Positions 1-24,833 of a DNA stretch of 24,833 bases are shown one piece after another. The notes beneath the pieces were generated by a model. That model was not told the DNA's origin. It saw only the letters and a list, made by a program, of their open reading frames with translations, and did not search any database. Numbering within the stretch: the first letter of the stretch is position 1; every line of letters starts with the position of its first letter. Source of the DNA: a virus (Duplodnaviria > Caudoviricetes). The DNA lies in IMG/VR virus record IMGVR_UViG_3300037484_000262, positions 1 to 24,833 of that record; one strand, written 5' to 3'. Both the position numbers and the translations under genes were made by a program.

Positions 1-2
1 GT

Positions 3-758
3 CGCGCTGTCGGCGAAGCCCTCTTTCCCGAGAAGTGGCCCGCCCAAGAACTGGCAAAGAAACGGGCTCGCACGCTCGAGTTCACTTGGCAAGCCCTCTT
101 TCAGGGCCACCCGCGCCCATTGGGCGGCAAGATCTTCCACGAGCCCACCTGGTACACCAAGCTTCCGACGGTCTACAGCGGAATCTACGGCTTAGATCTC
201 GCGTGCACAGCGAAGACAAGTTCAGACTGGTCGGTGTGCGTCGAGCTCTGGCGCGAAGAGCGCAAGGGCCAGGAGCCGCTCTACTACGTCGTGCACGTCG
301 ACCGAGCTCAGATCGAGGCCCCTGATTATGCCCTCACGCTGAAGGCTCGCCACGTCAAGCGGCCTGACTTTAAGATGATCTGGCGGGCAGTCGGCATGGA
401 GAAGGGGTCAGCACAGTTCCTGAACCGCGTTTTGTGGGATGGCAAGAGTCCCGAGCGGTCAACCATCAAGGTTCTGAACCCACCCGGAGACAAGCTCGTT
501 AGCGCCACGGGTGTTGCAGCGGCATGGAACGACGGCCGCGTCTTGCTCCCAGACATCGAGACTTTTCCGGCCGAGGAGTCTTGGGTGATTCCTTTCCTCG
601 ACATCGTCCGAGACTTCACCGGCAACGGCAAAGAGCATGACGACGACGTGGACGCGCTCGGCAACGGGTTCGATGCGCTCGAACGAATGGCTAGGAGACC
701 GGTCGACGTTGGCGGCAGCGCAGCGGCTCCAAGTCGCGGCAACGACCGAGTAGTCTGA
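3..758 (+). CDS. terL: Terminase large subunit, C-terminal nuclease part (5' truncated)
   Basis: Frame is open from position 3, earlier than the ORF track start at 120: RAVGEALFPEKWPAQELAKKR..FTWQALFQGHPRP. It continues with YGLDLA and HDDDVDAL, typical acidic motifs of the RNase H-like terminase nuclease domain. Directly precedes the portal. Confidence 0.92.
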   Translation, partial: RAVGEALFPEKWPAQELAKKRARTLEFTWQALFQGHPRPLGGKIFHEPTWYTKLPTVYSGIYGLDLACTAKTSSDWSVCVELWREERKGQEPLYYVVHVDRAQIEAPDYALTLKARHVKRPDFKMIWRAVGMEKGSAQFLNRVLWDGKSPERSTIKVLNPPGDKLVSATGVAAAWNDGRVLLPDIETFPAEESWVIPFLDIVRDFTGNGKEHDDDVDALGNGFDALERMARRPVDVGGSAAAPSRGNDRVV

Positions 759-2524
759 TGCCGGACGACACCGAGACCAAGAAACCAGCGAAGCGCCGCG
801 CTGGCGCTGTTGCGTCGTTCCGGGAGCCCAAGTCAAGGACGACCGTCGGGTGGACTCCGTCGCTGATCCGCTCAGCCGAGCGGCAGTCAGATGGCGGCTA
901 TCTGATGCTTGCCGCGGACCTCGTCACCACCATGCTGGGCGACGACCGGCTCCGGGGCGTTACGGAAACCCTGGGCGGAGTGTGCTCGCTGCCCATGTTG
1001 TTCGAGCCGGGGAGCAGAGGCGTCGATCCAGAGTCAGACCCGGCGTGCCAGGCTCTGAAAGAGGGCGACTGGTGGCAGCTTCTTCCGGAGAGCACGCAAG
1101 CCGAGATTGTGGTTTGGGGTCGGCTGCTCGGGGTCGCGGTCTGCTGCGTCACGGAGTGGAAGACGGACGACGAGACGGGGCGCGTGTTCCCGGTCGTCGA
1201 TGTCTGGTCCCCTCGGTGGGCGCACTGGAACGAGGACACGTCAGAGTGGGAGATCACGACTGCGACGGGCGTCGTCAAAACCAAGGGAAACGATGGCACC
1301 TGGCTCATCTTTACAGCGTACCGCAAGACGAAAGGCTGGCATGTCGCGCCGTGGCGTGGGCTTTCCCGGCTCTGGCTGCTCAAGCAGCTGGCGCTCGTCG
1401 ATTGGCCCGACGACAGCGACAAGCACACGCAGGCAAAACGCATCATCGAGCGATCGGACTTCACCGTCGACCCCGGGGGTGAACTCGTCTGCCCGATGCT
1501 GACAAACGAAGAGGGCCGGAAGCTTGCCGCCGAGATCAACTCGATTGGAAGGTCGGGCACCATCAAGCTTCCAGACGGATACCGGGCATCGCTCCTGGAG
1601 AGCACCGGCAAGTCGAGTGACGTCTACGAGCGGCAGATCAATCTCACGAACACGGCCTACGCCATCACGATGCTCGGTCAGAACCTGAGCACCGAGGTCA
1701 CGGCCGGAGCGTATGCCTCGACGTCGATCCACAACCTGGTGAAGCAGGACAGAATCCGCGCCGTCGCCGAGTGGATGACGACATCCACCCATGAGCAGCT
1801 GCTGCCGTGGTGGACCGACTACAACTTCGGCAACGTCCGGACTCCGTGGGCAAAGTACGACACAACTCCCCCGTCTGACGCGAAGGCGGAGGCCGACAGG
1901 CTCGCCATCGTGGCTTCTGCCATTGGCTCGTTCACCAACGCCAACGTGCCTCTCGACCTGGAGCAGGTCGGGACGAAGTACGATATCCCGATCGACGTCA
2001 AGGCAGCGGCCGACGTCCAGCAGGCGCAGCTCTTCCAGTACCACCTGACCTTTGGGTTGCTGACCATCAATGAGGCCCGGACGAGGTGGCTGCGGCTTCC
2101 ACCTATTAAGGGCGGCGACGTCATACCGGTTCCGCAGCAGGCAGGCCCCGGAGACCCTGGAGCTCAAGCCATGAGACCATTCAGCCTTTCGTCTACCCAT
2201 GCGCTCGCAGCGCGTGCCGAGAAGGACGCCGACAAGGCCCTCGAGCAGGGAAACGACTACATCGACGGCCTGCAGGAGAACGCCATCGCTGACGCCTCCA
2301 AGGTTTTGCGTCCGTCGGTCGACGACCTCGTGGCCCTCGTGAAGAAGACAGGTGCAGAGGAAGCCGAGACCGAGGAGCAGAGGGTCGCAGCGCTGAAGCG
2401 GCTCCGGGCCGCCGTGCTCGAGCAGTACGATGAACTCGACCCGCTGGTCTTCGCCGACACGGTGCAGCGCGTTGAGATGCTGGCCAGCATGGCTGGTGCG
2501 TACTCGGTGACGGCTGAGATCTAG
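758..2524 (+). CDS. Portal protein (DUF935 / Mu gp29-like), 588 aa
   Basis: Position after TerL; size; segment YAITMLGQNLSTEVTAGAYASTSIHNLVKQD resembles the DUF935 'ILGQTLTT..GS.A...VH..VR.D' pattern; Mu-like helical C-terminus. Confidence 0.88.
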   Translation: MPDDTETKKPAKRRAGAVASFREPKSRTTVGWTPSLIRSAERQSDGGYLMLAADLVTTMLGDDRLRGVTETLGGVCSLPMLFEPGSRGVDPESDPACQALKEGDWWQLLPESTQAEIVVWGRLLGVAVCCVTEWKTDDETGRVFPVVDVWSPRWAHWNEDTSEWEITTATGVVKTKGNDGTWLIFTAYRKTKGWHVAPWRGLSRLWLLKQLALVDWPDDSDKHTQAKRIIERSDFTVDPGGELVCPMLTNEEGRKLAAEINSIGRSGTIKLPDGYRASLLESTGKSSDVYERQINLTNTAYAITMLGQNLSTEVTAGAYASTSIHNLVKQDRIRAVAEWMTTSTHEQLLPWWTDYNFGNVRTPWAKYDTTPPSDAKAEADRLAIVASAIGSFTNANVPLDLEQVGTKYDIPIDVKAAADVQQAQLFQYHLTFGLLTINEARTRWLRLPPIKGGDVIPVPQQAGPGDPGAQAMRPFSLSSTHALAARAEKDADKALEQGNDYIDGLQENAIADASKVLRPSVDDLVALVKKTGAEEAETEEQRVAALKRLRAAVLEQYDELDPLVFADTVQRVEMLASMAGAYSVTAEI

Positions 2525-2531
2525 GACTCAA

Positions 2532-2599
2532 GGCCCGGAGCATCCAGGGTACCCCAAGTTGTAGGCGGCTAGCTACCGCTGAAGGGATGTTCCGGAGCC
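2532..2599 (+). other. Predicted branched RNA stem-loop in the intergenic region after the portal gene
   Basis: CCGGAGCATCC (2535-2545) pairs with GGATGTTCCGG (2585-2595) with one G-U, extended by GGC/GCC across a bulged A. It encloses small hairpins GGG-TAC-CCC and GCGG-CTAGCTA-CCGC. Confidence 0.5.
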
Positions 2600-2637
2600 G
2601 CGAGAATAAGGGCAACCGAACAACGGAGTAGGATCCG

Positions 2638-2961
2638 ATGAAAATGCTCGATCTGTATTTGAATGTCAAGACGGCTCTGGCAATCACCCAAGGTGGTCTT
2701 GGTCACTTGAGTCTCAAGGACTTTGGAGATCTTGCGAAGAAAACCAGGCCGTTCAACCAGGAGCACAGTCACGAGACCATTCTCGCCGAGGCTCTCGAAC
2801 TTGGATTCGAGAACCATCGAGCTGCGGTCATTGAGGACGCGAGCAAGTGGTTGTTCGATCAGGAAAGGATCACCGCGCTCGAAGTCGTTGGGTTCCTGAA
2901 GCAGATCCAAGCCGACGCGCAGGTGAGCGCGGTGCCGCCAGTGCCAATGCCCGGAGCCTAG
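2638..2961 (+). CDS. Hypothetical protein, 107 aa
   Basis: ATG preceded by GGAGTAGG; protein-like helical composition; fills the gap between portal and MuF. Confidence 0.7.
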   Translation: MKMLDLYLNVKTALAITQGGLGHLSLKDFGDLAKKTRPFNQEHSHETILAEALELGFENHRAAVIEDASKWLFDQERITALEVVGFLKQIQADAQVSAVPPVPMPGA

Positions 2962-2971
2962 CGACAGCTGA

Positions 2972-3058
2972 ATGACTCCCGAGGAGCGCTTCTGGTTTTG
3001 GATCGCGATCACCTACGGGTGCTCTGTGCTCATCCTCGGACTGTGGGCGGTGCTGTGA
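2972..3058 (+). CDS. Small single-pass membrane peptide, 28 aa (MTPEERFWFWIAITYGCSVLILGLWAVL)
   Basis: Translated by hand (below the ORF track cutoff). One long hydrophobic run; its TGA abuts the GTG of the MuF gene at 3059. Confidence 0.55.
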   Translation: MTPEERFWFWIAITYGCSVLILGLWAVL

Positions 3059-4675
3059 GTGGCCTGGAAAGTCTCCGACGACCCCGACAAATTCGAGGAG
3101 GCCCTCGAGTGGTTCCGGGCCCGCACGCCGATGTCGGCCCGGATGTTCTACGCGCTCGACGCGGTGGCGCGGGACAAGGCCTTCACGGTCAGCCACGTCG
3201 CCCAGATGGACGTGGTCCAGTCGGTGCTCGGCGCGATCGACAAGGCCATCGAGTCGGGGCAGGACCTACGGCAATTCTCGGCTGAAATCGGCGACAAGCT
3301 CAAGGCCGCGTGGAAGGGCAGCGTCGGAAACCCGGCGAACAGAATTGAGGTCATATTCCGGACCAACACGGCCTCGGCGTTCTCACGGGGCCGCCAGCTC
3401 CAGATGGACTCGCCGGTCGTCTCGGCGGTTCGCCCGTGGCGGCTGTTTGACGACACAAGGGACGCTCGCGAGTCCGACATCTGCGAGGCCGCAGGCGGCA
3501 CCATCGTTCGATTCGACGACCCCTGGCTCAACGACCACACCCCGCCGCTGCACCAGCAGTGCCGCTCGAATCTCCGGGCCATGCGAGAGGAGCAGGCGCG
3601 CCGGCAGAAGGACTGGGGCAAGGCTCCACCGAAGACTACGGCCGCTGAAGGATTCGGCGTCAAGCCCACGATGGGCAACATCCTGACGACGCGGCTCAAG
3701 CCGGACTACGCCAAGTACGACACCGCTCTCGCGGCAAAGGCGAAGCTCAAGGAAAAGAAGCTCAGGCCGAAGACGCTCAAACCAACCGAGGGACCCGCGC
3801 GAACACAGCCCGAGTTCTGGGTCAAGGAATTCGAGAAGAAGTATCCCCGAGAAGTCGCCGAGACGATGGCCTATGGCCGAGCTGCGGAAGAGCGGGGGCG
3901 ATCGCTGCAGCTAGACGCGCTCGCGGGTGGGTTCAATCAGGTGCAGCACCTAGCAGACCAGCGGGCCCAGTCACAGCTCAAGAAAGCGCGTGGGCTGGTC
4001 CCGAAAGCCAAGACCGTTGGTGACCTACTTGACGGGCTTGATGCCGTTATCAAAAACTCGAAGAACGACATCGAGCGACTCGCTGACGCCACGGCAGCGC
4101 GCGAGACGCTGCGCGCCGTCTCGGCGCTGAAGGAACACCAGCGTACCGCAGGGAACGCTATCCCTGGCGTGACTGTAGCGGACAACGACAATCCGAGCCA
4201 GAGGCAGCGAGCGGCGAGAGAAGCGGCCGCAGGAGAGTCACTTAGATGGCTCCGTAAGTCCCTGGGCGCGAATGTCTCTGTGAGGCCACAGAGGGTCCAA
4301 TACACCACGGGTCGCTCATCCTACCGACCAGATATCATTGAGTGGGCGCAAAGCAGTTCTTTGGTCCATGAGTGGGGGCACAAGCTCGAAGAGGATAACC
4401 CGGCAGTAGGTAGGAGAGCGAAACGTTTCTTGGCGGCGAGAACCGCAGGAAAGTCGCCCAAGAGACTGGCCGAAATCTACGGAAACAAAGGCTACGAGGC
4501 CAGCGAGGTGGCGGTCGAGGACAGCTTTATCGAGCCCTACATGGGCAAACAATACTCGGGCCCATACAGCGAGATCACCTCGATGGGTCTTCAGTTGATG
4601 TTCGAGAACTACGGTGCGCGACTCCTGGCCAACGACCCCGAGTATTTCTGGTTCATTCTAGGGCAAATGGCGTGA
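3059..4675 (+). CDS. MuF (Mu gp30 / SPP1 gp7-like) head morphogenesis protein with C-terminal HExxH zinc-metallopeptidase-like extension, 538 aa
   Basis: N-terminal MuF motifs: AFTVSHV, RIEVIFRTN..AFSRGR, D.W..HTPPLHQQCRS. C-terminal LVHEWGHKLE (4367-4381) and downstream YSEITSMG. Confidence 0.88.
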   Translation: MAWKVSDDPDKFEEALEWFRARTPMSARMFYALDAVARDKAFTVSHVAQMDVVQSVLGAIDKAIESGQDLRQFSAEIGDKLKAAWKGSVGNPANRIEVIFRTNTASAFSRGRQLQMDSPVVSAVRPWRLFDDTRDARESDICEAAGGTIVRFDDPWLNDHTPPLHQQCRSNLRAMREEQARRQKDWGKAPPKTTAAEGFGVKPTMGNILTTRLKPDYAKYDTALAAKAKLKEKKLRPKTLKPTEGPARTQPEFWVKEFEKKYPREVAETMAYGRAAEERGRSLQLDALAGGFNQVQHLADQRAQSQLKKARGLVPKAKTVGDLLDGLDAVIKNSKNDIERLADATAARETLRAVSALKEHQRTAGNAIPGVTVADNDNPSQRQRAAREAAAGESLRWLRKSLGANVSVRPQRVQYTTGRSSYRPDIIEWAQSSSLVHEWGHKLEEDNPAVGRRAKRFLAARTAGKSPKRLAEIYGNKGYEASEVAVEDSFIEPYMGKQYSGPYSEITSMGLQLMFENYGARLLANDPEYFWFILGQMA

Positions 4676-4956
4676 CGTGGACGTTCAGCGACGGCACCGA
4701 AGTGGACCTCGGAGTGAAGGTGCGCGGGTCGTCTGCGTTCGCCAATGCGCTACGCGCAGACCTGAAGATTGGCGTAGACGTGAGGGTCGGCCCGGTACCG
4801 GCTGAGATCACAGAGCTCGACCAGGACGACGAGCAGCAAGTCGCGCGGTGGCTGACCGACATGGCTCGAATTCACCGAGTGAGAATCTCATCCGGACCAG
4901 AGCCTGAGCCAGCGAAGTCGAGCCCATCAATCACAGGCGCTGAGCGCGTCTACTGA
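4672..4956 (+). CDS. Hypothetical protein, 94 aa; candidate immunity/partner of the MuF extension
   Basis: GTGA overlap with the MuF stop codon; sits between MuF and protease. Function inferred from position only. Confidence 0.65.
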   Translation: MTWTFSDGTEVDLGVKVRGSSAFANALRADLKIGVDVRVGPVPAEITELDQDDEQQVARWLTDMARIHRVRISSGPEPEPAKSSPSITGAERVY

Positions 4957-4967
4957 GCGAGGACACA

Positions 4968-6323
4968 ATGACCAAGTCCCCTGTGCTTGCCTTCGCGGCG
5001 AGAGCGGAGAAGAGCAAGCCGCGCACCCTGCAGGTGCTGATCTACGACGAGATCGGCGATACCGGCTGGGGCGACGGTTTCACGGCCAAGCAGCTCCGCG
5101 GGGAGCTGAAGAAGGCTGGCGAGATCGACGTCATCAACCTGCGCATCAACTCGCCCGGCGGAATCACGACCGACGGTTTCGCCATCTACAACGCGCTGCG
5201 CGAGCATCCGGCGCGGGTTGAAGTGGACATCGACGGCAACGCTTCGTCCATGGCCTCTGTCATCGCGCAAGCGGGCGACGTCCGCCGCATGGCGAACAAC
5301 GCCGAGATGATGATTCACGAGGCGAAGGTGCCGATCATGGGCTTCGTGTCGGCCGGAAAGCTTCGCTCTCTTGCTGAGCACGTCGACGTCATCAACGGCA
5401 ACATCGCATCGATCTACGTGACGGCGACGAAGCGCGACGAGGACGAGATCCGCCAGTGGATGGCGGATGAAACCTTCATGAGCGCCGAGACCGCCAAAGA
5501 ACGCGGGTTCGTTGACGAGGTTACGGCAGCTGGAGCGAAGGCCGCAGCGAAGGCCTGGAGTTGGCTAGACGAAGCGAAGGGGATCTACCGCTGGGCGGAT
5601 GAACTGCCGCCAGTCCCGGAAGCAGTCGCCGCAGCGGTAGCCGTCGTCGCACCCATTCCGGCCGAGCCAGCGGCTCCCATCGAGCTGCCGCCGGTCGAAC
5701 CCAAACCTGTACAGCAGCAATTGCCACTGGTGGCGATGCTGCCAACTCAAGCCCCGGCTACGCCCGGGCGAAAGGTAGCCATGGACATGAGAGCAATCGC
5801 CTCGGCACTTCAACTCGGGGCAGAAGCAGACGGTCCCGCCGTGCTGGCGGCCGTTGAGCGAACGGTCAAGGAACGAAACGAAGCCATCGCGCAGCGGAAC
5901 GCCCTACTGCAATCCGCTGGCGTCACGACCGTCGAAGAGGGCGTCGGGCTCATCACGGCCGGAGTCGCCGCGCTCGACAACAGCCGGGCTCTGGCGGCTC
6001 GCGTTGAGGGCCTCGAAAAAGCAGCCGAGGACCAGAAGCGCGCCGACATCATCGGCCGCATCAAGGCCGACGGCAAGTGCACGCCTGCCATGGAGATCAG
6101 CGTCTTCCCCGCGATGAGCACCGCGGCCCTCGAGCACTTCGAGAAGAGCGCGCCTCGCGTGATCGGCAAGACCGGTATCCGTGAGCCCGCACGCGGAAGC
6201 AACCCCGACGTTCTCCCGACGTGGAACGGCAAGACCTGGGAGCAAATGAAGCCGCTGGAGCGATACCAGCTCGGGCGCGAAAACCTCGACCTCTTCAACG
6301 CGATGCGCGAGTGCGCTCGCTAA
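4968..6323 (+). CDS. ClpP-like (S14) prohead protease fused to scaffold domain, 451 aa
   Basis: LIYDEIG, INSPGG..DGFAIYNAL, DGNASSMASVIA (Ser), MMIHE (His), ETFMSAETAKERGFVDEV; then Pro-rich linker and helical C-terminus. GAGGA upstream. Confidence 0.93.
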   Translation: MTKSPVLAFAARAEKSKPRTLQVLIYDEIGDTGWGDGFTAKQLRGELKKAGEIDVINLRINSPGGITTDGFAIYNALREHPARVEVDIDGNASSMASVIAQAGDVRRMANNAEMMIHEAKVPIMGFVSAGKLRSLAEHVDVINGNIASIYVTATKRDEDEIRQWMADETFMSAETAKERGFVDEVTAAGAKAAAKAWSWLDEAKGIYRWADELPPVPEAVAAAVAVVAPIPAEPAAPIELPPVEPKPVQQQLPLVAMLPTQAPATPGRKVAMDMRAIASALQLGAEADGPAVLAAVERTVKERNEAIAQRNALLQSAGVTTVEEGVGLITAGVAALDNSRALAARVEGLEKAAEDQKRADIIGRIKADGKCTPAMEISVFPAMSTAALEHFEKSAPRVIGKTGIREPARGSNPDVLPTWNGKTWEQMKPLERYQLGRENLDLFNAMRECAR

Positions 6324-6334
6324 CCAACACACAC

Positions 6335-6339
6335 AGGAG
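6335..6339 (+). promoter_or_regulatory. Shine-Dalgarno (AGGAG) with AC-rich leader for the capsid gene
   Basis: AACCAACACACACAGGAG, 10 nt upstream of ATG 6350. Confidence 0.65.
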
Positions 6340-6349
6340 CTAGCGAGCA

Positions 6350-7633
6350 ATGGCAGTTACGCAAAGCACTGATCTGGAACTCGGCAGAGAGATCCTGACT
6401 CAGGAAGTCCGAAGCGTTCTCAAGGGCAAAATGGGCCTGTTGGGAACGGTGCTCGTGTCGAGCGGCGCAGTCGTCGTCAACGGCACGATGCCAGAGAGCG
6501 GGCGCGACGCGATCGGCAAGACAGTCCGAGTCCCCTACTGGGGAAGCCTCGGTGAGTTCGAGGTGCGGACGGAGTCGCAGAGTCCCACGCCCCAAAAGCT
6601 CGGCATGACGTACGAGGACGCAACCGTGGCGCGAGCCTCGTTGGCGTTCGAGACCTCACGGTGGGCACAAGGCCTCGCGGTCGTCAACGGCACCGATGAC
6701 CCGTTTCAGGTGGCGTCAGAGCAGGCCGGCCGCAGCGCACAGCGCGCAATCGACCGTCTGATGCTGACGACCGCCCATGGATCGCCGCTGGTCCGCGCTC
6801 TCTTTAGCGCGACTGTCCCGCACTACCTGACGTACTCCGACCTCATCACGGGCAAGTCCGTGAAGCTCGGCGACGAAGACCAGGACATCGTGGCCGTCTC
6901 GGTCCACAGTCTCGTGGCTGCGGACTGGGCGAACCAGACCGACGCGCTCGGGCGTCCCCTGCTCACCAGCCAGCAGGATGGCACGGTGCAGCGGATTGCG
7001 GGGATTCCGATCATCAAGTCCGATCGGATGCCGCTTGACGGCTCCACGATGGACACCATGGTCGGTCCGTACTCGACCCTTCTGGGAGTCGCTGCGGGCA
7101 CCGGCAGCGCGACGTTCACCATCGCCGTCACGGACGCCACCCAGATGGGCCCGTGGCAGTTGGCACTCGAGGTCATCAGCACCGGCGAGTGCGGTACCGC
7201 CACGATCCGGTTCTCGACCGATGCCGGCAACACCTGGAGCGCAGCGATCACGACTTCGGCGACGGGCGTCGCGACCTCCCTCGAGGACACGGCAGTTGAC
7301 AGCCTGGTCGGCAACAACGGCAAGACGGGCGTCTCGGTGACGTTCACGTCCGGCGCGGGCGATGACCTGGTCGACGGAGAGTTCTACCGGTCCACCGCCA
7401 TCCTGTCCTGTGAGTCGCAGATCTGGCTCCCGGGAGCAGGCGCGTACTGGTACAACGAGGCCGCCCTGGGTCTCGAGACCGACCGCGACATCCTCGAGGA
7501 CACCACGATCGGCGCCATGCATCTGTACGGCGCTCCCATCGTGTACCGTCGTCGTGTTGGCGGAACCCGCCCCGGCGTGCTCCGGTTCACGAGCAACGTT
7601 CACGGCTTCATCGGCGGCGACTGGGCTCTGTAA
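6350..7633 (+). CDS. Major capsid protein (HK97 fold expected) with internal beta-rich insertion, 427 aa
   Basis: Follows the protease; strong RBS; GKTVRVPYWGSLG, DDPFQVASEQ, IAGIPIIKSDRMP and LETDRDILEDTT..HLYG match patterns of N4-gp56-family-like capsid proteins. Confidence 0.88.
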   Translation: MAVTQSTDLELGREILTQEVRSVLKGKMGLLGTVLVSSGAVVVNGTMPESGRDAIGKTVRVPYWGSLGEFEVRTESQSPTPQKLGMTYEDATVARASLAFETSRWAQGLAVVNGTDDPFQVASEQAGRSAQRAIDRLMLTTAHGSPLVRALFSATVPHYLTYSDLITGKSVKLGDEDQDIVAVSVHSLVAADWANQTDALGRPLLTSQQDGTVQRIAGIPIIKSDRMPLDGSTMDTMVGPYSTLLGVAAGTGSATFTIAVTDATQMGPWQLALEVISTGECGTATIRFSTDAGNTWSAAITTSATGVATSLEDTAVDSLVGNNGKTGVSVTFTSGAGDDLVDGEFYRSTAILSCESQIWLPGAGAYWYNEAALGLETDRDILEDTTIGAMHLYGAPIVYRRRVGGTRPGVLRFTSNVHGFIGGDWAL

Positions 7634-7657
7634 GCCCGGGCTCTACCGAGACGAACT

Positions 7658-7702
7658 TGCCAGATCTGTCTGGCAGCCATCAGGGGGCCCTTCGGGGCCC
7701 CC
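7658..7702 (+). other. Tandem hairpins after the capsid gene (possible attenuator or mRNA stabiliser)
   Basis: TGCCAGA-TCTG-TCTGGCA (7658-7675) and GGGGGCCC-TTCG-GGGCCCCC (7683-7702, cUUCGg tetraloop). No U-tract follows. Confidence 0.7.
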
Positions 7703-7732
7703 GCTCTCCTACCCCCACCGGAGCACCCCATC

Positions 7733-8068
7733 ATGGGACTGACGTCTGCAAGGCTGCGTGAGCGGCGACTACATCAACCCGTCGAGCCATCGAAGCCGCG
7801 AGCGCGGACTCCGCAGGAGCACATCGAGAGCCTTCGGGCGGAATGCGTGAAGCTGCGGGCAGAGAATGCTCGGCTGACGCAAGATCTCGCCGAGCTGACG
7901 GCTCCGCCAGTCCCCGAGCCAGTGAAGGCTCCGGAGCGGGCAGCGGAACCCGAGCCTCCTGTTGCGGCGTCAGATCCTCCAGCGCCCGACGTGTACCAGG
8001 CACGGCCCGCGCCTTCTTGGCAGAACAAGACGCCTCCGCAGCAGCCGCCGCGTAAGCACCGTGGCTGA
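7733..8068 (+). CDS. Hypothetical protein with coiled coil and Pro-rich tail, 111 aa
   Basis: GGAG upstream; heptad pattern IESLRAECVKLRAENARLTQDLAEL; Pro-rich C-terminus. Confidence 0.7.
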   Translation: MGLTSARLRERRLHQPVEPSKPRARTPQEHIESLRAECVKLRAENARLTQDLAELTAPPVPEPVKAPERAAEPEPPVAASDPPAPDVYQARPAPSWQNKTPPQQPPRKHRG

Positions 8069-8333
8069 TCAGAAGGTCGCGACGCATCGGCGTTACGCAT
8101 TTCTTCGGTACGCCTACTTCTACGGCATCAACGACAACATGTACCTGGCATGGGACGGCAAGCGCCGTCTGCTGCCAGGCACCACGATCCCCACCACCTT
8201 CCCTGCTCGCGCGGCCCTGACGGCTGCCGGGTATCTCGTCCTCGAAGAGATCGAGGGCGCGGACACAACGGAACTGACGAAAGCGGGTCTGTCGACCTCG
8301 CAAGCGGCCGCCGTCCTGGCAGCCATGGAGTGA
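8061..8333 (+). CDS. Hypothetical protein, about 90 aa, with helix-hairpin-helix / RNAP alpha-CTD-like C-terminus
   Basis: Start re-assigned to GTG 8061, which overlaps the previous stop. C-terminus ARAALTAAGYLVLEEIEGADTTELTKAGLSTSQAAAVLAA fits an 'L..AG..T.E.I.......L...GL' pattern. Confidence 0.65.
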   Translation: MADQKVATHRRYAFLRYAYFYGINDNMYLAWDGKRRLLPGTTIPTTFPARAALTAAGYLVLEEIEGADTTELTKAGLSTSQAAAVLAAME

Positions 8334-8339
8334 AGAACG

Positions 8340-8948
8340 ATGACGAGCTACATCCATGAAGACGGCACCGATCGATTCCTGCCTGAGGACAGCGACGCTG
8401 AGCGAGCCGCAATCCGCGCGCGAGACGCGCTGGTAGTAGCCAATAGGAGTACCGGTCGCATTGACCTTCCGCTCGGAGCGTTCCAGCGAAGCTCCGGGGC
8501 TGCAGTCGGCGTGTTTCTCGACAACACGACGGACGGTTTCTATCTGTCCGATTCGGAGGCATTCGGGATCCGGTGGAACAACGACACGGCGCCGAGGGCA
8601 ACTCTAGCTGCGAGCGTCCATATTCCAGAGGACGCAGACGACGCCGTAGCCATGACGCTTTACTGCAGAGGGCTCCGAGTTGGGGCTGCCGATGCTGCGA
8701 TGGTGCTGACGGTGGCCATCTACAACCACGAGAATGCAGAGGCACATACAGCTGGCACGAACGTTGGCGGGTCAACGACTGCGTTCAATGGAGCAACCAC
8801 CATCATCACCACAGAGTCGCTGGCGGTTGCGGCAGGAGCTTTGCCAGCTGGTAGCAACGCATCAATCACGATCGTCCCGGACGCGGCACTGGACGGCGAC
8901 GACTTCATTCTGCTGGACGCCTGGCTCGACTACTCAATCGCGGTCTAA
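8340..8948 (+). CDS. Hypothetical beta-rich virion protein (possible head decoration), 202 aa
   Basis: GGAG upstream; position between capsid and neck genes; alternating hydrophobic beta-strand pattern. Confidence 0.7.
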   Translation: MTSYIHEDGTDRFLPEDSDAERAAIRARDALVVANRSTGRIDLPLGAFQRSSGAAVGVFLDNTTDGFYLSDSEAFGIRWNNDTAPRATLAASVHIPEDADDAVAMTLYCRGLRVGAADAAMVLTVAIYNHENAEAHTAGTNVGGSTTAFNGATTIITTESLAVAAGALPAGSNASITIVPDAALDGDDFILLDAWLDYSIAV

Positions 8949-8951
8949 GCC

Positions 8952-9242
8952 ATGATCGGCGCAACCGTTCCCGAGCAACTGAAGCTTCTTCAGGTGGCCG
9001 ACCTGCCGTTCGTCGTGGACTCAGGGTTCAAGCCGCATCACCTACGGTGCCAGGGCTTCCGCGCAGAGGATGCAGGAACAGTGGCTGTGACGATGCTCAC
9101 GCCCGGGGCAGCGGCAGCAACAGCGCACGTTCTACCGTGCAACAGCACATCGGGCATGCAGTGGCTCGGCGACATCAAGTCCATCACCGCATTCGTGGGC
9201 ACTACCAAGATTTGGCTGTACCTCACGGCGAACCATAGCTGA
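8952..9242 (+). CDS. Hypothetical protein, 96 aa
   Basis: Tightly packed in the operon with 3-4 nt gaps on either side. Confidence 0.65.
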   Translation: MIGATVPEQLKLLQVADLPFVVDSGFKPHHLRCQGFRAEDAGTVAVTMLTPGAAAATAHVLPCNSTSGMQWLGDIKSITAFVGTTKIWLYLTANHS

Positions 9243-9246
9243 TCCC

Positions 9247-10008
9247 ATGGGCGAAGATCTGAGCGTCACGCTGCACGCCAGCGGAGCAGAAACCGTTTCC
9301 GGAAGTGGGTCGGCACTCGACCTGCAATCGGACTCGGTGACGCTGCGCCGAGCTGCGGTCGTGACGCTTGGGGTGTCGGCCGTCACCGGTACCCTGACGG
9401 TGCTGGTCGACACGTCTTCCGACGGGGTCTCGTGGGACAACCTCGGGACCTTCGTGGCCGCCACCTCGGCGGGAGTTCAGGAGCTCCGGTTCGGCGACTG
9501 CAAACGCTACCTCCGGTGCCGCTGGACCATAGTGACTGGCCCGGCAACGTTCTCGGCTTCGGCTGTGGCCAAGCAAACGTTCTGTTCCCTGACCGAACTC
9601 GTTGCGCTGGGCGGGGCAGCCGACATTCTGACGACGGCCGTCACGACGTCCGAGCGACTCCTGCACCTGGCGAGCGTGTCCGCGTACGCGCGCGGGTACC
9701 TGGCGAAGGCTGGGCTGCTGCCGATCCTTGCAGTCGGTCAAGATGTGGCCCTGGCCGTGGCGCAGATTACGGTCGTCGACATCATCACGAGCGACACTGG
9801 TCCGCACCCGGACGAGGAAGCGACGGCGCTGCTTCTGGCAGCGGCAGACCGAGCCCGCAAGTGGTTCCTCGACGTTGCGGCAGGCAGGGCCGTCCCGGAC
9901 GTCACCTTCACCGACTCCGAGGACGTGGTCGACCCAGACCCTGAAGGGTTCGGCGGCGGGGCCGTCTACGGCGACGCGCAGAGAACCTGGTCGAACGCGC
10001 TACCCTGA
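9247..10008 (+). CDS. Head-tail adaptor (DUF1320 / Mu gp36-like) with extra N-terminal beta-sandwich domain, 253 aa
   Basis: C-terminal half FCSLTEL..YARGYLA..LP..ADRARKWFLDVAAGRA resembles gp36; N-terminal ~109 aa is Ser/Thr/Val-rich beta. Confidence 0.72.
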   Translation: MGEDLSVTLHASGAETVSGSGSALDLQSDSVTLRRAAVVTLGVSAVTGTLTVLVDTSSDGVSWDNLGTFVAATSAGVQELRFGDCKRYLRCRWTIVTGPATFSASAVAKQTFCSLTELVALGGAADILTTAVTTSERLLHLASVSAYARGYLAKAGLLPILAVGQDVALAVAQITVVDIITSDTGPHPDEEATALLLAAADRARKWFLDVAAGRAVPDVTFTDSEDVVDPDPEGFGGGAVYGDAQRTWSNALP

Positions 10009-10565
10009 TGCTCAGCCTCAAGGGAGGCCAAGGTAACCTGCGGTCGATCGGGCTCAAACTCAAGGCTCTTGCGGCAACGGCACAGATTCAAAGCGCCATC
10101 AGCCAGAACTGCGCAGAAGCCATCCTCGATCTCGTCAAGGAAGGCGTATCGAACGAGCAGGACCCCTACGGCAAATCCTGGCCGAAGCTCGTGCTTCGGG
10201 CCGGCAAGATCGGGAAGAACACGGGCGGCATGGTGCAGAGCCTGCACCTGTCGAAGCTCGGCAAGTCCGGATTCACCGTCGCGTTCGGCAAGCACTACGC
10301 GACCTTCTTCCACGGCGGCACCGGGATCTACGGACCCACAGGAAGACCCATCAGACCCAAGGTCGCCAAAGTGCTGGCCTTCAGTGTTCGTGGCGCCAAG
10401 GGATTCAAGGGCTCGAAGAAGGGCAAGGGAACGAAGCAGTTCGCTTTCCGCTCCGTGAAGGGTTCACCGCCAAGACCTCTGCTCCCCGAGGGAAGTCTTC
10501 CCGAAACGTGGCGTCGAGAAATAATGGCATCGGCTGACGAGGCGATGCGGCAGTACTTCAAATGA
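10008..10565 (+). CDS. Virion morphogenesis / neck protein (Mu gpG, P2 S-like), 185 aa
   Basis: EQDPYGKSWPKL, NTGGMVQSL, YATFFHGG, PPRPLLP; very basic composition. Confidence 0.82.
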   Translation: MLSLKGGQGNLRSIGLKLKALAATAQIQSAISQNCAEAILDLVKEGVSNEQDPYGKSWPKLVLRAGKIGKNTGGMVQSLHLSKLGKSGFTVAFGKHYATFFHGGTGIYGPTGRPIRPKVAKVLAFSVRGAKGFKGSKKGKGTKQFAFRSVKGSPPRPLLPEGSLPETWRREIMASADEAMRQYFK

Positions 10566-11131
10566 GCGGGCCTCTCGACCTCGAAACCTGGATCGACACG
10601 GTCCAGACGAAGCTCAACGCTCGCATGAGTGAGCGGTTTCCTGCTGCCGACGAAGCCGTCTCGATCGGATACAGCCACCTGGGCAGTACGGCACGCGCGG
10701 TGTCGATTCCCCGCGTCATCTGGGGCGAGACTCCGGAGTACAGCTCGACCTACAGCCTGTCGCGTGACAGCAAAGGCCGCGACGGAATCGGGTCCTGCAT
10801 CATCACGCAGCAGGTTGACCTCATCGCGGCAACCATGGCCGACTGCAGGGCGCTGCTCGTCAATCTGATCCAGGCCATTCTAGCGGCCGAAAGTCCGACG
10901 CGCGTCGTGTGGCCGATCCAAGGCGGACAGAACGTCAAGGACGTGAGTCACGACGGGCGACTGGCGAGGAAGATCACCATCACACTCGGCGTCGAGTTTG
11001 TGATCCCCGACACCGTCCAGCAAATTGGAACCTGGATTCCGACCGACCCAACGGCAGAGGTCACGGTCAAGGAATTCGTTAGCACGGTCGGCGGCGAAGG
11101 GCCCTGGACCGAGCCCGCACCAACACCCTGA
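10562..11131 (+). CDS. Probable tail terminator / completion protein, 189 aa
   Basis: Position between neck protein and sheath; size; ATGA overlap. Function from synteny only. Confidence 0.6.
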   Translation: MSGPLDLETWIDTVQTKLNARMSERFPAADEAVSIGYSHLGSTARAVSIPRVIWGETPEYSSTYSLSRDSKGRDGIGSCIITQQVDLIAATMADCRALLVNLIQAILAAESPTRVVWPIQGGQNVKDVSHDGRLARKITITLGVEFVIPDTVQQIGTWIPTDPTAEVTVKEFVSTVGGEGPWTEPAPTP

Positions 11132-11144
11132 GGACCATCCCATC

Positions 11145-11615
11145 ATGGCAAGAGACACCCGCAACGAGACGTCGGTCGAACCGGTCGCTGCCCCCGCTCC
11201 CCAATCACCAGCCACCCCCGGTGGAAAGCCCCCGAGCATCGAGTCGGCGCCCCCAAGCTGGCACGCCTACCAGACGGGCAAGGCCACGATCCGAGTCAAG
11301 CGGATCAACTTCGGCGGGCCCGTCACTGGACGCCCCGAGCTCAAGTATTGCTGGCAGCATCAGGCCGCTTCGCAGCTCCACGGCTGGGCAGCGCATGAGC
11401 TCTCGACGGGCGGACAAGAGGTTTGGATCAGCCGAGCTGACTACGAGGCTGCGCTGGTGGCTGTGTCGGCAGAGAAGATCGACCCGAAACCTCCGGAGGC
11501 TCCCCCGAAGCGTGTCCCCCACGGACGCAACCTGATCCCGGGAGTATCGGCCTACACGCCCCATGTGGGGGCCTTGTCGAAGTACGCGCCGAAGCTCGAG
11601 ACGCGCAAGGCGTGA
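11145..11615 (+). CDS. Hypothetical pre-sheath protein, 156 aa
   Basis: Start re-assigned to ATG 11145 (MARDTRNE; GAGGA upstream; avoids a long overlap with the previous gene). Confidence 0.65.
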   Translation: MARDTRNETSVEPVAAPAPQSPATPGGKPPSIESAPPSWHAYQTGKATIRVKRINFGGPVTGRPELKYCWQHQAASQLHGWAAHELSTGGQEVWISRADYEAALVAVSAEKIDPKPPEAPPKRVPHGRNLIPGVSAYTPHVGALSKYAPKLETRKA

Positions 11616-11661
11616 GACCCACCACGACGGCCAGTAGTCAGCATCAACACGAGGTGATTCT

Positions 11662-13149
11662 GTGACGTATCCCCCTGGACAATCTTTCACGTTCCAGGAC
11701 GGCGGCATTGGCCTGGCCGTCCCCAACACCCGCTTTCCGCTGGTGGTCGGCTGCTCATCGTCTGGCGTGGCCAATACGATGTACCAGCTTGGCAGCTCAG
11801 TCGATGCCATCGCAACCCTGGGTGTAGGCCCGGGCGTGGACTTGGCGGCGATCTTGGCCGACAAGGGCGGCTGCCTGTACCTCGAGGCGACCGATGGAGT
11901 CGCTGGGGCAGCGGGTGCCGTGACTCCAGTACGGGTCGGGACATCGACCGGGACTATCACGGTTGCAGGAACCGCGACCAACGAGCATCAGGTGGCGATC
12001 GAGATCACCGCAACCGGAACGCTAGGGGCAGCGAGGTTTCGCTACAGACTCGAGTACAATGCTCTGCTCAAGGCGCAGTCAGTACTGGGTAGCGGGTGGT
12101 CCCCGGAGATCGTGGTTCCGACTGGCGCGACGTACGTCCTCGGAGCCACCGGAATCACGCTGACATTCGTCCCAGGAGCAGGCGCGGTGTTCTTCCAGGA
12201 CGGCGACGTTCACACCTTCGCCACGACTGCCCCGCACTACACGGCGGCCAACTTCACGACCGCCATGGGCGCGCTGCCGGCGCAGCTCGGGAACCTCTAC
12301 TTCGACCAGGTTTTCTGCACGGGCGTTAACAACTCCGGCGCAGACGCGGCCACGATGGCGGCAGCCGTCGAGACCGAGATGGACGATCTCGAGGACCTGT
12401 TCTATTTCGGGCGCGCCCTCATGGACGCCGGCAGCCCCGACACCGCGTCCAACGTCAAGACCGGGCTCGTGGCCTTCAGCTCGAATCGGGTTGGCGTGGT
12501 CTACGGCTACGCCTACACGGCATCGAAGGTCCCGCAGCTTGGGCGGTCAACCCCAAAGCTTCCTCTGCTCGTGAACTTCGCGGAACGCGCGGCGGATGCT
12601 GCACAGGTCGACATCAGTCAAAACCTCGGGCGCGTCCTGTCGGGCGGGCTCCGCGGCGTGAGCTATATCACCCACGACGAGGGCGACGGAACCCCTGCGT
12701 TCATCGAAGAGGACAAGATCAACACGGCCCGGACGTTCATCGGTGCCAGCGGGATCTACGCGACCAACGGCTATCTCAAGTCCGGCATGGGGTCCGACTA
12801 CCTCTATTGGGACTGGGGCTGCACGATGGACAAGATCGCGCGCGTCCAGTACCTCGCCCAGTTCCCCTGGGTGCTGGCGAAGCTCGAGTCGAAGGTCGAC
12901 GGCTCCGGACAGGTCACGGAGGGTAGCGCGCTGCGCGTCGAGTCCGCGATCCAGGGCCAGCTCAAGACAGCCATCCGCGACCCGAAGAACGTCGAGGGTG
13001 GCAATGGGTACGTCTCCGGACTGAGCTACACGATCAGCCGGACCAACAACTTCCTCTCGACTAGGCAACTGGTCACAACCACCCAGGCCGTGCCGCTCGT
13101 CCCCATCGAGGGATTCGTGTCCACCCTGGGCTTCGCTAGGAGCGTCTAA
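11662..13149 (+). CDS. Contractile tail sheath protein (DUF2586-like), 495 aa
   Basis: GAGGTG RBS; FQDGGIG N-terminus; RTFIGASGIYATNG..SDY and TMDKIAR resemble DUF2586 sheaths; followed by a tube-sized gene. Confidence 0.85.
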   Translation: MTYPPGQSFTFQDGGIGLAVPNTRFPLVVGCSSSGVANTMYQLGSSVDAIATLGVGPGVDLAAILADKGGCLYLEATDGVAGAAGAVTPVRVGTSTGTITVAGTATNEHQVAIEITATGTLGAARFRYRLEYNALLKAQSVLGSGWSPEIVVPTGATYVLGATGITLTFVPGAGAVFFQDGDVHTFATTAPHYTAANFTTAMGALPAQLGNLYFDQVFCTGVNNSGADAATMAAAVETEMDDLEDLFYFGRALMDAGSPDTASNVKTGLVAFSSNRVGVVYGYAYTASKVPQLGRSTPKLPLLVNFAERAADAAQVDISQNLGRVLSGGLRGVSYITHDEGDGTPAFIEEDKINTARTFIGASGIYATNGYLKSGMGSDYLYWDWGCTMDKIARVQYLAQFPWVLAKLESKVDGSGQVTEGSALRVESAIQGQLKTAIRDPKNVEGGNGYVSGLSYTISRTNNFLSTRQLVTTTQAVPLVPIEGFVSTLGFARSV

Positions 13150-13622
13150 TGGCTGGTGTAGTCGTCAACGGAATCGCATACGACCACGGCTCACTGAGCC
13201 TCGAATTCGTCGCCCTCGGCGAAGCCACTGGCCAGATGAAGGCCTTCACCGATATCGCGTACGACGACGGTGTTTCTCGGTCGAAGCAACGCGGGGCCGA
13301 GCGAGTCGCGACCCAGGGCACCGAGGGCGAATACGACGCGAACCTTTCCGGCTCCTTTCTCCGCACCATGTTCGATGCGTTGCAAGGTTGGTTTGCTGGG
13401 CGTGATCTCCCCTGGTATGGCACCCATTTCCAGACTGTCGTCCAGTACTGGAACGTCGGGGAACCGAAGCACCAGGACACGATTCCCGACTGCCAGTGGC
13501 AGAAGCGGAGCTTCAGTTCGAGCTCTGGCACCGACCCCAACAAGGTCGCGGTCGAGATGTTCGTGCTCGGAACCATCTTCTTCGATGGCGTCGACGGGTA
13601 CAACAACAAGCTGAACGCCTGA
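13149..13622 (+). CDS. Tail tube protein, 157 aa
   Basis: VNGIAYDHGS, IAYDD, TQGTEGEYDA pattern; size; directly after the sheath. Confidence 0.8.
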   Translation: MAGVVVNGIAYDHGSLSLEFVALGEATGQMKAFTDIAYDDGVSRSKQRGAERVATQGTEGEYDANLSGSFLRTMFDALQGWFAGRDLPWYGTHFQTVVQYWNVGEPKHQDTIPDCQWQKRSFSSSSGTDPNKVAVEMFVLGTIFFDGVDGYNNKLNA

Positions 13623-13682
13623 CGATCCGTCGGGCCAGTCTACCCCCGGGAAGGTCCCGGGATAGCAACGGAGTAGGGAACC

Positions 13683-14060
13683 ATGGCAAACGCTACAGCG
13701 GAAACCAACGAGCAGATCTTTGCACGTGTCGACGCGGAGCACGGCGGCAGAGCCGAGGCTTTTGAGTCACCGGAGGGCGAACTCCTCATCATCGCCCCTC
13801 CGCAGAACGCCACCCTGGTCTATCAGGGATTCTTCGATGCGTCGCGCAAAGCGATGGTGAGCGGCGACGTCAGTCAGCACGACCTGAACGTCACGTTCAT
13901 CCTGGATTGCACGGTGCATCCGGAGAGGCCGGCGGCCAAAGCCATCCTGAAGAAGTACCCGGCGCTGGCCCTGGCGGCATCGCGCGAGGCTGAGCAGATG
14001 CTCGGCGGGAGCATCAAGAAACTGGGAAAAGCGCAGAAGAAGCCGAACAAGACGACCTGA
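13683..14060 (+). CDS. Tail assembly chaperone (lambda gpG analogue), 125 aa
   Basis: Between tube and tape measure; GGAGTAGG RBS; in-frame slippery heptamer near the 3' end. Confidence 0.78.
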   Translation: MANATAETNEQIFARVDAEHGGRAEAFESPEGELLIIAPPQNATLVYQGFFDASRKAMVSGDVSQHDLNVTFILDCTVHPERPAAKAILKKYPALALAASREAEQMLGGSIKKLGKAQKKPNKTT

Positions 14061-14176
14061 TTGCAGCCGGAGCAATGCTGGCCATGTTGGGAAGAGAGCG
14101 CACCGAGCAAACCGAGCTTGGTGCGCTTTTTCTCGTTCGGTGGATGTCGGTTGTTCGAAGAGCCTTAGGCGGATGA
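14024..14176 (+). CDS. -1 frameshift extension of the chaperone (gpGT analogue)
   Basis: G GGA AAA at 14024-14030 in X XXY YYZ phase. The -1 frame reads GKSAEEAEQDDLIAAGAMLAMLGRERTEQTELGALFLVRWMSVVRRALGG and stops at TGA 14174-14176, 4 nt before the tape measure start. Confidence 0.78.
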   Translation, partial: GKSAEEAEQDDLIAAGAMLAMLGRERTEQTELGALFLVRWMSVVRRALGG

Positions 14177-14180
14177 CCAA

Positions 14181-17066
14181 GTGAATAGCCTCGAGTGGAC
14201 CCTGCAGTTCATCGACCACATGAGTGGTCCTGGGCGCAACGCTGCCGCCGCTTTCGATCGGCTTACGGATGCTCAGCTGGATTCGCTGGCGGCGGCGAAG
14301 CGACTAGAGTCGATGCAGCAGCGCACGGGGTCAGCGCTACGCGAGGCAGCTTCGGGCACGCGCAAGCTGACGGCGGAAGATATCGAGCTCGCCGCTGCCA
14401 CCCGCAGGGCAAGCCAAGAGTTCGAGCGCAACGGTGGCGCGCTGTCGTCGGCTCAACGTGCTTCGCAAACGAGCATGACGGGCTCTCTGCTGCAAGCGTC
14501 GTTTTGGCAGGGCCTCGCCCGCGGTATCCTGAATGCCTCGACGACGATTGTCAGTAGCGTGTTCCGGATCGCCGAGGGCGCGGGGCAAGCGGTCCTGAGC
14601 CTCGGGCAATCAGCGTTTGCGGCCGCCACCTGGGGAGAGGATACGAAGTCGTCCCTTGAGGTACTGGGCGGCAGCATCGGGACCGGTGAAGCGGAGTTCG
14701 CGCGCCTCCGTGAAACAACCGTCTCGCTCGGGCTTTCGGTGCGGGACTCGATCGACGCCTACAAGGGGCTGCGCGCCCAGAAGTTTGGCGCTCAAGAAGC
14801 CGAGACCATGATCAAGCTCGGGGCCGACCTGCAGACGGTCGTCGGCTCGAGCGACGAAGCGATTTCGAACTTCTACCGCGCGACGGCCCAGATCAAGGCG
14901 AAGGGCAAGCTCTCTGCTGAGGAGATGATGCAGATCGCCGAGGGCGTCGGCATCGGGCAGGGCGCCATCTACGCCCAGTTGGCGAAGTCCACGGGGAAGT
15001 CGGTCGATGAAGTCCGGAAGCTTCAGGAGACCGGCAAGATTTCGGCCGACATCGGCATCGCGGCCATTCAGGCGGCGGCCCTCGAAATGGTCGGCGCATC
15101 CGAGGCCGGCCAGGCCACGGCACGCGAAGTCGGCACCACGCTGCGCGGCATGATGCGGCTCGCCAAGAGCGGGTCAGAGGATTGGATCCTCAGCATGGGT
15201 GAGCGGCTGCTGCCGACCTTCAACAAGCTAGCGACGCGCGCGGGTGAGGCGTTCGGAGAGCTCCAGAAGAGCGGCAAAATCGAGGCAGCGACAGACGCCA
15301 TAGGGTCGTCGTTCGAGGCCCTGCTCGGCGGAGTCGAGTCCGCCATCCCCGACATCCAGTCCTTGCTCGGAAACATGTTGGACTGGGTGGCGAGCGGGCG
15401 CCTCGAGGATATGGCGCGGTCAGTCGGCGAGGCCTTCGCCAGCCTGGCGTCCTCGCTCGAGAAGGCCTGGCCCCGGATCGAGCAGCTACTTGACGACGGC
15501 GCCGAGGGCGTAACGGGCAGCATCACGGACATGGCTGCCGGACTCGACGACTTCTTGGACAAGATCCTAGACGTCGCCGAGTTCATCGACGACCACTGGA
15601 CGGCTCTGAAGTGGACGTTCATCGGGGTCTCTGGTGCCGTCGTGGTGGCCATCGGGGCAATTGGCGTGGCCGCGACGGTCAATGCGGTCAAGACCGTGGC
15701 CGAGACGGCCAAGATGGTCGCCGGGTTCCTGAACGTCGGCAAAGCCGCGACGGCTGCCAAGGCTGCCAGGGTGGCATTCGCGGCGGCTGAGGCGGCGGCT
15801 TCAGCGGGTGGTACTGCGGCGGGCACAGCGACGACAGCGGCCAGCACGGCCGCGACTGGGGTTACCGGGGCAGGCGCGGGCGCCGCGGGGACTGGGGCCG
15901 TAGCTGGCGGAGGGACGCTGGCTGCCTTCGGCGGAGCCGCGGGCGCCGCTTCCATCGGGGCCGCCATTGCTGGGCTCGCGGCTGCTGGTTGGCAGGCGTA
16001 TGAACTCTGGGCCGAGAACCAGGACTTCGACCTGTTCGACGTCGAGCTGATCCTGGAAAAGCTCAAGGCCGACGCGGGTTTGATCGTCGACGGAATCATC
16101 GGCGCCGTGGGCCAGCCCGTATGGGATGCGGGCGTCGAGGTCGTCAACTTCCTGACCGGGGGCCTAGCGAGCGGGGCCGCGACCCTGGTCGAGAGCGTCG
16201 GGGCAATGGCGTCCGGGCTGCTGGACACACTGCAGGGCACGCTCTCGGGCGGTCAGGAGACGCTTTCAGCGACTTGCTCGAGCATCGGCTCTGGCATGGC
16301 CAACGCCATGACGGGCGGCTTGTGGTCGGCCGCCGGGTCCCTCATCTCGAGTGCCGCGAGCCTCGGGCAGCAGGCAATCCAGAGCCTCAAAAACGCCATC
16401 GGCTGGCATTCCCCGCCGGCCGCATTCGTGGAGCTCGGCGAGGGCTCGGCCCGGGCCTACCTGGATTCCCTCCGGGGCGGCCTCCCGCAGACTCTCGACA
16501 TGAGCCTGACGGGCGGGATCCAGCCGGCGAACGATTCCGCGCTGTCGTCAGCCCAGGGCGCAGCAGGGCTGGCGCTCTCGGGCGGGACGGCCATCGCTGC
16601 CCAAGCGGCGGAGCCCGCGTCTCAGGGCATCCTGGGGGCATTGGCAGGGTCTGCGACTACGGCGCTGGGAGCGATCCCTGGAATCGGAGGGGCACTGGCC
16701 GGTGCGCTGGGGTTCCTCGGTGGACCTGGCGCCGGTGGCCAGACGGCATCGGCTGCCGCAACCACTGGCGCAGCAAACGACAACTGGAGCCCAGCGGCTC
16801 AGCCTCTCCCCATGGCGGTCGGCGCCGAAGGCCTTTCCCGGGTCGGCATTGACCAGCCTCAGGTCGGGCCGCTGGCGCGGCAAGCGACGGCGTACGGCGG
16901 CGGAAACCAGCAGGTCTTTCAGGTGTCGATCTCGGTCAACGTCGAGGGAAACGCCTCGAAGGAAGACGCCGACGCCCTGGCTGAGTCCATCAAGGGGCGA
17001 CTGATGCCGAGCGTCCGGGCTGAGATCCAGCGGACCCTTACGAACGCGGGCGCGAGTGCGCGATGA
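14181..17066 (+). CDS. Tape measure protein, 961 aa
   Basis: Longest ORF; Ala/Gly-rich helical; QIKAKGKLSAEEMMQIAE..GKISAD tape-measure motif; hydrophobic segments; IGWHSPP near the C-terminus. Confidence 0.93.
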   Translation: MNSLEWTLQFIDHMSGPGRNAAAAFDRLTDAQLDSLAAAKRLESMQQRTGSALREAASGTRKLTAEDIELAAATRRASQEFERNGGALSSAQRASQTSMTGSLLQASFWQGLARGILNASTTIVSSVFRIAEGAGQAVLSLGQSAFAAATWGEDTKSSLEVLGGSIGTGEAEFARLRETTVSLGLSVRDSIDAYKGLRAQKFGAQEAETMIKLGADLQTVVGSSDEAISNFYRATAQIKAKGKLSAEEMMQIAEGVGIGQGAIYAQLAKSTGKSVDEVRKLQETGKISADIGIAAIQAAALEMVGASEAGQATAREVGTTLRGMMRLAKSGSEDWILSMGERLLPTFNKLATRAGEAFGELQKSGKIEAATDAIGSSFEALLGGVESAIPDIQSLLGNMLDWVASGRLEDMARSVGEAFASLASSLEKAWPRIEQLLDDGAEGVTGSITDMAAGLDDFLDKILDVAEFIDDHWTALKWTFIGVSGAVVVAIGAIGVAATVNAVKTVAETAKMVAGFLNVGKAATAAKAARVAFAAAEAAASAGGTAAGTATTAASTAATGVTGAGAGAAGTGAVAGGGTLAAFGGAAGAASIGAAIAGLAAAGWQAYELWAENQDFDLFDVELILEKLKADAGLIVDGIIGAVGQPVWDAGVEVVNFLTGGLASGAATLVESVGAMASGLLDTLQGTLSGGQETLSATCSSIGSGMANAMTGGLWSAAGSLISSAASLGQQAIQSLKNAIGWHSPPAAFVELGEGSARAYLDSLRGGLPQTLDMSLTGGIQPANDSALSSAQGAAGLALSGGTAIAAQAAEPASQGILGALAGSATTALGAIPGIGGALAGALGFLGGPGAGGQTASAAATTGAANDNWSPAAQPLPMAVGAEGLSRVGIDQPQVGPLARQATAYGGGNQQVFQVSISVNVEGNASKEDADALAESIKGRLMPSVRAEIQRTLTNAGASAR

Positions 17067-17626
17067 CCTACGACCAGAAGGCAGAGCTCTGGAACAACCC
17101 GCTGATCGGTAGCGTGTGGCTGCCGGGGAAGTGCCTGCTATCCATCGACGGCGGCGGGCGCGACATTGACCAGCAGAAGCAGAAGGGGTCGAACAAGGCG
17201 TATTCCGAGGACAACGGCGAAAACCTCGTGACGGGCTCGATCCTGGTTCAGCTCCCCTCGATCGACTGTCCCGAATACGAGATGTGGGTGGCAGTCGCCG
17301 CTCTGCTCGACCCAAACAGTCCATCGGCGAGCACGGGCCCGCAGGAGATCATCCACCCCGCGACCGAGCTCAAGGGCGTCAAGGCCATCCGGATCCAGCA
17401 GATCACCTACCCGGCTCCGAGTGCGAAGGACGGGTTCAATCCGCGGATCAAGTGGATAGAATTCGCCGAGAAACCGAAGGAAGTCAAGAAGGCGGCGACG
17501 AAGAAGAGCGAGAACGTCTCGACGCTCGACCGCCAGCAGCCCCTCATTCAGCCCATCGGGCCACCGAGCGCCCCAGGCTTGAGCGGAATGGACGCCTTCG
17601 ACAACGCCATGAAGGGCTATTCCTGA
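17063..17626 (+). CDS. Tail / baseplate tube-initiator-like protein, 187 aa
   Basis: ATGA overlap with tape measure; position; IIHPATELKGV..I..IEF pattern. Confidence 0.65.
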   Translation: MTYDQKAELWNNPLIGSVWLPGKCLLSIDGGGRDIDQQKQKGSNKAYSEDNGENLVTGSILVQLPSIDCPEYEMWVAVAALLDPNSPSASTGPQEIIHPATELKGVKAIRIQQITYPAPSAKDGFNPRIKWIEFAEKPKEVKKAATKKSENVSTLDRQQPLIQPIGPPSAPGLSGMDAFDNAMKGYS

Positions 17627-17970
17627 CAGTCGATCCTGACAGTGCAGACCTCACCCGAGCGGCTTTCGAGGTCCAGGCTGCCGGAGCATCCAGTCAGGCG
17701 CTCGTGGGGATTGCTTGGATCCTCGATCGCGACTCTGTCCTCGGCTGACTGCCAGCAATCAATGACACCCAGGGCACCGTCGGGTTCCTGAGCCCGGCAG
17801 AACCACTCGTGCAGCAGGATGGTCGCATCGGTCGGGAGTTCGTAGGTGCGGCCGTAGCAGTCGTACGAATAGCCCAACACGGCCGAGCCGGGATCGGATT
17901 CGGAGTCAGACCCGCAAGCGGTCACGGTGCAGGCCAGAGCGAGCACGAAAACATAGAGTTTGGTCGTCAT
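17617..17970 (-). CDS. Cys-rich lipoprotein, 117 aa, antisense to the tail operon
   Basis: MTTK + hydrophobic LYVFVLALACT + lipobox VTA-C19, then Ser/Asp linker; six further Cys. Fills the gap between two + strand genes. Confidence 0.78.
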   Translation of the reverse strand: MTTKLYVFVLALACTVTACGSDSESDPGSAVLGYSYDCYGRTYELPTDATILLHEWFCRAQEPDGALGVIDCWQSAEDRVAIEDPSNPHERLTGCSGSLDLESRSGEVCTVRIDCQE

Positions 17971-18010
17971 GACCCAATTGTACGGCCACTCCTAGTGAAA
18001 GCTTCCTACA

Positions 18011-19117
18011 GTGCCTTCGACGCTGAATGAATTTCCACTTCTGGGCGGAACCATCCGTGTCCCCAGAATCGGAGCGTGGTCGGCAGAGGTAGAGTTTCGT
18101 GAGGAGACGGCCTACACGGGAACCGCTCTCCTCACCGTTGAGGGTATCGAGTTCTCCGGGTACTGCCGACGGTCGGCGCTCAAGGGGTCGAGCCGAGTCT
18201 CGGGGCTGGTGATCGGAGGAGCCGGAGGGCTCGACACCGCTCTACCCGCCAAGCAGTACGTGGCCCCGAAGGTCGAGTCCGTCCTGGCTGATATCATGCG
18301 GCCGTCAGGTGAAACACTATCCGCGACCGTGTCGTCCTCCGTCACGGGTAGGACACTGACGACGTGGCAACGCGCCGAGGGCACGGCCCAAGAGGCTATC
18401 TCGGCACTTGCGGAAGCGCTCGGGATGCCGTGGCGCGTGCTGCTCGACGGCACCATTTGGATAGGGGCCGAGACCTGGGCAGAGGCAACGCCCGAGCATC
18501 GGACACTCAGCGACGACCAGGCCACAGGAACCGTTACGGTTTCGCTCCTGCCGTCCCTGCTTCCAGGGGCTACCTTCCAGGGGCTACAGCTCGAGCAGGT
18601 GACGCACGTCCTGGACCCAGCCGAGCCCCGCACGGAGGCCAGCCAGACCAGCCCAGCGGCGGCGCTGGCGGCATTCCTCGGCCCGGCCGAAAAGCGCATC
18701 AGATACTCGCGGAGCTACTCGGCCAGAGTTGTGAAGCAGAACGGCGATGGCACCCTGCAGGTCCTGCCGGACGACGCCCAGTTCAAGGGCTCAGGCGTCG
18801 ACCAAGTCAAGATCCGCCTCGGAGTCCCTGGCACCGCGACGGTCCCGAAGGGGGCCCGCGTCGAGCTCCAGTTCGAAGGCGGCGACCCGCAGAAGCCCAT
18901 CGCGACCGCGTTCTTCAACGGAGAACTCACCGAGCTCAATCTCGGCAGCGGCGCGGACTTCGTGGCACTCGCCCAGCTGGTCCTCGGTGAGCTGAACCAG
19001 ATCAAGACCGACTACGACCTGCATACGCACCCGACCGGCATGGGCCCCAGCGGACCCCCGGCGGTACCGTTGACCCAGCCGCAGAGCGTGGCGGCCTCTA
19101 AGGTCAAGGCAGAGTAG
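18011..19117 (+). CDS. Fused baseplate hub + spike protein (P2 gpD+gpV / Mu gp44+gp45-like), 368 aa
   Basis: N-terminal hub-like region (VESVLADI..LAEALGMPWRVLLDGTIWIG); OB-fold-like YSARVVKQNGDGTLQV..VPKGARVELQFEGGDPQKP; C-terminal HTH motif (19022-19030). Confidence 0.75.
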   Translation: MPSTLNEFPLLGGTIRVPRIGAWSAEVEFREETAYTGTALLTVEGIEFSGYCRRSALKGSSRVSGLVIGGAGGLDTALPAKQYVAPKVESVLADIMRPSGETLSATVSSSVTGRTLTTWQRAEGTAQEAISALAEALGMPWRVLLDGTIWIGAETWAEATPEHRTLSDDQATGTVTVSLLPSLLPGATFQGLQLEQVTHVLDPAEPRTEASQTSPAAALAAFLGPAEKRIRYSRSYSARVVKQNGDGTLQVLPDDAQFKGSGVDQVKIRLGVPGTATVPKGARVELQFEGGDPQKPIATAFFNGELTELNLGSGADFVALAQLVLGELNQIKTDYDLHTHPTGMGPSGPPAVPLTQPQSVAASKVKAE

Positions 19118-19119
19118 CC

Positions 19120-19623
19120 ATGCCGATGGCGTCTGCCACACTGGCGAGTGGCCTGTCCGGAATGGCGCCGGCAGACACCGAGGCAGACGCTATTCAGGCA
19201 TTCGTATCGGCCTGGGACGCGTACTTCGCTCAGAGCCAGGTCGGAGCGGCAGTCGCAACGCCGGGCAGCTACGCGGCTGGCCTGGCCGCCATGCAGGGAG
19301 CTCTTGCTGGCTGCTCTGTCACGGGTGCGGCTGCGGCCAAGCTCACGGCCGGCGTGACGGCATTCTGGGCCGCGATCGCGACCCTCGCTCCGACCATTTG
19401 GATCACGGCCCCCATCATCCTCGTTCCGCCAATCGTTCCCCCCGTTGGTCTCGCTGGGATCTCCGCAGCTCTCGCGGCGGCCTTCGCGGCCAACACCACA
19501 GGGAGCGCGTCGCTCAGCGACTCGGCCAACGCAGCCGCTACCGCAATCCATGCCGCCAACCTTGGCGCTTTGGTTCCGGGCTCTGCCCCACCAGCTCCAC
19601 CCGCACCGATTCCGATTCTCTGA
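19120..19623 (+). CDS. Ala/Pro-rich hydrophobic hypothetical protein, 167 aa
   Basis: Starts 2 nt after the spike gene; very few charged residues. Confidence 0.72.
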   Translation: MPMASATLASGLSGMAPADTEADAIQAFVSAWDAYFAQSQVGAAVATPGSYAAGLAAMQGALAGCSVTGAAAAKLTAGVTAFWAAIATLAPTIWITAPIILVPPIVPPVGLAGISAALAAAFAANTTGSASLSDSANAAATAIHAANLGALVPGSAPPAPPAPIPIL

Positions 19624-19626
19624 CCC

Positions 19627-19690
19627 AGATCTAGGGGCGTCTGCCGCGTGCCCGATCCCTACTCCGGCGCTGGTAGGCGTCCCTAGATCT
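19627..19690. repeat. 19-bp imperfect inverted repeat (long stem-loop)
   Basis: AGATCTAGGGGCGTCTGCC (19627-19645) pairs with GGTAGGCGTCCCTAGATCT (19672-19690); the three non-Watson-Crick positions are all G-U on the + strand transcript. Confidence 0.85.
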
Positions 19691-19705
19691 TGACCAGGAT
19701 GGCCC

Positions 19706-20089
19706 ATGACGACAGACACCGGCACCGACATCTCTTGCATGGACGGCTTGGTTCCGTCAATGCCGGAGGTCTCGGGCGATCTCCAGATTGTGCAGCTCGC
19801 CGTGCGGGGCCTAACGAAGGCGTCGGACAAGCTGCCATTCCTGGGCTGGGGCATCGACCTCCGCCGGGCGCTGCTCAGCAAGTACTCGACCACTCAGATT
19901 GAGGTACTGGCAAAGCGCCAAGTCCTGACCGACGAACGGCTCCGGGCCTGCACCGTCAAGGCAGAGCAAGTCGGGGTGGAGTACCAGCTCAAGTTCGCGC
20001 TGGTCAAAGAAGACGATGGGACGGAGCTCAAGTTCACGATGTCGATCGACGAGGCAGCAGCGACGCTGATTAGCCTCGAGCAAGGGTGA
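19706..20089 (+). CDS. Baseplate wedge subunit (T4 gp25 / P2 W / Mu gp46-like), 127 aa
   Basis: GTDISC..VSG..WGIDLR..VLTDERL pattern; precedes the J-like gene. Alternative ATG at 19699 is in a different frame. Confidence 0.72.
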   Translation: MTTDTGTDISCMDGLVPSMPEVSGDLQIVQLAVRGLTKASDKLPFLGWGIDLRRALLSKYSTTQIEVLAKRQVLTDERLRACTVKAEQVGVEYQLKFALVKEDDGTELKFTMSIDEAAATLISLEQG

Positions 20090-20093
20090 CACG

Positions 20094-21248
20094 ATGAAGT
20101 GGTCGGAGATCGTCGAACTCCCGCAGACCGAATGCAAGCAGTCGATCTTGACGATGCTGCAGGGCGTAGGGTTCACGGCCACGTCGTGGCAGCCTGGATC
20201 ATTCGTGCTCGGGTGCGTGGAGATCGGCTCCTACATCTGGTCAAAGTTCACCTCGGTTGCAGTTGCCCTGAAGGATGCGCATCTCCTGCAGACCGCAGAG
20301 GACGAGGCCCTGGAAGCCTACGGCTACAGCCAGTACGACGAGCCAATCACGGGCGCGAGCCCGGCGCAGTACCTGCTCGAGCTGACGTGCGAAGTCGGAG
20401 AGGGTCCGCACAACCTGGACGTGAGCGACGTGGTCGCCACGGATGGTGAGTTCACGTACCGCAACGTCGCGGGCAACAGCATCGTCTACCCGTACGCGCT
20501 TGCGGGTGGTTCGGTCGTCACGTTCCTGTTTGAGGCCGAGGTCCCGGGTGCAGCGTCGACGGTTGGAGCCGGCACCATCACGCAACTGCAGACGACTTAC
20601 GCGGGAGTTACCATCACGGACGGGGCGCTGCAGACATCGGGACTAGACAAGGAAACGGCAGAAGCCTACCGCCTCCGGTGCCGCACGAAGTGGCCGACGC
20701 TGAGCGAGGGAGAAACCATATACGACCACGTCGTGAACATCTGCCTGAACGCCGACCCGCTGATCAAGCGCGTCACGGTCGACGACAGCAACCCGAGGGG
20801 AGACTACACGTTTGACGCCTACGTTGCCGGTGAGTCTGGAATCGTGGGAGCTGGACCAGTAGCCGCGGCTCAGGCGGCGCTAGACCTCAGGTTCTTCGGC
20901 AGCGCGACAGCGCTGGCTGTTGCTGCAGCAGCCGACGTGCTCGCTATCACGGGGACAGTCTACTACGACCCGAACCTTTCGGCGTCGGACGCTCAGGTCG
21001 CCGTCGAGGCCGCGTTGACGGCCTGGTTCAAGACCATCCCGATCAACGGATTTCTCTACGGTGCAGGGCTGAACAACATCGTGATGGTCGAGGATGTCAG
21101 AGCCGCTATTCGGTCCGCGCGGCATGCGGGAGAAGAAGTCGTGCGCACCATCGTGCTGACGGCTCCAGCGGCGGACCATGCCGTCGTCAACTTCGACGTA
21201 GTCACCCAAGGGGCCCTCACGCTCACGTATACGGCGGCCACGTCATGA
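20094..21248 (+). CDS. Baseplate J-like protein (P2 J / Mu gp47), 384 aa
   Basis: TAEDEAL, FEAEVPG, GLDKETAEAYRLRC, NPRGDYTFDAYVAG resemble Baseplate_J motifs; size. Confidence 0.87.
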   Translation: MKWSEIVELPQTECKQSILTMLQGVGFTATSWQPGSFVLGCVEIGSYIWSKFTSVAVALKDAHLLQTAEDEALEAYGYSQYDEPITGASPAQYLLELTCEVGEGPHNLDVSDVVATDGEFTYRNVAGNSIVYPYALAGGSVVTFLFEAEVPGAASTVGAGTITQLQTTYAGVTITDGALQTSGLDKETAEAYRLRCRTKWPTLSEGETIYDHVVNICLNADPLIKRVTVDDSNPRGDYTFDAYVAGESGIVGAGPVAAAQAALDLRFFGSATALAVAAAADVLAITGTVYYDPNLSASDAQVAVEAALTAWFKTIPINGFLYGAGLNNIVMVEDVRAAIRSARHAGEEVVRTIVLTAPAADHAVVNFDVVTQGALTLTYTAATS

Positions 21249-21877
21249 TCTTCGTCGAAGCCCTGCGAGAAGAGGTCGCTAGCTGGTTGCTCAACGACCA
21301 GACGGATGGAGGTGGCGGCGGCTTCGTCGGATGCGTCTTCACGTTGGCCGCCGACATCGCTTGCCACGTAGCGACATTCGCCAGCCGCGGAGCGCTGCTT
21401 CGCGACCCGTACCTCGCTACCGATGCTTTGCCTGCCCTGGCGTGGGAGCGCGGCATCCAGAGATACGAGACCGAGACGACGTATCAGCATGCTGAACGAT
21501 GCGCCAACGCTTGGGATACTTATACGCTGCCAGGAAGGCCCGCCATCAAAGAGCAGATGGGATTCTATGGCTTCGGTGACAACGTCGAAATCTACGATGC
21601 GTATCAGTGGCCAGCAGAACCACCGGTCGGACCGAAGTCGCAGTTCTGGGTGGTAGTTCCAGCCGGCGACCACCCGTTCGCAGAGCGAATCATCGGAGCT
21701 GGAGCAGCCATTGGCGACGACGAGTTTATCGGCATCGAAGGCATCACGGCTACGCAGATCGGCTCCATCGTCGCGCTCGTGATGAAGTGGAAGCCGGTGC
21801 AATGGGTCTGCCGCGAGGTCCGCTTCGATATCGGCGGCGGACTCTACGCGGCGATCGAAGTTCAACCATATCCCTAG
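21245..21877 (+). CDS. Baseplate wedge protein (P2 gpI / Mu gp48-like), 210 aa
   Basis: DPYLATDALPALAWERGI.RY.ET; ends with MKWKP; follows J. Confidence 0.72.
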   Translation: MIFVEALREEVASWLLNDQTDGGGGGFVGCVFTLAADIACHVATFASRGALLRDPYLATDALPALAWERGIQRYETETTYQHAERCANAWDTYTLPGRPAIKEQMGFYGFGDNVEIYDAYQWPAEPPVGPKSQFWVVVPAGDHPFAERIIGAGAAIGDDEFIGIEGITATQIGSIVALVMKWKPVQWVCREVRFDIGGGLYAAIEVQPYP

Positions 21878-21889
21878 GATCAAAAGCCA

Positions 21890-22498
21890 ATGGCTTTCAC
21901 AGGCTCAGTCACCGGCACAGCGACGTGGCCAGCTACACTGCCGTGCCCAGCGAACGGAAACGCAGACAATGCGATCAACAACATCGACATGCTGCAGAGG
22001 ATCGCCAACGGACTGGTCTACCTGCGGTCGTCTCAGTTCACGGTCAATCTGCTCGCGTCGTCTGCTCACTACCTGAACGACTTTTCGCAGGTTGCTGCAA
22101 TGGAGCAGGCCGAGGCTCTGCAGCAAGACGCTGTTGCTGGCGTGGAGCTATTCAAGCTCGCGTTGCCGACACCGGCTACAGGCCTGAGCATTGACGCGAT
22201 TTCACTGAAACTCAAGGGCGCCGGTGGTCACGCTTGGCCGCTGGGGTTCGTCCCGTTCTTTCAGCTCTACAGCAAAGCGATGTCGGCCATGGACGGAGCG
22301 TGGGGAGCGGCTGCGGCCGCAGTCAATGACCCAAGCGGGTCGGCAGTTGCATACCAGGCTATCCACGTGGTCGAGCAAACCGCAGATGTGGCAATGAGTA
22401 CCGCGAATGCCTACGAGCTTCGAGTCTATGGGGAGTCCGGCGCGAATGCGCTGGTTGGCCTCGTCGTCTACGGCGCAACCATCACATACAAGTTCTGA
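21890..22498 (+). CDS. Putative tail fibre-proximal protein, 202 aa
   Basis: Position after the wedge genes; N-terminal P.NG.AD.A..N...Q.IAN...YL anchor-like segment followed by a beta-rich domain. Confidence 0.6.
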   Translation: MAFTGSVTGTATWPATLPCPANGNADNAINNIDMLQRIANGLVYLRSSQFTVNLLASSAHYLNDFSQVAAMEQAEALQQDAVAGVELFKLALPTPATGLSIDAISLKLKGAGGHAWPLGFVPFFQLYSKAMSAMDGAWGAAAAAVNDPSGSAVAYQAIHVVEQTADVAMSTANAYELRVYGESGANALVGLVVYGATITYKF

Positions 22499-22504
22499 GG
22501 CACC

Positions 22505-23089
22505 ATGGCGAACGTCTCTTTCATGACCTCCCCTTGGTTGCAGCACATCCTGGGTGTTCTGTGGCAGACCGTTGCCGGCGTAGACATCGGCAGGACAGAC
22601 GTCGTCAAGCTCGGCGACGGCATGTACAGCACATGGGACGCAACGACCAAGGAGATCGAGCTCCGGGCTGGCGTAGGATTCCGCACGTCCGAAACATCTT
22701 CCGACGTCGCCGTCACGGCCGGCGCTGGCGCCACGACGCTAAAGGACTACGCGATCGGCACCATCACGAGCGACGCGGGTGTTGCGATCGTAGAGGGGCA
22801 GAGCCTGTTCATCGACGTTCGAATCGAGGCCTGGAGACCAGGAGCTCTAGACACCTGCGGGTACTGCGATTTTACGGCCCACGTAGTCTACCACGCCGCC
22901 GGCTCCGTCATCCTCAACGACCCGACGGTCGAGCAAGTTGTGTCGAGTTCGTGGGAAGCTGACCTTACGGCGGACTGCTCCATCACGGGCAACACGACGT
23001 TCCGCGTTACGGCCACATCTGGTACGACGAATGTCCGATGCAACGTCCTGCTTTCGCACCGGGCACCACGGACGAGGAGCGCCGCGTAG
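22505..23089 (+). CDS. Hypothetical beta-rich tail-associated protein, 194 aa
   Basis: GAGG RBS; in operon; Thr/Val-rich. Confidence 0.65.
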   Translation: MANVSFMTSPWLQHILGVLWQTVAGVDIGRTDVVKLGDGMYSTWDATTKEIELRAGVGFRTSETSSDVAVTAGAGATTLKDYAIGTITSDAGVAIVEGQSLFIDVRIEAWRPGALDTCGYCDFTAHVVYHAAGSVILNDPTVEQVVSSSWEADLTADCSITGNTTFRVTATSGTTNVRCNVLLSHRAPRTRSAA

Positions 23090-23091
23090 CT

Positions 23092-23883
23092 GTGCAGCCA
23101 TTCGGTGGATTCCGCGGCCAGAGCCCTCGGCAACTCGGGGCGCTCTCGGGGCTGACGCTGCGCGGTTGGTGGTCTTTTGGGCCAGCTTGGCAGTCTGGAG
23201 CCGTGATCTACAATACTTCAGGCGAAGACCGCCTCGGTGCTTTAGCGTCATATTACGGTGGACCCGACATCACGCAGGGAACTGACGCGAACCGCCCCCG
23301 GTACTACGACGAGCTCAGGAAGGGGCAGATTGTCCCTCACGGAGAGTCGGGGCGCGCGTGCTGGCTGGAGTGCGGAGACGCGACGGTGCGCGCGATGGCG
23401 AACGCGGAGTCCGCAAACTATACCGCAATGGGCGTGTGGGAGTACACGGGGGCCGCGAGGTCTCCGGTGTGGTGGTGGGGATCCAGCGGATTCGAGAACC
23501 CTTTGGCCATATCGGGCGCCAATCTACAGACCCGTCGATGGACGTCGACTACTGGTAACTCGTACCAGACGATCGGCAACATCTCGCTTCTCGCTGGTCC
23601 AGTCGCGTGGTGCGTCTTTCGCTACTACACGTTTCTCGGACCGGCTCAGGAAACGTGGGTGAACGGCGTCTATCTAGGAGCAGAGCAGCATACCGCGACG
23701 GGACCCATCGCCGCGAGTTCTCTGCTCATCGACGACACGTCCGCGACAGCGACTGACAAGCTCTGGTCCGAGCTCATCCTGTTCTCTGGGGTTCCAGAGC
23801 TTTCTGGCGTCAGCTCTCCCCATCGCAGGATGGGCTCAGTGTCCGCAATCTACAACGGCATGCGGGCCCGCTGGGGCGTCTGA
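23092..23883 (+). CDS. Putative receptor-binding protein with ConA/LamG-like fold, about 263 aa
   Basis: Start re-assigned to GTG 23092 (GAGGAG upstream, 2 nt after the previous stop). ITQGTDANRPRY, TWVNGV, WSELILFSG, YNGMRARWGV fit LamG-like phage proteins; Trp-rich. Confidence 0.62.
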   Translation: MQPFGGFRGQSPRQLGALSGLTLRGWWSFGPAWQSGAVIYNTSGEDRLGALASYYGGPDITQGTDANRPRYYDELRKGQIVPHGESGRACWLECGDATVRAMANAESANYTAMGVWEYTGAARSPVWWWGSSGFENPLAISGANLQTRRWTSTTGNSYQTIGNISLLAGPVAWCVFRYYTFLGPAQETWVNGVYLGAEQHTATGPIAASSLLIDDTSATATDKLWSELILFSGVPELSGVSSPHRRMGSVSAIYNGMRARWGV

Positions 23884-23912
23884 AGAGTTTCCGAGGAAGG
23901 GAAATCCATCCA

Positions 23913-24293
23913 ATGTTCTTTCGACCAGCGTCCCTGAAGCAAGGGCTTGCAGGGGTATCCGACGCGAGCGTGATCCTGGAATACGGCGACTGGCTTGCCG
24001 AACAGGGCCAGGGGTTGGCCGTGTACTTCAACACGGCGCCAGAGGTCGAGTTCACGGTCGCGACTCCGTCGAACGTAGTCGTGCGCGGCTCGCATGACGT
24101 GGCGCTCGAGTTCTCCTTCACCGATGTCTTCACCGACATCGTGGGCACCGGGACGCCTACCAACGGTCTGTTGACCGCAGCGATCACAGCGGCCGTTGGC
24201 GACATCGCGGACCCCGCAACGCTCTACTGCCGAAACGTAGACGGAACGATTGAGCTCGCCAACCTGGCCTGTGTCGTCGTCGCCGCGGAGTAA
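23913..24293 (+). CDS. Hypothetical beta-rich protein, 126 aa; paralogue of the next gene's N-terminus
   Basis: GAGGAAGGG upstream; 63 of the first 100 residues identical to ORF 24300 by hand alignment. Confidence 0.8.
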   Translation: MFFRPASLKQGLAGVSDASVILEYGDWLAEQGQGLAVYFNTAPEVEFTVATPSNVVVRGSHDVALEFSFTDVFTDIVGTGTPTNGLLTAAITAAVGDIADPATLYCRNVDGTIELANLACVVVAAE

Positions 24294-24299
24294 CCTCCC

Positions 24300-24833
24300 A
24301 TGTTCTATCGCCCAGGAGCTCTAAAGCAGGGTCTCAGAGGCGTCAGCGAGGGCAACGTGATCATTGGATACGGAATGTGGCTTGCTGACCAGGGAATCGG
24401 CATTGACGTTCAGTTCGTCACTGCTCCGGGGGTGGAGTTCGTGGTTGGAGTCCCGAGCAATGTCGAGGTCAGCTCGTCGCACGACATCCAGCTCGAGTTC
24501 TCTTTCACGTCGAACTTTGCGGCAATCGTCGGAAACGGGACACCAGTGGGTGGTTCGCTCACGGCTGCCATCACAGCGCTGGTTGGAGACGTCGGCTCTC
24601 TGGTCCTCTACATCCGCGAGGTCGGCGGCACGACCGCCCGGGCCACGCTCGCGTGCTCGGTGGTGCCTTATACGCCAAAGATTGCGTTCGCCGGGAACAT
24701 CCTGCGGTGGCGCACGGCGTCAGACCTAACCGAAAGTGGTGCTCCGGATCACCTAGTGTCGGCGATCGCGGAACAGGTCAGCGTGAACGCTGCTGATATC
24801 CCGGTCCAGGCGACTCCAGCGAAGCAACCCGTG
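24300..24833 (+). CDS. 3'-truncated protein: duplicated N-terminal domain followed by probable LamG-like domain
   Basis: Not in the ORF track. Open from ATG 24300 to the window end (MFYRPGALKQGLRGVSEG...VQATPAKQPV); QATPAKQP mirrors QGTDANRP of ORF 23092. Confidence 0.82.
   Translation, partial: MFYRPGALKQGLRGVSEGNVIIGYGMWLADQGIGIDVQFVTAPGVEFVVGVPSNVEVSSSHDIQLEFSFTSNFAAIVGNGTPVGGSLTAAITALVGDVGSLVLYIREVGGTTARATLACSVVPYTPKIAFAGNILRWRTASDLTESGAPDHLVSAIAEQVSVNAADIPVQATPAKQPV

Follow-up and report, generated by a model that had tools for sequence, protein, structure and literature searches.

The window, that is, the whole record of 24,833 bases analyzed here, is occupied by the morphogenesis genes of an uncultured Mu-like phage with a contractile tail. 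They encode a terminase, a Mu-type portal, a gpF-like minor head protein, a ClpP-type protease, the capsid, neck proteins, sheath, tube, tape measure and baseplate. The major capsid protein (6350..7633, plus strand, 427 aa) was assigned to the HK97 fold by PHROG, a family-profile match to the SPP1 coat and a structural model. An all-beta domain is inserted in this protein at aa 230-351 (7037..7402, plus strand), as delimited by alignment with insert-less relatives, the model and homology to the sheath. The contractile tail sheath protein (11662..13149, plus strand, 495 aa), a DUF2586 family member by Pfam, phrog_907 and its model, carries a copy of the domain at aa 82-191 (11905..12234, plus strand), recognized by profile homology, strand pattern and a match to FlgK. 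No third copy was found in the window, which therefore contains two in total. The first-pass annotation had noticed the resemblance and had placed the copies at 7049..7399 and 11938-12234. The motifs that it quoted from capsid and sheath are present where it put them, and its limits have been refined to those given above.

Several other features of the window are outside this comparison. The gpF-like minor head protein (3059-4675, plus strand) has a C-terminal extension (aa 417-537) that matches unnamed PHROGs and contains an HEXXH-like motif, which may indicate a metallopeptidase. The next ORF (4672-4956, plus strand, 94 aa) belongs to no family, and the two genes together resemble a MuF toxin with its small partner gene. 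In the product of 4968-6323 (plus strand), a Mu I-like scaffold region is C-terminally fused to a ClpP-type head protease. A perfect 8-bp GC hairpin with a TTCG loop lies at 7683-7702, 50 bases past the capsid stop; a T run is absent there, and a terminator was not called. The 253-aa ORF at 9247-10008 (plus strand), in the position of a head-tail adaptor, looks like a fusion of an N-terminal domain of about 105 aa with a helical part. The N-terminal domain matched phrog_9522 (E 2.4e-9) and, below threshold, Bbp16 (E 0.032), and the ORF showed a weak likeness (E 0.006) to a small accessory protein from another locus (L076) that bears the domain shared by capsid and sheath. Between two tail genes, an opposite-strand ORF (17617-17970, minus strand, 117 aa) with a lipoprotein-like signal and several cysteines is possibly an exclusion or moron gene.

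Apart from the insert, the capsid protein is, as modeled, an HK97-fold protein. It matched the PHROG major head families 247, 544 and 10, its family profile matched the SPP1 coat (E 4.5e-8), and the model superposed best on 8h89_A (Z 16.6, rmsd 3.8, 270 aligned residues). Fold searches used the whole chain, and the matches were capsids throughout. The cultured phages with a matching capsid were Thermus phage Riverbug and Meiothermus phages MMP7 and MMP17 (3 of 50,697 records), at 30-35% identity to the window capsid in the N-terminal part. The insert comprises 122 residues and was modeled by AlphaFold2 as strands only (pLDDT 81-91).

Insert-less relatives were recruited by a search with the N-terminal capsid core alone. 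The loci contained 78 distinct complete capsids, which fall into 47 of 378-466 aa, all with the domain, and 31 of 283-307 aa, none with it. In the short capsids, the same two flanking strands are joined directly by a turn of about six residues, and this sets the limits of the insert at aa 230-351. Judged by this alignment, the capsid segment is a true insertion that replaces a short turn between two A-domain strands. The first-pass annotation had thus correctly described an extra in-chain segment in an HK97-fold capsid, since the short relatives share its flanks. The segment is not the core A-domain itself, which the insert-less relatives keep whole. Since these relatives assemble their capsids without it, the insert is not essential. 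One capsid (L102, 3152-4636) runs into a poly-proline stretch and has lost its normal C-terminus, probably by an assembly error or frameshift.

The sheath protein is a DUF2586 family member with a contractile-sheath fold: PF10758 matched at 52.5 bits (cut-off 26.4), and the model aligned with solved sheaths at Z up to 27.3 (8kee_A). AlphaFold2 confidence for the copy in this protein was 92-96, except for one loop at 71-77.

As a single pair, capsid insert and sheath copy are weak evidence for homology (BLASTP 28% identity over 113 columns, 30 bits, E 1e-4). We therefore compared families. The capsid alignment consisted of the window protein and 77 of 82 homologues (five fragments were left out), the sheath alignment of the window protein and 113 of 120 listed homologues (the query itself, fragments and two forms of greater length were excluded). 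With hhalign, the 78 capsids and 114 sheaths matched at a probability of 97.1 and E 5.1e-11; the sole alignment reported places capsid 228-341 on sheath 75-175. An HMM of the capsid insert scored at least 15 bits for 113 of 114 sheath segments, but for none of 1,140 shuffled and none of 114 reversed segments. In the opposite direction, a sheath HMM reached this score for 45 of 78 capsid segments, 0 of 780 shuffled and 0 of 78 reversed ones. The separate AlphaFold2 models, compared by strand list, agree in the order of their seven strands (capsid 238-241, 255-260, 270-275, 285-289, 308-312, 325-333 and 345 onward; sheath 88-90, 98-103, 110-117, 125-129, 157-160, 165-170 and 183-189). The proposed homology of capsid insert and sheath domain is borne out by the profile-profile E-value, the clean shuffles and the similar strand order.

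One could still argue that Gly/Thr/Ala-rich beta strands and the Asp-box make the two segments look alike by composition. The pairwise score of only 30 bits would fit such an artefact, as would the fact that the domain profile also gathers Asp-box repeat proteins (9 of the best 150 matches, without a long match). However, none of the 1,920 shuffled and 192 reversed segments, pooled over both HMM directions, reached 15 bits, and the strand order is equal in both models. The controls rule out the artefact, to which we give practically no credence. The Asp-box-like motif that had been pointed out in the capsid copy (aa 289-296, 7214..7237, plus strand) is real by pattern count, as 73 of the 78 capsids and 26 of the 114 sheaths contain it, but it forms a single hairpin and occurs only once per domain. 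BNR matches were weak (12 of 51 domain sequences). With one motif per domain and PDB matches that span the motif only, the domain does not qualify as a BNR/Asp-box propeller. The Asp-box is a single structural hairpin, and it implies no sialidase activity.

The closest counterpart of the capsid insert in position is the I-domain of P22 gp5 (aa 222-345 of 430), which is also inserted in the A-domain and has residues that form inter-subunit salt bridges, according to the available text of PMC9965877. By that account, the two have in common a length of about 120 aa, an all-beta character, the in-chain location in the A-domain of an HK97 fold and the matching position. The coats of P22, Sf6 and CUS-3 were among the top 10 Foldseek matches of the capsid, with a whole-chain rmsd of about 20 A. 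From the flanking strands and the numbering, we infer that the insertion site is the hairpin that holds the P22 I-domain, and therefore that the domain points outward. A search of PDB sequences with the domain profile (E up to 10, 39 matches) did not retrieve P22, Sf6 or CUS-3, so the site is a known one, occupied here by a domain that is different or has diverged beyond recognition. No report of the P22 I-domain on tail or flagellar proteins was found.

Additions to sheath proteins are also known. The authors who described the insertion domain (InD) of sheath gp6 of Vibrio phage XM1 (PDB 7kh1) found a likeness to flagellar FliD D3 (bioRxiv 10.1101/2021.12.18.469577). It is, as here, a flagellar-like sheath insertion, but in the accessible part of that preprint it is presented as unique to XM1, and it is on the sheath only. 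The structure 7kh1 and our sheath model aligned over 297 of 497 residues in a whole-chain comparison, and the domain profile did not match XM1 7kh1 among PDB sequences (E up to 10). Additional beta domains of sheath proteins, with adhesion as their proposed role, are described in PMC9230969, and coat-protein insertion domains and shuffled Ig-like domains in PMC7602432 (available sections of both). The Ig-like domains covered there are likewise small beta modules shuffled over head, tail and baseplate, including insertions in coat proteins. The domain described here, in contrast, has its nearest solved fold in a flagellar protein and lies in mid-chain. Among the 51 domain sequences, no Ig or carbohydrate-binding family scored above cut-off; the best matches of Ig-clan type were weak and limited to one sequence each (TIG E 0.025, Big_12 E 0.026, cadherin-like E 0.04). 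The promiscuity of Ig-like domains (I-set, FN3, Big_2) in tailed phages was reportedly described by Fraser et al. in 2006, as cited in PMC9230969 and PMC7602432.

The sheath is the more constant carrier of the domain. Where a sheath was in view (26 loci without one are left out of the count), it had the domain in all 34 insert-bearing and all 18 insert-less relatives, the cultured Thermus phage Riverbug and Meiothermus phage MMP17 among them. Since the sheath carries the domain in both lineages alike, the simplest reading of these sequences is that the domain first belonged to the sheath and may have entered the capsid gene later.

A capsid insert is not particularly close to the sheath of its own genome. 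Its score to the own sheath had a mean percentile of 0.55 among other sheaths (31 loci); the window was at 0.79, and 5 of 31 loci were at 0.89 or above. The first-pass annotation was correct that the domain is shared between the capsid and the phage's own sheath, but the own sheath has no special status. Capsid copies resemble one another much more than they resemble any sheath copy (median for the window copy 193.5 to capsid copies versus 91 to its own sheath), and no DNA-level match between capsid and sheath copies was longer than 13 bases. Recent copying from the own sheath is ruled out by these short matches and the percentile. As capsid copies are not nearest to their own sheath and lack likeness at the DNA level, the comparisons identify the two as old paralogues, with lineage-wide sharing and no ongoing exchange with the own sheath.

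In a tree of the capsid core, 45 insert-bearing capsids lie on one side of a branch (SH-aLRT 98), and 2 further ones are found among the insert-less capsids, so that two changes are needed. A single insert-bearing clade was not rejected (p-AU 0.54). The domain thus seems to have entered the capsid gene once or twice. The tree of the domain itself has just 91 columns and is poorly resolved.

The domain also has flagellar relatives. A scan of bacterial genomes with the capsid pattern led to an FlgL-type protein (locus L048), which the domain profile matched at E 3.5e-12 (hhalign). In the same bacterial order, 36 of 101 genomes had a domain match, and among the matches listed, 23 of 23 ORFs (20 loci) were flagellar: 20 have Flagellin_N and the size of FlgL, and 3 have marks of FlgK or Flg_bbr_C. 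The structural comparison agrees. Sheath aa 84-189 aligned with 335-421 of solved FlgK (4ut1_A) over 83 residues (rmsd 2.8) with a middling Z of 7.0, and the sheath copy matched Atlas FlgK models at TM 0.71 and 0.62. On the strength of sequence comparison, the domain is homologous to the FlgK/FlgL hook-junction domain, and by its homology to the sheath copy, the capsid copy would share the fold of the FlgK outer domains. Like the phage domain, FlgK D2/D3 (PDB 4ut1; Pfam PF21158) and the FlgL outer domain sit on the outside of subunits that form a polymer; these are flagellar, whereas the phage copies are on head and tail, and the capsid copy has an extra loop. At E up to 0.1, the Pfam model PF21158 (flgK_1st_1) matched none of the 51 domain sequences. 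The module had been called a beta-sandwich, a label that is not established because the closest solved fold is described as a beta-barrel; in the available text of PMC5691160, the FlgK outer domains are eight-stranded barrels.

The domain is widespread and not confined to head and sheath. A mixed profile of the 51 domain sequences retrieved 2,744 of 1.84 billion representatives at E of 0.001 or below, some of them Asp-box-only noise. The best 150 of the 2,744, a ranking that favours multi-copy proteins, comprise 92 sheaths (by core profile; 16 with one copy, 68 with two and 8 with three), 8 capsids with one copy each, and 50 other proteins. Pfam was run on 39 of these 50 (11 very long repeat proteins were omitted) and identified 6 DUF2586, 3 Baseplate_J, 3 pectate-lyase-like, 2 Mu gp36 (one below cut-off) and 1 E1_FCCH protein; 24 had no family above cut-off. 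Three genomes (L076, L083, L102) have the domain on capsid, small accessory protein and sheath, and the small accessory carriers had no family match. In cultured Myxococcus phage Mx4, the domain is found in the sheath and at the N-terminus of the baseplate wedge protein p64 (L107, 20559-22022). A protein of 512 aa (P0262) with an apparent signal peptide and C-terminal membrane anchor has two domain copies, which suggests that the domain may also be used on the cell surface. Thus, the earlier claim of one module on head and sheath is correct for both, but neck, baseplate and spike proteins contain the module too, as do FlgK/FlgL. Among Pfam, PHROG and NCBIfam, no model covers the phage domain in the copies searched, and an Atlas feature search with the capsid insert gave no usable match.

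The capsid copies differ from the sheath copies by a conserved loop of 12-13 residues (aa 313-325, 7286..7324, plus strand), the pattern of which is matched by 74 of the 78 capsids and by none of the 114 sheaths. Column identity over this loop is 0.85, compared with 0.55-0.67 for core regions of the capsid. In the core-recruited set (41 proteins), the loop is at 0.77 versus 0.59 and 0.66 and ties with the C-terminal strands for the top 13-residue windows. Of the 47 insert-bearing capsids, the 7 of types B and C are without the loop, and its pattern is not matched by 13 of 42 core-recruited domain carriers.

We propose that the domain folds alone, with both chain ends together at one hairpin, and that it could therefore be inserted in polymer-forming proteins without disturbing their core. 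It is predicted to lie on the outer side of every head and sheath subunit, which on the head would amount to one domain per capsid subunit. The clade of the window phage would then have gained the loop of 12-13 residues in the domain, and this loop would pack on the shell or on a neighboring subunit, as the loops of the P22 I-domain do. Because the loop is capsid-only and strongly conserved, reinforcement of the shell appears likelier than adhesion, and on balance we lean slightly towards the domain being a built-in reinforcing coat of the head that acts via this loop. The conservation of the loop would fit a site that binds a ligand or metal equally well. A complex predictor run on two copies of the capsid insert returned a score of 0.00 and was uninformative on self-association.

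Other roles have to be weighed against a reinforcing coat. The domain may be a weak multivalent adhesin, hundreds of copies of which, on head, neck, sheath and baseplate, would bind glycans of the cell surface or matrix and keep the particle near its hosts, as has been proposed for phage Ig-like domains. Its presence on many virion proteins, in tandem copies and beside pectate-lyase-like domains, and in a probable cell-surface protein would suit an adhesin, and adhesion is the role put forward for extra sheath domains (PMC9230969, available text). However, the capsid copy is conserved like the capsid core (0.58-0.62 versus 0.55-0.67), unlike what one would expect of an adhesin that tracks its hosts. 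With no carbohydrate-binding or Ig family above cut-off and an Asp-box that is a single structural hairpin, we consider adhesion possible but unlikely. The same conservation, for a single copy over a clade of 45 capsids, and the near-invariant capsid-only loop also argue against a tolerated passenger or passive shield, recombined into permissive loops, that guards against proteases or fouling and has no specific partner. Although the patchy distribution (31 of 78 distinct capsids are without the domain), the variable copy number on sheaths and a sequence rich in small residues would all be expected of such a passenger, we regard it as rather improbable.

The flagellar homology raises the question of whether the domain came from the hook-junction proteins of the host and kept an affinity for the flagellum, so that the particle docks on or near it. 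Besides the matches in 36 of 101 genomes and the uniformly flagellar nature of the 23 ORFs, this idea can draw on the flagellar origin proposed for the XM1 sheath insertion domain (bioRxiv 10.1101/2021.12.18.469577, accessible part). Shared ancestry, however, does not show a shared ligand, and the domain is far more varied among virion proteins; we judge flagellar docking to be very improbable. A broader proposal would make the domain family a general plug-in coat for protein polymers, here a built-in capsid cement with one domain per subunit that is found also on sheath, neck and baseplate, with a virion surface derived from the flagellum that binds or mimics the host flagellum. As a whole, this proposal is a long shot.

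The shuffling of surface domains among virion proteins and insertion in the A-domain are known already; what seems new is the placement on both capsid and sheath. In the literature covered (supplements and most subscription journals fall outside it), we found no paper on the domain family or on the capsid and sheath pairing. We also found none on DUF2586 as a sheath, or on a phage capsid insertion domain with a link to flagellar hook-associated proteins.

Together, these observations define a domain family of considerable size (as many as 2,744 clusters at 50% identity, including some Asp-box-only noise) that lacks a library model and ties phage virions to flagellar junction proteins by sequence. 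The permissive hairpin of the capsid is also a candidate for display at full occupancy on phage capsids. Among close capsids, those with and those without the domain share one gene order, and cultured insert-less relatives exist. They form a natural with/without series for an HK97 insertion domain, which makes the role and origin of capsid I-domains testable.
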